From: a virus
Lineage: Duplodnaviria > Caudoviricetes
DNA length: 64,000 bases
Direction: 5' to 3' (one strand)
IMG/VR virus record: IMGVR_UViG_2823592041_000002
Location: 1-64,000 of that record
Position numbers and translations under genes: made by a program. A model generated the notes under the pieces. The model had not been told where the DNA came from and ran no database searches. It was given only the letters and a program-made list of their open reading frames with translations. Below, piece by piece: positions 1-64,000 of the stretch; within the stretch, counting starts at the first letter, position 1, and each line of letters begins with the position of its first letter.

Positions 1-174
1 CAAAAGGAACTAGACCAACTAAAAGACATAGACACAAAAGAAGGAAAAGAAAGATTCAGAGAACTAGTACATCTAAGAATCCTATCCAATGTAAGAATAA
101 ACCTAATAGAATTCAGTAATATGGTATGGAAGAACAAAGATAAGAAAAAGAGACAAGATAATGAAGAAGAATAA
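1..174 (+). CDS. hypothetical protein, 5'-truncated by window edge
   Basis: Open frame QKELDQLKDIDTKEGKERF...DNEEE* from base 1; not in ORF track. Confidence 0.55.
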   Translation, partial: QKELDQLKDIDTKEGKERFRELVHLRILSNVRINLIEFSNMVWKNKDKKKRQDNEEE

Positions 175-301
175 GAAAGAACAAGAGAATAGAAGAGTAA
201 GAATCCAAATACCCTTCAATACAGGACAAAGAGTACATAAGAGTAAGAAAGACTATAAAAGAAAGAATAAAGTAGATATTCCAAACAATAAAGAAGAATA
301 A
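161..301 (+). CDS. small basic protein (46 aa), ArfA-like motif
   Basis: MKKNKKEQENRRVRIQIPFNTGQRVHKSKKDYKRKNKVDIPNNKEE*; overlaps previous stop; RVHKSKKDYKRK resembles the ArfA KGKGSYxRK segment. Confidence 0.55.
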   Translation: MKKNKKEQENRRVRIQIPFNTGQRVHKSKKDYKRKNKVDIPNNKEE

Positions 302-312
302 ATATATACACT

Positions 313-597
313 ATGGATAATAAAACAATACACAACATATCAGAAATACTAGAAGATATAAAAGAGAATGCTGATTTAGAATTACCTAGAGGGAAACAAA
401 TGATCCTTCAAGCAAAAGATGGTAAGAACAAAAGAGGATTACTAGTAACATTATTAGAAGATGGTGGATATGATATAGCTTACTGGTACAAAGAACCCGA
501 AGAATATCCTATAGAAGTATTAGTGGATGGTAAGAGTGTAAAAGAAGACGCAAAGATAATAACTCTGAAGTTTCATCCAGAATTAAAGGATAAGTAA
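313..597 (+). CDS. hypothetical protein
   Basis: 94-aa ORF preceded by AATAAATA (late-promoter-like). Confidence 0.7.
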   Translation: MDNKTIHNISEILEDIKENADLELPRGKQMILQAKDGKNKRGLLVTLLEDGGYDIAYWYKEPEEYPIEVLVDGKSVKEDAKIITLKFHPELKDK

Positions 598-756
598 ATA
601 ATTCCAAAATACTGTGGCAGAAGGTGACTTTAGCGTGCATACGCCGCTCGGAGGCTTTCGTGCGCTCGAAGAAAATTCAAAAAAATATTAAAAAACGCTT
701 GACAAATCCTCCAAAGTGTGATTCCAAATTATTTCCAAATAGCTCTTGACAAATGC

Positions 757-804
757 AGAAAAGACCTTCTGAATAAATCTACCGCAGAAATATCCCAGAA
801 GGCC
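757..804 (-). terminator. probable terminator of leftmost minus-strand operon
   Basis: Minus strand GGCCTTCTG...CAGAAGGTC followed by TTTT, downstream of stop at 836. Confidence 0.45.
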
Positions 805-835
805 TTGACTATAAAAACAAAAGGAGAGTGGAAAC

Positions 836-1006
836 TCAGAAAAGTGGTGTATAGGATTCCCGAATACCATAATCATATAACATGATATGACTTTCGAAAT
901 TCCCTTTCTCGTCAAAGAAGATCTGATCGAACTCTTTACCACCAAGATAATATGTGATACTCTTTACAGTTCGACCATCTTCATGATATTCTATTTTACT
1001 TTTCAT
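836..1006 (-). CDS. small beta-hairpin (MORN/YwqK-like) protein, paralogue of 1966-2151
   Basis: VKSITYYLGGKEFDQIFFDEKG vs IKSITYLRDGVALDRVVYDENG; start reassigned to ATG 1006 behind AAGGA. Confidence 0.65.
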   Translation of the reverse strand: MKSKIEYHEDGRTVKSITYYLGGKEFDQIFFDEKGNFESHIMLYDYGIRESYTPLF

Positions 1007-1373
1007 AACTATATCCTTTATCCGCATTACCTATACTGAAGTCAATATAGAAGGCCTCATAGAAATAATCTGACTCAGACTCTGATTTATTGAACCACTT
1101 CCTTTCCGAACCATTCTTAATAATCTCAAGAATTCTTTCAAGTACTTCGAAGTTCTTACAATCCTTATACATGTGCATATGATATATGTTTATATCATTG
1201 AAACTCTTAGGATCAAAATATGGAAAGTCACTAAAATCATATGGAGAATTTAGTATATTAACCTCAATACCTGTTGAACCTTTATGATTCTTTTTAACTT
1301 GGAACTTGACATTTGGGAATTCTTTTTTAAGAGCATTCCGAATTTCTTTGATTTCTTCTTTACTGATATACAT
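996..1373 (-). CDS. LPD29-like domain protein
   Basis: KEIRNALKKEFPNVKF...SESDYFYEAFYIDFSIG; clear paralogue of 8311-8796; own promoter and AGGAG RBS. Confidence 0.7.
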   Translation of the reverse strand: MYISKEEIKEIRNALKKEFPNVKFQVKKNHKGSTGIEVNILNSPYDFSDFPYFDPKSFNDINIYHMHMYKDCKNFEVLERILEIIKNGSERKWFNKSESESDYFYEAFYIDFSIGNADKGYSYEK

Positions 1374-1384
1374 TTTGTCTCCTA

Positions 1385-1437
1385 TCTCTCACCCCTACGA
1401 TCTGATCTTAACAAATATACAAGCGAAAGTCAATAGC
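1385..1437 (-). promoter_or_regulatory. early sigma70-type promoter, GATC class (copy 1)
   Basis: TTGACT-17-TAAGAT-CAGATCGTAGGGGTGAGAG. Confidence 0.85.
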
Positions 1438-1696
1438 TTTTATAAAAATAATTCAGCTATTTTTCTCGAAGTGTTCTGAACAGTGTGTGTGCGGAAAGTG
1501 TTCGGAAGTGTTGTTCGGGAATATTCCAGATCACTGTCTTTAGAGTACCTACCCCTTTCTGATATGGGGGTTTAGAACCTATCTCGCTATCTCGAACTAT
1601 CAAAAACTTTTTCCATAGGATTTCGAAATGTTTTTTAATCACACCCATTTTTAAAAAAAATTTTTGATCAAATTTTCCACACGTATAGGACTTTTT

Positions 1697-1975
1697 TTAA
1701 AAACCCCCTTCTGGAAAGGATACCCGACAAGACTTCACAATGTATTTCAAAGCATAGTCGTAATTATGGAACTCGACTTCCCTAGTACTCCCCAACTCTC
1801 TTAAATCATCGAAGAATGCAGCTTCGAATACTTTAGCCTTGAATCCACCCTCGACTTTCCGAATGAATCCCAAAATCAAATCTTCACTAGAATCTCGAAA
1901 CACATCCATGGTGTTTCCGTCGGCAGACGTATAACTAATCTTTTCAAAATCTACCGAATCAATCATTACACACAC
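1697..1975 (-). CDS. hypothetical protein
   Basis: ORF in tightly packed operon. Confidence 0.65.
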   Translation of the reverse strand: MCVMIDSVDFEKISYTSADGNTMDVFRDSSEDLILGFIRKVEGGFKAKVFEAAFFDDLRELGSTREVEFHNYDYALKYIVKSCRVSFPEGGF

Positions 1976-2151
1976 TCCTCAATTGGATTCATACTTTCGA
2001 AATCCTTATATTCACCATTCTCATCATAAACTACCCTATCTAAAGCAACACCATCCCGAAGATAGGTGATTGATTTAATCTTACCCCAAGGCCAGAAGAG
2101 GACAATCTCTTCCATATTATCATATTTGTTCTCAATTTTTGGTCTCATCAT
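1966..2151 (-). CDS. small MORN/YwqK-like protein
   Basis: FWPWGKIKSITYLRDG; RBS AAGGAGAG. Confidence 0.7.
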   Translation of the reverse strand: MMRPKIENKYDNMEEIVLFWPWGKIKSITYLRDGVALDRVVYDENGEYKDFESMNPIEECV

Positions 2152-2161
2152 TCTCTCCTTT

Positions 2162-2386
2162 CTAAAGATATCCGTCTGTTTCTCCAGAGATTACTCTCTC
2201 GTATTCTTTTCTCATATCTTCTTCATTTTCGAAAAACGAGAAAGGATGGTACGATTTTCTTCCTCGGATATCTAACTTCCATCCAGAAAACCATCCCTTG
2301 ACACCCAAATCAGAGTGACCCTCAAAGAATACTAATTCATCTCCAAGATTATTAAACACATTTGTTTCTAAAGATTTACCTATCAT
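2162..2386 (-). CDS. hypothetical protein
   Basis: ORF coupled to upstream stop (TAATG). Confidence 0.65.
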   Translation of the reverse strand: MIGKSLETNVFNNLGDELVFFEGHSDLGVKGWFSGWKLDIRGRKSYHPFSFFENEEDMRKEYERVISGETDGYL

Positions 2387-2634
2387 TACACTCTCCTTTT
2401 CAAATAAGATTGAATTAAACGTTTAGCACCCTCCATAGTTGGTGTGGTGAAGGTCATTTTAGAGACTTTCACAACATACTTGTCTGCATGGATTGGTGTG
2501 ATGGAAGCAACCAATTCACGAGTCCTAGTATCATGGTATGTTTCCACTCTATTTGGAATTACACCGTGCAATTCGAAACCATGCACAATATTTTCCTTTA
2601 GATTTGCAACTCGGTGATAATAAAAATGTTCCAT
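2386..2634 (-). CDS. hypothetical protein
   Basis: Start reassigned to ATG 2634 behind AAGGAGAGAGAG. Confidence 0.65.
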   Translation of the reverse strand: MEHFYYHRVANLKENIVHGFELHGVIPNRVETYHDTRTRELVASITPIHADKYVVKVSKMTFTTPTMEGAKRLIQSYLKRRV

Positions 2635-2645
2635 CTCTCTCTCCT

Positions 2646-2840
2646 TTACCTTGCCACTATGGGGCCAGTACAACCTAATACATATGTCGGGGAAGTATCC
2701 CCAATCTTATCTTTAAGTGTGTTAATCTTCTTTTTAATCGCATACTGTTTCATTACAACTTTCGAAGTGTTTCCACCGAAAGTCAGTAAGTACTTCTGCA
2801 ACTTCTCTATCTGATTCTTAATCTTCTGGGTCTCTTCCAT
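2646..2840 (-). CDS. hypothetical protein
   Basis: First gene behind promoter copy 2; RBS AAAAGGAGAGAG. Confidence 0.7.
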   Translation of the reverse strand: MEETQKIKNQIEKLQKYLLTFGGNTSKVVMKQYAIKKKINTLKDKIGDTSPTYVLGCTGPIVAR

Positions 2841-2920
2841 TTCTCTCTCCTTTTAGTTTCTGGGGTCTTCTCTCTCACCCCTACGATCTGATCTTAACAG
2901 ATTTGACTAGTGAATGTCAA
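2841..2920 (-). promoter_or_regulatory. early promoter, GATC class (copy 2) with 5' hairpin leader
   Basis: TTGACA-18-TAAGAT-CAGATCGTAGGGGT...ACCCC...CTAAAAGGAG. Confidence 0.8.
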
Positions 2921-2923
2921 GCA

Positions 2924-3454
2924 TTATGCAAAACATTTTCTAAGTATTTGAATCCAGTTTTTACGTTTTCCCTCAGATATATCACCCAAGTATACTGTAA
3001 CTCTGTCTTGTGATACCATATCATACAAGGATTTTTTAGTCATAGTAGTTGCGTAATAGTTCTTACTCTTCGAAACAATCCAATCAGATTCTTCGAGATA
3101 TGTTCCACAAACAAACATCAAAAGTTCGTTAGACTCGTTCAGTTCCCAAGTCACTAGAATATATTCACCAGCTCTTTTACTGAACGTTCCACCTCTCCAG
3201 TTCTCACCAGAAGTACATTTAATCTCAATTGCGGTTCCATCTTCTAGAATGAAGTCTGGTTCATGGTCAGACTTTGGGGCTGTTCCACCGTAATGTCTTT
3301 CGAAATTAGTTTCCATAAGACCAGACAAGTCTTCAGAAAGTTGTTTAGGGGATTTGACCAAACCAAATTTCTCATATATCCTCATAAGTTCTTCGAAGTC
3401 TCTTTTAGTGTTTCTAAGTACTGTTTCAAATTTCAAATTATTCAATACAAACAT
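2924..3454 (-). CDS. PD-(D/E)xK nuclease, restriction endonuclease-like
   Basis: EPDFILEDGTAIEIK motif; start reassigned to ATG 3454 behind AAGGAG. Confidence 0.65.
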   Translation of the reverse strand: MFVLNNLKFETVLRNTKRDFEELMRIYEKFGLVKSPKQLSEDLSGLMETNFERHYGGTAPKSDHEPDFILEDGTAIEIKCTSGENWRGGTFSKRAGEYILVTWELNESNELLMFVCGTYLEESDWIVSKSKNYYATTMTKKSLYDMVSQDRVTVYLGDISEGKRKNWIQILRKCFA

Positions 3455-3472
3455 TTCTGTCTCCTTTCCCAT

Positions 3473-3517
3473 CCCTACGATCTGATCTTAACAAATATAC
3501 AAAGCAAAGTCAATAGC
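3473..3517 (-). promoter_or_regulatory. early promoter, GATC class (copy 3)
   Basis: TTGACT-17-TAAGAT-CAGATCGTAGGG; nearly identical to copy 1. Confidence 0.85.
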
Positions 3518-3518
3518 T

Positions 3519-3632
3519 TTACCAAAGATTTCCAAGTATTTTTTTAATTCCTTCCAAAGATATCACTTCGAAGTTTACCAAAGCACTCACCACTACTATT
3601 GCAACTATCACTAATACAACTACTCTAATCAT
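3519..3632 (-). CDS. small membrane protein (37 aa)
   Basis: MIRVVVLVIVAIVVVSALVNFEVISLEGIKKILGNLW*, GGAG RBS; below ORF-track cutoff. Confidence 0.6.
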   Translation of the reverse strand: MIRVVVLVIVAIVVVSALVNFEVISLEGIKKILGNLW

Positions 3633-3640
3633 TTTACTCC

Positions 3641-4159
3641 TTAAAATAAACTTGGTTTTCTAATCTCTACTGTACATATGGTGTCATTCCTGCAACCACC
3701 ATGGGGAACCATCAATATCCTTGTCATATCAAATCCCCTAGTTTTCCCCATACCCATGGAATTCCACCCGAAACAAATAACCTTACCATTAGGTTTTAGA
3801 ATTCTGTCAATCTCATTTTTACAATACTTCCAATAGTGAGACATGGTAGGTTTAACTTCTAACAGTTCCATACCATAACCTTTGTAACATTCTGTCGCCT
3901 GTCTGGAGGAGTATGGAGGGTCATACAGGACACCATCAAAAGAATCTGTCTCCATGGTCTTTAAGAAGGCCAAAGCATCCATATTGTAAGTTGCTTTTCT
4001 TTCTGGGTTCAAATCATTTGTAATTTGTGCAGGACTGTTTTCTCCAGCAAAAGGATCACACCACAACCCTTCACCAACTTCTTCAAGAAGCAATCTCTTA
4101 ATGGGTTTGATAGTGAAGGTCCATTTATTGGGCATTGACCAAACTCTTTCTATTTTCAT
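3641..4159 (-). CDS. compact N6-adenine/N4-cytosine DNA methyltransferase
   Basis: SAM-binding DPFAG and catalytic DPPY motifs. Confidence 0.8.
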   Translation of the reverse strand: MKIERVWSMPNKWTFTIKPIKRLLLEEVGEGLWCDPFAGENSPAQITNDLNPERKATYNMDALAFLKTMETDSFDGVLYDPPYSSRQATECYKGYGMELLEVKPTMSHYWKYCKNEIDRILKPNGKVICFGWNSMGMGKTRGFDMTRILMVPHGGCRNDTICTVEIRKPSLF

Positions 4160-4266
4160 TTTCGATACCTTTCAATTATTTCGAGTACATTCTCCACAAA
4201 CATCTTTGAAATCATTTGCAAGTCATTCAAAGTGTCCAGTAGAAGTTCAAAAAGTTCTCGAAACAT
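4156..4266 (-). CDS. small hypothetical protein (36 aa)
   Basis: MFRELFELLLDTLNDLQMISKMFVENVLEIIERYRK*, overlapping both neighbours (TGATG / ATGA). Confidence 0.5.
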   Translation of the reverse strand: MFRELFELLLDTLNDLQMISKMFVENVLEIIERYRK

Positions 4267-4868
4267 CACATTCCCATATTCGATATAACTTTCGTAAATT
4301 TTTCATTTAGTTCTAGAATTCCTTGATTTTCGAAAAACAAACCTCGTATGAAGTACATATCCGAAAGACTTCTAAAAAACCATTTGTAATTTTCTTTACT
4401 CTCATCTAATGACAGGAACACGCTATCACCTATCCTTGACCATATTTGAAATATTTCTGAAGACATTTGAAGGTTATCTGCAACTGAGACAGTAACAACC
4501 TCCCCTGATGCATTTGTGATATTCTGAATGCATTGAAGTTTTTTCTGTTGCCAAGTCAATGTAGGGTCCGAAGACTCAACAAAAGGTTCTACAATATTCG
4601 AAACACTTTCACCAAAGACGTTCTCAATGTCTTCTAGAGTTGTGTCAGACTTGTTTACGGTATCATGTATCAACCCTGCGATTACAGCATTCTCAGAATA
4701 TCCATGTTTGTTTATTAATCTTGCAACCTCTATACAATGGTTTATATAGGGTGTTGTGTTATTTACCCCAACTTGACCCCTGTACCTTTGTCTGGCAAAC
4801 ACCAAAGCATCTTTCTCTTTTTGTGTTGTTAGAAATTTCTTGTTCTTGGATAATTGAAGTTTACCCAT
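4266..4868 (-). CDS. RelA/SpoT-type HD domain protein, catalytically degenerate paralogue
   Basis: PYINHCIEVA and LIHDT retained, but QVRK>QVGV, ED>NK, DKLHN>DNLQM. Confidence 0.75.
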   Translation of the reverse strand: MGKLQLSKNKKFLTTQKEKDALVFARQRYRGQVGVNNTTPYINHCIEVARLINKHGYSENAVIAGLIHDTVNKSDTTLEDIENVFGESVSNIVEPFVESSDPTLTWQQKKLQCIQNITNASGEVVTVSVADNLQMSSEIFQIWSRIGDSVFLSLDESKENYKWFFRSLSDMYFIRGLFFENQGILELNEKFTKVISNMGM

Positions 4869-4869
4869 C

Positions 4870-5460
4870 TCACATTCCCATTTTTCCCAACACTTTGTTA
4901 ATACTTCGAGCCATTTTCAATAGTGATCTGTTTTCGAAGAATAGACCTCTTACAAAGTACATTTCAGTCAAACTTCGATAAAACCACTTTTGTTTTTCTT
5001 TCCCAGACTTGAATTTCAGAAATACCGCATCTCCGACTTTCAAGAACTGTTCAAGGGTTTCAGTGATATTGTGTAACTTATCCGCAGCAGATATCACCAC
5101 CGCCCCTTCTGGAGCGTCTGTTAACATTTTGATATACCTTACCTTTCTTTCAGCCCAAGACAGTTCTGGTGATTTATCTTCAGTAACATACTCCACAAGA
5201 TTCGAAATCTCTTCCCCGAAACTTCTTCTCAAGTCTTCCAAGGTGGCTTCCGTATCTTCTATAGTATCGTGTAGTAATCCTGCAATTACGATTTCTTCTG
5301 AATACCCATGTTTGTGTAATATCCTTGCGACTTCCATACAATGTGTTATATACGGTCTTGTCGTACCCTTACGGACTTGTCCTTTGTGACAATCTTTTGC
5401 AAATCTCAAAGCAGACTCTCCCATTGGGGTGTTCAGAAATTTCTTTCCTACCGAAGACAT
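4870..5460 (-). CDS. small alarmone hydrolase (Mesh1/SpoT HD domain)
   Basis: HKGQVRK, PYITH, LLHDTIEDT, FGEEI, ADKLHN all present. Confidence 0.85.
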   Translation of the reverse strand: MSSVGKKFLNTPMGESALRFAKDCHKGQVRKGTTRPYITHCMEVARILHKHGYSEEIVIAGLLHDTIEDTEATLEDLRRSFGEEISNLVEYVTEDKSPELSWAERKVRYIKMLTDAPEGAVVISAADKLHNITETLEQFLKVGDAVFLKFKSGKEKQKWFYRSLTEMYFVRGLFFENRSLLKMARSINKVLGKMGM

Positions 5461-5471
5461 TTTCTCTCTCC

Positions 5472-5696
5472 TTACAAATAATAATTCCTAACTAGTTCAA
5501 GTTTATGTTCTAACCTGTCCCTGTTCAATAATTTGATTGCCCTTGGGGTTACAGACACAGCTCCTACATCTTTCAGACTTTTGATAACCGTGAGTAAATC
5601 GTTGTACTGATACCCACCATAGTTTGGGACAACTTGTCCTCTATCTTCTAAATCCTTAACCAACACATTCAAAATTTCTAGTTTAATGTTTTTCAT
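5472..5696 (-). CDS. small winged-helix-like protein
   Basis: Helix/turn/strand pattern (IKSLKDVGAVSVTPRAIKLL); strong RBS. Confidence 0.55.
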   Translation of the reverse strand: MKNIKLEILNVLVKDLEDRGQVVPNYGGYQYNDLLTVIKSLKDVGAVSVTPRAIKLLNRDRLEHKLELVRNYYL

Positions 5697-5720
5697 AACT
5701 CTCTCCTTTTATGTCAAATA

Positions 5721-5990
5721 TTAATAGTCGTTTCTGTCTTTGAACCAATCATCCCTTGGCATATCACCTGTCTGATAACCGAGTGGATCAGTATCATACT
5801 TGTAGTAGTATGTCTTTGGTGTTACCTTCTTAGGGGTTGATTTCTTAGGGTTTGCTTTTATTTTAGCATCTCTCTTGTCCATTTCAATTCTCCATTTCGC
5901 AAGTTGTTCTTCTTGCTTTTTCTTTCTAGCAATTTTTACTTTCTCATTCCATTCTCTTAGTTCTTTTCTTCTCTCTTCTGTCATTTTCAT
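5721..5990 (-). CDS. basic hypothetical protein
   Basis: Behind promoter copy 4; likely start ATG 5990. Confidence 0.65.
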   Translation of the reverse strand: MKMTEERRKELREWNEKVKIARKKKQEEQLAKWRIEMDKRDAKIKANPKKSTPKKVTPKTYYYKYDTDPLGYQTGDMPRDDWFKDRNDY

Positions 5991-6000
5991 CTCTTCTCTC

Positions 6001-6050
6001 CTCACCCTTATGATCTGATCATAACTGATATATGAAGGTTTGTCAATAGC
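6001..6050 (-). promoter_or_regulatory. early promoter, GATC class (copy 4)
   Basis: TTGACA-17-TATGAT-CAGATCATAAGGGTGAG. Confidence 0.85.
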
Positions 6051-6062
6051 TTTTATAAAATA

Positions 6063-6287
6063 TCACGCATTTTTTTTCTCCAGTATCATTGAATAAATGT
6101 AATCCAATTTTGAGTTTAAGTTAATTTGACTTTGTATGTCGGCCGTCTTCCTTATTGATTTGATTGTTGAAGTGTATAAGTCTTCTAACTGTTCTAGATT
6201 CATTCTATCGTACTTTCTAGTCTGTTCTAGTGTAACCATACTACTCACCCCTATGAACGACGACATGTGGACTTCTGAACTCCACAA
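6063..6287 (-). CDS. hypothetical protein
   Basis: ORF track; start uncertain. Confidence 0.5.
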   Translation of the reverse strand: MWSSEVHMSSFIGVSSMVTLEQTRKYDRMNLEQLEDLYTSTIKSIRKTADIQSQINLNSKLDYIYSMILEKKNA

Positions 6288-6501
6288 CGGGGTATTTACC
6301 GTTGCAGTGGTATCCTATTAAGTCGAGAGATGTCTTTTGTACGTTCTCACAGTAATATACTTCACCTTCTGCATGTACAACATATTTTGTATTAGTATCA
6401 GTGTCAAGCCACTCCGCCAACATTTGAGAGTAGATGTATAGAAGTAACATGACGGTGAAGAGCATTAAACATCTAATTAAGTTCATCATATCCATGATCA
6501 A
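6241..6501 (-). CDS. hypothetical membrane-anchored protein
   Basis: N-terminal hydrophobic helix. Confidence 0.55.
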   Translation of the reverse strand: MIMDMMNLIRCLMLFTVMLLLYIYSQMLAEWLDTDTNTKYVVHAEGEVYYCENVQKTSLDLIGYHCNGKYPVVEFRSPHVVVHRGE

Positions 6502-6596
6502 GATCTTCCTCTGTCATATGGTGCATACAATCAAGTTCATGTTCGGTATAGCCATTAAGCTCACGATACCTCACATAATCATCCCAAGTTTCAAAA

Positions 6597-6788
6597 TCAG
6601 AAATACTTACCATCATTAACCTCATCCTCATTTTCATAAGTGTATTCAAACACGTTTAATAATTCACCTTCATTATTGTACAAGTACTTTGTTCTAAATC
6701 TTCCATCAGACCAGAACTTATAAACACTTGTAAAATATTCACTAACAATTGTATCACTATCGTTTATGATTCTGTCTCTTCTTCTCAT
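6597..6788 (-). CDS. small MORN/YwqK-like protein
   Basis: FWSDGRFRTKYLYNNEG resembles 836 and 1966 ORFs. Confidence 0.5.
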   Translation of the reverse strand: MRRRDRIINDSDTIVSEYFTSVYKFWSDGRFRTKYLYNNEGELLNVFEYTYENEDEVNDGKYF

Positions 6789-6911
6789 TTTATCTTCACC
6801 AACTTCCTGATGTTACGTCTTGTCTTTCTCATCTTTCTTTTCTTTAGATCCTTTTTGATCTCTTTTCTAATTTTCTTCAATCTTTTAATTGCTTTCCGTA
6901 AAAATAAAAAA

Positions 6912-7136
6912 TCATAATCTACCATCAAAATCTCCTCCAAAACAATAAATGTGTTCTTCCCCAATAACTAAAGTGTGGCCACGTTTTTTAGCAATATCGC
7001 CCATATACTTTATGAACCCTTCATAATGTTCTATTGGCACATTGTCTTTTATCCAATCAACGTGAATGAAATCTCCATGTTTAGATAACATAGTCATAAT
7101 AACATGACCAAATGATTCAAAATTGTTCATAATCAC
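6912..7136 (-). CDS. hypothetical protein
   Basis: ORF coupled to upstream gene. Confidence 0.6.
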   Translation of the reverse strand: MIMNNFESFGHVIMTMLSKHGDFIHVDWIKDNVPIEHYEGFIKYMGDIAKKRGHTLVIGEEHIYCFGGDFDGRL

Positions 7137-7339
7137 CTCACATTAAAATCTTCACCCCTCATCATCAATTCAGTCTGATAAGAGTTTAGATGCCAAATGG
7201 CTCTTTGTCGCTCATCATCTGTCTTTGCTTTTTTGTATTTTTCTTTATACTCTAAAACGAGTTCTTGAAGTTTCTCTGTAGTCAAAACGATTTCCTCCCT
7301 ATAAGGGTTCCATTCATAATAGTATTCTTTTAATTTCAT
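7133..7339 (-). CDS. hypothetical protein, probably leaderless mRNA
   Basis: Only 6 nt between -10 box and ATG, no SD. Confidence 0.7.
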   Translation of the reverse strand: MKLKEYYYEWNPYREEIVLTTEKLQELVLEYKEKYKKAKTDDERQRAIWHLNSYQTELMMRGEDFNVR

Positions 7340-7378
7340 ACTAAGATCGTAACTTATTTGAGATTGATTGTCAATAGT
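7340..7378 (-). promoter_or_regulatory. early promoter, GATC class (copy 5), leaderless
   Basis: TTGACA-17-TACGAT-CTTAGT-ATG. Confidence 0.8.
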
Positions 7379-7383
7379 TTTTT

Positions 7384-7463
7384 GAGAAGTGTTCGAGATG
7401 TTATCCTTTATGTAAGGTAAGAGAGAAAGGTTAAAGGAGAGAGGATAACATCTCGAAACACTC
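7384..7463 (-). ncRNA. long stem-loop with anti-SD-rich loop (candidate sRNA / 3'-UTR element)
   Basis: Perfect 16-bp stem (7392-7407 / 7442-7457), extendable; 34-nt loop CTCTCCTTTAACCTTTCTCTCTTACCTTACATAA on minus strand; strand inferred from flanking genes. Confidence 0.55.
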
Positions 7464-7594
7464 TATAAATTTTTTAATAATGCACCTAATACTACTCCAA
7501 GGACTCCTAAGACAGCAGCCCATTCGAATATACCAACTCCATAAAAAGATGGTTCTTTGTTATCTCTTAAAAATAAAGATTTCTTTTTTTTCAC
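7463..7594 (-). CDS. small membrane protein (43 aa)
   Basis: GTG start, ...GIFEWAAVLGVLGVVLGALLKNL*. Confidence 0.45.
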   Translation of the reverse strand: MKKKKSLFLRDNKEPSFYGVGIFEWAAVLGVLGVVLGALLKNL

Positions 7595-7713
7595 GATTTA
7601 CCTTGGAAGATTCGCCCAAACGAACCAAGACCAAGCTTTTTCATTTTCATTCATTTTTCACACCTTATACTATAATTAGAATACAAAACTTAATCAAAGG
7701 TAAAGATAACCTT

Positions 7714-7986
7714 TTACCATGCTTCATAATAAAGGATACCGCAAAGGTTAGTTTCTGAGATTCTACCTTCTTCTTTAAGCTCTTCCAAAGCATTTTCAAT
7801 ATCCTTTATTTCATAATCATCTGAGAATTTTATCATAATGTCGTCAAAGTTTGGATTAGTTTGTCTTTCTCCTACTTTCTTAATCCAACTATATATAGTT
7901 TCTTTCAGCATATTTTTATCTACTTTTTTTGTTCCTCTCTGAGAACTTTGTAAATATCTGCCTTGATGTCTGGATTTCCACCACAC
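7714..7986 (-). CDS. winged-helix-like protein
   Basis: DIENALEELKEEGRISE pattern; true start probably MLKET. Confidence 0.55.
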   Translation of the reverse strand: MWWKSRHQGRYLQSSQRGTKKVDKNMLKETIYSWIKKVGERQTNPNFDDIMIKFSDDYEIKDIENALEELKEEGRISETNLCGILYYEAW

Positions 7987-8135
7987 AAAGCTATAGCGAG
8001 TGATGTGTTTAAGGTTTTCATCGCACCTTTCCTATCACCCTCTTCTAACTTTCTAATAACTCTATTAAATAGTGGTCTATACTGTGGATATTTTTTATAG
8101 AGTTTTTTTACACTCCCTATAAAAGATTCATTCAT
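7920..8135 (-). CDS. hypothetical protein
   Basis: ORF track. Confidence 0.6.
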   Translation of the reverse strand: MNESFIGSVKKLYKKYPQYRPLFNRVIRKLEEGDRKGAMKTLNTSLAIALCGGNPDIKADIYKVLREEQKK

Positions 8136-8299
8136 CTTCTGTTCCTTTTTTTGTTGGGGCAGACTCTACAAGGATTATCGAAATAGTAATCTTTTACTTT
8201 TTCACAATACCTCATTTGACGGACTACCCCATTTTTAACATCAAAACAGTTTGAGTTCTTTAATACATCACCACATTTTTTTTCGTCAACTTTTTCCAT
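8132..8299 (-). CDS. small Cys-rich protein (55 aa)
   Basis: MEKVDEKKCGDVLKNSNC...YCEK...PCRVCPNKKRNRR*, ATGA overlap with next gene. Confidence 0.5.
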   Translation of the reverse strand: MEKVDEKKCGDVLKNSNCFDVKNGVVRQMRYCEKVKDYYFDNPCRVCPNKKRNRR

Positions 8300-8310
8300 A
8301 ATACCTATAT

Positions 8311-8796
8311 CTATATAGAAGACATGAAATCACTAGCAAGTTGATTTGTTTTAGATTTACTAATACCTTTGGTTTTTTTCTTCGAATTCTTTTTAGCAAT
8401 CTTTTTCTTGACAGCCTTCTTCGCTTTTTCCCAAGGAATCATTTCATAACCTTTTCCCCAATCACCTATGCCCAGATTGACATAGAAGGCAGTGTCGAAA
8501 TAATCAATCTGTGCATCAGAGTTATCGTAAAATTTTCTCGATGACCCAAATAATATTATCTCTAGAATTTCTTCAAACAAATTTTTGTGAGGGCCTTCTG
8601 GCAGATGGTATCGGTTAATTGATGTGTGACAGTCAGGTCTGAACCTATTTACGTAACTGAAGTCATATGGAGACTTTAGTATATTCACATGGACAGATGA
8701 ACCACGTTCTCGTCTAACAGAGAACTTTATCTCTGGGAATTTTTCTTTCAAAGCGTTTCGAATTTCCTTAACCTGTTCAGTAGTTATCCAAGCCAT
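8311..8796 (-). CDS. LPD29-like domain protein with basic tail
   Basis: KEIRNALKEKFPEIKFSVR...DNSDAQIDYFDTAFYVNLGIG. Confidence 0.75.
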   Translation of the reverse strand: MAWITTEQVKEIRNALKEKFPEIKFSVRRERGSSVHVNILKSPYDFSYVNRFRPDCHTSINRYHLPEGPHKNLFEEILEIILFGSSRKFYDNSDAQIDYFDTAFYVNLGIGDWGKGYEMIPWEKAKKAVKKKIAKKNSKKKTKGISKSKTNQLASDFMSSI

Positions 8797-8800
8797 TTCA

Positions 8801-8878
8801 ATCTCCTTTTAGTTTCTGGGGCCTTCTTTCTCACCCCTACGATCTGATCTTAACATATGGCCAGAAAAAGTCAATAGT
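8801..8878 (-). promoter_or_regulatory. early promoter, GATC class (copy 6) with 5' hairpin leader
   Basis: TTGACT-16-TAAGAT-CAGATCGTAGGGGT...GCCCC...CTAAAAGGAG; leader near-identical to copy 2. Confidence 0.8.
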
Positions 8879-8894
8879 TTTTTAAAATTATTTT

Positions 8895-9203
8895 TTATAT
8901 TTCGTTATTATATGTTCCTCCACTTGAACCATATCCCCAACCAGTATGGCCATCCGTAAATCCACCAGCACCAGTTGATGTTCCGTATCCACAACCACTT
9001 GGAAGCAAGTTTTTCCATTCTAAACCAAATCCACATGACTTCCCAGATCCAGTTCCTTCAAAGACCATATCACCATACCCTTCAGAACACCCATTACCAT
9101 AACCACTAGAAGTTGCTCCCAATCCATATCCAAAGTTAAAACCACTTCCATTGGCTCTACCATAACCTTCACCGTATTCGTAATTTGATTCATCAGTCAT
9201 CAT
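8895..9203 (-). CDS. Gly/Tyr-rich repeat protein 3
   Basis: GxGxG repeats (YGEGYG, GYGNGC, GCGYG). Confidence 0.65.
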   Translation of the reverse strand: MMTDESNYEYGEGYGRANGSGFNFGYGLGATSSGYGNGCSEGYGDMVFEGTGSGKSCGFGLEWKNLLPSGCGYGTSTGAGGFTDGHTGWGYGSSGGTYNNEI

Positions 9204-9405
9204 AATAATCCACACCAGAACCTTTCGCTACCCCAGCACCACATCCATCTTTTTCCCATTCATCACCGTAGAGGTATGTCTCACACTTTGGAAGTGGATG
9301 ATATCCGTCTGGGCGTCCTGTTCCGTACCCTACTGAATTTCCGTCACCCCAACCAATGTATTCAATATTGTCATCATCGTCACATATTGGATTAAATATA
9401 TCCAT
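9193..9405 (-). CDS. Gly-rich repeat protein 2
   Basis: GWGDGNSVGYGTG...GCGAGVAKGSG. Confidence 0.65.
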   Translation of the reverse strand: MDIFNPICDDDDNIEYIGWGDGNSVGYGTGRPDGYHPLPKCETYLYGDEWEKDGCGAGVAKGSGVDYYDD

Positions 9406-9406
9406 A

Positions 9407-9673
9407 TCAAACCTCTTCCATATAGGGAACTACATCACATTCGGGTTCATTCAAATATCCTGACCCTATGGCATTACCTCTTCCAGTACCTGTATGGATA
9501 TATCCTATGGTGTAAGAGAAGTATTCATAATACCCTTCACCGCAAGATAATCCTTCACCTGAGTAATCTTCAGAATATTCTTCACCAGAACCTAGAGCAG
9601 AGCCTCCGCCATAGGTTGAGAATATTCCGTCATACCAACCCACTTTCCCCAGTTCAATCACTGGAGTTCTCAT
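9407..9673 (-). CDS. Gly/Tyr-rich repeat protein 1
   Basis: YGGGSALGSG...GEGLSCGEGY...GTGRGNAIGSG; start reassigned to MRTPV. Confidence 0.6.
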   Translation of the reverse strand: MRTPVIELGKVGWYDGIFSTYGGGSALGSGEEYSEDYSGEGLSCGEGYYEYFSYTIGYIHTGTGRGNAIGSGYLNEPECDVVPYMEEV

Positions 9674-10013
9674 GGGAGTATTCTGTACAGGAATAAATAA
9701 CGTCTTTTGCGTATTCTGTAAGTGGGCCCAATTCTTCCCAACCATTTAATACCTTGTATTCTTCTGGAAGCATTACAGTGCTTTCTGTTGGATTTGACAT
9801 ACCATTTACAGATAAGTCTGAACAGTCAACTGCCCCAACCCATCTTCGAATTCTTCTAGAATTCTCAAGGACAAGTATATTACCTTGTGCTCCAATGTTG
9901 GATAGTTTTCCAACAAAGACACCTGCCATATTAGAACGAACTAATATGTATTTACCTAAAAACTTCTTCACCCAACTATTTTCGATTTCATTATTTTCCA
10001 TCATAATCCTCAT
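9654..10013 (-). CDS. DUF6948-like protein
   Basis: KYILVRSNMAGVFVGKL...LENSRRIRRW.GA. Confidence 0.7.
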   Translation of the reverse strand: MRIMMENNEIENSWVKKFLGKYILVRSNMAGVFVGKLSNIGAQGNILVLENSRRIRRWVGAVDCSDLSVNGMSNPTESTVMLPEEYKVLNGWEELGPLTEYAKDVIYSCTEYSHENSSD

Positions 10014-10123
10014 TTATATTCATTAAGTCTAGAAATGCCATTCCAAAACACAGGAAGCATAACAAGAAACAGTTCATACTCACAATCAATAAAAATACAT
10101 TCATTACAAATCCTTTTGATAGA

Positions 10124-10182
10124 ATGGGGGTGGCGTAAACCACCCCCATATGAGAGTGAAAGGATGCACTAAAAGGAGTGCT
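10124..10182 (-). terminator. 3'-UTR with anti-SD hairpin and GC-rich terminator-like stem
   Basis: GCACT-CCTTTT-AGTGC, ATCCTTTCACTCTC, then ATGGGGGTGG-TTTACG-CCACCCCCAT (no clear U-tract). Confidence 0.6.
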
Positions 10183-10488
10183 TTACTCGGTGTTTGTTAC
10201 GATGTTCCTAAGTTGTGTAAGAGTGAGAGGAGAGAGAACATTGGAAACATCTTCACCGATTCGTGATATATTTTTTCTAGTTGTCGTCACCCACCATAAT
10301 GGCATCGCTAACATGTTATCCTCATAAGTCAGTAAACTTTTAGGGTACCACACGTTATCTAATAGGAAAGCTTTCTGCGTTTCCTTTTCTGATCTCTCTC
10401 GCAGTTGGTCTCGACTTATCGGTAAGACTACGTAGTGTTCGACCTTGTTACTTGCTTTTCTTTTCTTTGGTATTACATGTACAGTCAT
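10183..10488 (-). CDS. hypothetical protein
   Basis: ETQKAFLL...VWYPKS motif seen in small phage beta-barrel proteins; GAGG RBS. Confidence 0.65.
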   Translation of the reverse strand: MTVHVIPKKRKASNKVEHYVVLPISRDQLRERSEKETQKAFLLDNVWYPKSLLTYEDNMLAMPLWWVTTTRKNISRIGEDVSNVLSPLTLTQLRNIVTNTE

Positions 10489-10508
10489 AATATTATTCCT
10501 CTTTTCAA

Positions 10509-11780
10509 TTACTCAGTTATTTCCTCAAAAGAAGCAGTTGTACTCACTTCATTTTTCACTAAATCATCTTCACTCATTTCCTCAATGGCAGAAACTTTTT
10601 TAAATAAGTCCATGAAACTCATTTTGGTTAAACTATCAAACCTGTTCAAGTTCAACTCAATTGACTTCTGAATATTTCCGAAAATGCTATACGCTTTCAT
10701 TATGAAAACTAATCTTCTTGTTGTAATTAAATCACTCAATACCGCCTCATTGTAAGATGTTCTTGTTATACCTGCCCAAGTAACTAACTGGTCTATCAAA
10801 GTTTCCATGTCTTCAATATCATCAGGGGTTTCAGTTTCTAGACTTTCCCAGTACTTGGTCAAAATTTTTATTTCAGTTGCCTTCTTTGGATATACTTGTT
10901 CTACAGTTACAGGGAATCTTTCAAGAAATGCTTCGTTTAGGAAACCAGTTCCAACAAACTTTCCATGTTCATCACCCTGACCTTTTGTGTTAGCGGTAGC
11001 AAAAACTTGAAAACCGTCAGAAGGTTTTACAAACTTGTTTATCTTCTTTAGGAATACACCCTTACCTTCAAGGATAGGTTGAAGGCACATAATCTCATCA
11101 GATGCTAAATCAATCTCATCAAGAAGTAACACAGCGCCTGTTTTCATTGCTTTTACGACCGGACCGTCAAACCAGATAGTCTGACCATCAACCAAACGAA
11201 AACCACCCAGTAAATCGTCCTCATCGGTACGACAAGTGATATTAACACGGTACATCTCACGTTTATTCTTCGCACAAGCTTGCTCCACCATCATCGTCTT
11301 ACCATTACCAGACAATCCAGTGATAAAAATAGGATAGAACATCTTAGACTTGATAACTTGGTCTATTGTTTTATAGTCACCCCATTTCACATAGTTCTTA
11401 TCCGCTTCTGGAACATAACTAACTTCTTGGTTTTCATCCACAACTTTTTTAGTTGCCTTAGTTCCTTTTGCTTTTTTAGGCATTTTAACTTTTTCACCTT
11501 TCACCTTTTTGGTACTTTTTTTACTAGTTGATACTGACGCAATGTAGTCTTCGAAGACTGACATTTCTGGAATCTCAAACTTACCATCACCAAATTTAAC
11601 AACATTCTCAACACTCCAAAGAGTATAAATCATATTATTGATTTGCGGTTTTGATAATTTTGGATTTAATGTTGAAGCAATATCCACTAGACCTTTTTTA
11701 GAATAAACATCTAATGGGAAAGCTGATTTATACAAAACATTTACGAACTCTCTAAACCTGTTTAATTTTTCCTCTCTCAT
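10509..11780 (-). CDS. CobS/MoxR-like AAA+ ATPase
   Basis: Walker A GLSGNGKT, Walker B LLLDEID, ATANTKG, NEAFLERF. Confidence 0.9.
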   Translation of the reverse strand: MREEKLNRFREFVNVLYKSAFPLDVYSKKGLVDIASTLNPKLSKPQINNMIYTLWSVENVVKFGDGKFEIPEMSVFEDYIASVSTSKKSTKKVKGEKVKMPKKAKGTKATKKVVDENQEVSYVPEADKNYVKWGDYKTIDQVIKSKMFYPIFITGLSGNGKTMMVEQACAKNKREMYRVNITCRTDEDDLLGGFRLVDGQTIWFDGPVVKAMKTGAVLLLDEIDLASDEIMCLQPILEGKGVFLKKINKFVKPSDGFQVFATANTKGQGDEHGKFVGTGFLNEAFLERFPVTVEQVYPKKATEIKILTKYWESLETETPDDIEDMETLIDQLVTWAGITRTSYNEAVLSDLITTRRLVFIMKAYSIFGNIQKSIELNLNRFDSLTKMSFMDLFKKVSAIEEMSEDDLVKNEVSTTASFEEITE

Positions 11781-11819
11781 AACAATCCTCTCATTTTTTA
11801 GGTTTCTTACTTAACCATT

Positions 11820-11860
11820 CGATCTTGATCATAACCAATATGACAACACTTGTCAATAGA
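11820..11860 (-). promoter_or_regulatory. early promoter, GATC class (copy 7)
   Basis: TTGACA-17-TATGAT-CAAGATC. Confidence 0.8.
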
Positions 11861-11862
11861 TT

Positions 11863-12969
11863 TTATGAAATAATATCAATAAATTTTGATAAAAGTAATT
11901 TTTCATTATTTTTAGCAATACCTTTTTTATTGAAATTGCTTTTTAAATCATCTACACTTTTTGGTATCTCTTTGTCTTTCTTTATACTTTTCGCAACATC
12001 TTCATATATACTAGTAAAAGAGAAAGTGTAGTGATGATCATATCCGTTCCAATTTTCTAAAATATCTATGGTATCTTTTGTAGTCTCGAAACCATAATAC
12101 CCCCTGTTTGTTATATTAAAACCTATTATGTTCCCTCCGACAACTTTTTTATAAAATTGTAAAATGTTTTTTAAATCATCAACATCCGCAGTTCTATAAA
12201 TAGATTTAGTTAAAGGGTCATAAGAAGACAACTTTGTCACCATCCCATCTACCCCTCTGATTGATGCACCATTAGAGGCACCATCAGTTAATGTTATAGT
12301 ATTCAAAATATCAATGTTTTCCTCTTCTTTGAATCTTAATGCTATTTGCCTCATCAATAGAACACTATCAATTAAAGGAGTTCCAGAATTTGGTCCATCG
12401 GCATTGAAACCTGCTCTGAATTTTTTAGTTTTAAAAAACATATATGTAGCCATGAAGTCATGTTGTTTGAGAGTTTGTTCATGACTGAACCATTCTCTTA
12501 ATAGAGGAAGATATTTCATTTCTAAATGTCTTTTTGAACCACAATTTTTATACTTTATTTCAGTGTCATATGTTGAACACTTACCGTTACCAAATCCCAT
12601 AACTTTATATTTGATACCAACTTTCCTACAAAAGTCTACTAGAATTAATGCTTGCTTAATAGCACCCTCAAATTTATTCCACTCCTGCATAGAACCGGAA
12701 CAATCTACTAACATAATCAACCCATGATTCTTACCCTCTGGAACTATCTTTTTTGTTTTGAAGATTCTATCATTCCAACGATAGGAGTGTAGAAGTCTTT
12801 CATCAATCACACCTGTGTCTTTTTTCTTAACTCTCTTTGCAATATTAGCAGACTTCTTACGATTAAAATCTAAAACCATCTTAGTGATACTTTGCTTATT
12901 TGCTCTTTGGAACTTTTTATATTTTTTATTCCACTTTTTATACTCTTTTTCGTTGTACATAATTTTCAC
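11863..12969 (-). CDS. CobT-like vWA domain protein (C-terminal half)
   Basis: MIDAS DCSGSM, GTPL, LTDG; GKNHGLIMLVD. Confidence 0.85.
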   Translation of the reverse strand: MKIMYNEKEYKKWNKKYKKFQRANKQSITKMVLDFNRKKSANIAKRVKKKDTGVIDERLLHSYRWNDRIFKTKKIVPEGKNHGLIMLVDCSGSMQEWNKFEGAIKQALILVDFCRKVGIKYKVMGFGNGKCSTYDTEIKYKNCGSKRHLEMKYLPLLREWFSHEQTLKQHDFMATYMFFKTKKFRAGFNADGPNSGTPLIDSVLLMRQIALRFKEEENIDILNTITLTDGASNGASIRGVDGMVTKLSSYDPLTKSIYRTADVDDLKNILQFYKKVVGGNIIGFNITNRGYYGFETTKDTIDILENWNGYDHHYTFSFTSIYEDVAKSIKKDKEIPKSVDDLKSNFNKKGIAKNNEKLLLSKFIDIIS

Positions 12970-12974
12970 CTCTC

Positions 12975-13012
12975 ACTATGATCATAACGCACTAATTAAA
13001 AATTGTCAATAA
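12975..13012 (-). promoter_or_regulatory. early promoter, GATC class (copy 8)
   Basis: TTGACA-17-TATGAT-C. Confidence 0.8.
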
Positions 13013-13017
13013 CCTTT

Positions 13018-14079
13018 TTAATATCCTTGAGATTCACACCTTTCCATCCATTTCTTAATGTCTTTCTCTATAGATTTCCAATCATCATAAAAAAATTCTT
13101 CTTCTATTATAGGTAAATCTAAAGAAGATGTGACAGGTTCCCTGTAGTAATTTCTATCCCTATCTTCGTTGAAATTTAATTTGTCTTCATTCTCTCTGAA
13201 ATTTTTATCAGTTTCTGATAAAGGTTGATCTTCATTAAAATTATTTTGATTAGAACTTCCTTCAGAATTACTTTCTTCATCACTAGGTTTGTTAATATCG
13301 TTCCAAAAATCTTCATCATCCCCATCGGAAGATGCGGAACCATCTTGGTATTCTGATTTATCAGATTTTCCAGACTGCTCTTTAGACTCCTCACCATCCC
13401 CTTCAGAATCGTCAGAAGATTCGCCCATTAAATCATTAGGGTCACCAGTTTCGGATTTTGGGTCATCTCCATCCTGCTTCTCCTGCTCTTTCTCTTTCAT
13501 TTCCTCTTTACAGTATTCAAAAAGTTTTTCAGCTAGAGTTACAACATCATCCCAAGTTTTGAGATTGTTCATCTCTTCAATATACTTTCTTTCATCTTCT
13601 TTGAATCTCATTCCAGATTCTATCTCACCAAGTTTGAATCTTATATTCAACCTGTCAATTAAAAGCATATCTTGTTTCTCTTTATCAGTCTTTTCACGAA
13701 TACCGAACAAATCCATGTCATAAAGTTCCTTATATCCTCTTTTAAAAGAAGACTTCAATCCTGGAAATTTATTTTGTATCATTTTCTCAATTCTTGCATC
13801 TTCAACAACATTTAAGAAAGTTTTAAAATTTGCACCTCTATCTTCGGTTGAATCGTGCCAACCTTGTTTTGGAGTGTGGAGTGCGTGAGAAACTTCATGA
13901 CCAATCAAAAGGTCATAAACATTTTCTGAGACATTGGCAAACTCTGGTAAAAATAAAGTTCTTGAGTCAAGATCAAAGCTTGCTGTTTTAGCATTTGGTG
14001 AATGTATTATGGATATGTTTTCCTGAGACATTAATTTCCCAACAATATCTTTATAATCTAAATTTTTTTTCGGTGACAT
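13018..14079 (-). CDS. CobT-like N-terminal metallopeptidase-like protein with acidic linker
   Basis: TASFD, GHEVSHALHT, NVVEDARIE, acidic low-complexity stretch. Confidence 0.85.
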   Translation of the reverse strand: MSPKKNLDYKDIVGKLMSQENISIIHSPNAKTASFDLDSRTLFLPEFANVSENVYDLLIGHEVSHALHTPKQGWHDSTEDRGANFKTFLNVVEDARIEKMIQNKFPGLKSSFKRGYKELYDMDLFGIREKTDKEKQDMLLIDRLNIRFKLGEIESGMRFKEDERKYIEEMNNLKTWDDVVTLAEKLFEYCKEEMKEKEQEKQDGDDPKSETGDPNDLMGESSDDSEGDGEESKEQSGKSDKSEYQDGSASSDGDDEDFWNDINKPSDEESNSEGSSNQNNFNEDQPLSETDKNFRENEDKLNFNEDRDRNYYREPVTSSLDLPIIEEEFFYDDWKSIEKDIKKWMERCESQGY

Positions 14080-14092
14080 AAAAACTCCTCTC

Positions 14093-14131
14093 TATTATGA
14101 TCTTAATATAATATTGGAGTTGTGTCAATAG
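14093..14131 (-). promoter_or_regulatory. early promoter, GATC class (copy 9)
   Basis: TTGACA-17-TAAGAT-C. Confidence 0.8.
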
Positions 14132-14733
14132 GGATTTTTAATTTTTTCAATTATTTTTTTCGTGGTATCATTTACTACATCTATTATAATGTCATTCTTT
14201 TTTGGGTCTTTCACAGTTTCCCAAGTGATGTTTATATCAGCATTCGTATATAGAGAACCGTCATTTGAATATTCGTGTTGATTTGCAGGTTTGGTGAATT
14301 GTAGGGAATTTGAATCATCTCTTGTGAATCTTTTTAAATGAATTAACAATCCTTGTCGTTCTTCTTTAATCCAATGAACTTCATCCTTTTCGTAACTGTC
14401 ATATCTAACATCAGTAACAAATGCAACATCACCCTCATAGGTTGAAATTCTTCTATCTAATTTTTCAATCCAATATCGACCATTGGTTTGTTTTCTTTTC
14501 AGACTACCATACCAAACTAGAAACTCTCTGAATTGTGTCTTATCTTCTGTTAAATCAGTCCACACATTTAAGTCGCACATTTTATACAAAAACTCATCAC
14601 AGTCATTTTTCAAATCTGAAGCTAAAGCAAATTGTTTAGAAGTGTAACCTTCAATATACAAATTTTGCATTAATAAGTCACATAGGAGATTTTTACCTGA
14701 ACGTGCAACACCACTTATACCAACAACAATCAT
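14125..14733 (-). CDS. deoxynucleoside monophosphate kinase-like P-loop kinase
   Basis: GISGVARSGK, R..L..YG, VTDVRY..E. Confidence 0.7.
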   Translation of the reverse strand: MIVVGISGVARSGKNLLCDLLMQNLYIEGYTSKQFALASDLKNDCDEFLYKMCDLNVWTDLTEDKTQFREFLVWYGSLKRKQTNGRYWIEKLDRRISTYEGDVAFVTDVRYDSYEKDEVHWIKEERQGLLIHLKRFTRDDSNSLQFTKPANQHEYSNDGSLYTNADINITWETVKDPKKNDIIIDVVNDTTKKIIEKIKNPY

Positions 14734-14756
14734 AACAAAACCTTTTTATAAGTTTA

Positions 14757-14843
14757 CGGAAGATACAGGATTCGAACCTGTGGTGGACGTTAATCCACAC
14801 TTGCTTTCCAAGCAAGCACCATAAACCACTCGGACAATCTTCC
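14757..14843 (-). tRNA. tRNA-Ser (GGA anticodon), long variable arm, CCA not encoded
   Basis: GGAAGAT/ATCTTCC acceptor, CTTGC-TTGGAAA-GCAAG anticodon arm, ACAGG-TTCGAAT-CCTGT T arm, G discriminator. Confidence 0.95.
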
Positions 14844-14856
14844 GTTCTCTAATTTA

Positions 14857-14864
14857 TATTTATA
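14857..14864 (-). promoter_or_regulatory. T4-type late promoter upstream of tRNA
   Basis: TATAAATA 13 nt before tRNA 5' end. Confidence 0.6.
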
Positions 14865-15180
14865 GACTGTGGAAACCTAAATTATTCTCTTTTTCGAAAA
14901 ACTCATTACTATAAGGTTTAACTGAAACACTGCTGCTTGACGAATATCCTTTAGTGTATCTAGATAATAAAAAAACAAAAGGTGGCGCTTTAGTCTCTGT
15001 ACCAAACCATTTTTTAGGTTTAGCTACCCACATGATTAGTTCTTGGTCTTTCATATGAACCCAAGTTGAAAATTCCACATCAGGTATATTTGAGAACCTA
15101 GAAGTGAATATATCGGACCGACTTGAAACTCTATGTTCTAATAAACTCCCCAAAACATTTGTATCAAAAGGTTTTAACAT
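14860..15180 (-). CDS. hypothetical protein
   Basis: ORF with AAGGAG RBS. Confidence 0.6.
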   Translation of the reverse strand: MLKPFDTNVLGSLLEHRVSSRSDIFTSRFSNIPDVEFSTWVHMKDQELIMWVAKPKKWFGTETKAPPFVFLLSRYTKGYSSSSSVSVKPYSNEFFEKENNLGFHSL

Positions 15181-15362
15181 TTGTATCTCCTTATTGATTT
15201 TTTTATCAAATCATTCCACATTCTTTGTTTTTCTTGTTTATTTGCTTCATGCCACATTTCCCACCATTCATAATTGGGTCTTATATTATGAACCTCTTTA
15301 TGTAAATCGGAAATTTCTTCTTGGTCAAAAGTATAATTTTTATAAGACATCATTACCACCAA
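15174..15362 (-). CDS. hypothetical protein
   Basis: ISDLHKEVHNIRP motif common in small phage proteins. Confidence 0.6.
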   Translation of the reverse strand: MVVMMSYKNYTFDQEEISDLHKEVHNIRPNYEWWEMWHEANKQEKQRMWNDLIKKSIRRYKC

Positions 15363-15363
15363 T

Positions 15364-15630
15364 TTAAGATATGTTTAAATTGCTCCATTTTTTCAATTTT
15401 TCTCTTTTATCTAAAGCATATTTATTTATCTGATTTCGATTTATCAGTCCATACTCTTCTAGAAGATTAATCATACACAAAACATCACCCACTTCTCTAG
15501 CTAGACTGCCAATTTCCTCATCATTTCTACCAAAACGAATAACTTTTGAAGCTTCCACAGAAGCTTCAGAACACTCTTCCATAAAAATTACTAACAACTC
15601 TTCTTTTTCGTCAATACTAACATCATTCAT
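15364..15630 (-). CDS. MazG-like NTP pyrophosphohydrolase
   Basis: EECSE...SKVIRFG...EVGDV. Confidence 0.7.
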   Translation of the reverse strand: MNDVSIDEKEELLVIFMEECSEASVEASKVIRFGRNDEEIGSLAREVGDVLCMINLLEEYGLINRNQINKYALDKREKLKKWSNLNIS

Positions 15631-15657
15631 AATTAACTCCCATTATAAATATTAGAA

Positions 15658-16056
15658 ATGGATACTTTATTTTTATTTGCTCTAATTGTTAAACATGCTT
15701 TTTGTGATTTATACTTACAGTTTAAAAAAGTCCCACTTGATAAAACTAAATATATAGGTGAATGTCATTTACACTATTTCGATCATGCACTATTCACTTT
15801 CATAATTTCATATTTGTTTCTCGTCCCTCTTGAATATTGTTTTATATTATCAGGTATAGATTACATTTTACATTGGCACATAGATTGTATTAAAACTAAA
15901 GTTATGAAATTTTTAAATATTTCTAAAAGTTCATTAACTTATTGGTTATTTCAAACTTTTGATCAGATTTTACACTACTCGACATATTTACTGTTAGTGT
16001 ATATTTCATCTTCACCTCAACACATCTTTAAAAAATTGATTTCTTACTTTAACTAA
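15658..16056 (+). CDS. DUF3307-like membrane protein
   Basis: KHAFCDLYLQ, HWHID, DQILH; TATAAATA at 15644-15651. Confidence 0.75.
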   Translation: MDTLFLFALIVKHAFCDLYLQFKKVPLDKTKYIGECHLHYFDHALFTFIISYLFLVPLEYCFILSGIDYILHWHIDCIKTKVMKFLNISKSSLTYWLFQTFDQILHYSTYLLLVYISSSPQHIFKKLISYFN

Positions 16057-16392
16057 TCTTTTCAGTTCGCTACATTTTGGGTATGCTTTTTTTAGAAATC
16101 TATATCTATCGTCTTTAATTCTTGTAAATCTTAATTTATTAAAATTGGTCAAAAATATTGCCCACCCTCGTCTAGTGTAGTATATACTCAAATCAAACTC
16201 TCTCATAACTTTAAAGAATTCTGCTCGTTCTTCTCTATCAGTTATAACTATAACTTTCTTACCATCTTTACAATACTCAGAGATTTTTTTGAGCACTCCT
16301 AGATTAGATTTTGAAAAGAGTTCTTTTTTCTTTTCAGGTTTAAGTAAGGCTATTTTTTTCGATAATTTTGCAAAAAAGGTTGACGGTTTCAT
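16012..16392 (-). CDS. basic hypothetical protein
   Basis: ORF track; coupled to upstream gene. Confidence 0.55.
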   Translation of the reverse strand: MKPSTFFAKLSKKIALLKPEKKKELFSKSNLGVLKKISEYCKDGKKVIVITDREERAEFFKVMREFDLSIYYTRRGWAIFLTNFNKLRFTRIKDDRYRFLKKAYPKCSELKRLVKVRNQFFKDVLR

Positions 16393-16856
16393 TTTCTTAA
16401 AAATATTAAATCCTCATCTGAGGAAAGTCTTTTGTTAATTTGTCCAGGTGTTAATTTTTCACCATTAAATAATTCCACACCTTGGTCTCTAAAAATCTCT
16501 TCAATAAATTCTATACAGTTCCATTTACTTTTATCATCAATGTTCTTTTTCTTATAGAAAAAAAATAAAGTTCTGAAAAAATCATATTTCTTATTCTTAT
16601 TTTTAAAAATAAAATGTAAAGTTTGTCTCAGGTCTTTAATATTAGGAGTGTTTTTATGTATTCGAACATCTTTATCTTTACAATACTCTTTTAATGAAAA
16701 AAATTGAACACCATTAAAATTTACTTCGGCTATAACGCCTCTATAATTATATTTATTTATATAGAAGGCAACGTGATTCCATTTAGACCAAGTGAACAGC
16801 TGAATCAATCTACTAAAAAAAGTTTTTTGTGATACTGTTACAATTGCATATTCCAT
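16389..16856 (-). CDS. permuted papain-like NlpC/P60 (YiiX/YaeF-like) protein
   Basis: SKWNHVA...KKYD...WNCIEF (His before Cys). Confidence 0.75.
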   Translation of the reverse strand: MEYAIVTVSQKTFFSRLIQLFTWSKWNHVAFYINKYNYRGVIAEVNFNGVQFFSLKEYCKDKDVRIHKNTPNIKDLRQTLHFIFKNKNKKYDFFRTLFFFYKKKNIDDKSKWNCIEFIEEIFRDQGVELFNGEKLTPGQINKRLSSDEDLIFLRK

Positions 16857-16864
16857 ATAATTAT

Positions 16865-17287
16865 TTATAATACAACTTTACCTTCTGATATCAATCTCTG
16901 TCGATTCTTTTCATGCTCGTCTTGAATTTCTTTTTTACTTTGCCCTAGATACCTAACAGCATGACCTTCCGCACATAAAAGGTCACCACTTGTCCCTGCT
17001 AAATCATATACAACAAAATCTCCAAGGATTCTTCCAAATTTTCCTCTAATATCTTTCACACTTCTCAGAACAATATCATCACTCATTGACAATATCTCTT
17101 CAAGTCTTTTCTTAGCAACAAGACCGAAAGCCTTTTCAACTTTGTCCTTAGTTCTTGATTCTGGTGCATCAATACCGTAAATCCTGATCCTTTGGTTCTT
17201 CATCCATATACCAAAACCCAAATCTATATCAACATCAACGGTATCACCATCAACAACTTCTATGTTTGCAACTTTATATTCGTACAA
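16865..17287 (-). CDS. thermonuclease (SNase-like)
   Basis: VVDGDT, RIYGIDAPE, GKFGRILG. Confidence 0.9.
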   Translation of the reverse strand: MYEYKVANIEVVDGDTVDVDIDLGFGIWMKNQRIRIYGIDAPESRTKDKVEKAFGLVAKKRLEEILSMSDDIVLRSVKDIRGKFGRILGDFVVYDLAGTSGDLLCAEGHAVRYLGQSKKEIQDEHEKNRQRLISEGKVVL

Positions 17288-17309
17288 TCCTTATCCCAAT
17301 TCGTTTAAA

Positions 17310-17450
17310 CTACCATTCCAATTCTACAGATTCACCAGTCAGTTTAACATAAACCATAACTGGGAATGCTAGTAAGAAAAATATAACTGCTGCCAGAAAA
17401 CCAGCAACTTCAATGTAAAAACCCATTAACTTTAAAAAAAACTTTTTCAT
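17310..17450 (-). CDS. small membrane protein (46 aa)
   Basis: MKKFFLKLMGFYIEVAGFLAAVIFFLLAFPVMVYVK...*. Confidence 0.5.
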   Translation of the reverse strand: MKKFFLKLMGFYIEVAGFLAAVIFFLLAFPVMVYVKLTGESVELEW

Positions 17451-18343
17451 TTAAAAAACCTTTGTAAATCTGTTTTCATAACATTACTTTTAGACCAATC
17501 TGTTTCACCAAAAACTTTTCTTTTATATTTTTCAACATTCTTTTTATTATGTTCTATCTCATCGTAACAGAACTTCGGCTTCTCATCAACAGATCCCCAT
17601 GTACATCTACCACTAGCATTCTTTTCCCAAGATTGTATTTGCCATTCCAGATCACCATTTTTTGGATAGTCTCTATTCCACCCATATTCGGATAAAATAT
17701 TTTCAGCTTTCCTTGTTAGTGGGAAAATATATCTGAACATTCTACCCCTAACCCTTTTCATTTTCTTCGATTTTAGAAAATCAGGAGTTAACCAAAATAT
17801 TTTAGGTTTACCAGAAAATTCAGCATTCTCTTTACAAAGTTTACTAGCTGTTCTTGGATGTATCTTTTCACCCGTTTCTGACATATAAACATCAGTCCAA
17901 TACTTACCACCATAATAGAAGTTGGATGCTTGATAAACATACCCAACTTTACCCATTATACCGTCAGCCATAGTATAGAGGAAAAGTTTTCTATCTTGAT
18001 CTTTATTTAGATTCCTGTCTCTTGTTTTCAACCAATTAACAACACTCTTGATCATTTGTGATTCGGAATTTTTAGGTAAATCGTCAGACATACACATTTT
18101 ACCAATCTCATAATAATCACCAGATTCAAATTCATGATTATGGAATATTTTTCTAATAGTACCTTTTGGTTGAGTACCCCATCCAAGAGTAATAGCTCCA
18201 ACCATACTATCGTCGAGAAAAACACCTAACCAATGTTTTGTCAATACTGGGAATACTGGCGAGTAATGATACTTTTGGACAAACGTGTAGACGAACTCTT
18301 TTGACACTTCTTCAATTGTGAAGTTAACTTTTTTTAGACTCAT
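17447..18343 (-). CDS. Mom-like (GNAT-fold) DNA-modifying protein A
   Basis: KYHYS, EIGKMC..PKNSESQ, TMADG..GYVYQASNF. Confidence 0.7.
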   Translation of the reverse strand: MSLKKVNFTIEEVSKEFVYTFVQKYHYSPVFPVLTKHWLGVFLDDSMVGAITLGWGTQPKGTIRKIFHNHEFESGDYYEIGKMCMSDDLPKNSESQMIKSVVNWLKTRDRNLNKDQDRKLFLYTMADGIMGKVGYVYQASNFYYGGKYWTDVYMSETGEKIHPRTASKLCKENAEFSGKPKIFWLTPDFLKSKKMKRVRGRMFRYIFPLTRKAENILSEYGWNRDYPKNGDLEWQIQSWEKNASGRCTWGSVDEKPKFCYDEIEHNKKNVEKYKRKVFGETDWSKSNVMKTDLQRFFK

Positions 18344-18378
18344 AATAATATTATATCACACACCACCGACTAATACAA
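18344..18378 (-). promoter_or_regulatory. sigma70-type promoter, leaderless
   Basis: TTGTAT-17-TATAAT (extended TGn)-ATTATT-ATG. Confidence 0.65.
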
Positions 18379-18973
18379 TCTTACAGATATGTTCCAATCT
18401 TTCGATATGTTCAAATGCTTCCCACGGAGTTTCTGCAATGGAGACAACCCCATGACCTTTAATACCTACAATGTCACATTCCAAAGAACCGTCACTCTTT
18501 AGTCCTAAATTTTCGTGACATCTATCTGCTAACTCTTGAGATATCGGTGGTACATCTGGAACAGACTTTCCAACCTTTGTATATCTCCCTAACTCAGGGA
18601 ACTGTAAAACAAGTTTATCCAACTCTATACCTTTGTGCAGTGCAGCTACAGTATATGTTGGGTGTAAATGAACGACAACTCTACTACAATCACCTGATAT
18701 ATTTTTCTGAATACCATAGTGAAGGGGAGTTTCACCTGACGGTTCTAAATTAGAAGATAATGCTGTATGTTCCATAACTAGAAATTTCTCATAGTCTTTG
18801 TATATGGAAACTTTCTTCCACATATCAGGGTCAAGCATTGGTTTTCTAATACCACTGGGAGTAATCCAGAAGTGTTCTCTGTCTCTATTTCGGACAGATA
18901 TATTACCATCTCTTGAAGTTATCCAATTGAGTTGGTATGCTTTCTGCATTAACTCACAACAAGTTTTTAACAT
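18356..18973 (-). CDS. class II aldolase/adducin family protein
   Basis: GNISVR, ITPSG, PSGETPLH, VVHLHP, GHGVV. Confidence 0.85.
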   Translation of the reverse strand: MLKTCCELMQKAYQLNWITSRDGNISVRNRDREHFWITPSGIRKPMLDPDMWKKVSIYKDYEKFLVMEHTALSSNLEPSGETPLHYGIQKNISGDCSRVVVHLHPTYTVAALHKGIELDKLVLQFPELGRYTKVGKSVPDVPPISQELADRCHENLGLKSDGSLECDIVGIKGHGVVSIAETPWEAFEHIERLEHICKIVLVGGV

Positions 18974-21391
18974 TACCGATTATCCCATTTCATTTTGATT
19001 GTATAAACTACAACCATAATAATAGTGAACCACCAAAATAAAGTCAACACTATCCAGTTTTTGAAGAGTGCTTTATCAACATCCTCTGGTGTCATCTCTA
19101 ATCTTTTTATCATATCATTTCTGATATCTTGTTTTATAAAAAGTTGCCACCTGAGAAACAATCCCCAAATGACAATATTCAAAATGTAATATTCTATAAA
19201 AGTTTCCATTAGAAAGGAATCTCCTCTTCCAGAAATTTGTTTGCTGCTTCTCTAACTTCTGCCAAATTTCTATATTGACCTATAATTTTAGAATCTCCAG
19301 CAATACCATCTGCTTTATGAATTAATACAAAACATTCTTCACAACCAACTATTGGAGCTGAACATTCAACAAATAACTTCCCAACGTCAGTTTTTCCTAA
19401 AAATAAAACCATCACTTAAACCTTAAATAAAATATATGTGGATTCCTGCTCATCTAATGCGCCATCCATTGGGAAAAACTTCTCAGGTTTCATTCCGGAA
19501 AGTTCATATGCTACAGTTTCGCTATGAGTTGAAGCTTCAAACATATCCACAATATCTTGTTTCTCCACCATTAACATGTTAGCTCTTGGTGAATCTGAAG
19601 ACCCAATATCTAAAAAATGAACGTATACATATATGTCATCATCTTTTTTAGGCATTTTAAACTCTACCTATAATACACTGTCCAATAATAATTCTGATCA
19701 TCCACATTAACTTTTTCAGTATGACTATTGAATTCTTTATAATAATCATAATTTTTATTCTGAAGAGAAATCATCTTGTCAAAATCTTTTTCTTTATAAC
19801 AAGATAATTCAAAAACCTCTCCACCAGAAACATCTAAAACTGTGTGATGAATCTTTTCCCAAATTTGATTAACTAATTTTGAATCTCTCATCTTAGCTTT
19901 CAAAGACCTTAAAAATTCAAATGGAATATACCCATTAGTTTTTCTGTTATATTTTCTACAACGAGAGCATGAATAATATTGTCTTCCAGATACGAAATCT
20001 CCATTTTGAAATTCAATACCGCAGGTTTCGCAATTAGTTATCATTTCTTCCCCCCACCATCATTACCAATACCACTTTTCATTGCTGCTTCTAAATTTTT
20101 CCTAAGAAGGTCCATATTTTTTCTAGAACTTCTCATTCTATAGTATTGTACTATAACATTAAAAACAAAAAAAGTAAAATCATTAAGCAAATTCGCTAAA
20201 TAAATAATTAAAAACAAACTCAGTAAATCAAATTCCATCATAAATCCTTTATCCGTGTACCTAAAGCTTCTATATAAACATTAAGTTTACTAATACTATT
20301 ATCCACACTAACTTTCATTAGTTTAACGCCGCCATCACCAATATCTTTTCTCATTTTTCTAATATTGTTGATATCAGTTTTCTTCCAAACGTTTATCATA
20401 CGTTTAATCCCGATATTACTGGGATTAATATTCTCAATTAAAGATGGGTTTTTAACAATCAAAAGGTCAAAAAGTCTATAAAGATAAGCTGTGAAATAAC
20501 TATGCTCGGTTTTCATTTTAATTAACATTTTATATTCTTGAGTTGAGGATAACCCAAATTTCTCCATATTCTTAGCCTTTTTGATTAAATCTTTTTCCAA
20601 AGAAATAGATACATCAATATCTTGAGCGAATATTTCTGAAATATATTTTTTAATTGACCTTTCTTCCATTTCTATCAACCTTATCATCTTTAGAAAGTTT
20701 ACACTTGTTGACTTTTTTTCTAACTTCTTCCCTATCAGACCACTCACAATAAGTATAACTAACTTTAATTGGCACAATAACTCCTACTTCAATATTTCCT
20801 TCAACATTCTCTTCTTATCAATCATCTCAAAATATTTTTTTCTACTTATGATTGACATTCTCAATTTAATATAGTGTACATTTGATATTTCTATTATATT
20901 ATAACCTATCCTATTGTTTCTGTAAAGTATTTTTTTATCTATCGGATCTATACTCAAACTTTCATCTAGATAATGTATTTCATATCTTATCTGAAGTCTT
21001 GGATTATCCTCAATATACTTCTTAAATTTACCTTGACTTGAAACTTTTGTTTCTGTGATGTTAATATCAATATCCAAGTCTTCAATATTTTTAACTATGT
21101 GTTCTACAAGCTCTTTTTCCAGTTGTTGAACTTCCTTCGAAAGATTTTCCTTAGAACCCTCCATTAAAAATCCTTAGTGATATATTTTATCCACACTTTT
21201 GATGGATACTTATGTTTATCATAAAACTTTCTAAAATATAATATATCTCCTTGAACATAGACATTCTCTACTGGGGTTTGAAACTCATCATCCAGAAAAA
21301 CTTCCACAACATATTGATTTAATATTTTAAAGGGTAAAACTACAGTTTCATCTTCATTTACATATCTATCAATCAACATTATAGGTTTCAT
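18973..21391 (-). other. run of small hypothetical ORFs (18973-19209, 19209-19415, 19416-19655, 19664-20044 Zn-ribbon, 20041-20241, 20238-~20669, 20784-21164, 21164-21391)
   Basis: Tightly coupled ORFs; 19664-20044 has CxxC...CxxC; two are hydrophobic. Confidence 0.6.
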
Positions 21392-21402
21392 AATAGTATT
21401 TA

Positions 21403-21424
21403 GGAGTGGGGATATCCCCACTCC
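21403..21424 (-). terminator. hairpin downstream of gp32
   Basis: GGAGTGGGG-ATAT-CCCCACTCC perfect palindrome. Confidence 0.65.
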
Positions 21425-21434
21425 AATTATGAGT

Positions 21435-22310
21435 TTATTGTGACAGTTGTTCGAATAAGGCTAAGGCATCATCTGGGTCAGATACTACTTCCTCAACCGT
21501 ACCCGAAGATGAAGAAACTTGAACATCTTCAACTTCAACTACCTGTGTTGCGTCATTATTTTTTGTTACTGTTTGACCTCTACCTAAAACTTTGTCAAGT
21601 CTAGCTTTAAGTTGGTCATATGTTTTAAAAGATTCAGTAGAAGTAAAATTTGATAACGGTTTTATCTCATTATAAATTTTCTCTAGAAAATCCTCATCCT
21701 CATGTAGAGCAGTAGTTCTATCGAAAGCTGAATCATCATAGTTTAGATAATCACCTTTCATTTTCATTCGAATCTTGAAATTAGCACCAGACCACAAATC
21801 AAATGGGTCAATTGCATCTTCATCCTCAAACTTAGGTGAGATTGCTTCTGTAATTTTATTAAAGATTGTTGTACCAAACTTATACAAGAAGACTTTACCC
21901 TCATTCTGAGGATTAGCTGGGTCTTTTACAACATAGATGTTTGCATAATAGGAAACATTCCTTTTCTGCTTTCTACCCTGCGCCTTCAATGCTTCATCAC
22001 CAGAGTTATATAAAGTCCCATTGAACTCATACACTGGATCTTTTTGACCGATAGTCGTTAAGGACTTTTCAATATACCAACCCCCTGGTCCTTGAAAATA
22101 GTGGTGGAAAACTTTCACCCAAGGGAGTTCATCATTATCTTTTGATGGAAGGAATCGAATCACTGCTGAACCAATTCCAGCATCATCGTCAAATACAGGT
22201 TTCCAATACTCTTCTTCAGTATTTCCACCTTTTGTTGAAATCGTTTCAAGTTGTGATTTCAATTTGTCAAAGTTACTTTTTCTTTTTTTCTTTAAACTTG
22301 CAAAACTCAT
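21435..22310 (-). CDS. gp32: single-stranded DNA-binding protein (T4 gp32)
   Basis: AVIRFLP, FQGPGGWYIE, YYANIYVVKDPANP.NEGKVFL, acidic tail. Confidence 0.95.
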   Translation of the reverse strand: MSFASLKKKRKSNFDKLKSQLETISTKGGNTEEEYWKPVFDDDAGIGSAVIRFLPSKDNDELPWVKVFHHYFQGPGGWYIEKSLTTIGQKDPVYEFNGTLYNSGDEALKAQGRKQKRNVSYYANIYVVKDPANPQNEGKVFLYKFGTTIFNKITEAISPKFEDEDAIDPFDLWSGANFKIRMKMKGDYLNYDDSAFDRTTALHEDEDFLEKIYNEIKPLSNFTSTESFKTYDQLKARLDKVLGRGQTVTKNNDATQVVEVEDVQVSSSSGTVEEVVSDPDDALALFEQLSQ

Positions 22311-22344
22311 AATTTTATTTCTCCTTAGAAATCGTGTTACTTAT

Positions 22345-22373
22345 ATAATAACACATTATTTGTAATTCGTCAA
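22345..22373 (-). promoter_or_regulatory. sigma70-type promoter for gp32
   Basis: TTGACG-17-TATTAT. Confidence 0.6.
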
Positions 22374-22375
22374 TA

Positions 22376-23005
22376 CTAAATGAAAACTTTTTTTAATATT
22401 TTTTTATACTTCTCTTTTGATATGGACAAGAATGGTTTATACTTCTTTATCTTGAAGTGCAACTCTTTCCACATAAAATCATTTTCCATACTCTTATCCC
22501 AGTGTTGGAAATAACCCAAGACAATATCCATTATAATCAGAGTTTCTAGACAGATATCATCTTTGATATAGTGCTTTAAAATCAATGGGTGTGTTTTAGA
22601 CTTAACACCATTCTTAATAATAGAACACTTGAACATGTCATTGAAAGGAACATCTAACTCTTTTAGAAATTGTAAATCTTGTTCGAAATGATACGGTAAA
22701 GAACCCAGCCTTGTTCTCCATTGGTTGTATATCTTATCATTCTCAACTCCAATAAATTGATCTAATCTGTAATTGTCTTTACTGTAAGAAATGAACATAC
22801 ATACAAGGAAGTTTGCGAATTCATCTCCATACTTTTTCTCAAGTCTGAAAATAAAGTTCTTTCCTCTTTTCTTCATCACATCACCAAACTTTCCAGTTTT
22901 ACCTCTATACTTAAAAAAATCGTAATTTGTAGTGAAGTGTAATCTGATAGAATGGTATATCTTGAAATATTTTTCTAGGTTTTTGTATTTATTAGTCTCT
23001 ATCAT
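22376..23005 (-). CDS. gp59: helicase loader (T4 gp59)
   Basis: LHFTTNYDFFKY.GK, HPLILK, ICLETL; position between gp33 and gp32. Confidence 0.9.
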   Translation of the reverse strand: MIETNKYKNLEKYFKIYHSIRLHFTTNYDFFKYRGKTGKFGDVMKKRGKNFIFRLEKKYGDEFANFLVCMFISYSKDNYRLDQFIGVENDKIYNQWRTRLGSLPYHFEQDLQFLKELDVPFNDMFKCSIIKNGVKSKTHPLILKHYIKDDICLETLIIMDIVLGYFQHWDKSMENDFMWKELHFKIKKYKPFLSISKEKYKKILKKVFI

Positions 23006-23235
23006 ACAGGCAGTTTAGAACTCTTTTTAATAAAGTTTAAACTCTTTGCTTCCATTTCCAACTTACTCTTTAGGTTTGGGGATACTAATTTAGATACCCT
23101 ATCTGGTTCTAGTCCTGTATCTTCACAGTATTCTAGAATAGCTTCCAACCATCCAATGTCGTGTTGATATACTCGGTTTTCAATCTCTTGGAAAAAATCT
23201 TCCATGTTTTCTTGAAGGGTTTTGTTTTGTCGCAT
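23002..23235 (-). CDS. gp33: late transcription coactivator (T4 gp33)
   Basis: LEAILEYCE...LKSKLEMEAKSLN...LPV. Confidence 0.9.
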   Translation of the reverse strand: MRQNKTLQENMEDFFQEIENRVYQHDIGWLEAILEYCEDTGLEPDRVSKLVSPNLKSKLEMEAKSLNFIKKSSKLPV

Positions 23236-23255
23236 TTTACCACCTTATTTATTTA

Positions 23256-24440
23256 TCATCTTATAATGTCGAAGTTAATTTCGTCACTATTCCAAAGTTC
23301 AAGTTCGTGCCTAAGTCGGCCGTCTTTTTTTAATTTTTCGTATCTATTGGTGGCTTTGTTTTTCCACCAATCAATCATATAATCTAATTCGAATTTGTGA
23401 TAGTTTTGTTTACTTGGTATCAATTCCGTTTGTTCCCCTAAAATAACCTCTTTAGAATTTTCGAAACCATAGTCACTTATGTAAAACCTTTTCTGTTGTG
23501 TCACATCCATAGCTTTATTAATTGAGGATGTAAACAAGTCTTTTAGTTTTTGATCTTTTAAGTTTTTCTTTATATACGATATGACATACGTGTTTCTTTT
23601 GAGTAACCTATTGGAACTATTTTTACCAACAGGATCATCTGGAAAACCTTTACTAAAAATATTATTGTAATAATCATTAAATATTTCTGGGGGTAGGAAA
23701 GGTGTCATTTTTGATTCTGTCAAACCGTAGTATTTAATAAAAGGTTTTAATCCATCATATTGTGACTGAGCTTTACTACTACCATAAAGGGAAGTTGTTT
23801 CAAAACTACATATGTTACAGTTTGTATATTTTTCATTTAAATATTTTCTAGCATAATGGGAACAACACATTAAAGTTAAGAGTTTACCACCTGCGTAATT
23901 GTATCCAAATGGTTGAACAGGGACAATAACAAAACCCATTATTGTATGTTTGTTAAAAGTCACCATCTCTGGCGGCCTTCCAAGTCTTAAATTTCTTGGT
24001 TTGGAATTCATTAATGGTGACGCAAAACGAACAAAACCAACAACCTTTCCAGTATTCTCTTCTTCAACAACCCACTTTAAAGTTTTGCCAGGCACACTAT
24101 CTTTATTTGTATGTGAGGATACAATATCTAAAGCTCTATTAAAATACCTATTATCATATTTGTAACTAACAGAAACATCATGTATGGTAAATTTCATATC
24201 TTGGGGGTGTATATTATAGTCATTAAAAAATGTATCTTCATATGACATACCACCAAGTTCACTTTTCCTATTACTCATTCTTTCTAGTTTGATCTTTTTC
24301 GAATGTTCTTCTATATTACCAATATCAGAAAAGTAAGCTATGTAGAGTTGAGCTCCATAGCTCAAATCACTCTGACTTAATTCATACTGTTCGGAATTGC
24401 TTGTAGGTTGTTCAACCTCAAGTTCTGGAAATAAACTCAT
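23256..24440 (-). CDS. DUF4338 / DruA-like protein
   Basis: IVPVQPFGYNYAGGKLL, FETTSLYG...SQYDG. Confidence 0.7.
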   Translation of the reverse strand: MSLFPELEVEQPTSNSEQYELSQSDLSYGAQLYIAYFSDIGNIEEHSKKIKLERMSNRKSELGGMSYEDTFFNDYNIHPQDMKFTIHDVSVSYKYDNRYFNRALDIVSSHTNKDSVPGKTLKWVVEEENTGKVVGFVRFASPLMNSKPRNLRLGRPPEMVTFNKHTIMGFVIVPVQPFGYNYAGGKLLTLMCCSHYARKYLNEKYTNCNICSFETTSLYGSSKAQSQYDGLKPFIKYYGLTESKMTPFLPPEIFNDYYNNIFSKGFPDDPVGKNSSNRLLKRNTYVISYIKKNLKDQKLKDLFTSSINKAMDVTQQKRFYISDYGFENSKEVILGEQTELIPSKQNYHKFELDYMIDWWKNKATNRYEKLKKDGRLRHELELWNSDEINFDIIR

Positions 24441-24449
24441 AATACACCT

Positions 24450-25124
24450 TTAGGATTGATTATAGTACTCTTTAATACGATTGTCAAGTTTTTTGATGTA
24501 ATCCTTAACATTTTTCTCAAACACCTGTATTTGACCATCTCTGACACACACAAGGATTCTTATATTTTCTATTAATCTACCAGTTCTTTCATAAAATGCG
24601 TAAGAATAGAACGTAGCTTGTAAGAAATAATCTTCGATCCATTCTTCTTTTTTAGGTTTCTTTGCATTCTTGAAATCAATAATAGCAGGAACTCCATCAA
24701 ACTCAGCAATACAATCTACCCTTCCAGCAATCTTCAAGTTATCTGAATAAAGAGCAGCCTCCAAAGCAATAACATTGTCGATTCTATCCAGAAGATTCCT
24801 AAAGCTTTTGAACATCCACTTATCCATATTGGATAAATTGGAAAAATCATCCTTTGTCATCTCATTTTTAAGGTATTTTTCAGAGTTATCGTGTAATGCG
24901 TTACCAATTGTCCTAGCAACTCTGGATATTCTCTCAGCTTCCTCTTCACCAACTCTTTTTTTCCATGCTTCAATTGCTGGATTACCTTTTGATGATAAAA
25001 TTGTGGTGATTGAGGGGTAAGAATTACCTTCTGGGGTTAAATATTGTCTTTTTCCGTCTGTGTTTGTTATAGATTCAAGATCAGGATATCCCAAATCCAC
25101 ATTCTGGTGGTTAAATATCTTCAT
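24450..25124 (-). CDS. PD-(D/E)xK exonuclease (Cas4/RecB-like)
   Basis: YPSITTIL, AGRVDC, IIDFK, YFLQ; start reassigned to ATG 25124. Confidence 0.85.
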   Translation of the reverse strand: MKIFNHQNVDLGYPDLESITNTDGKRQYLTPEGNSYPSITTILSSKGNPAIEAWKKRVGEEEAERISRVARTIGNALHDNSEKYLKNEMTKDDFSNLSNMDKWMFKSFRNLLDRIDNVIALEAALYSDNLKIAGRVDCIAEFDGVPAIIDFKNAKKPKKEEWIEDYFLQATFYSYAFYERTGRLIENIRILVCVRDGQIQVFEKNVKDYIKKLDNRIKEYYNQS

Positions 25125-25159
25125 ATTATAATTATACACTATATTTTAGGGAATGTCAA
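25125..25159 (-). promoter_or_regulatory. consensus sigma70 promoter, leaderless
   Basis: TTGACA-17-TATAAT-TATAAT-ATG. Confidence 0.75.
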
Positions 25160-25161
25160 CT

Positions 25162-25800
25162 CTATTTCAAAGAATAAACATATATATGTTTCCCTGTAGT
25201 CTTAATATATTTAGCTTCTCCGTTTTCTAAAGAATTTTTAACTTTTTTAGCGAAAGGTTTAAGTTCTTTATTACCATTCTTATCTATATAATAAGTTCGT
25301 ATACATTTGTCATGATAAATTCTACCACCATATTCTATAACACGGCCTTTTGATGTCATACCACAATGTTTAAAATTTGAAGCCTTGTAAATAGTACCCT
25401 CATGTCCGTGAAATGTGTCAGCATAAGAAACTACAGTTTTGTATGATGTATTTTTTTTCAACCATCTCAAAGTGTTCCCAATGAAATAACTCTCTGTATT
25501 TTTTGGAGTGTTATCAATACAACAAAGTCTTCTTAATTCAATAACATCTTCTTCATTTTCAGCATACTTCTTCCAAGTGTTAGCCATACCCAAAGGACCA
25601 TATATTATAGAACCTATTAAATTATTATTGTAGAAAAGACCGAAAACATTTGAAACTCTAAGACCATTTACATTTGAGGAATAGTGCCATTTTTCAACAA
25701 AATTTCTAACAAATTGGATTGTCACTGGTTCAACTTCGAAATTTTTAACAGATACCTGTCTGTAATCTAAATCTTCAAATAGGGATTCCAAATAATTCAT
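25162..25800 (-). CDS. Mom-like (GNAT-fold) DNA-modifying protein B
   Basis: WHYS, ELRRLC..PKNTESYFI, VSYAD..GHEGTIYKASNF. Confidence 0.8.
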   Translation of the reverse strand: MNYLESLFEDLDYRQVSVKNFEVEPVTIQFVRNFVEKWHYSSNVNGLRVSNVFGLFYNNNLIGSIIYGPLGMANTWKKYAENEEDVIELRRLCCIDNTPKNTESYFIGNTLRWLKKNTSYKTVVSYADTFHGHEGTIYKASNFKHCGMTSKGRVIEYGGRIYHDKCIRTYYIDKNGNKELKPFAKKVKNSLENGEAKYIKTTGKHIYVYSLK

Positions 25801-25835
25801 ATTTCAATTATATATTATTTTTTAACGATTGTCAA
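25801..25835 (-). promoter_or_regulatory. consensus sigma70 promoter, leaderless
   Basis: TTGACA-17-TATAAT-TGAAAT-ATG. Confidence 0.75.
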
Positions 25836-26009
25836 CTTTTTTTCAAAAAATCTCACTGTGGATAATATTACAAACACGCAAAATGTCCAACCAACTATAA
25901 GAACTACTAAAATCGACCATTTTATTAAGTCAGCAATAAAGGTTCCAGCATCTACTAAAACTTTAGCTAAACACTCTAACCCTTTTTTAACTTTATAAAT
26001 TCTTTCCAT
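25815..26009 (-). CDS. small membrane protein
   Basis: Hydrophobic central helix. Confidence 0.55.
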   Translation of the reverse strand: MERIYKVKKGLECLAKVLVDAGTFIADLIKWSILVVLIVGWTFCVFVILSTVRFFEKKLTIVKK

Positions 26010-26010
26010 C

Positions 26011-26829
26011 TTAAAATAATTTTAGATTGTCTAGAAACCCTTCTGACTCTTGCTCACGTTCTTGTTCTTCTTCAAATTGTTCTTCGTAATGTTCTGTGTT
26101 ATCTCTCCAGAACTCAGTATATTCATCTGGTAAATCATTTTTAGCAAGGATATATTCTCTCACCAATCCAGACCTTACAATATCATTCTGATCAAACTCA
26201 ATCATACAAAAAGACTTCATCTTGTAGAGAATATCCATAAATTCGGTTATTCCAGACTTCCTCCCTAAATCCGATTGATTGAAATCACCGCAGAAAAGTA
26301 GTCTACAATTATTTCCAGACCTTGTGATAATAGAATCTAATTCGTGGAAGGTCATATTCTGACACTCATCAATAATAACAATTGCATTCTCAAAAGTCAA
26401 GCCCCTAACAAAAGATGTAGTAGCAAATTCAATCTTGCCAACATCTTTCAAATCTTCATAAGCATTTTTATTGATGAATAACTCTGTGCAAATATTACTG
26501 TATGGCATTTCATACACATTTGTTTTCTCTTCAATACTGCCAGGCAGAAATCCAATATCTCTTGTCGGGACTACTGATCTGATAATGATAATTCGCCTTG
26601 CTTTTGAATTTTTAGATAAAATTTCGTTCAAAGACAAGTACATTGCCATGAAAGTCTTCCCTGTTCCAGCCATACCGTGAAGACAGAAGTTTCTTCCTTT
26701 GTGGTATTGTTCAAAGGTTATTTGTTGTTTCTCGGTTTTGGGGTGAATATCAGACAATCGTAAATCCATTTTAGGTTTCTCTCTAGGAGTTGTTCTTGTT
26801 TTTATTGTTGTTTTTGCTTTTTTGGGCAT
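26011..26829 (-). CDS. phoH: PhoH-like protein
   Basis: GMAGTGKT, GFLPG, RGLTF, IIDECQN, GDFNQSD, DIVRSGLV. Confidence 0.95.
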   Translation of the reverse strand: MPKKAKTTIKTRTTPREKPKMDLRLSDIHPKTEKQQITFEQYHKGRNFCLHGMAGTGKTFMAMYLSLNEILSKNSKARRIIIIRSVVPTRDIGFLPGSIEEKTNVYEMPYSNICTELFINKNAYEDLKDVGKIEFATTSFVRGLTFENAIVIIDECQNMTFHELDSIITRSGNNCRLLFCGDFNQSDLGRKSGITEFMDILYKMKSFCMIEFDQNDIVRSGLVREYILAKNDLPDEYTEFWRDNTEHYEEQFEEEQEREQESEGFLDNLKLF

Positions 26830-26833
26830 TAGT

Positions 26834-27085
26834 CTATCTTAATTTCATTCCACCGTTTGGATGGTTTTTCTTTATATTTTTAAGAAGTTGTTTGAATCCA
26901 TCATCAATTTTTTTAACACCTAAATGTACTGGGTCTCCGATTTTAACCGAATTATTCCCAAAAGCCATTTCAACTTCTACTGAGCCACATTCTGGACATT
27001 CACTTGCGTCATTTCTTTTCGCAATAGTTCTAAATTGTTCAAATACATTTTCGCAACTGTTACACTTGTAATCATAAGCTGGCAT
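26834..27085 (-). CDS. FmdB-family zinc ribbon protein
   Basis: MPAYDYKC..C...CPECG. Confidence 0.85.
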   Translation of the reverse strand: MPAYDYKCNSCENVFEQFRTIAKRNDASECPECGSVEVEMAFGNNSVKIGDPVHLGVKKIDDGFKQLLKNIKKNHPNGGMKLR

Positions 27086-27086
27086 T

Positions 27087-27614
27087 TCACACCTCAAACG
27101 TTTTAGGTAGGTTCAGGAAATCATAAATATCATGTTCAAGAAACCAATCAATACTTTTATCATTATAACTTACTTCTTCCGAAACGTCAAACATATTTAT
27201 AATAAATTGAATTGAACAAACACGTTTCTTGTTTTTTATCTGTAAATTTTTAATCCATTTTATTCTTAATCTCTCACCAAATTTATTTATCCATCTTTGA
27301 ATAATATTTCGATAATCGTAAAATAGAGTCCTTCTAACATTTTTTATTTTGAAAAATCTTTCGAAAGCAATATTCTCTTCCACAAAAAAAGTGTCTGTTT
27401 TTTTAACTGCTATAACATCACTTTTTCTTTTATATTCATCCAAATAATCTAAAAACACACCTTTATGATCTATAGATATGACTGAACCATATTCTGATAT
27501 AAATGCAACTGAATCAAAATAAGAGTTATGGATAACTCTGTAGATTATAGATTTTAGACCTTTTGTGCGAACCAAATATAGATGATAAAAGTGCTGTTTT
27601 TGTCTTTCTTTCAT
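27087..27614 (-). CDS. divergent permuted NlpC/P60-like protein
   Basis: Layout similar to 16389 ORF (S.FDSVAF, YDY, VCS.QFI). Confidence 0.45.
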   Translation of the reverse strand: MKERQKQHFYHLYLVRTKGLKSIIYRVIHNSYFDSVAFISEYGSVISIDHKGVFLDYLDEYKRKSDVIAVKKTDTFFVEENIAFERFFKIKNVRRTLFYDYRNIIQRWINKFGERLRIKWIKNLQIKNKKRVCSIQFIINMFDVSEEVSYNDKSIDWFLEHDIYDFLNLPKTFEV

Positions 27615-27622
27615 ACTATTAT

Positions 27623-27880
27623 TTATGATTCTTCTTTAGACCTTTTTCGAATTTCAAGGACTTCATCACATTCTGGACAAAACTTCTTTTCATTTATATT
27701 TATAGACTCTTTAAGACAATTGTCAATACCATGCTTCATTATTTGATTTGAATAATACTCTTCTGCAAAAAGATGACCCTTTGGGCATTTAAAAATAATT
27801 TTTAAAGAATAATCTAAAAATTCTAATGGTTTACCATTAGTTAACTTTTTACCACTCTTCAAACTATAAATTTTACCCAC
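27623..27880 (-). CDS. Zn-ribbon hypothetical protein
   Basis: CPKGH...CPEC. Confidence 0.55.
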   Translation of the reverse strand: MGKIYSLKSGKKLTNGKPLEFLDYSLKIIFKCPKGHLFAEEYYSNQIMKHGIDNCLKESININEKKFCPECDEVLEIRKRSKEES

Positions 27881-27889
27881 GGCGGTTTT

Positions 27890-28225
27890 TTAGGCAATTT
27901 TAGATAGATGTATAATTATAGTATAACTTTCAACTATACTATCACCGGCAGTATATACAATATCTATCGTGTCGGTTGAATTTTTATAGTCAGATAAACC
28001 ATTTAAATTCCAATGACCGTTCCCAAACAATTCATAAAGAGAATCAGAATCTCTTTCGATAGAAACTTGACCATCACCAATTGTCCATCTAATAGAAAGT
28101 ATAGAATATCCAGAAGGCACTACACCACTATAGTCTCCATCTGCTAATGTTATGGTTTCCGAAACTTCTGATATAATCTTAACTGCTAATTCATTTGCTG
28201 TATTTTTCATTATTTGCTTTGCCAT
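27890..28225 (-). CDS. hypothetical, probable virion protein
   Basis: Beta-rich ORF downstream of gp29, AAGGA RBS. Confidence 0.6.
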   Translation of the reverse strand: MAKQIMKNTANELAVKIISEVSETITLADGDYSGVVPSGYSILSIRWTIGDGQVSIERDSDSLYELFGNGHWNLNGLSDYKNSTDTIDIVYTAGDSIVESYTIIIHLSKIA

Positions 28226-28239
28226 TTTTTTTTCCTTTA

Positions 28240-30246
28240 CTAATATGACCCTCTTACATATCTACCACGGCCGATAGATGGAGCCTTTACTTCTTTTGTT
28301 ATATTAAATTGGGAATTTGATTTAGTTGACGAATCATTTATAACCGCAACATCACCTTTCGATTGTTTTGGTGAATTCATTTGCATGTTAGATTCCTTTA
28401 AGGTAAGTTCAGCTTCTACAAGTTTAGTGTTTTCAGAGTCTAAATTTCCGGTTTGTAATAATGCTTGAAGAGTTTGGGCGGAAGCGCCTTTAAGTTTAGA
28501 AGAATCAACAGAATTCTTACCCCAATCATCAATAAACAGACCAGAATCTGCTGCTTTAGATACCAATTCTTTTGATTTTTTAGGATCTAGTTTTGACCCA
28601 CCTTCTTCTTTCCCACCAATACCCATTTTATCTAATAATGAACCTATTATTGGGGTCTTTTTAAGCATGGACATCCAGTCAAAATCAAAAATGCCCATAA
28701 TTGCCCCTGCGACACCTTTAAGGGTTGCCACGGCAGTATCCCACATACCATCAAAAATATTTGAGATTTTTGTTGATATGTCTGTCCCAAATATGGAATC
28801 TACTATATCAACAATAGCTCTGAATGGCCAAAATATAATACTTGCTACACCTTTATAAATATCTTTCAATCCACCTGCAAAGTCACCTTCAAATATCTTC
28901 TTTATACCATCAAAAAATAAATTAAATGGTACCATGATAAAATCAATATATGCCATAAACCCAAATTTAACCCATTCTACAATTTTCTTCACACCATCAA
29001 TAAACAAGTTGACTGGTACCATGATACTATCGAACAACCACTCAAATCCAAATTGAATCCAGTCAAGAAGATTTTTATATGCATTGGTAAGAATCTCAAC
29101 AAAACTGAAAGAATCTAAAATTTTGGAAAAATTTTCAAACCCTAAAAAATCAGCAATATAGCTAATAGCACCTTTTATTAAATCAAATGGGAGGGCAATC
29201 AGTGTTCCTAGGAATGTAGAAATCCCAACTTTTAGAGATTCCATTATTGAACCAGTCTCTTCAAAAACATCAAACATAGATGTGACTGATTGATATAATG
29301 CATATCCAACATATGCTATTGCCGCTATTGTTCCTATTATCGGAGCAAGTGGTCCTAAAAGAGATATAAACCCACTTGATAAACTGGTAAGAGTTGCGGA
29401 GATTGCTGCAATTCCCATTCTTATAGATTGAAATTTATCTTTCATTTCTTGAATTGTGGGTATTTTAAAAGACCCCCCTTCACCATCTTTAATTTCAGGC
29501 ACATCTTTTGTTTTACCATCTTCTGATACAACAGCATCTTTCACTTTTTCAGAATTAGTTTTAAATAATGACTCTTCCTGTTGTTGTGTTTGAGATTTCT
29601 TTTGGCCTTCAAGTAATTCTAATTGCTTTTTTGCAACCTCTAAATTGCTTTCTGCTATTTTTCTCTCTTCATCAGTGAAAGATTTTCCTTTATCTGGATC
29701 TAATGCTTCTTGGAACTCTTTTATCTCATCCAATTTATCAACAATCTTATCATTGAGAATCTGGTCTTCTGACCTAGCATCAAGGGAATCTTTTAATTTT
29801 TCAAGTGGTGTGAAAATCTGATTTACCTTAATTCCACTAACAACTTCCATATCAGTGAAATCCATAATATCATCTTTAATACCTCTTGTGATTCCTGTTA
29901 GGGTATCTTTAAAAATATTCCCTGTTTTTAGAAATCTGCTAATATCATCCCTATCTGTTTTCTTCGGGTCTTTTTCTTTCTTGGCAGATTCTTCTGCTTT
30001 TTTAACTTTTTCATCTGCTACTTTTTTTTCTCTTATCCGAATTTCTTCTTCAATTCTACTTTTAAAATTATTTTGAGATATTCCAGTAAAACCATTTTTC
30101 AAACATTCTAAAATATCTTGAAGAGGATCATAAAGTAAATCTGAAAAACCGATATTATTAGTTTCATGTATTTTTCTAAGGGTTTCTTCCGATTTTTTTA
30201 GATTAGAACCCATATCAGGTAAAGAGATGTTTTCAATAATAGTCAT
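28240..30246 (-). CDS. baseplate hub / tape measure protein (T4 gp29-like)
   Basis: Long helical protein with amphipathic aromatic repeats, downstream of gp26/gp51; TATAAATA at 30255-30262. Confidence 0.7.
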   Translation of the reverse strand: MTIIENISLPDMGSNLKKSEETLRKIHETNNIGFSDLLYDPLQDILECLKNGFTGISQNNFKSRIEEEIRIREKKVADEKVKKAEESAKKEKDPKKTDRDDISRFLKTGNIFKDTLTGITRGIKDDIMDFTDMEVVSGIKVNQIFTPLEKLKDSLDARSEDQILNDKIVDKLDEIKEFQEALDPDKGKSFTDEERKIAESNLEVAKKQLELLEGQKKSQTQQQEESLFKTNSEKVKDAVVSEDGKTKDVPEIKDGEGGSFKIPTIQEMKDKFQSIRMGIAAISATLTSLSSGFISLLGPLAPIIGTIAAIAYVGYALYQSVTSMFDVFEETGSIMESLKVGISTFLGTLIALPFDLIKGAISYIADFLGFENFSKILDSFSFVEILTNAYKNLLDWIQFGFEWLFDSIMVPVNLFIDGVKKIVEWVKFGFMAYIDFIMVPFNLFFDGIKKIFEGDFAGGLKDIYKGVASIIFWPFRAIVDIVDSIFGTDISTKISNIFDGMWDTAVATLKGVAGAIMGIFDFDWMSMLKKTPIIGSLLDKMGIGGKEEGGSKLDPKKSKELVSKAADSGLFIDDWGKNSVDSSKLKGASAQTLQALLQTGNLDSENTKLVEAELTLKESNMQMNSPKQSKGDVAVINDSSTKSNSQFNITKEVKAPSIGRGRYVRGSY

Positions 30247-30253
30247 AGTAAAC

Positions 30254-30442
30254 TTATTTATAATTCTTCATTTTGGTGTTCTCTTCTTCTATATGAGATA
30301 TTAGGAGAGATACATATATTTCTCTCTCAAATGGAAACATATTTTCAATTTCAGTTAGAGTGAACCTGTTATTATAGACTAAAACACTATTGGTTCTATA
30401 GTAGTTCTCTATATTATCGTGTGATAGCCCTAGGATAAAAAA
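30254..30442 (-). CDS. gp51-like frame lacking a start codon; probable -1 frameshift extension of gp26
   Basis: LSHDNIENYYRTN...LTEIENMFPFEREIYVSLLISHIEEEN; no upstream ATG/GTG/TTG in frame; T TTT TTA at 30442-30436. Confidence 0.8.
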   Translation of the reverse strand, partial: FFILGLSHDNIENYYRTNSVLVYNNRFTLTEIENMFPFEREIYVSLLISHIEEENTKMKNYK

Positions 30443-31149
30443 GATTGAACACCTTCTATAGTGTGGGATTCGGTTTTACCACATTTAGAACAAGTCCATT
30501 CCAAATCATAACATATTTTTGGCATAGTATCAAAAAACTCTTTAACACTTTCCATATGCTTTAAACTGAAATTTAAGAAAAAATCTTTCTTCTCTTGTGT
30601 TGAGAAGTCTTTCATCATGAAAGCATCTTCACCTTGAGTTACCATTTCTGCACACTCTGCTAAAACATTCAAAATAGATGAGAACTCATCTTCATTCGAT
30701 ATTTTAGAAACATCTTTGTATTTTGGATATCTCATTTTGATACTAATATTTCTCTCAGGATCTAAAAGAATTGTATTTGAATGGTTTTCATTTCTCTGAA
30801 CTCTAATTTTTTTCAAATCCATAAAAACGGTTTCAACATGGTCACAATCTGTCACCTCAACATGTTTCATCTTCAACTCTATGACATCACCAACAGATTT
30901 TTCTCTCAATCTCAAAAACACATACTCAATATCGAAAAGAGGTAATTTATCAACATCATCAATACTAGTACAAGAAGAAATTAAAGACTTCAAAGAATCT
31001 TGAATGATATTGATATCTTCTGAATTTTTAGTTAATTGAATATACTTCTCTTCTTTAACTAGAAAGGGTCTATATGTAAAAGTTTCCCCACTGGAAGGTA
31101 GTGTATCACTAAATCTTGGCGCATTTAGAACCGGAAGTTTTGTGCTCAT
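30430..31149 (-). CDS. gp26: baseplate hub assembly chaperone (T4 gp26)
   Basis: LPS.G...YRPFLVKEEK, FDIEYVFL.LR.KSVG, FFDTMPK, IEGVQSF. Confidence 0.9.
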   Translation of the reverse strand: MSTKLPVLNAPRFSDTLPSSGETFTYRPFLVKEEKYIQLTKNSEDINIIQDSLKSLISSCTSIDDVDKLPLFDIEYVFLRLREKSVGDVIELKMKHVEVTDCDHVETVFMDLKKIRVQRNENHSNTILLDPERNISIKMRYPKYKDVSKISNEDEFSSILNVLAECAEMVTQGEDAFMMKDFSTQEKKDFFLNFSLKHMESVKEFFDTMPKICYDLEWTCSKCGKTESHTIEGVQSFLS

Positions 31150-31163
31150 AATATAATCTCCTA

Positions 31164-31721
31164 TTATTTTTTACTTTTCCCAAAATATTGTACAGACCAA
31201 TATTCATATGAAAATCCGATAGTTAATTTTAAGATTTGGTTATTCCCCCAATTAACATCTTGTTCAGATATAGCTATTGGGAATATTTTATGGTAAGTAA
31301 AAGTTGCAGATTTTATAGCACCTTCACCAACTGAATCACCTGTGTATAAATTAACATCTATTTTTGGTGAAATGAATTTGTCATAATATTCACTTTTCAA
31401 TTCACCAGTACCTACAATTTTCTCCATCCATTTATCAAAAAATATTCTTTCTTTCATGGATGAGGAACAAACAAATGTCAAAGTAAGATCTGTAAAAGCT
31501 AAACCACTCGGATGTTTTGATGATACAACATAATCTTTTCTTTCATTAGTTGTAATACTTTTACCAGGAAGGTCTGCATTTTCACATCTAAAAGTTAAGA
31601 ATTCTGCATCAAAAACATCTTCTTTACTTGAAAGTAAGGGTGGTTGAATTACAACATCCATTAAATTAGCTCTTGCCAACCCACCATTTAAACTGGTTCG
31701 AAACTTTTCTAAATCTTTCAT
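31164..31721 (-). CDS. tail tube-like / baseplate-tube junction protein (gp54/gp19 fold)
   Basis: GGLARAN, CENADLPG, FPIAIS; TATAAATA at 31731-31738. Confidence 0.75.
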   Translation of the reverse strand: MKDLEKFRTSLNGGLARANLMDVVIQPPLLSSKEDVFDAEFLTFRCENADLPGKSITTNERKDYVVSSKHPSGLAFTDLTLTFVCSSSMKERIFFDKWMEKIVGTGELKSEYYDKFISPKIDVNLYTGDSVGEGAIKSATFTYHKIFPIAISEQDVNWGNNQILKLTIGFSYEYWSVQYFGKSKK

Positions 31722-31722
31722 A

Positions 31723-32358
31723 TCACTTATTATTTATAATAGTATTTCTAGAGTCTTGATAGATATTTCTAGGTAAGACTGTACTACCTTGACTATTGAA
31801 AAACTTAGAACTTGGTAAAACCATTGCATATATCCATTTATCAGAAGGTATATGATATAATGGAGTTCTTAGTTGAGAGTATAAATATCTCTTTAGGCAA
31901 GGTTTATAAAACTTCTTCCCAGATATTGAATTCAACATATTATACCTTAGTATAATTCTCGTATCTTCATCTAGTTGGCCAGTTGGGGATGATACATAGT
32001 TCCAAAGTTGATCCATAAAAACAAACCTCATTGTTATTGGAAGATAATGTAGGTTTAGTCCAAGAAACCCATTTTTATACCTCTCTATAACAATTGACAT
32101 TGGGAAGTAATCATAATATTTTAATTTAGATTTAGTTTTAGCATCATATGTAAACTGATATATGTGACCCCATCTAGCAGTTTTTTCCGTTTTAACTGAT
32201 GACTCCTTTACAAGATTTTGAGATATTGATTGACTCCTGTCTCTCATCCACTCCATAGATTTTTCAATCATCGAATTTTTTCTGGAATCATCTTTTTTAA
32301 AAAAATCGGATAGACTCATATGTTCAATTCCTTTTCGGTTACTATCTTGAACTTCCAC
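31723..32358 (-). CDS. gp2: DNA end protector (T4 gp2-like)
   Basis: YDAKTK..LKYYD.FP, GFLGLNLHYLP, KPCLKRYL. Confidence 0.85.
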   Translation of the reverse strand: MEVQDSNRKGIEHMSLSDFFKKDDSRKNSMIEKSMEWMRDRSQSISQNLVKESSVKTEKTARWGHIYQFTYDAKTKSKLKYYDYFPMSIVIERYKNGFLGLNLHYLPITMRFVFMDQLWNYVSSPTGQLDEDTRIILRYNMLNSISGKKFYKPCLKRYLYSQLRTPLYHIPSDKWIYAMVLPSSKFFNSQGSTVLPRNIYQDSRNTIINNK

Positions 32359-32756
32359 CCATACTTCTCACAAAACCTCTGAGCTGATGTCCATTTAGCA
32401 TTATTTATCTGCCAAGTTACATTTTCTCTTAAATTTTTTCTTTGTTTGATCCCAAACTTACCACCCTTTGGTTTTTTCACTTGAGATTTTGGTTTTATCT
32501 CTATCATTAAAGTTTCTATTTTACCTCTACGGTTTAACTTCTTAACTACGAAATCTGGATAGTATCTGTGAACTTTTCCATCAACAGGTGATCTATATGG
32601 GACACTAAATTCTTCCGAACTCCATTCAAGTATAGACTTATGTTCATCGCAGAAAATCATGAATTTTCTCTCCCAAGATGATCTGTATACGATGTTATTT
32701 GAATTACCCCTATACTTTTTTTTATTTTTTAATTTATACTTTCCCGTTAATGGCAT
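32316..32756 (-). CDS. gp4: head completion nuclease (T4 gp4)
   Basis: IVYRSSWE, WSSEE, HRYYPDF, EIKP, N.AKW; start reassigned to ATG 32756. Confidence 0.9.
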   Translation of the reverse strand: MPLTGKYKLKNKKKYRGNSNNIVYRSSWERKFMIFCDEHKSILEWSSEEFSVPYRSPVDGKVHRYYPDFVVKKLNRRGKIETLMIEIKPKSQVKKPKGGKFGIKQRKNLRENVTWQINNAKWTSAQRFCEKYGWKFKIVTEKELNI

Positions 32757-32784
32757 ATAAATATATAGTAATTGGGGAGCATAT

Positions 32785-34074
32785 ATGGGTTTAAAAGACT
32801 TAAAAAATAAATTAAAAAGTGTTGGTGTAGAAACTTCTAACAGATTTCGAAATAAAGCTGAGAAAAATCTGAGAGACAGTTTAATCAAAAATAATATGGA
32901 CTACGGAATTCAGAATAATATAAAAAATTCAATCCAGAATGGTAAAATTGAAGTAAGTGATAGAAGTTTAGAAAAAATTGCAAAACAAAATATAAAAGTC
33001 CCAAAATTCTCAACTCCTAAAACAAAATCAGAAATAAAAAACTTTGAAAAAGGGAATGGATCAGAAATTTTACAAAGTGCTTCTGAAATTGGAATGGGTG
33101 GTTCTCCACAAATCATAGACCATCTAAAAGAACAAGTATCCTCTAAAATGGAAGACCTTATTTCGAAAACTAAATCCAAAGTACTCCAACCTTTAAATGA
33201 CAAGGTTGAAAAGAAAATTTCAAAAGCACCAAAGAGTTCAAAAAGTGCTTTTGATAGTAAAAATTCCAATGTAAAAAATCACCCAGCATATAAAACAAAG
33301 ACTAATGCTTATGAATCAAAGGTGGAATATTTTAAATTTGTTGCTGACAATCAACCTAGAATTATATTTGAAATTGACGGTTTAAGGTCTATCGATACTG
33401 AGGATTCACAAGGTAATAAAGCTTCTGGTGGCAAGGCGAGAACTAAAACTGGTGGAGTAGAGCCACTTAAAAAGGTGGCATTCCCAATTCCACCAGGGAT
33501 GTTGACTTCTACTTATGGATTTGTTTATGATACACAAGAAAAAATTGGATTTGATGCTGATTCTATTACCACAAAATTGTCTAAATCTTTTTTAGGTAAG
33601 GCAATGGGAAAGGCAGGTGCAATTGGGGATGCGGTTCTTAGGGAAGAGGGTGTTGCTATTAATCCAAATCAAGAACAAGTTTTTAGTAGTGTTGATTTTA
33701 GAAGTTTGACATTTGAGTTTGAAGTTTTTCCAAAAAATGAAAAAGAATCTGAACATTTGGATAGGGTTATCCACATGTTTAAATATTTCTCATCACCCTC
33801 CAAATCGGGAGATGCTGGTTTATTTTTGAGATATCCAAATTTATGGAAAATAAGTTACAGTGATGGTGTTGGTGGTAGTGCTGGTGTAGCATTTCAAACT
33901 AAACATTGTTATTGTCAGAAAGTTGAAATAGGGTATGGAAGTGCAGATGGGTATATGTTATTTAAGTCCACCAATAAACCAACCTCTGTTAGAATAAGCT
34001 TAGCATTTGTTGAAAATGCTTATATTTTGAGGGATGATATTGGAACAACTTACACTGGGGGAGGTAAGTACTGA
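32785..34074 (+). CDS. baseplate tail tube cap (T4 gp48-like) with long N-terminal extension
   Basis: INPNQEQVF..VDFR.L.FEF..FPKNEKES, LRYP; TATAAATA at 32756-32763. Confidence 0.8.
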   Translation: MGLKDLKNKLKSVGVETSNRFRNKAEKNLRDSLIKNNMDYGIQNNIKNSIQNGKIEVSDRSLEKIAKQNIKVPKFSTPKTKSEIKNFEKGNGSEILQSASEIGMGGSPQIIDHLKEQVSSKMEDLISKTKSKVLQPLNDKVEKKISKAPKSSKSAFDSKNSNVKNHPAYKTKTNAYESKVEYFKFVADNQPRIIFEIDGLRSIDTEDSQGNKASGGKARTKTGGVEPLKKVAFPIPPGMLTSTYGFVYDTQEKIGFDADSITTKLSKSFLGKAMGKAGAIGDAVLREEGVAINPNQEQVFSSVDFRSLTFEFEVFPKNEKESEHLDRVIHMFKYFSSPSKSGDAGLFLRYPNLWKISYSDGVGGSAGVAFQTKHCYCQKVEIGYGSADGYMLFKSTNKPTSVRISLAFVENAYILRDDIGTTYTGGGKY

Positions 34075-34643
34075 TGTCTAAATTTTTTGAATATTATAAA
34101 AAAACAGATTATGAATTGTCAGGTAAATCGTTTAACTTGACCAACATCACTTTGAGATATAAGTTCAAACAAAACCTGACTAAAAATATTTACAACTTTT
34201 ACGATTACACCCTTAAAGACGGTGAGAGGTTAGACCATCTAGCTGATATGTATTATGGTGATAGTAAGTATGTTTGGGTTATAATACTAGCAAATGATAT
34301 TATTGATCCTCAATTTGAAATCCCAAAACCAGATAATGAATTTAAGAAATATGTGGTAAATAAATATGGAACTTGGGATAATGTTGTTAGAGGTGTCCAT
34401 CATTATGAAAGAGTTGCTATATACAGAGACTCCAATGGTTCTAATTCGAAAGTTGCTGACTTAAACCCACCATTAATAATAAGTAAAGAAAAGTATGACA
34501 CACTACTACCAGATGAAAGATTATCAGTCTCTAATTTAGATTACGAACTTGGTTTAAATGAAAGTAAAAGAACTTTAAAACTTTTAGATGTAAGTCAATT
34601 GTCCCTAATCATAAATTTAGTTGAGGAAGTCTTCAATGAGTGA
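34074..34643 (+). CDS. gp53: baseplate wedge subunit (T4 gp53)
   Basis: DGERLDHLA..YYGD...WVIILANDIIDP, VHHYE. Confidence 0.9.
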   Translation: MSKFFEYYKKTDYELSGKSFNLTNITLRYKFKQNLTKNIYNFYDYTLKDGERLDHLADMYYGDSKYVWVIILANDIIDPQFEIPKPDNEFKKYVVNKYGTWDNVVRGVHHYERVAIYRDSNGSNSKVADLNPPLIISKEKYDTLLPDERLSVSNLDYELGLNESKRTLKLLDVSQLSLIINLVEEVFNE

Positions 34644-36018
34644 AACTTTATATAATTTACCATCTGAATATCACATCGATTCAGTTGAACTAAGATCAAG
34701 CGTCAATAACAGATTTTTTGAACTACTATATCTTTATAAGCAGATAACCATAAATGAAGGAATCAACTTCCCATTCATGTATGGAACAATATCCATAGTT
34801 GATACAAATGGGATTATAGAGAACTTACCAATTATTGGAGAAGAGACAATCACTTTCAAGTTGAAAAAGAAAAGTGGTGATAAAAAATATTTCGAAGTTA
34901 AAGGTTCTGTTTATAAAATATCAAATAGAACGAAAGACCCAACAAAAAAAGTTGAATACTATGATTTGGAGTTTATCACTGAGGGCGCTTTGGTGAATCA
35001 GGTCAAGAGGGTTTCCAAAACCTATAGTGGAACTGCATCAGAAGCAATTGAAAAAATAAGTAAAGAATACTTCGAACTTGAAAGAATAAAGAAGATTGAT
35101 GAGGAAAATCCTAAACCGTATACCACAATTTTAATCGAAGATACTATGGATAAAAATAAGATAAACATTCCAAACATGAATCCAATAGATTCAATAGATT
35201 TTCTTTCCGACTATTTTTCATATTCAAAGGGTAGTAAGTCAGACAAAAACCCCTTCAACACGACTTTTAATTTTTTCCAGACCAGACAGGGGTTCTTTTT
35301 CCAGTCAATGGAGAATTTGATACAAGAGGGGTCTAAGGATGTCAAACACGAATATCACCTAATAAATGACATGTTTATAAAGGATGAATCAGTTGTTGTT
35401 GAACAGAATGATATATACACTGCTTCCGAATACAAATTACTAAATTTTTATGATAATTTCGGTTCATCAAACAACGGTTATTATGGCGGAACCAACTTTG
35501 CATATGATTCATTAACAAAAACTTTACATGAGTATAAACTGAATTACAACCAGAAGTTTGATGATATGTCTCATTTGGACAAGAACAACACAAATACTGA
35601 CAAATTCATCTTCAATAAAAAACCAGAGAAGACTTTAATTTTATCTCTATGTACGAACAAAGGTAGAGCTGACGATAAGAAGAATTATATAAAGGACCAT
35701 ACAACAGATGAAATTTTCTATTGTAGAGAAGATGAAGTTGATTTGTTGAAAAACACGAAACAGGAAAGGTTTAATAATGGTTTGGTTGTTGAGATGACGG
35801 TACCTTCCAATATCAATCTAAATGTTTGCGATGTCATTGATTTAAAATTTCCAAGCTTCCAAAGAGAGGGTAATAAAAAAGATTATAGAGATGATAAATA
35901 TTTTAGTGGGAACTATATTGTAATCTCCATTCAGCATGTGATATCAAGTATTGATCAAAAAAGTTGGAATATGGTTGTCACATTGATGAAAGATTCATAT
36001 AAAAGTGAGATAAAGTGA
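34636..36018 (+). CDS. baseplate hub protein (gp27/gpD-like)
   Basis: LPIIGEE, FFQT..GF.F, SGNYIV..I.H; position between gp53 and gp5. Confidence 0.7.
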   Translation: MSETLYNLPSEYHIDSVELRSSVNNRFFELLYLYKQITINEGINFPFMYGTISIVDTNGIIENLPIIGEETITFKLKKKSGDKKYFEVKGSVYKISNRTKDPTKKVEYYDLEFITEGALVNQVKRVSKTYSGTASEAIEKISKEYFELERIKKIDEENPKPYTTILIEDTMDKNKINIPNMNPIDSIDFLSDYFSYSKGSKSDKNPFNTTFNFFQTRQGFFFQSMENLIQEGSKDVKHEYHLINDMFIKDESVVVEQNDIYTASEYKLLNFYDNFGSSNNGYYGGTNFAYDSLTKTLHEYKLNYNQKFDDMSHLDKNNTNTDKFIFNKKPEKTLILSLCTNKGRADDKKNYIKDHTTDEIFYCREDEVDLLKNTKQERFNNGLVVEMTVPSNINLNVCDVIDLKFPSFQREGNKKDYRDDKYFSGNYIVISIQHVISSIDQKSWNMVVTLMKDSYKSEIK

Positions 36019-36019
36019 T

Positions 36020-37354
36020 ATGTTTGGTTTTGACCCAGTTTGGTTTATAGGTGTAGTTGAGGATAGGAAAGACCCTTTAAAAGTTGGTAGATGTAAAGTT
36101 AGATGTTTAGGTTTTCACCAACAGGACATTTCAGAATTACCAATTGAAGACTTACCGTGGGCACAGTTGTTGATACCCCCAAATAGTCAAAATGAAATCA
36201 AACCCCCGAAAGAGGGTTCATGGGTTTTAGGTTTTTTCAAAGACGGTAAAAAATGTCAAGAACCCATGATTGTGTCATTGATTCCAGGGATACCAACATT
36301 TCCATCAGAAGATTCAATTGAGAATCAAGGTTTTTATGACAAAGCATCCGATAAGGGTGAGAGACCTTTTCCCCCTGAGAAATTTGAATATAAAACGGAC
36401 GGTTCAAAGGTTAAAATAACTGAAGGGGAATCAGATTTTTATCCACCGAAGAACGAAGGGTATCTTAAACAACCCATCGATGAGCCTGATACACCAAGAG
36501 TTTCAAGGAATGATCAAGATAAGAAATATTTGAATGAAAAAACCAAACTTCCTAAAAATTCACACATTGATAAAGTAAAAGAATGGAGAATTGGTGGAGA
36601 CAATTATGAGAAAGATGGTATAACAAAAGCACTTTCTGAACAAATTGTTGGTGTAAATTCTGCTTACAGTAAGACTGAAAAAATCGATAGAAAATCTGAG
36701 AACGCCTCGGAAAGGAAGGTTGATGGTAAGTTCATAGATGGGGATGATGGTAAAGTTTGGAAAGAAAAGGAAACTGCTTACAGTGCGAAGTACCCATATA
36801 ACAATACTGAACAATCAGAATCTGGACACATATTTGAAATAGATGATACAAGGGGTGCTGAAAGAATACATCAACAACATAGGTCTGGAACTTTTCAAGA
36901 GATACATCCTGATGGTTCAAAAGTTGAAAAGGTTATGGCGGATAATTTCCATATTACCCAACAGAACGAATATAAACTAAATCTGGGGAATTATGAAGTC
37001 ACTATAAAGAAAAACAAAGGTGAACGAGTTGAGGGTGATATATTCGTGCATATCAACGGAGAGAGGTCTTTAAAGATTGATTCCAACTCTCATATTGAGA
37101 TTCTTGGGAATGATACCTATACAACAGCAGGAAATAGGGAACAAACTATAGGTACAGATTCAACCAAAAATTATAAGAAAGAAACTGTAAGAGGTGATAG
37201 GACTGAGGTTGTTGAGAAGGATCATGCTGAAACTGTTAAGGGTAATAGGTCTGAGACTGTAAATGGAACTCACAGTGAATCTGCTGGAGGAACACATAGT
37301 TCTTCAAGTGGTGGAACCATGAGCTTGTCTGCTCCAACTATAAATCTAAATTAA
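36020..37354 (+). CDS. gp5: baseplate central spike (T4 gp5-like), no lysozyme domain
   Basis: WFIGVVEDRKDP..GRCKVR, LPWA, YPYN..ESGH..EIDDT.GAER, beta-helix repeats. Confidence 0.9.
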   Translation: MFGFDPVWFIGVVEDRKDPLKVGRCKVRCLGFHQQDISELPIEDLPWAQLLIPPNSQNEIKPPKEGSWVLGFFKDGKKCQEPMIVSLIPGIPTFPSEDSIENQGFYDKASDKGERPFPPEKFEYKTDGSKVKITEGESDFYPPKNEGYLKQPIDEPDTPRVSRNDQDKKYLNEKTKLPKNSHIDKVKEWRIGGDNYEKDGITKALSEQIVGVNSAYSKTEKIDRKSENASERKVDGKFIDGDDGKVWKEKETAYSAKYPYNNTEQSESGHIFEIDDTRGAERIHQQHRSGTFQEIHPDGSKVEKVMADNFHITQQNEYKLNLGNYEVTIKKNKGERVEGDIFVHINGERSLKIDSNSHIEILGNDTYTTAGNREQTIGTDSTKNYKKETVRGDRTEVVEKDHAETVKGNRSETVNGTHSESAGGTHSSSSGGTMSLSAPTINLN

Positions 37355-37638
37355 CCACCTGCAAAAACATTGCCACTACCATTGGCAGCTGCTGAACCAC
37401 AAGAAACTGGGTCTGATATTCTTCCAAGTTGTTTACTGTTAGAGTTTACAGAAGAACTCCCTGCTGCTAAACTCCCACCATGACAAGGAATTCCGCAACA
37501 ATGCACATTCCAACTATCACCTTGTCTATGAACTGGTATTGAGTTGCAGAAAACATTTGGACTTCCTTGTGCGTTGGGTCTTGGAGGAAAGCAACCATGG
37601 CCTGTACAAATATCACCTTTTCTATGAACTGCTGGCAT
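37351..37638 (-). CDS. PAAR spike-tip protein (T4 gp5.4-like)
   Basis: MPAVHRKGD.CTGHGCFPP, H..GS, CGS....GS.NVF. Confidence 0.9.
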   Translation of the reverse strand: MPAVHRKGDICTGHGCFPPRPNAQGSPNVFCNSIPVHRQGDSWNVHCCGIPCHGGSLAAGSSSVNSNSKQLGRISDPVSCGSAAANGSGNVFAGG

Positions 37639-37647
37639 ATCTATCCT

Positions 37648-38856
37648 TTAAAAAGCTAAATTGAAGTATGGTTCATTCACTGTTGCAGAGAAAACATTAG
37701 TTACTAGAAACGTCAATCCATCTGATTTAATAATGTCATTAGTATTTATATTACCCAAAACATTTTTTAAATATAAAGTTATATTTTCATTTTCTTGATT
37801 TAGATTCTGCAAGTAGCCCGAAGAATATGTATCAGAACTAAAATCATCGGATTCAAAATAAGTCCCTTTCTCAACTACTCTCACAACCTTACCATCATTA
37901 TCTTCAACTTCTTTTGTGATATTTAACAAACTCCCATTAATGCTTTTTAAATTAACACCTATAATTTTGGTAACTTTTAAATTTTTTGGAACTCCATTTT
38001 CAAATTCACCTAAATGACGTAGATAAGAAATTCCATCATAAAACTTAATACCATTAAAAGTGAAGTATTCGACATCACCTCTTAATATCTGCTCATCCAA
38101 ATATTTGGTTATGAATAGATTTCTTATAGATGAATAATTTCTTCTAACCGTTATTTTAAAAGTTCTTGAGATTGTCATTTCTTCAAAGTCTTCATTTGTT
38201 GAAGGGTCTTTATCGTAAAAGGTTATATTAACTACAACATCAACCTCATGAGAGTTGCCTTGGTCTTGTATTTGATGAAAATTCCCACCAGCAGTTATCA
38301 AACTGTGACCAGACTTATAATAACCGTCTTCTGTATCATACTTATCAAAAGTGAAATTGTCAGGGAGTTTAAATTTATCAACATATTCAGATAAAAAATT
38401 CAACCCTTCACTTCTTGAGTCATTGGGGTCATCCTCATTTGGTTTTATGTAAGTTTTCAGTAATATATTGACCGATTTACCAACCACATCAATAGTTTCA
38501 AACTTATCTATATTTGTAACATTAACTTCTGAAGATTTAATTTCTATTCCAGAAAATATAACTTCCGTCTTAACTGTAGAAAAAATAGGAGTGAAAGAAG
38601 TTTCGGATGAAGTGGTTGAAGTGCCACCAGTTCCACCCTGACTTCCACTTCCTGTAGATTGTTGTGGTGGATTATACTTCAGATTTATTTCAGATTTGAA
38701 GTTTAAAGATTCTAAGGCAACTTTCCCAACATTTTCGAAATTATACTGGTCAAGATTATCGGCTTCATTTTCAAGTATGTATATTTCTTGACCTTCTTCT
38801 TCAAAATCCCCACTCCATTCCCAAGTAGTATTTTCAGAATTCTGGTTAGTTGTCAT
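37648..38856 (-). CDS. hypothetical, probable virion protein
   Basis: 402-aa beta-rich ORF co-oriented with PAAR. Confidence 0.65.
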   Translation of the reverse strand: MTTNQNSENTTWEWSGDFEEEGQEIYILENEADNLDQYNFENVGKVALESLNFKSEINLKYNPPQQSTGSGSQGGTGGTSTTSSETSFTPIFSTVKTEVIFSGIEIKSSEVNVTNIDKFETIDVVGKSVNILLKTYIKPNEDDPNDSRSEGLNFLSEYVDKFKLPDNFTFDKYDTEDGYYKSGHSLITAGGNFHQIQDQGNSHEVDVVVNITFYDKDPSTNEDFEEMTISRTFKITVRRNYSSIRNLFITKYLDEQILRGDVEYFTFNGIKFYDGISYLRHLGEFENGVPKNLKVTKIIGVNLKSINGSLLNITKEVEDNDGKVVRVVEKGTYFESDDFSSDTYSSGYLQNLNQENENITLYLKNVLGNINTNDIIKSDGLTFLVTNVFSATVNEPYFNLAF

Positions 38857-39190
38857 TCTCTTCTTCTATTGTTGGAGATAGATTATCATTAAATCTCACA
38901 GAAAAAGGTTCACCAGTTTTAGGATTTCTTGATGTATGATTACTTGTGAGAAATAATTCTTCAGATGTTTTCATATTCAAATCACCCATAATAAGAATTC
39001 TCAAATCTCTATCATACATCAATGTATCTCTTTTTTCAGAAATAGTATCTTCATCAAAATCGAGTTTAGATAGGAAACTGACTAATCTCTCAAGTCTATC
39101 CTCTGGGATTTTAGATAATATCTCTAATATCTTGAGATACTTATCTGCTCTTGTTTCTTCCTTCGTAGCTTCTATTGATTTCATCCACAA
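38846..39190 (-). CDS. hypothetical protein
   Basis: ORF track. Confidence 0.6.
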   Translation of the reverse strand: MWMKSIEATKEETRADKYLKILEILSKIPEDRLERLVSFLSKLDFDEDTISEKRDTLMYDRDLRILIMGDLNMKTSEELFLTSNHTSRNPKTGEPFSVRFNDNLSPTIEEENDN

Positions 39191-39336
39191 GCCCCCAACA
39201 ATATCTCACCAGTCCACATTAAAAAGAATGGTGACATCAATAATGCGATTGCGATGTAGATAGTAAAGAACCATCTAAAAAATATTTCTAGATGATTTGC
39301 GACATAAGTGAAACTTCTCTTAAATCTTTTTTTCAT
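39181..39336 (-). CDS. small membrane protein (51 aa)
   Basis: MKKRFKRSF...FFTIYIAIALLMSPFFLMW...*. Confidence 0.45.
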   Translation of the reverse strand: MKKRFKRSFTYVANHLEIFFRWFFTIYIAIALLMSPFFLMWTGEILLGACG

Positions 39337-39351
39337 AACTAAAATCCTAAC

Positions 39352-39561
39352 TTATTTCAAATTATCTTCAAACTTATCTAATTCATCTTTCACTTTTTCA
39401 TACTTGTCTTCTAATTTTGCTGCGAATTTAGCATCTAATAAAGACCAAACCAAAAGAATGGTTAATCCCCACATTGCGATATATCCAAAATATTTAATTG
39501 CCATTGATAATAAAAATATACCAATGATCCATATTGCCATCTGTCGTTGTAATTTACTCAT
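39352..39561 (-). CDS. small two-TM membrane protein
   Basis: Start MSKLQ behind GAGG; upstream TTGACT-17-TATAAA(TA). Confidence 0.6.
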   Translation of the reverse strand: MSKLQRQMAIWIIGIFLLSMAIKYFGYIAMWGLTILLVWSLLDAKFAAKLEDKYEKVKDELDKFEDNLK

Positions 39562-39609
39562 TTTAACACCTCTTACTTTATTTATATCATAAAAAAGGTG
39601 GAAAGTCAA

Positions 39610-39790
39610 TAGAAAAAAAAATTCTTGAAAAAAAGTATACTAAGTATTATTATTAATATTTATTATAAATAATATTATATTAAGAGCTTATTAATATATA
39701 TATTTATAAGCTAGCTTATTATATATAATATTTATATATTATACTTATTTATATATAATACTTTAGTATATTTCCTGCGGAAAAGGTAAA
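39610..39790. other. extremely AT-rich palindromic intergenic region (candidate origin / divergent late promoters)
   Basis: Inverted repeat 39636-39650 / 39755-39770, palindrome ATAAGCTAGCTTAT 39706-39719, TATAAATA 39664-39671. Confidence 0.5.
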
Positions 39791-39794
39791 ACCT

Positions 39795-40184
39795 ATGAGT
39801 GAAAAAAGAGAATTTAGTGATATATCATTGTCCTTTGAAAAAAATCCTGTAACTGGGGATATAGTAAAAGTGAAGAATGATATTGCTGTTAAACAATCAA
39901 TCAAAACATTAGTTTTAACAGAATTCTTTGAGCCGCCTTTTCAGAAAGGTAAAGGTACTAGAATTAGACAAATATTGTTTGATTTGATTACAGACGATGG
40001 TGCCGATTTACTAAAGCAAGAAATTACAACTGTGATTACAGATAGAGAACCAAGAGCAAACTTAATTGATGTTCTTGTTCAACCAATACCAGATGAAAAT
40101 AGATATATAATAAAAATTATTTTTTCCATGATAAATACTTTAGAACCATTGGAAGTGGAAATGTTTGTTTCTAGAGTGAGATAA
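39795..40184 (+). CDS. gp25: baseplate wedge subunit (T4 gp25)
   Basis: FSDISLSF..NPVTGD, AVKQSIK.LVLT...E.PF, EPR. Confidence 0.9.
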   Translation: MSEKREFSDISLSFEKNPVTGDIVKVKNDIAVKQSIKTLVLTEFFEPPFQKGKGTRIRQILFDLITDDGADLLKQEITTVITDREPRANLIDVLVQPIPDENRYIIKIIFSMINTLEPLEVEMFVSRVR

Positions 40185-40197
40185 ATTTGAGGTTATA

Positions 40198-42033
40198 ATG
40201 TCAAATATTAAAGTAACAGATTTAGATTTTGATATCTTAAAAGAAAATTTAAAAGATTTTTTAAGAGGTCAAGAAGAGTTTCAAGATTATGATTTTGATG
40301 GGAGTGGGTTACAAATATTACTTGACATACTTTCAGCAAATACACACTACAATGCAATTTACCAAAATATGGTTGCGAATGAGATGTTCTTGGACTCAGC
40401 TGTTTTAAGAGAGAGTGTAGTTTCTAGGTCAAAAGCATTAGGGTATACACCAAGTTCAATTAAGTCTGCACAGGTTGAGGTAACTTTAAGTGTTGTTGAG
40501 AAAGATATTTATGAAGACCAACCATCAAGTGTTGCCCTACCTCAGTACTCCAACTTTTCCGCTTCAAAAGATGGGGTAACATACATCTTTCAAAACCTTA
40601 TAGGTCAAACGCTGGCCGATTCTGAGGAAACAGATTCTGGTGGTAGAAAGATATATTCAGGGACATTTACAATCAATCAAGGTATTATGGTTGAACAAAA
40701 TTTTGAAGTTAAATTTCAAGAAGACCCGAATCAAAGATATGTTCTTGATAATCTTAACATTGACATATCAACCTTAATTGTTCGTGTTAAACAAAATCCT
40801 CAAGATTCGAATGCTACTTATGATGTATCAACCTTAGCTGAAAATGTTGTCGAACTTGGACCAAATGATAATGTCTATTGGGTGAATGAAAATGAGTCTG
40901 GTAAGTATGAATTGTTTTTTGGTAATGGTAGAATTGGTAAAAAGTTGTCAGATGGTACACTTATAAAAATTCAGTACTTAACAACATCTGGCCCTATAGG
41001 TAATAATATAGATACTGGATTTACTTTTTCTGATGTAATCAATACATCCACATCGAGTTATGAACTTAAATCCATATCAAGAACTTCATCATCATTTGGA
41101 GGAGCAGAGAAAGAATCCTTGGAGGAAATAAGATTTACTTCACCCAAGTATTACGAAATGCAGAACAGGTCTGTTACAGCACTAGATTACAAATATCTAG
41201 TTCAAAAGAAGTATCAAAATATTGAAAGTATCAAAACTTGGGGTGGGGAAGATAATGATCCAGTATACTATGGTAGGGTGTTCATTTCACTGAAACCAAA
41301 AACGGGGTTCTTCATAACCGATACTGCTAAAAAGAGTATCGTGAATGATATTGTTAAAGATTATAATGTGGTCACTATCGATGCTGAAATAGTGGAACCT
41401 GAATACACCTTCATAGAACTTACAACAGAGGTTAAGTACAACCTTAGAGAAGTTCCCCAAGGTGAAGAGTATGTTAAAAGTTTGGTTCTAAGTTCAATAC
41501 AAAACTTCAATCAAAATAACCTTGGTAAGTTTGACTCATACTTTCGGTTTTCAAGATTGATCTCAACCATTGATGACTCATCCGATGCAATAAAATCGAA
41601 CATATCAACAGTTAAAATAAAAAACAGATTGATTCCAAATTTGGGTATATCATCATCCTATGTTAGTAGGTTTAATGCAGAAGTGAGTCCTGGAACTCTA
41701 TCCAGTTCAAACTTCACTTATGAGGGTATCACCAAATGCTTACTAGAAGATGATTCACTTGGGAACATAAATGTGGTTAGTTTTTCTGGTAATGTTAAAT
41801 TGTCAGTTAAATCAAACATTGGTACGGTTGACTACAATAAAGGTTCCATATCATTAAATGGTTTTTCACCAACAGAGATAACAAACGGTGATGATTATAT
41901 TAATTTAATATTAACCCCTAAGAGTTCAGACTTATCACCTTTAAGGAATCAGATATTGGAAATAGATTCGGAATCTATAAATATTAGTATGAATAATATA
42001 TCGGAACAATTTTTAACTCAAAATGAATTTTAA
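40198..42033 (+). CDS. gp6: baseplate wedge subunit (T4 gp6)
   Basis: LDFD.LK.NL, DYDFDGSGL, NEMFLDSA, QNRSVT..DY, WGGED. Confidence 0.95.
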   Translation: MSNIKVTDLDFDILKENLKDFLRGQEEFQDYDFDGSGLQILLDILSANTHYNAIYQNMVANEMFLDSAVLRESVVSRSKALGYTPSSIKSAQVEVTLSVVEKDIYEDQPSSVALPQYSNFSASKDGVTYIFQNLIGQTLADSEETDSGGRKIYSGTFTINQGIMVEQNFEVKFQEDPNQRYVLDNLNIDISTLIVRVKQNPQDSNATYDVSTLAENVVELGPNDNVYWVNENESGKYELFFGNGRIGKKLSDGTLIKIQYLTTSGPIGNNIDTGFTFSDVINTSTSSYELKSISRTSSSFGGAEKESLEEIRFTSPKYYEMQNRSVTALDYKYLVQKKYQNIESIKTWGGEDNDPVYYGRVFISLKPKTGFFITDTAKKSIVNDIVKDYNVVTIDAEIVEPEYTFIELTTEVKYNLREVPQGEEYVKSLVLSSIQNFNQNNLGKFDSYFRFSRLISTIDDSSDAIKSNISTVKIKNRLIPNLGISSSYVSRFNAEVSPGTLSSSNFTYEGITKCLLEDDSLGNINVVSFSGNVKLSVKSNIGTVDYNKGSISLNGFSPTEITNGDDYINLILTPKSSDLSPLRNQILEIDSESINISMNNISEQFLTQNEF

Positions 42034-42035
42034 AG

Positions 42036-45000
42036 ATGGAATATCAAAATAATAAAATATCTGAACTAATAGAGTCTCAACTTCCTAATTTTTTACAGGA
42101 GGATGGCCCAAAATTTGTTAAATTCGTAGAAAAATACTATGAATTTATGGAGACATCAAAATTAGAAGTTTCTTCTACTGAAGAGTTGAATTTAATTTTC
42201 TCTTCTAATACACCGAGTGTTAAAATAAGAGCAAGTCAACAAATAGATGGGTCTGAACACACTAAACATGTTTATGCTGAAGTTCTCAATTCCTACCTTT
42301 TGGAAAATGGTAACTATGTTTTTTATATAAAAGAAAACAATGAGCAAATCCAAGTTTTAAGTGTTTCCGATTCAGATGTACATCCATCACTAAACCCAAA
42401 TGTTGGAATTTTTAATATTGGAGATATTGTATCTCAGGAACAACCTGACAATAAAATCGTTAAAGGTAAGGTGTTACACTTATCAAATAAAACAGTCACT
42501 GTAAAAGAAACTGTTGACGGCCAAGAGGTTGATGTTGACTACACTTTTATTGATAAAGTAGTTGTATTGAATAATTTTACACCCGAAAAAGAATATTTTG
42601 GCATTTTCGATGTAACTAATACAGGAAATGACACTTTTAATTTAGGGAATGGGTCAAGTTCAACTCCAATATTTGATGTCAACTCTCAAGACTCCACATC
42701 AACAAGGGGTTTTTTATCTGGTGATTCAGTTGAAATCCTTACAGGCGACAATGGGTATACTGGTCAATTAGAGGTTATTGATTATATTCAGAATGCAACT
42801 TTGTCATCAAAAAATCTATGGAATTTGCAAGATATTGACAGAACTCTTGATGATTATGTTGATTTCTTTATGAAGGAATATCTAGAAGGGTTTCCATTAA
42901 CATTTCCTAACGAATTTCAAAGTACTGATATTGATGTCGCTGAATTCAAAAAGTTTTTAGTCAAACATTCTAGAGAATTTTATCAGTCAAAAGGGACAGA
43001 GGATTCTTTTAAATACTTTTTTAGAACAATTTTCAATGAAGATGTTAAAGTGAGTTATCCAAAAGATAATGTTTTAAAACCATCTGATAACACCTTTTCG
43101 AAATCAAAAACTATATTAATAAAACCATCCGATGTAACAATTGTTCCGGAAATTGCTTCTCAAAAAATAGTTGGCCAAAGTTCTGGTGTGAGTGCTTATG
43201 TTGAAACTATATCAAGCACCAAAAGAGGTGGATATTTTGTATATGAGATTGCCCTGAATGAATATGGCATTTCCGGTGATTTCTTCGAAGATGAAGATGT
43301 ATACTTGGAAAGTGACCCTTCAACAATTATAGGTACAATTTATTATGGGGTTTCAAGTGTTTCAATTAATGATGTTGAAGAATCCTTCACAGTAGGTGAT
43401 ATTTTTTATATAGACAGATCTGGTGAAGTTATAGATTACACGGATATTCAAAATATAGATAGGGGAGCCCTTATAGAATTGGATGTTTGTAGTGTAAATT
43501 CTGGTAAGATAACTGACATTGAAGTTGTTAATGGTGGTATTGGGTACAGTGTTGGTGATAAGTTGGTATTTGATAATACAAAATGTCTTTCCCCAACTGG
43601 TCCAATTAGACCAATAGAAGCAGTTGTATCTGAGATAACTGAATTTGGCTATTCTATTAATAATCCAAATTTTGATAACAACATAGATGATTGGCAAGAG
43701 GAAATTGCCGGCCAGTATGGTGAAACAGAATGGTCAAATTCGTTTGGTGGAACTTTAAAATTAATTTCATTTCCACCTTTCTATTCGGGGGTATCTCAAC
43801 CAATTAATTATGATTTTTCGGATTTGGAAGGTTTTAAATTAAAATTAAGAGTTAATGTAAAATCTTATACTGGTGAAAGATATCTTAGAATTGGGGTATA
43901 CGATGATTCAACTTCATCTTGGGTTGGTGTTCAATCTTTTCTTGTTGACGGTGTTGGTGAGTATGAAGTTGAATTTGAACCAAGTCAATCTAACAATTTT
44001 TTAATTAATTCATCTATCAAAATATCTTGGGGTGGTCAACCACCTATAGAAGATTTATCATATAAATCTATTTATATAGATGATGTTAGAATAGTTGCTC
44101 CTAATGGTATTGCTATTGAAAATGGTGTTGGGTTAATAAGTAAAATAAATGTTCGTTGTGATGGTAAAGGGTATATTAAGTATCCAACTTTAACGCAAAT
44201 AGGTGATCATAATATAACTTCCGAATCTTTTAATTTAATTGGGAATGATGTTGGAACTCTAAAACAAGTTAAAATCAGAAAAACAGGTATTGGGTATAAA
44301 AGAAGTAAAGTTGAACATTATCTTGAAGATTGGGAAGGTACACAATCAAGTCTGGTTTTGGATAAGACGCAAATAGGTATTGAATTACCTTATCTTAACC
44401 TAAAGATAACAACCCCAAGTGGAGATTTTACAGTTGGTGAAATAGTAAACCACCAAACTCTTGATGGGACTGGTAAAGTTGTATCTTGGGACTCTGGAAC
44501 TGGTATTTTAGTTTTAAGAGAGTATAGTGGTGTTTTTATTAGTGATGGTGATGATATTATTGAAGGTGATGGTTCATCTGAAACAGGAACTGTGGGTACT
44601 GCATCATACAATAAAACCAAATTTAAAATTGGAAACGGCGGGACTGATGTTTGGGCAGATCTAAATTATTCAGTAGCATCTTGGTATGATAGTATATTAA
44701 ACCAACCTTATAACATAAGTCTGGATTTGAATTCCAGTGGAACTGATGATATTGAATTAAATTTTGGTTCCATATTTGATGATGGTGGTAGATTCTTAAA
44801 CAACAACAGTTTTATTTCAGATGTAAAATATATACAAGATTCTTTCTACTATCAAGTTTACTCTTACTTGTTGGAATCTTCTGTTGAGGTTAGAAAGTAT
44901 AGAGACTTACTGAAAAGACTTATTCATCCAGCTGGTATGAATATGTTTGGTAGAATCTCAACTGAAACTGTCAAACAAGTTAAAATGTCTTTCTCCCAAA

Positions 45001-46076
45001 TAAAGACAAATGTTTCAATGGTTATATGGGATTATATTGGCAAACACTCTAATAAACTCATTAGGGATTTTGATTTTTTATATAGTTTGTTGATTCTGGA
45101 TGGTGATGACAGTTCCCCTTATAATTTAGAATTGCAAATGAGTTACACATCTGGTAACTTTGAAGTTGGACAGGGTGTTCAAAATTTCTCTCAAACTCTA
45201 TCAGGGATTTCTAGAATTAGTACAATTGGTGGGGGAAGTTATGATTGTTTAATAGGAGAACAAGGTTCTGGAACTTCATATACAACAGAATTGAAAGTTG
45301 GGGATTTGATAAAAGTTAAGAATAATTGGCCAAGTAGCTACACAACCATACATAAAGTGACTCAAGTGCTTAGTGATAGTGTTGTAAAATTCACACCCTC
45401 CACTGCGTATAACATTAACCAAACAGTTGATGTCACATCAACTAAAGCAAAAGCAAAAGTTAAATCATGGGATAGTGATAATCAAATATTAACATTGGAA
45501 GATATTGTTGGTGATTTTTCAATTTCTACTTGGATACTTCAAGATTTCGATGAAACAAGTTGGAATCCAAATATTTTTTCTTATACTGTTTCGGAATCAA
45601 CACAAGATTTTATTGAAACAGAAGTTGATGGGAGTGATTCTGGTGTCTTGATTCCACAAATATATTATCATGGTTCATATGCTTGTGATTACTTGTACAA
45701 TGAAAATACACATCAAAATTATAGATTTAAAATAAAATATAAGAATTTAAGACCAGGAACACCAAAGAATAATGACTTTTATGATCATAAAATACTAACA
45801 GGAACTGTATCAATTCCACATGATTCTAATTGTGATGGAACTCTCCAATTTTTTACATTAACTGGGGTGGGTACAGATTTTCAAAGTGAATTAATCGTGG
45901 GTGACATGATATCTGTTTTATCAACTCATGCAGACCCAGATAAAAACATTTACCAATTGTTTAAAGTGGTTAGTATAAATAGTAATACAGAATTGATAGT
46001 AAATATTCGTCATACTGACTCAAATTACACAATTTCCAATTCAGAGTTCTTAAAAAGGGAATTAATAGGCGACTAA
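42036..46076 (+). CDS. gp7: baseplate wedge initiator (T4 gp7-like)
   Basis: FYQSKGTEDSF..FFR, IQDSFYYQ.YSY, HPAG..MFG. Confidence 0.85.
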   Translation: MEYQNNKISELIESQLPNFLQEDGPKFVKFVEKYYEFMETSKLEVSSTEELNLIFSSNTPSVKIRASQQIDGSEHTKHVYAEVLNSYLLENGNYVFYIKENNEQIQVLSVSDSDVHPSLNPNVGIFNIGDIVSQEQPDNKIVKGKVLHLSNKTVTVKETVDGQEVDVDYTFIDKVVVLNNFTPEKEYFGIFDVTNTGNDTFNLGNGSSSTPIFDVNSQDSTSTRGFLSGDSVEILTGDNGYTGQLEVIDYIQNATLSSKNLWNLQDIDRTLDDYVDFFMKEYLEGFPLTFPNEFQSTDIDVAEFKKFLVKHSREFYQSKGTEDSFKYFFRTIFNEDVKVSYPKDNVLKPSDNTFSKSKTILIKPSDVTIVPEIASQKIVGQSSGVSAYVETISSTKRGGYFVYEIALNEYGISGDFFEDEDVYLESDPSTIIGTIYYGVSSVSINDVEESFTVGDIFYIDRSGEVIDYTDIQNIDRGALIELDVCSVNSGKITDIEVVNGGIGYSVGDKLVFDNTKCLSPTGPIRPIEAVVSEITEFGYSINNPNFDNNIDDWQEEIAGQYGETEWSNSFGGTLKLISFPPFYSGVSQPINYDFSDLEGFKLKLRVNVKSYTGERYLRIGVYDDSTSSWVGVQSFLVDGVGEYEVEFEPSQSNNFLINSSIKISWGGQPPIEDLSYKSIYIDDVRIVAPNGIAIENGVGLISKINVRCDGKGYIKYPTLTQIGDHNITSESFNLIGNDVGTLKQVKIRKTGIGYKRSKVEHYLEDWEGTQSSLVLDKTQIGIELPYLNLKITTPSGDFTVGEIVNHQTLDGTGKVVSWDSGTGILVLREYSGVFISDGDDIIEGDGSSETGTVGTASYNKTKFKIGNGGTDVWADLNYSVASWYDSILNQPYNISLDLNSSGTDDIELNFGSIFDDGGRFLNNNSFISDVKYIQDSFYYQVYSYLLESSVEVRKYRDLLKRLIHPAGMNMFGRISTETVKQVKMSFSQIKTNVSMVIWDYIGKHSNKLIRDFDFLYSLLILDGDDSSPYNLELQMSYTSGNFEVGQGVQNFSQTLSGISRISTIGGGSYDCLIGEQGSGTSYTTELKVGDLIKVKNNWPSSYTTIHKVTQVLSDSVVKFTPSTAYNINQTVDVTSTKAKAKVKSWDSDNQILTLEDIVGDFSISTWILQDFDETSWNPNIFSYTVSESTQDFIETEVDGSDSGVLIPQIYYHGSYACDYLYNENTHQNYRFKIKYKNLRPGTPKNNDFYDHKILTGTVSIPHDSNCDGTLQFFTLTGVGTDFQSELIVGDMISVLSTHADPDKNIYQLFKVVSINSNTELIVNIRHTDSNYTISNSEFLKRELIGD

Positions 46077-46095
46077 ATACATTAGTGAGGATAAA

Positions 46096-47796
46096 ATGTC
46101 TAGTGTTTTAACAAATAAATTCAGAATACATAATGCTAAATCTTTTGTAGAAGGTTTTAGTGAAGCGGAACCAACTAATATTTATACTGCCATAGGGAAA
46201 GTTTCAGAATGGTCCAGTGATGATATATACTCTGGTGCTAATGAAACAACTGAGGAACAAAATCCACCAACTCCATTAGATCATACTCAGAACGAATATG
46301 AGGTTTGGAGAAATATGTTTGCAGCTAAAAAAATTAAATCCACCGATATAACACATGTTATACCGAAGGTTGATTGGGAATCAGGTAAAAGATATTCACA
46401 GTATGGTGATTTGGATGACTCTTTATTATATGATGTTATCAATAGTGACACACCAAAACCTTTTTATGTTGTGACAGATGACTTCAATGTATATAAATGT
46501 TTATTTAATAACAATATAGAATCGAACGATAAACCCATACACACTAGTACAACCCCACAACCATATCCAGATGGGTATATTTGGCAATACATGTATACAA
46601 TTTCTGCCAGTTCTGCATTTAAATTTATGACGGAAAACTTTATCCCAATTCAAACTTTAGATGTAGAACCCGTTGGCGCTGGGAATTGTTCATCTACAAA
46701 CTTACAGTGGAATGTTCAAAATGAGGCCAAAACCTTTGGCCAAGGGAGAATTGATGTAATATCCAGAAGATATGCCTCTGCTGATAGTTCTGGTGATGGT
46801 TATGTTTTTACATCTGCGGTTATATCATCAATATCTAATGTTACTGATGATCCAACTGACGGTGATTTGACAACAATCACTATTACAACTACCTTAAATA
46901 TGTCCAATGGCTATTACGATGGTATGACAGTTTTCAGTCCATCCAGTAGTAAAGCTTTTGTAATAAAGGGTTATACACAAGCAACTGGTGGAGATCAGAT
47001 AGAAGTTTATGGTAATTCCACAGGTCTAACTGGAACCATTCAAATACTCCCAACAGTTGTTGTTGATGGTGACGGAACAGGTGTTCAAGCGGTTCCAGTT
47101 ATGGGTGCTTCTGACAATGCTTCCGATGAGAATCAAATTGATAGTGTTTTAGTATTAAATGGTGGTTCTGGATACACTACCGCAACTGTAAGTTTTGTGA
47201 ATGCTAGTACTGCCACCACCGTAGACGCAAAGTTTGATGTCATTATACCACCAATTGGAGGTCACGGTAGTGATGCTGTCGAAGAACTGGGTGGTTTCTT
47301 TGTTATGATTAATACTAAATTTGAATATAATGAGTCGACAACTGGTAAGAATTTACCTGTTGCAAATGATTACAGACAAATTAGTTTAATTAGACAACCA
47401 AAACTCAATGAAGGTCCAGATTATCTAGATGCGTCATCCGACCTATATATACAGTGTAAAACCTTGATTATTGATACTGGACAAATAGACGATGAAACGA
47501 CTTTTGCCATTGATGAAACTATAACTCAATCTGGGACAAATGCAACTGGAATAATTGTAGATGTTTTAGATGGTGACAATAGTACGAAAGAAATAAGACT
47601 AGTAAATGTTACAGGGACTTTCAACTTAACAAATAGGATAGAAATGTCAACAGGCCTTGGTGCAGATTTAATTTCTAGTATAGTTGATGAAGAATTATTA
47701 AAAAATTCTGGGGATGTTATGTTTGTTGAACAAAGAAGTGGCATTACGAGGAATGAAAATCAAATTGAAGATATAAAAATAGTACTTGAATTCTAG
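46096..47796 (+). CDS. gp8: baseplate wedge subunit (T4 gp8-like)
   Basis: VYKCLFNN, DGY.W.YMY, GGHGSDAV.ELG, EDIKIVLEF; ACTAAATA at 46072. Confidence 0.9.
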   Translation: MSSVLTNKFRIHNAKSFVEGFSEAEPTNIYTAIGKVSEWSSDDIYSGANETTEEQNPPTPLDHTQNEYEVWRNMFAAKKIKSTDITHVIPKVDWESGKRYSQYGDLDDSLLYDVINSDTPKPFYVVTDDFNVYKCLFNNNIESNDKPIHTSTTPQPYPDGYIWQYMYTISASSAFKFMTENFIPIQTLDVEPVGAGNCSSTNLQWNVQNEAKTFGQGRIDVISRRYASADSSGDGYVFTSAVISSISNVTDDPTDGDLTTITITTTLNMSNGYYDGMTVFSPSSSKAFVIKGYTQATGGDQIEVYGNSTGLTGTIQILPTVVVDGDGTGVQAVPVMGASDNASDENQIDSVLVLNGGSGYTTATVSFVNASTATTVDAKFDVIIPPIGGHGSDAVEELGGFFVMINTKFEYNESTTGKNLPVANDYRQISLIRQPKLNEGPDYLDASSDLYIQCKTLIIDTGQIDDETTFAIDETITQSGTNATGIIVDVLDGDNSTKEIRLVNVTGTFNLTNRIEMSTGLGADLISSIVDEELLKNSGDVMFVEQRSGITRNENQIEDIKIVLEF

Positions 47797-47834
47797 TATA
47801 AATAGTATTATAATATAAAGTAAGAGGTTTATAT

Positions 47835-50800
47835 ATGGCTAAATATGAAACTAGAAAATTATTAACAGATTTTAATACTAGACCGTACCATGATGATTTT
47901 GATGTAGACAAAAATTTCCTTAAAGTTCTTTTCAAACCTGGAACTGCACTACAAGCAAGAGAGATTACACAACTCCAAACAATCCTAAGTGAACAAATCC
48001 ATAGATTCGGTAATCATATATTTCAAGATGGTTCACCAATCAGAAATGGTACTTTCAACGTTGATGTAAATGTAAAATATATAAAATTAAAAGATCAATC
48101 TGCTGGTGTGGATGTATCTTCTTTTATTAGTGAACTTGAAGGTAGAACTTTGGTTAATAATGAAGGTTCTGAACCAATCATATTTGAAGTTAAGAAAGCT
48201 ATCCCAAAAACTGCAACTGAACCAAATACTATCATAGGTTCTTATAAATCTGGAAGTGTTGAAATTGCAGGAGAGGAAACCCCACTGACGACTCAATCAG
48301 TTCAAGGTAAATTAAATAGAACTGTTGAAGTTGTTAAGAGGGGTGAAGATGGTATAGCATTAGATGCTGAAATAACAGGACCATCCTCCTTAGCGTCTGT
48401 AGTTGGAGATGCTTCCAAATTTATAGACAGTTATGATCCTAATGACCCAGAACACTCGGCAATATTCTATATCTCAGGTTTTTTTCATAGAGTGAAACCT
48501 CAAACTATTGTATTAGATAAGTATGGAAACACCCCAACTTATAGAATTGGGTTGGAAGTTGATGAAAGTATTGTAACTCCTGCGGATGATGCTTCACTTT
48601 ATGACAATGCTCAAGGGTCTTCAAACTTTTCAGCCCCAGGAGCAGATAGATTTAAAATTTCATTAAATTTAACTAAAAAAGAATTACAGGATAGTTCAAA
48701 TTTAATAGATAATAATTCTTGTGACTTTTATGAATTTGTTAGAGTTAGAAATGGTCAAAAAGTAGATCAGATAAAAAATGCTCAATATGCTTACTTGGCA
48801 GAAGAAATGGCTCGTAGGACATATGATGCTAATGGTGATTTTGTTGTTAGAAACTTCACACTAGATATTGATGAATATAGTCAATCAGAAGTTGATGCTG
48901 CTGCCTTATTAAACCCTCCTGTGGATTTAACTGAAAAGTTAAAACTTACATTAGACCCTGGAAAAGCATATGTTCATGGTAGAGAGATTGAAACAATTTC
49001 GACAGTAACTCTTCCAGTAGATAGAGGTAGAGATGAATCTAGGGTCGAATCAGAAAATATAAGTACTTTTGTCGGTAATTACGTTTATGTTGATTTTCCA
49101 GCACAGTTGTTGACTGGTGAAGAATTCCCAACTATCAACTCAAATGAAAAATTGGAAGTCTTTAACAGAGGTGAAGAACATATAGGATCATGCAGAATAA
49201 AACAATTGAGTTACGATTCTGAAGGATATAAATTATCATTTTTTGACTTAAATTTAACATCTGGTTCATCGAAAGATATTAAATCTTTTAGAATTTCGGA
49301 CACCTCTACTGAGGTTGTTTTGGAGGTTTCAGATAAAAGTGAAGTTGCAGGTGGTACAGTAGTTTCACAACAATCAAGAAGCACTTTGTTATTCCCTATT
49401 TCAAAATCTTCTTTATCTGATGTGGAAAATGTTTCTCTTTTATATAATAAATCTGTTATTGCAAATGCATCAAACGATGGAAATAATAATTCATTATTAT
49501 CAATAAGTGTAAATGACCCTGTTCAATTTTTAGGGACAGGTACTTTTATTTATAGTTCTCCAGTGGAACTAGAATTTAATAGAAGTAACTTTATTATTAT
49601 TGATAAGCTTACTGGTGAAAATTACGACACCTTTAGTGTAAATTTTGTTTCCAATGGTCAAGCCAATATAACAATTCCTAATAAGAATTTGGGTGGTCGG
49701 GAATTGAGAGTATTATATAAAGTTCAAACAACAATTCAGAATTCAAAAACAAAAACAAAAACTGCTGACACGATTGTAATTGATAATACTGACCAAATTG
49801 TAATTGATGATGATACTGGCCAAACCAGATTAGATGGTATGAAAATAGTTGGTAAAACAGTTCCTCTTAATGGGTATCCTGATGTTATCAAAATAGTTTC
49901 AATAAAGGGTAGTGATAATGTTGATATAAAAGATCGGTATGAATTTGATAATGGTCAAAGAGATTCTTTCTATGATTATGCTTCATTAAAATTAAAATCA
50001 GGTGTGGTTGTACCCGATTCCAATAGTTTTACTATAGAATTGGAATATTTTCAACACCCTACATCTGGTGAGGGATTTTTCTCGAAAGATTCTTATTCTG
50101 ATGTAGATTATGAAGACATTCCAAATTATTTTTCGAAAAATACTGGTAAATCTTATAGTTTAACAGATGTTATTGACTTTAGACCTACAAGAGATGCTAA
50201 TGATAATATTGCAGGTAGTTTAATACCTTATGGATCAGTAACAGATTTCTTGGAAATTACTTACAAATATTTCTTACCAAGAATTGATAAAGTTGTTGTG
50301 ACGAAAGATAAAGAGTTTAGAGTTATAAAAGGGACATCTTCTGATTTTCCAGTAACACCACCTGATGATCCTAATGCTATGTCTCTATATATTATTACGG
50401 TTCCTCCATACACTTATAATGACAATGATTTAAAAGTTATTCCTATCCATAACAGAAGATATACAATGAGAGATATTGGTATTTTGGATAGAAGAATTGA
50501 GGAACTACAGGCAAGGTCTAATTTAAGACTTTTACAGGAAAAATCTAAGAGTGTCCAGATTAGAAATAATAATGGTGTTGATATATTCAAGAATGGTATA
50601 CTCATTGATGATTTTTCTGGACACAGTATTGGTGATACAAATTCTTCAGATTATAGATGTTCAATAGATTTTGAAACAAATGAATTGAGACCTTCATTCT
50701 ATAGTGATTCACACGAAATTTCTTTTGATTCTTCGGATTCAAATAATATCAACATGGTTAAGGTTGGTCCTTTATTATTGTTGGAACATACAGAAGTTTT

Positions 50801-53384
50801 ACATCAATCACAGCCTGCTGCAAGTAAACCTATAAACTTAAACCCACACAACATGACCTACTGGTTTGGTGAAATTAAAATGAACCCTTCTTCTGATATG
50901 TGGTTCAGTCAAGATTTAAAACCTAGAGTCAACGTTAATGATTCTGGTGAAAATGATGCTTGGGAAAATTTATCAACAAGTGTTTCTTCAGAGTTGGCGC
51001 AAGGTTTTGGAACTCAATGGAATGATTGGGAAGACTTGTGGACTGGTAGAGAAAACTTTGTTTCGAATCAAGAAGCAGACCCATCTTCACTGGTTGAATC
51101 AAATGTTGTTAGATTACAAAATAGAGAGACTCAAAATTATTTGTTTGATGCTGTTGACAAGATCAATGTTGTAGGTTCTGGATTACCAAATAGAATTGAA
51201 AGAGATTTAACAAGTAAGAAAATAGACACCAGTATTGTACCTTTCATGAGACCCGATGAGGTTATTTTCATAGCAACCAACTTAAAACCAAAGACCACAT
51301 TTTATGGGTTCTTTGATGATACTGCTTTAAGTTCGCCTGATATTGAACCTTGTTCTCAGATAGTTGTTACAAACCCTTCTAAAGTTTTTAATGACGGTTT
51401 GTATGACGGTGAAATTATAACTGGTGTTGATGGTGGAACTGCTAGAGTGGTTAAAAATGCAAATGATGGTAGTGGGTTAATATATGTTCAATTACTAACA
51501 GGTACATTTTCCTCTAATGAAACTATCAATGGTGGGACTTCTCTAGTTCAAGCGAAAATAAGTACAATAACAACCCCAACAGATTTAAAATCTGATGCTT
51601 CGGGTTTATTGTGTGGAGTTTTAAATATCCCAAGTTCAGAGACTAGTAAGTTTAGAACTGGCCAAAGACTTTTGAGATTAATTGATAATCAAGATAATGA
51701 TTTGAGTAATTCAGAATCAGTAGCTGAGAGTAGTTACACTTCTCAGGGATTAATGGATGACCCAGAAAATTATGTTGTTTCAACTAGATTACCATTAATC
51801 AAGAGGTCGAATATATGTGATGAACTTTCTGTTTCGAAAGATGTATTTTCCAGAGAGTTGACATCGATTAACAGATGTCTAGATTGGAAAGACCCTCTAT
51901 CACAAACGTTTATAGTTGATCCTGCATCCAACAGAAATGGAGTTTTTCTGAAGTCTGTTGATTTGTTTTTTAAGTCTAAGGATGATACTTTACCAGTTAT
52001 GGTTGAGATTAGACCAACTATTAATGGTTATCCTTCTACATCTACTGTAATCCCTTTCTCGGAAGTTATATTAAATCCTTCTCAGGTTGTTGTCTCAGAA
52101 GGACCAGATGCGTCAGAAGATTCTAATAAGAACACAAGATTCACTTTTGATGCTCCAGTTTATCTGATTCCAGGTGAATATGCAATAGTTGTAAAGACGA
52201 ATAGTAGCCAATATCAAATTTGGAGTGGTGTTGTAGGGAATTCTACACTGAATACAGATGGAAGTTCCGATATACTAAATCCAAAAATATCTAAGCAACC
52301 ATTAGTTGGAAGTTTATTCTCTTCTCACAATTCTGGTGTTTGGGATGCTATTAATAATGAATCTATAATGTTTAGGTTGAATAAATGTCAATTTAACACT
52401 TCATTAGAATCAACAGCAATATTGAATGTCACTGTTCCATCACAGTCTGAGAGTTTTGACTTGTTCAAATTTAATGTGTCAATGCTGAAAAACTTTTTTG
52501 GAAGTCAAAACCCAACTTTTAAATACCAACTTGGAACTTCTAATTTGGTCGAGTTTCATGAAAATAGAAATATTGAATTGTCTAGTAGTAAATCTTTTGG
52601 TGGAAATACAACTCTAAAAATAGAGGCAAAGATTCCAGCATCTTCTAATGTTGATGTTTCCCCTGTTATTGACATGGAGAGGGTAAGTTTAATCACAGTT
52701 GGAAATATTGTTGATGCTGTTCAATATGATGCTTCCGATTTGACTATACAATCTGGGGGAACTGGTTTTTCAACTGGTGAAAAATTATTCTTGACAGATT
52801 CTCATGATAGTTCTAAACAAGCTATTTTCGAAATTCAAGCAACTAATGGTGCTATTACAGGTTTCACTCTATTATCCTCTTCTAAGGAGATGACAAATAG
52901 TGTTAATATTACAAGTAACACCGCTGGACCTGATGATGCGATCGTAATTGCTGATAGTGAAACTTCACCTTCTGGTAGTGTTGCTGATGCTGTATATATC
53001 TCAAAGAGGGTAAACTTACAATCATCATATGAATCTAAGGATATAAGAGTTTACCTTGATTTGTATAAACCAGCAGGAACTGATGTCTATGTTTATTACA
53101 AAGTTGCTAGTACAAGTGATTCTGTTATTTTTGATGATAGGAATTGGTACTTGATGAAACAAGTAACACCAGAGTATGTGGTCTCTGAATACAATAATGA
53201 TTACAGAGAATATGTGTTTGGTACAGATTCTAGTCATAATGGTGTTGAACTTGTACATGACCAATCATTAGTTGATTTTAACGTGTATGCAATTAAGATT
53301 GTTTTGTCTTCTGATAGTAGTGTAAAAGTACCCAAAGCTAGAAATCTTAGAGCAATTGCCCTACAAGAACCTGTTAGTGTATAA
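47835..53384 (+). CDS. large baseplate/virion structural protein (VrlC/DUF4815-like)
   Basis: PYHDDFD, LQARE.TQLQ, APGADR, RRYTMRDIG, FKNG..DDF, DPLSQTF; TATAAATA at 47797. Confidence 0.85.
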   Translation: MAKYETRKLLTDFNTRPYHDDFDVDKNFLKVLFKPGTALQAREITQLQTILSEQIHRFGNHIFQDGSPIRNGTFNVDVNVKYIKLKDQSAGVDVSSFISELEGRTLVNNEGSEPIIFEVKKAIPKTATEPNTIIGSYKSGSVEIAGEETPLTTQSVQGKLNRTVEVVKRGEDGIALDAEITGPSSLASVVGDASKFIDSYDPNDPEHSAIFYISGFFHRVKPQTIVLDKYGNTPTYRIGLEVDESIVTPADDASLYDNAQGSSNFSAPGADRFKISLNLTKKELQDSSNLIDNNSCDFYEFVRVRNGQKVDQIKNAQYAYLAEEMARRTYDANGDFVVRNFTLDIDEYSQSEVDAAALLNPPVDLTEKLKLTLDPGKAYVHGREIETISTVTLPVDRGRDESRVESENISTFVGNYVYVDFPAQLLTGEEFPTINSNEKLEVFNRGEEHIGSCRIKQLSYDSEGYKLSFFDLNLTSGSSKDIKSFRISDTSTEVVLEVSDKSEVAGGTVVSQQSRSTLLFPISKSSLSDVENVSLLYNKSVIANASNDGNNNSLLSISVNDPVQFLGTGTFIYSSPVELEFNRSNFIIIDKLTGENYDTFSVNFVSNGQANITIPNKNLGGRELRVLYKVQTTIQNSKTKTKTADTIVIDNTDQIVIDDDTGQTRLDGMKIVGKTVPLNGYPDVIKIVSIKGSDNVDIKDRYEFDNGQRDSFYDYASLKLKSGVVVPDSNSFTIELEYFQHPTSGEGFFSKDSYSDVDYEDIPNYFSKNTGKSYSLTDVIDFRPTRDANDNIAGSLIPYGSVTDFLEITYKYFLPRIDKVVVTKDKEFRVIKGTSSDFPVTPPDDPNAMSLYIITVPPYTYNDNDLKVIPIHNRRYTMRDIGILDRRIEELQARSNLRLLQEKSKSVQIRNNNGVDIFKNGILIDDFSGHSIGDTNSSDYRCSIDFETNELRPSFYSDSHEISFDSSDSNNINMVKVGPLLLLEHTEVLHQSQPAASKPINLNPHNMTYWFGEIKMNPSSDMWFSQDLKPRVNVNDSGENDAWENLSTSVSSELAQGFGTQWNDWEDLWTGRENFVSNQEADPSSLVESNVVRLQNRETQNYLFDAVDKINVVGSGLPNRIERDLTSKKIDTSIVPFMRPDEVIFIATNLKPKTTFYGFFDDTALSSPDIEPCSQIVVTNPSKVFNDGLYDGEIITGVDGGTARVVKNANDGSGLIYVQLLTGTFSSNETINGGTSLVQAKISTITTPTDLKSDASGLLCGVLNIPSSETSKFRTGQRLLRLIDNQDNDLSNSESVAESSYTSQGLMDDPENYVVSTRLPLIKRSNICDELSVSKDVFSRELTSINRCLDWKDPLSQTFIVDPASNRNGVFLKSVDLFFKSKDDTLPVMVEIRPTINGYPSTSTVIPFSEVILNPSQVVVSEGPDASEDSNKNTRFTFDAPVYLIPGEYAIVVKTNSSQYQIWSGVVGNSTLNTDGSSDILNPKISKQPLVGSLFSSHNSGVWDAINNESIMFRLNKCQFNTSLESTAILNVTVPSQSESFDLFKFNVSMLKNFFGSQNPTFKYQLGTSNLVEFHENRNIELSSSKSFGGNTTLKIEAKIPASSNVDVSPVIDMERVSLITVGNIVDAVQYDASDLTIQSGGTGFSTGEKLFLTDSHDSSKQAIFEIQATNGAITGFTLLSSSKEMTNSVNITSNTAGPDDAIVIADSETSPSGSVADAVYISKRVNLQSSYESKDIRVYLDLYKPAGTDVYVYYKVASTSDSVIFDDRNWYLMKQVTPEYVVSEYNNDYREYVFGTDSSHNGVELVHDQSLVDFNVYAIKIVLSSDSSVKVPKARNLRAIALQEPVSV

Positions 53385-53642
53385 ATATAAGTGATATGGG
53401 ATAAGTTGAATTCTTTAACGTTAAAAGAAATCATTCTTATATTTTTTATGTTTTATTTTTAGCACTTTAAGAAGTTTTCATTCTATTAATTTTTAAAGAT
53501 AAGTAGGCTTAATTCTGTATAAGGAACGACAAAGCATGGTATGGCTACCAATATACTTTCACAAATCGTTCGGGTCTGGTAGGACTAAAGCGGAAATAAT
53601 TTATGAGGTTTCGCCAAACTTTTGTTTTATAAAGGAGTGGGT

Positions 53643-54389
53643 ATGGCTAACCCTACAAATAGAGAAGAACTGAAACAGTTTTGTTTAAGAAAACTTGGAA
53701 AACCTGTAATAGAGATAAATGTTGCTGACGAGCAGTTAGAAGATAGAATTGATGATGCTCTTAAAATGTATCATGATTTTCATTATGATGGTATTGAGAG
53801 AATTATAATTCAACATGAAGTCACTCAAACAGATAAAGATAATGGTTACATTACAATGAGCGATGCCGTTATTTCTATTGAGAAGATATTAGATCTGAAT
53901 ACAGGTAGTTCAAATGAAATACTATTTGATGCTCAATTCCACATGAATTGGGATGCCCTATACGCTTTTAATCAAACACCATCCCAAATGCAATATTATA
54001 CAGCAACACAAGAAAATTTAAATCTTATCAATCAAATATTAAATGGTAAACAAATTCTCAGGTATAGAAGACATACTGATAAACTTTATATCGATATGGA
54101 TTGGGATAAAATTGAAGTTGGTGGTTACATTGTTATTCAAGCATATCAAATAGTGAACCCCACAGTTTATGAGGATGTTTGGTCTGATAGGTGGTTAAGG
54201 GAATATACAACTGAATTGTTTAGAGAACAGTGGGGTCACAACCTGAGTAAATATTCTGGAGTTCAGATGCCAGGCGGTGTAACTTTCAACGGTGGAGATA
54301 TTCTATCAGAAGCGCAAACAAGATTGAGAGAACTTGAACAAGAACTCCGAGACACTTACGAAGAACCTCCAACTTTTTACATGGGGTAA
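53643..54389 (+). CDS. gp13: neck protein (T4 gp13)
   Basis: LRKLGKPVIEINV...Q, QWG.NL.KY.GVQMPGGVT.NG; start reassigned behind AAGGAG. Confidence 0.95.
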   Translation: MANPTNREELKQFCLRKLGKPVIEINVADEQLEDRIDDALKMYHDFHYDGIERIIIQHEVTQTDKDNGYITMSDAVISIEKILDLNTGSSNEILFDAQFHMNWDALYAFNQTPSQMQYYTATQENLNLINQILNGKQILRYRRHTDKLYIDMDWDKIEVGGYIVIQAYQIVNPTVYEDVWSDRWLREYTTELFREQWGHNLSKYSGVQMPGGVTFNGGDILSEAQTRLRELEQELRDTYEEPPTFYMG

Positions 54390-54391
54390 TC

Positions 54392-55249
54392 ATGGCAACT
54401 AATCCATATTTTAATAAAAACTATTCTTCACAATCAGAACAAGATCTGTATGATGACTTAATGGAAGAGTCAATCAAGATTCACGGAATTGATGTCAGTT
54501 ACTTACCAAGAGATGTTCAAAAGATAGATTATCTATTCAAAGATGTTGAAGTTTCTCGATTTAACACAACTCATGATATCGAAATGTTTGTTGACAGTGT
54601 TGAGCAGTTTGGTGGCGAAGGTGATTTCTTATCCAAGTTTGGCGTGGAGATTCGTGACACTTTAGAACTTACTGTAATGGTTAACAGATTTGACACTCTC
54701 AATATAGGAAGACCGAAAGAAGGTGACTTGATTTTCTTTCCTTTCAATAAACAACTCTTTGAAGTTATGTTTGTTGAAGATGAACAAATATTCTACACTC
54801 TTGGTAAAAAGTTTGTGTATAGATTGAAATTAGAACTCTTTGAGTATTCTAATCAGATGATTAACACTGGTATTGAAGATATTGATAATATTCAATACAA
54901 AAATGCTTACTCTATTGAACTTACAACTACAACTGGAACTGGTGATTATGTTGTAGGTGAGAATGTTTTTCAAGGTACTGATTTAGCTTCTGCTACTGCA
55001 AAAGGTAGGGTTGCTTCATGGGCAAATAACACTTTAGAACTTATTGATGTTGTTGGTAAGTTTGTGGAAGGTGTAACTGTTGATGGTGACGGCGGCGCAT
55101 CTTATGAGATAGATTTACCAGATAGTTATGAGGATGTTGAACTTGATATGCCAAATGATCCATTATCTGATAATATTGACTATGAAAAAGAAGCAGATAA
55201 AGTGATTGACTTTTCAGAAAACAATCCTTTCTCTGAAGAAGATTTATAG
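54392..55249 (+). CDS. gp14: neck protein (T4 gp14)
   Basis: ESIKIHG.DV.YLPR, LSKFG, RPKEGDLI, DFSENNPF. Confidence 0.95.
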   Translation: MATNPYFNKNYSSQSEQDLYDDLMEESIKIHGIDVSYLPRDVQKIDYLFKDVEVSRFNTTHDIEMFVDSVEQFGGEGDFLSKFGVEIRDTLELTVMVNRFDTLNIGRPKEGDLIFFPFNKQLFEVMFVEDEQIFYTLGKKFVYRLKLELFEYSNQMINTGIEDIDNIQYKNAYSIELTTTTGTGDYVVGENVFQGTDLASATAKGRVASWANNTLELIDVVGKFVEGVTVDGDGGASYEIDLPDSYEDVELDMPNDPLSDNIDYEKEADKVIDFSENNPFSEEDL

Positions 55250-55272
55250 TAAGTCTTATAAATATATTTGTT

Positions 55273-56115
55273 ATGGCTCTATACAATGAATATTTTTACC
55301 ACAAAACTATTTTCAAAAGCGTTGCTACTTTTGGAACCCTTTTTAACGATATAACTGTAAAACGAAAAACTTCAGATGGTAATACTGTAAAGGAGTTGAA
55401 AGTTCCTTTATCTTATGGACCGAGAAGTAAATTCCTTGCTAAAATTGAAGAATCTGATAAAAATGTAGCAATTACACTTCCAAGAATAAGTTTCGAGATG
55501 TCTGGGTTTTCTTACGATTCTCAACGAAAACTAAACTCACTTGGAGTTCGATATAATACAACAGAAACTGGTTCTGAAAAATCCATGTACAATCCAGTTC
55601 CTTACAATATTGGATTTTCTCTAAATGTCTATGTAGAACATTTTGATGAAGGTTTACAAATAATAGAACAGATTGTTCCCTTTTTCAGCCCTTATCTAAA
55701 CATCCCCTCTAAACTTGTCTATGATGATATGGGAATCGTTGATGACGTTCCAGTATTACTCAATGACGTTTCTTTAGAAGAGAGTTATGAGGGTCAGTTT
55801 GAAGATAAGAGGGTTATTATGTGGAACCTGAGTTTTACCCTTAAAACGAATATATTCAAACCAGTAAAAGAGTCTGATTTAATTCGTCAAGTTGAGACAA
55901 ATGTTATTTCAACTCCAACAGGGGATTCTGGGGAAGTTACTCCTCAAGAAAAACAACAAGCACAAGAATCTGGTTCAAAATCAAAATCTATTACAAAACC
56001 TGGACTTACAGATCAGGGTCAACCAACTACAAAAGAATCTGAATCTGTTCCGAAAGAACAAATTGAAGCAGATGATGATTTCGGTTTCATTGAAGATTTC
56101 CTAGAAGGTATCTAA
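55273..56115 (+). CDS. gp15: tail sheath stabilizer / terminator (T4 gp15)
   Basis: FGTLFN, VPLSYGP, LPRISFE, PVPYN, EQIVPFF; TATAAATA at 55257. Confidence 0.95.
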   Translation: MALYNEYFYHKTIFKSVATFGTLFNDITVKRKTSDGNTVKELKVPLSYGPRSKFLAKIEESDKNVAITLPRISFEMSGFSYDSQRKLNSLGVRYNTTETGSEKSMYNPVPYNIGFSLNVYVEHFDEGLQIIEQIVPFFSPYLNIPSKLVYDDMGIVDDVPVLLNDVSLEESYEGQFEDKRVIMWNLSFTLKTNIFKPVKESDLIRQVETNVISTPTGDSGEVTPQEKQQAQESGSKSKSITKPGLTDQGQPTTKESESVPKEQIEADDDFGFIEDFLEGI

Positions 56116-56630
56116 TGTCAAAAGATTTCAAAGACATAGAAGAGGTGTTGGATATACTACCAGAAGAATCTGAAATAAAAGACTTGACAGAAGTTGAAGA
56201 AAATAGTATAATAGAAGTTCAAGATGAAAAAGATGAGTTTTCAGAAGAAATGCAAGAAAGTCGCAGAAAAGATTACAAGTTTGCGAGAAAGAATCTGAAA
56301 AATGCTATGGATATTGGAAACGAAGCTTTGGAAGACTTGATAGAGATTGCGAAGAGTTCTCAACAACCAAGAGCATACGAAGTCATAGCAACTCTTGTTA
56401 AGAATGTTTCTGATGCTTCTGATAAACTGATGGATGTAAATAAGAAACTTCATGAGATTGAAATCATCGCAGAACCAGAGAAGAACTTGAAAAATATGGA
56501 TAAACTTGAACTGAATCAACAGAACAATACATACTATGTTGGTTCAACTGCTGATTTACAAGAACTTATCAATAATACTATGTCAGATAAAGAATTGATA
56601 GAAATTGATAAAGATGATGAGGATGAATAA
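56115..56630 (+). CDS. gp16: terminase small subunit (T4 gp16)
   Basis: DYKFARKNL, PRAYEV, VGSTADLQ. Confidence 0.9.
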   Translation: MSKDFKDIEEVLDILPEESEIKDLTEVEENSIIEVQDEKDEFSEEMQESRRKDYKFARKNLKNAMDIGNEALEDLIEIAKSSQQPRAYEVIATLVKNVSDASDKLMDVNKKLHEIEIIAEPEKNLKNMDKLELNQQNNTYYVGSTADLQELINNTMSDKELIEIDKDDEDE

Positions 56631-56822
56631 ATGCCAACTTATGAATATGAATGTACAAATTGTGGCCACAGATTCGAAAAAATACAAAGCATAAATGACG
56701 AACCTCTGAAAACTTGTGTTAAATGTGAGAAGAAGACTTTGAAAAAATTGTTCCATACTTCTGGGATAATATTCAAAGGTTCTGGTTTCTACACAACAGA
56801 CTATAAGAAAAAAGGGAAGTGA
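56631..56822 (+). CDS. FmdB-family zinc ribbon protein
   Basis: MPTYEYEC..CGH.FE...C..C...FKGSGFYTTDY. Confidence 0.9.
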   Translation: MPTYEYECTNCGHRFEKIQSINDEPLKTCVKCEKKTLKKLFHTSGIIFKGSGFYTTDYKKKGK

Positions 56823-58450
56823 TGGAAACTCCCGAACAAGATATAGAACATTTTCAGGGAAATCCTCTTGTTAAAAAAGTTGGAGCTCAAATCCAATTTA
56901 CTAAAGAGCAGATTGAAGAGTATGTTAAATGTTCTCAAGACCCCTTCTATTTTATTGAAAAATATATGAAGATTGTAACCATCGATTCTGGTGTCCAAGT
57001 AATCAAACTCTACGATTTTCAAAGAGAGATGATCAATAAGTTTGTAAATGAGAAGTTTATTTTAGCAAAATGTGCTAGACAGTCTGGAAAGACTATTGGT
57101 GTTGAATCGTTTATCCTTTGGTCTATTCTGTTCAAGGACAACTATCGTGTAGGTATGTTTGCGAACAAGTTTGATACATCCAAAAAGATTCTGAAAGAAA
57201 TCAAATACTCATATGAACAACTCCCTATGTGGCTACAACAGGGTGTTGTTACTTGGAACAAACACAGTATAGAACTTGAAAATGGTTCCTCAATCACATC
57301 ATCCTCAACTTCTGGTGATGCTGGACGCTCAAGAACATACAATTTAGTATTTTTGGACGAGTTTGCCTTTGTTCCAGATTACGTTGCTGCTGACTTTTTC
57401 ACTGCCGTATATCCAACGATATCCTCTGGTAAGAATACGAAAGTTATTATCATTTCAACTCCAAATGGGTTGAACTTTTTTTATAGAATGTGGGTTGAAG
57501 CACAAGAAGGCAGATCAAATTATAAATTATTCGAAGCAAATTGGAGAGCAGTTCCAAGTAGAGATGATGCTTGGGCAGATGAAACTCTCGCTAATGTTGG
57601 AGAAAAAGCATTTCAACAAGAATATGAATGCGATTTCTTAGGTTCATCAAACACTTTGATATCAACCACGAAAATAAAAGAGATGGTGTGGAAAAAACCT
57701 GTGAAGAGGTATCAGGGAGGTTTAGCAATTTATGAAGAACCTAAACCAAGAAACCAATACATAGTCACTGTGGATGTTTCTAGAGGTATAGGGAAGGACT
57801 ACTCAGCATTCACGGTAATAAATGTATCTGATTTCCCATATAAGATTGCAGCAAAGTACCAGAACAATGAAATATCCCCTATGGTATTTCCGAATACGAT
57901 ATATGAAACTGCAACTCACTTCAATCAAGCAATGGTTTTAGTTGAGGTGAACGATATTGGAGAACAGGTTGGGGCAATTTTATACAACGATTTAGAATAT
58001 GAAGACCTTATCATGACTGAACATGGTGGAAGAAAAGGTCAAAGAATTTCTTCAGGTTTTGGTAGCAATGTTTATTATGGTGTCAGAATGACTGGTAATG
58101 TCAAAAAGATTGGTATGGCCAATTTGAAAACTATGATAGAATCGGATAAACTATTGATCCATGATGTAGACATTATTACTGAACTGTCAACTTTTGTACA
58201 AAAACGAAACAGTTATGAGGCAGAAGAAGGTTATAATGATGACTTGGTTATGTGTCTTGTAATTTTCGGTTGGGTCTCAAATCAAGAGTATTTTAAGGAA
58301 TTGACAAACTCTGATATTAGAAAGAAATTGGAAAAAGAAAGGGAACAGGAAATAATGGAGGCATCTTTACCTCCTGGGTTTGTTGTTAATGGTGAAGAGG
58401 AAGAGAGTTTCACTGACTCAGATGGCACAGTTTGGTTTGTTGTAAGGTGA
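56819..58450 (+). CDS. gp17: terminase large subunit (T4 gp17)
   Basis: ARQSGKT, FLDEFAF, ISTPNG, VDVSRG, DDLVM. Confidence 0.97.
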   Translation: MMETPEQDIEHFQGNPLVKKVGAQIQFTKEQIEEYVKCSQDPFYFIEKYMKIVTIDSGVQVIKLYDFQREMINKFVNEKFILAKCARQSGKTIGVESFILWSILFKDNYRVGMFANKFDTSKKILKEIKYSYEQLPMWLQQGVVTWNKHSIELENGSSITSSSTSGDAGRSRTYNLVFLDEFAFVPDYVAADFFTAVYPTISSGKNTKVIIISTPNGLNFFYRMWVEAQEGRSNYKLFEANWRAVPSRDDAWADETLANVGEKAFQQEYECDFLGSSNTLISTTKIKEMVWKKPVKRYQGGLAIYEEPKPRNQYIVTVDVSRGIGKDYSAFTVINVSDFPYKIAAKYQNNEISPMVFPNTIYETATHFNQAMVLVEVNDIGEQVGAILYNDLEYEDLIMTEHGGRKGQRISSGFGSNVYYGVRMTGNVKKIGMANLKTMIESDKLLIHDVDIITELSTFVQKRNSYEAEEGYNDDLVMCLVIFGWVSNQEYFKELTNSDIRKKLEKEREQEIMEASLPPGFVVNGEEEESFTDSDGTVWFVVR

Positions 58451-58518
58451 AAATACCCTAATTTATAAATATCACTGATTGGAAAATAATTTTATTTTTT
58501 TATAAAAAGGAGAAAAAT

Positions 58519-60264
58519 ATGGCATCATTATTAAGTCCAGGGGTCATATCGAGAGAAATAGACTTGACAACAGTTACACCTGCTGTTGCATCTACAGAAG
58601 GTGGTATTGCTATGCATACCCAGTGGGGCCCAGCAGAGAAATTAGTATTAGTGACAGATGAATTAGACTTGGTTGATGTTTTTGGAAAACCAAACAATGA
58701 TAATGCTTCTGATTGGTTCACAGCAAAGAATTTTTTATCTTATTCTGGAGCATTATATGTTTCAAGAGCTCTTCCAGATGGAGCTAGAAATGCAGTTGCA
58801 GGTAATCCATTACAAAACGGAGATGCACCGAGTTCTGCATCAATTAAAAATTTAGACCATTTTGAATCACAAACATATACTATTAATGGTGAGTGGTCAG
58901 CAAAATACCCTGGAGCTCTAGGTGATAGTTTGAAAATTAGTCTCGCTGACAGGTCAACATATGATACTTGGTTATACAAGGATTTATTTTCAGAAAAACC
59001 TGATTATGATGAACTTCACATTGTTGTTGTAGATGAAGATGGTTTGATTTCTGGTGAAAAAGGAATTGTTTTAGAAAAATATGCTTTTCTTTCTAAGTTT
59101 TCAGATGGAAAATCCGAAGATGGGTCTTCCACATACTACGAAAAAGTTATAAATGACTCCTCTGAATATGTTTGGAGTTTAGGTGCTTATGCTGAACTGA
59201 CAGATTGGGGAAAGTTAGCAGATCAAGTTGTCGAATATGGTGCTGACGGTACAGTTTCAAATATTATTGGTGATGCAGGAGCTTTAATGTTATCTCATGA
59301 CCGTGATGGTGATGGAGACCCAGCAAATGATTTAATCAATTCGACACATTCCTTTATAAGTGGAAATGATGGAACTCCAATTCAAGGTGATAGAGTTGAT
59401 GCTCTTGAACTTTTTGTTGACGATGAATTGGTTGATATATCATTTCTTTTAGCTGGTGAAGCTGATATTTCAGTTATAAACAAAATATTTGCTATTGCTT
59501 CTTCAAGACAAGATTGTCTAGGTGTCATTTCACCCGAGAAAGATGATGTTGTAAACGCAATAGACCCAATGGACAATGTAAAAACTTTTAGAGAAACATT
59601 GAATGTTGGTGGATTGAAAGACTTAAAAGGTAGTTTCATGGTTATGGATGATAACTGGAAATACCAATTTGATAAGTATAATAACTTAAATAGATGGGTT
59701 CCTTGTAATGGTGATACTGCTGGATTGATGGCAGAAACTGACATCGAAAGAGCTGCTTGGTTCAGTCCAGGGGGTAGGTCTTTGAAGAATGTTATCAAAC
59801 TTGCTTGGAAATCTAAGAAAGCGGAAAGAGATGTTCTTTATCCTCTAGGTGTCAACTCAGTTACAACTTTTCCAGGAGAAGGAGCAATCCTTTATGGTGA
59901 CAGAACAATGTTGAAAAGGCCTTCCGCATTTGATAGAATTAATGTTCGAAGATTGTTCATTATTTTGAGAAAGACTATTTCAAGAACTGCTAGGTCATTC
60001 TTGTTTGAATTGAACACTGAATTTACCAGAGAAAGGTTCAAGAGTACTGTTATTCCTTTCTTGGAAGAAGTTCAAGGGAGACAAGGAATCACTGATTTCT
60101 TAGTTGTTTGTGATGAAACTAATAATACTGGTCAAGTTATAGATCAAAATCGATTTATAGGTGACATTTACATTAAACCTGCCAGAAGTATTAACTTTAT
60201 TGAATTAAATTTTGTTGCTGTTAGAACAGACGTTGAATTTAGTGAAGTTGTTGGTTCGGTATAA
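58519..60264 (+). CDS. gp18: tail sheath protein (T4 gp18)
   Basis: SPGV..REIDLT, SAFDRINVRRLF, IKPARSINFI; TATAAATA at 58464. Confidence 0.97.
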   Translation: MASLLSPGVISREIDLTTVTPAVASTEGGIAMHTQWGPAEKLVLVTDELDLVDVFGKPNNDNASDWFTAKNFLSYSGALYVSRALPDGARNAVAGNPLQNGDAPSSASIKNLDHFESQTYTINGEWSAKYPGALGDSLKISLADRSTYDTWLYKDLFSEKPDYDELHIVVVDEDGLISGEKGIVLEKYAFLSKFSDGKSEDGSSTYYEKVINDSSEYVWSLGAYAELTDWGKLADQVVEYGADGTVSNIIGDAGALMLSHDRDGDGDPANDLINSTHSFISGNDGTPIQGDRVDALELFVDDELVDISFLLAGEADISVINKIFAIASSRQDCLGVISPEKDDVVNAIDPMDNVKTFRETLNVGGLKDLKGSFMVMDDNWKYQFDKYNNLNRWVPCNGDTAGLMAETDIERAAWFSPGGRSLKNVIKLAWKSKKAERDVLYPLGVNSVTTFPGEGAILYGDRTMLKRPSAFDRINVRRLFIILRKTISRTARSFLFELNTEFTRERFKSTVIPFLEEVQGRQGITDFLVVCDETNNTGQVIDQNRFIGDIYIKPARSINFIELNFVAVRTDVEFSEVVGSV

Positions 60265-60281
60265 GATAGGAGAATAGAAAA

Positions 60282-60836
60282 ATGGCTTATTCAATACAGA
60301 ATATTAAATCGAATTTGACAGGTGGGGGAGCACGTTCCGCTCTCTTCAAAGTAACTTTTGACTATCCAGATGGCATTAGTGCTATATCTGGAGAGAAACT
60401 TCAGTTTTTGTGTAAAGCATCTCAAATTCCTGCTTCTACAATAAACAAACTTGAAGTTGATTATATGGGTAGAAAAGTTAAACTTGCTGGGGTTAGACCA
60501 GAATTTGCTGACTGGACTGTAACCATAATTAATGATGAAGATTTTGCTATCAGAAATGATTTGGAAAATTGGATGAATTATATGAACGGTCATGTCGATA
60601 ATGCTCAACGAGTTAATCCTCTTGATTACAAGACTACAGGAAAAGTAACTCAGTTATCCAAAGATGGTTCTAAATTGAGGGAATATAATTTCAAGGGAAT
60701 TTTCCCAACTGAAATTGCTGCGATTGACTTGTCTTGGGATAGTGAAGATCTTGAAGAATTTGAAGTGACTTTTTCTGTTGACTGGTGGGAAGTTGCTGGC
60801 CAGAATTACCCAAAAGGTAATAACGGAACTAGTTAA
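60282..60836 (+). CDS. gp19: tail tube protein (T4 gp19)
   Basis: GGGAR..LF, CKASQIP, WTVTIINDEDF, EEFEVTF. Confidence 0.95.
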   Translation: MAYSIQNIKSNLTGGGARSALFKVTFDYPDGISAISGEKLQFLCKASQIPASTINKLEVDYMGRKVKLAGVRPEFADWTVTIINDEDFAIRNDLENWMNYMNGHVDNAQRVNPLDYKTTGKVTQLSKDGSKLREYNFKGIFPTEIAAIDLSWDSEDLEEFEVTFSVDWWEVAGQNYPKGNNGTS

Positions 60837-60857
60837 TAACAGTTTATATAACTATAA

Positions 60858-60897
60858 AGAAGGGTTCTACTAAATAATAGTGGAACTCTTTTTTTTT
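60858..60897 (+). terminator. intrinsic terminator with late promoter (ACTAAATA) in its loop
   Basis: AAGGGTTCTAC-TAAATAATA-GTGGAACTCTT then poly-T. Confidence 0.75.
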
Positions 60898-60912
60898 ATA
60901 TTATTGGAGAAT

Positions 60913-62655
60913 ATGATGCCAAAATTTCTAGGTTATGAATTTGATTTATTCGGTTTTTTAAAAACAGATGAGAAACCTGTACCACCTATATTAAATGAAC
61001 CAAATGACGATGGTTCAAAAATTGTTGAAGTATCACAAGATAAAGATGGGGCGGGTGTTTTCTTCACTTCTGGCACAACACTTAACTATGACAGTTCTTT
61101 TCAAGATGAAAAGGATTTGATAAAGAAATATAGAAATATGGCTTTTCAACCAGAAGTTGATGAAGCTATAAATGATATTGTTGTAGATTCTATTGTTGGG
61201 GATGAAAGGGAAGATACTGTAAAAGTAGACCTCCAAAGAACTGAATGGTCTAAAGGGATTCAGAAGAAGGTTGCTGAAGAGTTCTCAAATGTTCTCGATG
61301 TTCTAGAATTTAGAGGTAAAGGGTTTGAGATGTTCAAGTCTTGGTATATTGATGGTAGGATATTCTATCAAAAAGTCCCTCATAAAGATAGGAAAAAGGG
61401 TTTACATTCTGTCAAGAGGTTGGATTCTTTGAATATTAAGAAAGTAAAAGAAATTACAAAGAAGACGGATAAAGATACCGGTGTGCAGTATATTACTGAT
61501 GTTAAAGAGTATTATGTGTATAGTAAACAATCAAATTACCATCCAGGGTATACATCATCCAATTCAAATGCGACCACAAATATTAAAATCCCTACTGAGA
61601 ATATTGCTTATGCCCATTCTGGGTTGTTTGATAGTGAAAAGGAACAGGTTCTCTCACACCTTCACAAAGCAATGAAGACGTTGAATCAACTCTTAATGTT
61701 AGAGGATAGTGTTGTGATATATCGCATCTCTAGAGCTCCAGAAAGACGAGTATTCTATATTGATGTGGGTAATCTTCCAAGAACAAAAGCAGAACAGTAT
61801 CTTCAAGATATCATGAGAAGGTTTCGAAATAAGTTAGTTTATGATTCATCAACAGGTGAAGTGAAAGACGATAGAAAATTTACCACAATGACTGAAGATT
61901 ACTGGCTACCAAGAAGGGAAGGTAAAACAGGAACATCAATTGAAACTTTACCAGCTGGTTCAAATCTTGGTGAAATGGAAGACGTTGAATATTTCAAAAA
62001 GAAACTTTATAAGTCTTTGAATATCCCAACTTCTAGATTGGAACAGGAAACTGCCTTCAATATGGGGAGAAGTGGTGAGATAACCAGAGATGAAGTTAAG
62101 TTTGCTAAGTTTATTGATAGATTAAGAAGAAGATTTTCCGATGTTTTTTATGACCTTTTATCAACCCAACTTATCATGAAAGGTGTAATGAGTAAAGAGG
62201 ATTGGGAAGAGAATAAAGATAGAATTGAATTTGTATACTCTAATAATTCATATTTTTCAGAATTAAAGACGATGGAATTATTGAGGGAAAGGTTTTCTTT
62301 AGCAACTGATGCGGAATCATATATCGGTGAGTATTTATCTCGAAAATGGATGTATAATAACGTTTTTAAATTCAGTGATGCTGAAATTGCCGCTATGAAG
62401 AAAGAGATTGATATAGAACAAGGTGTTGGTGAAATCACACCGGATGATTTTGGAAATGCTGGTTCCGATTTGTCAAGTTCCGGTGGAGCTCCGTCCACCC
62501 CGCCACGAAAAGCTTTTGAACAACCTGAATCAAATGATAAAACAGTTTTAGGTGAAAGTGATTTGATTTCAAACTTCGAAAGTATAAATAGTTCGAATAC
62601 TAAGACAGTTTCTCAGTTGCTTGAGAGGATGTCTGAAGTTTTGGATGAAAAATAA
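60913..62655 (+). CDS. gp20: portal vertex protein (T4 gp20)
   Basis: WYIDGR, YRISRAPERRVFYIDVGNLP, EDYWLPRREG, ITRDEVKF. Confidence 0.97.
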   Translation: MMPKFLGYEFDLFGFLKTDEKPVPPILNEPNDDGSKIVEVSQDKDGAGVFFTSGTTLNYDSSFQDEKDLIKKYRNMAFQPEVDEAINDIVVDSIVGDEREDTVKVDLQRTEWSKGIQKKVAEEFSNVLDVLEFRGKGFEMFKSWYIDGRIFYQKVPHKDRKKGLHSVKRLDSLNIKKVKEITKKTDKDTGVQYITDVKEYYVYSKQSNYHPGYTSSNSNATTNIKIPTENIAYAHSGLFDSEKEQVLSHLHKAMKTLNQLLMLEDSVVIYRISRAPERRVFYIDVGNLPRTKAEQYLQDIMRRFRNKLVYDSSTGEVKDDRKFTTMTEDYWLPRREGKTGTSIETLPAGSNLGEMEDVEYFKKKLYKSLNIPTSRLEQETAFNMGRSGEITRDEVKFAKFIDRLRRRFSDVFYDLLSTQLIMKGVMSKEDWEENKDRIEFVYSNNSYFSELKTMELLRERFSLATDAESYIGEYLSRKWMYNNVFKFSDAEIAAMKKEIDIEQGVGEITPDDFGNAGSDLSSSGGAPSTPPRKAFEQPESNDKTVLGESDLISNFESINSSNTKTVSQLLERMSEVLDEK

Positions 62656-64000
62656 TGATTGATTTTAAACTTGACATAGATATTGAATCTAATTTATTAG
62701 AAGGTTTTGATAAATCTTTTGAAGATGTTTTTAATATTCAAAATTTTTCTGTTGAGTTGAACGAAAACCCTAAAAATGATATAGATGAAGTTTTTATGGA
62801 AAATTTTAATTTAAATAAAAACTTTTCTATCAATTTAAGTGAAAATGAAATAAAAGATATAGATTCCATTTTTAAAGAAGAGTTTGCGCCAAATCTTGGA
62901 ATGTCTTTTAATATAGATTTGAACCCTATAAAAAATTCAAATGATTCAGATTTTAGAAATCATTTTAAACTTCTTCAAAACTTTTCTATCAATTTAAGTG
63001 AAAATGAAATAAAAGATATAGATTCCATTTTTAAAGAAGAATTTTATCAACCAATTCCAGAACTTACGGTTTTGGAGAATGATATTATTTTACCTGAAAT
63101 CAAAAAACAAAATGATATTTTTGATATTTGTTTAGATTCAATGGGAAATGTTGATGATTTAATTTTTGAAGATTATTTTAAAGAAGATGTGAATTATGAT
63201 TATGGTATCATAAACAAGTTAAAGAAGGATTTGAATAGTAGGAAAATTTTAACTAGGGAAGAGAGGGAACAAATCCCTGAAAATGAGTCCATCATTTCTT
63301 CCATAGAGCTAGATAAAAAGGAAACGCTTTCCATAGAAGAAGATTTGAGAAAATCTGAAAGTGTGATAAAAGAAAACTCTTTTTATAAAATTGTTGAGAT
63401 TGATCAATCTGAATTAAAAAATACCCCAACCAAAGTTGAAACCAGTGTTGATACTTCTTACAGAGAAGAGGTTGACCAAAAAATAATAGACCTTGAAAGT
63501 AAGTATGAAGACCTTCTACAAAAAACAAAAGATGGGTATGAAGATAAACTTAGTAAAATAGTTGACGATTTCTCAAGTTTTAGAAATCATATTACACAAC
63601 AAGTCACTAGAATGTCTTTTATTGCTTCATCTTCTGCTGGGGGTGGAGCTGTTAATATTTTGGATATGGATGATGTTAATAAAACAAATCTTCAAAATGG
63701 TTACGTTCTATCATATAATAATTTTTCCAAGAAATTTGAATTTATAAATCCAGCAAATATAGGTTCTTCTGCATCTTTTGATAGTATGCAAGCAGACGTT
63801 TTCACAATAACTCAAAATGATTTAGATAACTCTTATATAGATTTGTCTGCACCAGCTGACAGTAATTATTATGAATTGTCTGAATTTCATATTAATGGTA
63901 TTGTCAATGTCCATCAAACAAATTATACTTTTTTATCATCAAATAGAGTGGATATTTCAAATCTAATCTTAGATGTCGGTGATATTATCAGAATAGTTTA
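62655..64000 (+). CDS. acidic hypothetical protein, 3'-truncated (missing from ORF track)
   Basis: ATG overlaps gp20 stop (TAATG); reads MIDFKLDIDIESNLLEG...; later SSAGGGAVNILDMDDV motif; frame appears open to window end. Confidence 0.7.
   Translation, partial: MIDFKLDIDIESNLLEGFDKSFEDVFNIQNFSVELNENPKNDIDEVFMENFNLNKNFSINLSENEIKDIDSIFKEEFAPNLGMSFNIDLNPIKNSNDSDFRNHFKLLQNFSINLSENEIKDIDSIFKEEFYQPIPELTVLENDIILPEIKKQNDIFDICLDSMGNVDDLIFEDYFKEDVNYDYGIINKLKKDLNSRKILTREEREQIPENESIISSIELDKKETLSIEEDLRKSESVIKENSFYKIVEIDQSELKNTPTKVETSVDTSYREEVDQKIIDLESKYEDLLQKTKDGYEDKLSKIVDDFSSFRNHITQQVTRMSFIASSSAGGGAVNILDMDDVNKTNLQNGYVLSYNNFSKKFEFINPANIGSSASFDSMQADVFTITQNDLDNSYIDLSAPADSNYYELSEFHINGIVNVHQTNYTFLSSNRVDISNLILDVGDIIRIV
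62818..63040 (+). repeat. 64-bp exact in-frame direct repeat (62818-62881, 62977-63040)
   Basis: Encodes NFSINLSENEIKDIDSIFKEE twice, 159 nt apart. Confidence 0.9.

Follow-up and report, generated by a model that had tools for sequence, protein, structure and literature searches.

A conserved hairpin with a G-free loop antisense to early leaders is a candidate regulatory RNA of a marine T4-like phage

To our knowledge, little is known about the regulatory RNAs of lytic phages, and next to nothing about those of marine T4-like phages that have not been cultured. What, then, is a long hairpin with a wide open loop doing between an operon's last stop codon and the next promoter in the genome of such a phage? 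The hairpin lies in a 136,879-bp IMG/VR contig, estimated to be 76% complete, whose first 64 kb form the stretch of DNA analysed here (64,000 nucleotides, referred to as the window). The DNA has a G+C content of ~32% and encodes domains of a T4-like myovirus, namely gp5, gp6, tail-sheath and an AAA_5/CobS-like ATPase. GenBank phages included no close relative, a protein search giving only distant Methylophilales phages, and all of the relatives that were found come from marine metagenomes. From position 1 to ~32.9 kb the genes run on the minus strand, among them the window's single tRNA gene, for tRNA-Ser (anticodon GGA), at 14756-14844.

The two perfect arms of the hairpin, at 7392-7407 and 7442-7457, are 16 nt each, 100% complementary and separated by 34 nt, exactly as a preliminary description of this DNA had reported. 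They make up the longest perfect inverted repeat in the 64-kb window, and the helix extends to 21-22 bp once one bulged U is allowed. Read on the minus strand, the whole element occupies 7384-7463, the span of our covariance model R1, to which it scores 106 bits. Its 5′ arm (7442-7463) begins with the last base, G, of the TAG stop codon that ends the upstream ORF, and is followed by a G-free, CU-rich loop of 34 nt (7408-7441) and then by the 3′ arm, which together with three unpaired bases at the model end covers 7384-7407. The fold of the gene strand has a free energy of -27.8 kcal/mol (z = -6.8), a value equalled by none of 200 shuffles; the z-score of the plus-strand fold is -4.2. In folds of 400 nt the hairpin was retained and its loop stayed open. 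When the 136,879-bp contig was scanned for stems of at least 11 bp with loops of at least 18 nt lacking either G or C, only this hairpin and one AT-only palindrome qualified. A search of Rfam 15 with 7384-7467 gave best scores of 16-20 bits against gathering thresholds of 75-200, and the plant miRNA and snoRNA models concerned are chance matches.

To follow the element in related phages, we collected 17 distinct variants from marine viral and metagenomic contigs by three routes: neighbouring proteins, a loop pattern and the covariance model. Collection by loop pattern is biased toward conservation of one part of the loop (box 2, below), and the variants anchored on proteins are unbiased as to the loop. 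At loci anchored on protein alone, the hairpin was present in 10 of the 10 examined. Neither a covariance-model search nor a structural scan of 50 loci around distant LPD29 homologues found any more hairpins, and GenBank phages contained no near-identical DNA. Searching IMG/VR with the 16-mer arms returned mainly chance matches to a single arm, together with two true relatives.

In the model-guided alignment of the 17 variants (A5), both sides had changed in 13 of the 21 stem pairs, and 98.3% of 355 cells were paired, compared with 41-47% when the partners were slid. None of 500 shuffles reached the observed values for cells paired, for pairs and cells changed on both sides, or for the covariation score. 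An earlier MAFFT alignment of 11 variants gave an agreeing picture, with six compensatory pairs. The element is thus an RNA motif supported by covariation and not in Rfam. G·U pairs are found in 38 cells on the gene strand. Read on the plus strand these become A·C, and 88.7% of cells are then paired, as against 98.3%. The hairpin is therefore a genuine, conserved structure that forms in RNA, with the sense of the flanking genes.

The question of strand bears directly on two other explanations. The preliminary description had put forward, as an alternative, a plus-strand RNA rich in SD and GGA motifs that would sponge ribosomes or CsrA; a plus-strand pseudo-leader with its own promoter is a related idea. 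The plus-strand sequence does read like an early leader with a strong SD, and there is a T-run after the stem. However, the 38 G·U cells contradict such a reading, the minus strand carries every neighbouring gene and every strong promoter, and there are no conserved -10 and -35 boxes upstream and no start codon after the SD in the window. We give these plus-strand readings almost no weight. Use of the loop SD by a plus-strand ORF was separately considered and rejected, as an ATG found in one lineage is not conserved, and the pseudo-leader promoter was rejected for want of acceptable boxes. The second explanation is an element that acts as DNA, for example by extruding a cruciform, by binding a protein at an inverted repeat or by serving recombination or replication. 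It would suit a unique long inverted repeat with a polypurine/polypyrimidine spacer, in a region of promoter-cassette recombination (PMC4122927). The strand-specific G·U covariation nevertheless points to RNA, and the arm sequence is free to vary as long as pairing is kept, unlike that of a protein operator. The 34-bp spacer would in addition probably be too short for invertase-type switching. We therefore consider an element acting as DNA very improbable.

The loop is conserved in a different manner from the stem. G is absent from 17 of 17 loops, which are 28-43 nt long with ~35% C; the combination of stem covariation and a conserved loop, proposed in the preliminary description as a check in related phages, was thus found. 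While the stem drifts, two near-fixed boxes persist, CUCUCCUUU adjoining the 5′ arm and CUCUCUU(U)ACCUUACA adjoining the 3′ arm. In the window, box 1 reads CUCUCUCCUUU on the RNA (7433-7443, minus strand) and is complementary to AAAGGAGAGAG SDs. Box 2 reads CUCUCUUACCUUACA (7411-7425, minus strand) and is complementary to the 5′ part of early leaders (UGUAAGG.../GGUGAGAGAGAAG). The conserved CU-rich motifs that are complementary to early-gene SDs are of the CCUU type. Between the boxes indels are tolerated. One variant (L090:487-575) carries a (CU)n expansion in mid-loop, bringing the loop to 43 nt, which suggests slippage of a dinucleotide run and tolerance of changes in inter-box length. Both boxes are retained in every variant found by protein, including the most divergent, L114, whose 5′ arm departs from that of the window at ~9 of 21 bases. 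Judged from these comparisons, the loop sequence is under constraint beyond its composition. Box 2 was also set against the AAGGUAA of 16S rRNA, which we take to be conserved and to lie in a buried region; the match is 7 nt.

The position of the hairpin is equally well defined. The order on the minus strand is a 43-aa ORF, the hairpin, an A-run, the promoter TTGACA-17-TACGAT and an ATG. The 43-aa ORF (7463-7594, minus strand) is hydrophobic and is the last gene of its operon, and its stop codon (7465-7463) abuts the stem. Just upstream of this membrane ORF is a conserved mini-ORF of 18 codons with its own SD (7599-7655, minus strand; start MNENEKAW), whose first 30 bases are near-invariant at the nucleotide level among four aligned relatives. 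Going upstream from the hairpin, the first strong promoter is that of the cassette at 8874-8847, and under its control are the LPD29 gene (8796-8311) and five or six small ORFs; the hairpin therefore closes the LPD29 operon. From 8874 to 7463 no strong promoter or terminator was predicted, and a single transcript over this stretch is putative.

Nine nucleotides past the stem there starts a sigma-70-type early promoter (7346-7374, minus strand; TTGACA, 17 nt, TACGAT), whose -35 box is kept in all relatives but one and whose spacer is variable. The A-run between the hairpin and the -35 box, and the 'CTA' before TTGACA, recur at other early promoters, and are hence promoter features rather than parts of a terminator. 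A comparable hairpin stands upstream of none of those promoters. The downstream 68-aa gene, P0002 (7133-7339, minus strand), has its ATG 6 nt past the -10 box and no SD. In relatives it shows synonymous changes from codon 1, and it has 39 homologues of 66-70 aa; its mRNA is probably leaderless. A single open frame of 126 nt (7339-7465) runs in this genome from the TAG through the hairpin and the promoter to the next ATG; it is not conserved in relatives and is probably due to chance. Read-through or gene fusion across the hairpin was rejected, the distance from TAG to ATG being 122-137 nt in the 17 variants, with every remainder modulo 3 and with stops. A 6S-like mimic of an open promoter was also considered, and no feature supported it.

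Stable and placed where an operon ends, the hairpin might be an ordinary intrinsic terminator with an oversized loop. On the gene strand, however, the stem is followed by CUUCUC and an A-run, with no U's, and a consensus scan did not call a terminator. Moreover, the loop sequence is conserved, and its length of 28-43 nt exceeds by far the usual 3-8 nt, a disparity that the preliminary description had already pointed out. It would surprise us greatly if this were the function of the element.

Termination by Rho has more in its favour. Rho is active in the early transcription of T4, and its primary site recognises YC dinucleotides. A rut-like, G-free and C-rich loop just past the stop codon could load Rho and so end early transcription before the next promoter and the leaderless gene. 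All variants offer 28-43 nt with no G and ~35% C, the (CU)n expansion in L090 is tolerated, no U-tract is present for intrinsic termination, and the element stands at the operon end immediately upstream of a promoter. Yet rut sites need neither a stem nor a fixed sequence, and both are conserved here; ~34 nt is short for a full rut site and is enclosed by the stem. The antisense relation to leaders described below would, moreover, have to be a coincidence. We regard a Rho-loading site as improbable, though worth keeping in mind.

Repeated promoter-leader cassettes occur at early promoters of this phage, and in the window they drive the genes starting at 2840, 8796, 1373 and ~6005. The copies (2841-2925, 8797-8880, 1374-1460 and 5991-6052, minus strand) consist of TTGAC(A/T), a -10 box overlapping GATC, and a leader with a small GGGG...CCCC stem-loop and the RBS AAAAGGAGA. 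Relatives have the same cassettes, of which L095 and L107 contain several copies, or a second type of leader with UGUAAGG directly after the -10 box. Composite motifs of a stem-loop and an early promoter, termed PeSL, have been described in T4-like phages; their stem-loops are short (Gn-loop-Cn or similar), occur many times per genome and are viewed as terminators or recombination sites (PMC2839356, PMC4122927). Like a PeSL, our hairpin is a stem-loop with a sigma-70-like early promoter directly behind it, and it belongs to the variable early part of a T4-like myovirus genome that has repeated promoter-leader cassettes. Unlike a PeSL stem-loop, it is present in a single copy, with 21-22 bp and a large loop conserved in sequence. 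The cassettes themselves resemble mobile regulatory cassettes of the PeSL type, but with the stem-loop downstream of the promoter.

We then compared the loop with the ribosome-binding sites and leaders of the phage. The sequence AAAGGAGAGAG is found four times in 136,879 bp. Three of the copies are minus-strand RBSs, of the genes starting at 2634, 2840 and 5696, and the fourth is on the plus strand, within the loop. A 10-mer, AAGGAGAGAG, lies upstream of the start at 5460, and GGAGAGA upstream of the start at 2151. The exact 11-mer complements claimed earlier for the first three genes, and the near-matches claimed for 5460 and 2151, are therefore all present. The RBS region of the gene starting at 2634 (2637-2652) contains a perfect complement of 12 nt, which extends to ~24 of 28 nt with gaps; the RBS of the gene starting at 5696 (5699-5709) has one of 11 nt, and that of the HD-domain gene starting at 5460 (5464-5473) one of 10 nt, all on the minus strand. 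The best predicted partner of the loop in this genome is the paralogous promoter-leader cassette of the gene starting at 2840 (2841-2920, minus strand), with -34.6 kcal/mol and matching blocks of 8 and 11 nt. The promoter and leader cassette of the LPD29 operon (8797-8874, minus strand) supplies a candidate partner in cis. GGAGAG-type SDs are nearly confined to the starts at 2151, 2386, 2634, 2840, 5460, 5696 and 5990 on the minus strand, between 2.1 and 6 kb, and the genes at 8-32 kb have mostly GAGG or AAGG.

The reverse complement of the loop resembles an early leader as a whole, in which box 2 takes the place of the leader's 5′ part and box 1 that of the SD. The earlier claim that the loop is complementary to early SDs thus holds, and the match proves wider than was claimed, since the whole early leader is mirrored. 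The accompanying proposal that the loop mimics the 3′ end of 16S rRNA is a less apt description, because the matched SDs extend into AGAG, which can pair with the loop and would not do so with a canonical 16S tail; this argument starts from the usual CCUCC tail.

How far these matches exceed expectation depends on the measure. Perfect complements of at least 10 nt were found at five TIRs, compared with a mean of 0.2-0.4 for shuffled loops, and none of 300 composition-matched shuffles reached five; the five TIRs share one common SD motif, are not independent and count as about one match. A longest match of at least 12 nt was reached by 2-4% of shuffled loops. The duplex energy to 30 TIRs was no better than that of composition-matched shuffles (p 0.18-0.24; top five, p ~0.08-0.10). 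The affinity of the loop is thus mostly a matter of composition, that is, of generic pairing of CU with AG.

The arrangement of the matches is more specific. Collinear two-block matches to the phages' own promoter-proximal leaders beat dinucleotide shuffles in seven of eight genomes (the fraction of shuffles reaching the real sum was 0-0.025, and 0.13 in L083), by a statistic that was picked after the pattern had been seen and in genomes that are related to each other. The blocks are, for example, 9 and 12 nt in L112, and 8 and 11 nt in the window. For the LPD29 leader the two-block matches amount to 13-21 nt in the eight genomes, above those of shuffled loops in most, and the leader of the own operon was the best or second-best match in most genomes. 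A leader:loop duplex was predicted to outcompete the 21-bp stem in five of eight genomes, as did at most 1 of 150 shuffled loops; RNAcofold cannot draw pairing of a loop with a linear partner without opening the stem, and the result shows only that such a duplex can win over the stem. In their collinear arrangement, therefore, the loop and the leaders are complementary beyond what composition gives.

One match is specific to a lineage. In L114 the loop ends in CCUUAU and the leaders start with AUAAGG. Most other variants have CCUUACA in the loop (two with one base different), and UGUAAGG leaders are found in the L112, L115 and L074 lineages. In a matrix of loops against leaders across genomes, no preference for own over other leaders was seen, and for the window's loop the leaders of L074- and L112-type phages are a closer match than those of its own genome. 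That loop and leaders have co-evolved is therefore not established.

A conserved hairpin whose G-free loop is antisense to the phage's own early leaders makes a good candidate for a new phage regulatory RNA. Tentatively, and at somewhat less than an even chance, we favour the interpretation that the loop pairs with early leaders, acting as an anti-leader or anti-SD RNA; we divide this roughly evenly between action in cis and in trans. The structured RNA would be made within the early minus-strand transcript, and its helix of 21-22 bp, starting from the last stop codon of the LPD29 operon, would keep the 28-43 nt G-free loop open. In cis, the loop would pair with the leader of its own operon and close the message 5′ to 3′, in the manner of the icaR 3′UTR. 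In trans, the hairpin would be excised at its AU-rich flanks and would then target the early mRNAs that share the leader cassette. In either case pairing would hide the SD and the 5′ end and lower translation, and it could form double-stranded RNA for RNase III. That such pairing takes place, in which mode and to what effect, we infer from the arrangement described above.

The hairpin sequence has no dedicated promoter and no U-tail or terminator of its own, so that a discrete sRNA would need processing. The data are explained equally well by a trans-acting sRNA and by an interaction between the 5′ and 3′ parts of one operon mRNA. Topology limits how far a closed loop can pair with long targets, and the likeness of loop and leader could also be the relic of an inverted leader copy that was retained for another reason.

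Both modes have counterparts in staphylococci. S. aureus RNAIII hairpins and RsaE are trans-acting sRNAs with C/U-rich loops that pair with SDs. They have their own promoters and terminators, loops of ~6-12 nt and UCCC motifs. The phage element is like them in presenting on a stable stem a G-poor, CU-rich loop complementary to the purine-rich RBSs of several mRNAs, and it has the conserved single-stranded seed, complementary to several targets, of a base-pairing sRNA acting in trans. It is unlike them in its 34-nt loop, in its CCUU-type motifs, in having neither a dedicated promoter nor a U-tail, and in that its putative targets are the phage's own early genes. In the icaR mRNA of Staphylococcus aureus, a pyrimidine-rich anti-SD motif in the 3′UTR is complementary to the SD of its own leader, and the pairing has been proposed to block ribosome binding and to make a substrate for RNase III (PMC3868564). 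The phage loop likewise carries a pyrimidine-rich motif that matches the leader SD of its own operon. It differs from icaR in belonging to a polycistronic phage operon, in displaying the motif in the loop of a long closed hairpin, and in having two boxes, which cover the 5′ end of the leader as well as the SD. The leader is in addition common to several other phage promoters, so that action in trans is possible as well.

A bolder form of the proposal is that the excised hairpin accumulates as a 'master anti-leader' RNA of the phage and switches off a whole class of early genes, which we consider doubtful. Such an RNA would pair with the 5′ end and SD of the leader cassette common to many early promoters, would spare leaderless genes such as the one just downstream, and would be an RNA counterpart of the early shut-off by RegB and RegA of T4. 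Of these two proteins, RegB is a nuclease and RegA a repressor. Both take part in the shut-off of early translation in T4 (reviewed in PMC3014915). The proposed outcome would be alike, with GGAG-type early RBSs taken out of use during infection, but the phage element is an RNA and not a protein. A homologue of the translational repressor RegA is encoded at 84799-85158 of the genome, outside the window (145 bits). A search of the 76%-complete contig for RegB found none, and is uninformative since the control genomes also gave none. If pairing between loop and leaders is real, one small RNA structure would serve the phage to time or balance a whole set of early genes, by closing a message 5′ to 3′ or as an anti-leader acting in trans, and the repeated promoter-leader cassettes of T4-like phages would be tied to a common post-transcriptional control.

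The stem is open to another explanation, that the hairpin is a processing or stability element at the operon end: RNase III would cut the helix there, or the helix would stop 3′ exonucleases, and in this way the message of the LPD29 operon would receive its 3′ end. The loop would then be conserved through the binding of a protein, for example ribosomal protein S1 or a phage factor, and not through pairing with leaders. S1 favours single strands rich in pyrimidines. In the early mRNAs of T7 and SP82, cistrons are separated by RNase III sites; these have small loops or internal bubbles, and no antisense relation to leaders. Our hairpin resembles these sites in being intercistronic, with about two helical turns, on an early polycistronic phage message, its cleavage being putative. 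It differs from them in its large loop antisense to leaders. A near-continuous helix of at least ~20 bp has the length of an RNase III substrate, and at 21-22 bp the stem warrants the term 'RNase III-like' used in the preliminary description, as regards length only. That the helix is held at 21-22 bp with compensatory changes, that it begins at the stop codon between A/U-rich single-stranded flanks, and that the pairing energy is no better than composition predicts would all be accounted for by processing or stabilisation. Such a function leaves unexplained why the loop is collinearly antisense to leaders beyond shuffles, and why two boxes are fixed in a loop whose middle tolerates indels and (CU)n, and no candidate for a loop-binding protein was identified. 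We think a processing or stability element unlikely, while giving it serious consideration next to the anti-leader RNA.

Two further CU-rich elements occur together elsewhere in the window. A weak look-alike of the hairpin is found at 10185-10258 (minus strand), inside the ORF at 10183-10488, with an 8-bp stem, a 34-nt CU-rich loop and the shared GAUGUU...AACAUC. It scores 17 bits with the covariance model (E 0.26), and comparably weak matches (15-18.5 bits) are found in four relatives, with one third-position change in L010; the look-alike may be a paralogue or due to chance. The 3′UTR that follows the same ORF (10124-10182, minus strand) contains a second CU-rich 3′ element, made up in order of a small hairpin with UCCUUUUA in its loop, AUCCUUUCACUCUC, and a G+C-rich hairpin of 11 bp.

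What the first reader, a model, noticed from the sequence alone, without database searches (positions are those of the whole stretch)
30254..30450. Programmed -1 frameshift fusing gp26 to a start-less gp51: lambda G/GT logic in a T4-like phage
Seen: gp26 ends TCT TTT TTA TCC TAG, containing an in-frame U UUU UUA slippery heptamer (30442-30436) two codons before the stop. The -1 frame continues ILGLSHDNIENYYRTN...ENMFPFEREIY...* and is gp51-like. It has no ATG/GTG/TTG between its upstream stop and the conserved N-terminal motif, and the tape-measure-like gene follows. Established: tail chaperone G/GT pairs upstream of tape measure genes use such frameshifts, while T4 genes 26 and 51 are treated as separate genes. 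Inference: gp51 here exists only as a gp26-gp51 fusion of about 297 aa.
Basis: partly seen in the sequence, partly recalled or inferred. Interest (0 to 1): 0.8.

Follow-up and report, generated by a model that had tools for sequence, protein, structure and literature searches.

The report
Frameshift in T4-like hub chaperone gene
A tail-assembly gene of this uncultured marine T4-like phage very probably makes a short and a long protein because some ribosomes slip back one base on a conserved run of T's, so that one gene does what phage T4 does with its two genes 26 and 51.

Summary
gp26 (31149-30430, minus strand) ends TCT TTT TTA TCC TAG. T_TTT_TTA lies in frame at 30442-30436. The -1 frame runs on for 60 codons to 30254 with no ATG/GTG/TTG before its conserved part, and it matches the 'gp51' profile.

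- Every evaluable related locus I examined has the same layout (100 of 100): T_TTT_TTN in the gp26 frame with the extension in -1. They span 24 clusters at 50% protein identity. 79 of them were fetched with the extension alone.
- Seven phages with the T4 layout (separate full-length gp51) have no such heptamer (0 of 7).
- T4 gp51 is a complete gp26-type domain plus a homologue of the extension.

So a programmed -1 frameshift giving gp26 (239 aa) and gp26-51 (about 298 aa) is the best reading, confidence about 0.8. No protein or RNA evidence exists.

- A stimulatory hairpin is not supported in this clade. An upstream SD-like GAGG is a statistical hint only.
- Ten paper searches found no report of this slip. 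Atkins et al. 2016 state that the G-T frameshift is conserved 'except T4'.

This scan has already found the same thing on other DNA: 180 notes in at least 173 genomes.

The parts
31164..31721 (-). Tail-tube-fold gene (gp19/gp54-like, 185 aa) directly upstream of gp26
   Evidence: Pfam Phage_TTP_2, E 2.2e-9. phrog_45 'tail tube', E 2.4e-35. Weak BLASTP match to T4 gp54, E 0.001.
30430..31149 (-). gp26 coding sequence, zero frame, 239 aa, stop TAG at 30432-30430
   Evidence: Pfam PF12322 T4_baseplate, E 1.1e-51, residues 16-238. phrog_150 'baseplate hub', E 1.7e-55. It is the only PF12322 match in the 136,879-base record.
30450..30456 (-). SD-like GAAGGTG (codons Glu232-Gly233-V), with 9 bases between the GG and the heptamer; a possible upstream stimulator (inferred)
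   Evidence: The Gly codon GGN at this place is invariant in 54 of 54 cluster representatives, and 49 of 54 have an SD-like tetramer within 20 nt upstream. The Glu codon before it is GAG in 20 of 32 cases, against 26.6% GAG elsewhere in these genes; binomial P 2.2e-5. The window itself has GAA, the weaker form.
30436..30442 (-). Slippery heptamer T_TTT_TTA in the gp26 frame
   Evidence: Read directly. The same TCT TTT TTA TCN TAG occurs in the five closest contigs, L005-L009. T_TTT_TTN is present in all 100 evaluable frameshift-type loci.
30254..30436 (-). -1 frame extension: 60 codons (ILGLSHD...NYK) plus TAA; the gp51-like C-terminal domain with no start codon of its own
   Evidence: phrog_634, E 5.9e-22; phrog_150 positions 227-276 of 282. 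hhalign of the extension profile against T4 gp51 residues 207-243, E 6.8e-5. This is the only part of a 2-kb query that gave blastn matches in other phages.
28240..30246 (-). 668-aa ORF in the tape-measure position (probable gp29-like tape measure; not proven)
   Evidence: It starts 8 bases after the extension's stop. No Pfam family. BLASTP to T4 gp29 gives E 0.10, and to the HTVC008M tape measure E 0.060. The ESM Atlas feature search puts clusters with PF25671 T4_Tape_measure first, at 0.95 and 0.94; this is a lead only. The proteins at the same place in HTVC008M and Cr30 hit tape-measure PHROGs.

Best explanation
Gene 26 of this phage is decoded in two ways. Most ribosomes read TCT TTT TTA TCC TAG and release gp26 (239 aa). 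A minority slip back one base on U_UUU_UUA, with the P- and A-site tRNAs re-pairing on UUU UUU. They then read AUC CUA GGG... in the -1 frame and make gp26-51 (about 298 aa). That product is the whole gp26 domain plus a 60-residue C-terminal domain homologous to the C-terminus of T4 gp51.

By analogy with lambda G/GT, the shared gp26 part would bind the tape-measure/hub complex encoded just downstream. The extension would give the rarer long form a second contact, at a ratio fixed by the slip rate. Phage T4 makes the same short/long pair from two paralogous genes, 26 and 51.

Shown: the sequence anatomy, its conservation and its correlation with gene layout. Inferred: that slippage occurs, that it is ribosomal, and what the two proteins do.
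For: 1. Anatomy. The heptamer is in phase, the -1 frame stays open across it, and the extension has no start codon.

2. Conservation across relatives.
- The window, 3 isolates (HTVC008M, S-SRM01, Cr30) and 12 of 12 contigs found with gp26 share the layout.
- So do 4 of 4 cyanophage records.
- So do 79 of the 80 contigs fetched with the extension profile alone. The 80th stops 44 bases upstream of the match.
- So does phiAS5.
- All of them have T_TTT_TTN in the gp26 frame and the extension in -1.
- 89 full-length gp26 proteins form 54 clusters at 70% identity and 24 at 50%. Outside its own clade the window is 26-36% identical to them.

3. Synonymous sites.
- The codon before the run always ends in T: AGT 35, AAT 19, TCT 9, GCT 8, GAT 8 of 79. 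The first Phe codon is always TTT.
- With one representative per 50% cluster, background codon usage gives P 1.1e-4 and 5.6e-4 for these two patterns.

4. Where conservation starts. It begins right after the heptamer (alignment A1). HTVC008M's annotated ATG lies inside the conserved part. 39 of 79 loci have no ATG/GTG/TTG.

5. Negative control. Seven phages with the T4 layout have no heptamer. T4 itself encodes the same Phe-Phe as GAG TTC TTT.

6. T4 gp51 architecture. It is PF12322 over residues 1-201 (E 3.9e-52) plus a tail that matches the extension.

7. Gene order. It is tube-fold gene, gp26, extension, tape-measure-position ORF.

8. Literature. T4 gp26 and gp51 are listed as hub assembly chaperones, and gp51 as absent from the particle (Leiman et al. 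2010, PMC3004832; passages seen).
Against: - There is no protein, ribosome-profiling or RNA evidence.
- No convincing downstream stimulator exists in this clade. Fold z-scores are -0.36 and -0.56. The clade alifold stem has 0 compensatory pairs. A family-wide hairpin is not better than shuffles: 58.6% paired against 57.4%, with 88 of 500 shuffles as high.
- The conserved Phe-Phe protein motif itself favours T-rich codons.
- 31 of 79 relatives have an ATG about 3 codons after the slip site, so in those phages a separate small gp51 could also be made.
- The tape-measure identity of the downstream ORF is not shown by homology.
Confidence: 0.8

Rival explanations
1. The extension is translated on its own as a small gp51 peptide. 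Initiation would be at a non-canonical codon (AUC at 30436-30434 or AUA further on), or by re-initiation of ribosomes that terminate at the gp26 stop. No fusion would be made.
For: Four records annotate a separate small 'baseplate hub assembly catalyst' of 40-57 aa. 31 of 79 relatives have an ATG about 3 codons after the slip site, next to the gp26 stop. The T4 record annotates an internal start product of gene 26, 26', so unusual initiation is plausible in this gene family.
Against: - The window and 39 of 79 relatives have no ATG/GTG/TTG.
- Conservation begins at the heptamer. In HTVC008M and phiAS5 it extends upstream of the annotated start.
- This reading does not explain why the codon before the T-run always ends in T, or why the phase is always -1.
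- The sequence before the ATGs is T-rich, and the SD-like element lies about 24 nt away.
- T4 gp51 carries the domain fused to a gp26-type domain.
Confidence: 0.07
2. RNA polymerase, not the ribosome, slips on the T-run. It adds one U to a fraction of transcripts, and normal translation of those transcripts gives the same fusion.
For: The site is a homopolymer, and one added base gives the -1 frame. No RNA data could be examined; no RNA holder was listed.
Against: - The run is only T6 here and in 63 of 79 relatives: 58 end in C and 5 in A. Productive transcriptional slippage usually needs longer runs; this is recalled, not tested.
- The run always sits in the X_XXY_YYZ phase with the zero-frame stop 0-1 codons later in 78 of 79 loci. 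That phase matters to ribosomes, not to polymerase.
- The upstream GAGG enrichment fits a ribosomal stimulator.
Confidence: 0.08
3. The shift is an assembly or sequencing error, or a pseudogene. The true gene would be a continuous 298-aa gp51-type gene with T7.
For: Homopolymers are error-prone. Only contigs, not raw reads, could be laid.
Against: - The same TCT TTT TTA TCN TAG is in five other contigs from other samples at 68-96% protein identity.
- A contig of an independent study covers 30195-30456 with 0 differences and 0 gaps, and no insertions or deletions were listed in 4 runs.
- 100 of 100 relatives with T6, T7 or T8 runs all keep the -1 relation.
Confidence: 0.02

Closest known systems
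Lambda gpG/gpGT and the conserved -1 frameshift of tail assembly chaperone genes (Levin 1993 and Xu, Hendrix & Duda 2004, as summarised in Atkins et al. 2016, PMC5009743; passages read. The primary papers were not read.)
   Same: - Two overlapping frames lie just upstream of the tape-measure position and downstream of a tube-fold gene.
- There is a slippery heptamer near the end of the short ORF.
- The long form is the whole short form plus a C-terminal domain with no start of its own.
- The T4 counterparts are assembly factors. Leiman et al. 2010 state that gp51 is not in the final particle, and their Table 2 lists gp26 as a chaperone, though they also cite genetic studies placing gp26 in the hub.
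   Different: - No sequence relation was detected. Only 2 of 51 gp26 proteins touch Pfam Phage_TAC_7, best E 0.057.
- gp26 is longer (239 aa) and belongs to PF12322. Several members give weak zinc-ribbon hits.
- The heptamer is U_UUU_UUN, not G_GGA_AAG (the lambda site is recalled).
- The zero-frame stop is only 0-1 codons away.
- The T4 proteins are described as hub, not tube, assembly factors.
Phage T4 gp26 (208 aa) and gp51 (249 aa), hub assembly chaperones (Leiman et al. 2010, PMC3004832, Table 2)
   Same: - Both carry the PF12322 domain.
- T4 gp51 has the C-terminal tail that the window encodes in the -1 frame.
- The result is a short and a long form of one fold.
   Different: - T4 uses two divergently transcribed paralogous genes.
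- Its gp26 ends GAG TTC TTT GAG TTA CTA TAA, with no slippery site, and is followed by gene 25.
- In a tree of 37 rows, T4-type gp26, T4-type gp51 and frameshift-type genes form three separate groups. The tree has no root, so which layout is older is open.
E. coli dnaX -1 frameshift (A_AAA_AAG with an upstream SD-like element and a downstream hairpin; recalled, not read here)
   Same: A bacterial-type -1 slip on a homopolymeric heptamer. A possible SD-like stimulator lies about 9-10 nt upstream (GAGG enrichment).
   Different: No supported downstream hairpin in this clade. The shift here lengthens the protein, whereas in dnaX it shortens it.
HIV-1 gag-pol U_UUU_UUA slip site (recalled)
   Same: The heptamer is identical to the window's.
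   Different: It works in a eukaryotic ribosome with a downstream stem-loop, in an unrelated biological setting.

Membership tests
Tail assembly chaperone -1 frameshift pair (lambda G/GT type) | Second ORF in the -1 frame, overlapping the end of the first, without its own start codon | tested here: met
   for the window. 39 of 79 relatives also lack a start.
Tail assembly chaperone -1 frameshift pair (lambda G/GT type) | Conserved X_XXY_YYZ heptamer in the zero frame within the overlap | tested here: met
   T_TTT_TTA at 30442-30436. Present in 100 of 100 evaluable relatives and in 0 of 7 phages with the T4 layout.
Tail assembly chaperone -1 frameshift pair (lambda G/GT type) | Position between the tail tube gene and the tape measure gene | tested here: inconclusive
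   The upstream tube-fold gene is met. The downstream 668-aa ORF is tape-measure-like only by place, size and an Atlas lead. The HTVC008M and Cr30 counterparts do hit tape-measure PHROGs.
Tail assembly chaperone -1 frameshift pair (lambda G/GT type) | Both products are made in a fixed ratio and are needed for tail assembly | not testable with these tools
   No proteomic or RNA data were available (one search listed no RNA holder). The T4 genetics come only from the literature.
Tail assembly chaperone -1 frameshift pair (lambda G/GT type) | Chaperone fold shared with known tail assembly chaperones | not testable with these tools
The PDB sequence search gave nothing meaningful, best E 0.026. The Atlas holds no model. 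Pfam Phage_TAC_7 is touched by 2 of 51 members, best E 0.057.
Pfam PF12322 T4_baseplate (gp26/gp51) | Domain match above the curated cut-off of 24.5 bits | tested here: met
   176 bits, E 1.1e-51. 51 of 51 aligned relatives also match.
gp51 C-terminal domain (phrog_634 'baseplate hub assembly catalyst') | Profile match of the -1 frame product, and homology to the C-terminus of T4 gp51 | tested here: met
   phrog_634, E 5.9e-22. T4 gp51 matches the same profile at E 1.2e-23. hhalign of A1 against gp51 residues 207-243 gives E 6.8e-5, probability 63%. Pairwise BLASTP alone is not significant, E 0.23.
dnaX-type stimulated -1 frameshift | Downstream hairpin 5-9 nt after the heptamer | tested here: not met
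   Window z-scores are -0.36 and -0.56. There is no covariation. Some other lineages do fold well: 14 of 54 have z below -2, by mononucleotide shuffles.
dnaX-type stimulated -1 frameshift | SD-like element about 10 nt upstream | tested here: inconclusive
   GAG is enriched before the invariant GGN: 20 of 32 against a 26.6% background, P 2.2e-5. The rows are related to one another, and the window itself has GAA GGT.

The most novel reading that the evidence does not exclude
gp26 and gp26-51 are the tail assembly chaperone pair of the whole T4 superfamily. If so, the G/GT rule of long-tailed phages has no exception. T4 itself would be a derived or alternative state in which the slip was replaced by two paralogous genes, 26 and 51. 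The slip would be tuned by an SD-like GAGG 9 nt upstream rather than by a downstream RNA structure.
Probability: 0.55. Interest if true: 0.75.

Novelty: new member of a known kind. Interest (0 to 1): 0.65.

Why it matters
The tail-chaperone frameshift is the textbook conserved recoding event of long-tailed phages, and T4 is cited as its one exception (Atkins et al. 2016).

- If this finding is right, T4-type phages follow the rule, and the long-puzzling T4 hub 'catalyst' gp51 gets a rationale: it would be the long form of gp26.
- It also corrects annotation. tblastn of the extension finds 536 phage records. In the 8 frameshift-type records I inspected, the extension is either unannotated or called as a truncated 40-57 aa ORF, and none is joined to gp26.
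- It offers a natural test of why a fixed short:long ratio is needed, by comparing one-gene and two-gene solutions.

Tried and rejected
Downstream stimulator.
- Single-sequence folds of 56 and 96 nt were not better than shuffles.
- RNAalifold on the six clade members gave a long-range stem (GGGCUAUC with GAUAGUCU, starting 5 nt after the heptamer) with 0 compensatory pairs. It is partly broken in the window.
- RNAalifold on 54 representatives gave no consensus structure.
- A hand-proposed hairpin (columns 13-20 with 25-32) failed the shuffle control.
- Some lineages have strong local hairpins, so a lineage-specific stimulator is not excluded.

Fold.
- The PDB profile search and the ESM Atlas search for gp26 gave nothing usable.

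Tape measure.
- BLASTP of the 668-aa ORF against T4 gp29 and the HTVC008M tape measure was not significant.

Direction of evolution.
- The tree of 37 gp26-type domains gives three clean groups but has no root. 18 of the frameshift-type rows were a random sample of the 54 representatives; the rest were left out.

Sequencing runs.
- No RNA holder was listed.
- All four runs laid were contigs, so start, strand and rare T7 variants cannot be judged.
- The independent X5 contig reaches only 14 bases past the heptamer on the gp26 side.

Literature.
- Ten searches were answered. Passages were read in PMC9024508, PMC3004832, PMC5009743, PMC5587285, PMC5349666 and PMC2908710.
- None reports a gp26/gp51 frameshift.
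- The library lacks most subscription journals. Xu et al. 2004 was not read. Supplementary files were not consulted and are closed, so proteomic tables that might list a junction peptide were not seen.

That gp26 and gp51 share a Pfam family is already implicit in database notes, so it is not claimed as new.

Full report
WHAT IS THERE.
On the minus strand the window carries a late structural block:
- a gp4-like head closure gene (32888-32316);
- a gp2-like DNA end protector (32358-31723);
- a tail-tube-fold gene (31721-31164);
- gp26 (31149-30430; Pfam T4_baseplate, E 1.1e-51);
- a 668-aa ORF (30246-28240).

A gp48-like gene runs the other way from 32785. gp26 ends TCT TTT TTA TCC TAG, so T_TTT_TTA sits in phase at 30442-30436.

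The -1 frame is open from 30475 to the TAA at 30256-30254. After the heptamer it encodes 60 residues, ILGLSHDNIENYYRTN...ENMFPFEREIY...NYK. That stretch matches phrog_634 'baseplate hub assembly catalyst' at E 5.9e-22, and it matches the last 50 positions of the 282-position phrog_150 'baseplate hub'. No ATG, GTG or TTG precedes the conserved part. The predicted long product is 238 + 60 = 298 aa.

IS IT MORE THAN CHANCE?
A heptamer alone is not. This 32.8% GC window has 187 in-frame X_XXY_YYZ sites in ORFs of 100 aa or more, and 23 of them are T_TTT_TTN. Only five lie within 10 codons of a stop, and only this one is followed by a long open -1 frame. The case rests on comparison with relatives.

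RELATIVES.
blastn of 2 kb around the site found only the extension (window 30363-30267) conserved at DNA level, in Pelagibacter phage HTVC008M, two Synechococcus phages and Caulobacter phage Cr30.

In HTVC008M, Synechococcus phage S-SRM01 and Cr30, gp26 ends xxT TTT TTN and the small 'gp51' ORF is in the -1 frame, which stays open across the gp26 stop. In HTVC008M the conserved residues LSHIDLETYYDL lie upstream of the annotated ATG.

Twelve of 12 IMG/VR contigs found with gp26 show the same layout. They include five close relatives (68-96% identical) with the identical TCT TTT TTA TCN TAG. Four cyanophage records in which the extension is not annotated at all show it too.

To avoid bias from the gp26 C-terminus, I fetched 80 contigs with a profile of the extension alone (pattern [ML]xP[WFY]ER[EDQ][IV]Y).
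- 79 have a gp26 domain upstream. The 80th ends 44 bases before the match.
- In 79 of 79 the extension is in -1.
- 79 of 79 have the heptamer: TTTTTTC 58, TTTTTTT 16, TTTTTTA 5.
- The zero-frame stop follows after 1 codon in 70, 0 in 8 and 9 in 1.

The set is diverse. 89 full-length gp26 proteins make 84, 54 and 24 clusters at 90, 70 and 50% identity.

SYNONYMOUS-SITE EVIDENCE.
The residue before the Phe-Phe varies (Ser, Asn, Asp, Ala), but its codon always ends in T: AGT 35, AAT 19, TCT 9, GCT 8, GAT 8. The first Phe is always TTT.

Background usage in the same genes is 59%, 78%, 81% and 32% T-ending, and 73% TTT. With one row per 50% cluster (24 rows), the chance of all being T-ending is 1.1e-4, and of all being TTT 5.6e-4.

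START CODONS.
39 of 79 loci have no ATG/GTG/TTG from the upstream stop of the extension frame to 8 codons past the heptamer. 31 have an ATG, mostly 3 codons after it. The sequence in front of that ATG is the T-run itself, not a ribosome-binding site.

NEGATIVE CONTROL.
In T4, gene 26 is followed by gene 25, and gene 51 is a separate divergent gene. T4 gp26 ends GAG TTC TTT GAG TTA CTA TAA. It has the same Phe-Phe but no slippery run.

Across seven phages with this layout, 0 of 7 have a heptamer in the last 25 codons of gp26. The seven are T4, O157 typing phage 6, VR7, fHyAci03, an RB49-like phage, Aeromonas AS4 and one IMG/VR contig.

Aeromonas phage phiAS5 is classed in Straboviridae but has the one-gene layout. 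It has GAT TTT TTC GCC TGA with the extension in -1.

T4 gp51 IS THE HARD-WIRED LONG FORM.
- T4 gp51 matches the gp26 Pfam family over residues 1-201 (E 3.9e-52), and phrog_150 over 3-248.
- T4 gp26 stops at position 235 of that 282-position profile.
- BLASTP of gp51 against gp26 gives E 2e-6.
- The marine gp26 profile aligns to gp51 residues 6-185 (E 1.5e-6). The extension profile aligns to gp51 residues 207-243 (E 6.8e-5, probability 63%).
- The window's own record (136,879 bases, 76% complete) has only one PF12322 gene.

A tree of 37 domains separates T4-type gp26, T4-type gp51 and frameshift-type genes into three groups (support 86/63, 100/100 and 98/96). It has no root, so the ancestral state is open.

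MECHANISM.
Shown: the anatomy, its conservation and the presence/absence correlation.

Inferred: tandem -1 slippage of the tRNAs on U_UUU_UUA, followed by AUC CUA GGG...

No downstream structure is supported in this clade, although 14 of 54 other lineages fold unusually well (mononucleotide shuffles).

An SD-like element is a hint.
- The Gly codon three codons before the run is invariant (54 of 54).
- 49 of 54 have an SD-like tetramer upstream.
- The preceding Glu is GAG in 20 of 32 cases against 26.6% elsewhere, P 2.2e-5. The rows are related, and the window has GAA.

The near-adjacent zero-frame stop may also slow the ribosome; this is inference. Transcriptional slippage cannot be excluded, but it fits a T6 run and a fixed codon phase poorly.

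FUNCTION.
Leiman et al. 2010 list T4 gp26 and gp51 as hub assembly chaperones, and gp51 as absent from the particle (passages read). The order tube-fold gene, gp26, extension, tape-measure-position ORF mirrors lambda V-G-T-H.

The 668-aa ORF is tape-measure-like only by place, size and an Atlas lead. Its counterparts in HTVC008M and Cr30 hit tape-measure PHROGs. The chaperone fold was not testable. Two of 51 gp26 proteins touch Pfam Phage_TAC_7 at E 0.057 or weaker, which is a lead at most.

SEQUENCE QUALITY.
A 40-kb contig of the probable source run is identical. A contig of an independent study covers 30195-30456 without difference or gap. No insertions or deletions were listed in four runs, all of them contigs.

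NOVELTY.
Atkins et al. [quoted passage not shown] Ten full-text searches found no paper that reports a gp26/gp51 slip. None of the 8 frameshift-type database records I opened joins the two frames.

This scan has noted the same thing before: 180 notes in at least 173 other genomes, with several follow-ups reaching the same reading. I formed and recorded my reading before seeing them, and I tested it independently here.

I class the finding as a new member of a known kind, namely the tail-chaperone -1 frameshift, in a protein family and a phage group where it has not been described in print as far as I could search.

Noticed in passing
window 30267-30363: The gp51-like extension is the only part of a 2-kb query (tube gene, gp26, start of the 668-aa ORF) that gave blastn matches in Pelagibacter, Synechococcus and Caulobacter phages, at 73-86% DNA identity. 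That is unusually strong nucleotide conservation for so small a domain.
   Followed up: partly
L114 (Aeromonas phage phiAS5, NC_014636.1) 1235-2184: This phage is classed in Straboviridae but has the one-gene frameshift layout (tube, gp26 with T_TTT_TTC, -1 extension) rather than the T4 two-gene layout. Both solutions therefore occur within one family. Its annotated 40-aa 'catalyst' starts inside the conserved extension.
   Followed up: partly
L001 2629-2961 and L003 2593-2841: HTVC008M and Cr30 have an extra small ORF (110 and 82 aa, hypothetical) between the extension and the tape measure gene. The window has none; its 668-aa ORF starts 8 bases after the extension's stop.
   Followed up: no
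L004 7803-8090 (T4 gene 26'): The T4 record annotates a second, internally initiated product of gene 26 (26', the C-terminal 95 aa). T4 gene 26 therefore also yields two proteins, by another route.
   Followed up: no
window 32316-32888 (-) and 32785-34074 (+): The gp4-like head closure ORF as listed starts at a TTG and overlaps the divergent gp48-like gene by about 100 bases. The PHROG match covers only residues 46-189, so the real start is probably an internal ATG.
   Followed up: no
window 27623-27880 (-): An 85-aa ORF with CPKG...CPEC spacing, like a small zinc ribbon, lies downstream of the 668-aa ORF together with 111-aa and 175-aa ORFs. None has a PHROG family.
   Followed up: no
alignment A4 (gp26 of 51 phages): A few gp26 proteins give weak hits to zinc-ribbon families (Zn_ribbon_Elf1 in 7 of 51, best E 3.4e-5; TFIIS type in 8 of 51). 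The consensus has KCxxxC and CxKCG motifs, so gp26 may hold a split zinc ribbon. The window's copy reads DCDH and CSKC at these places.
   Followed up: no
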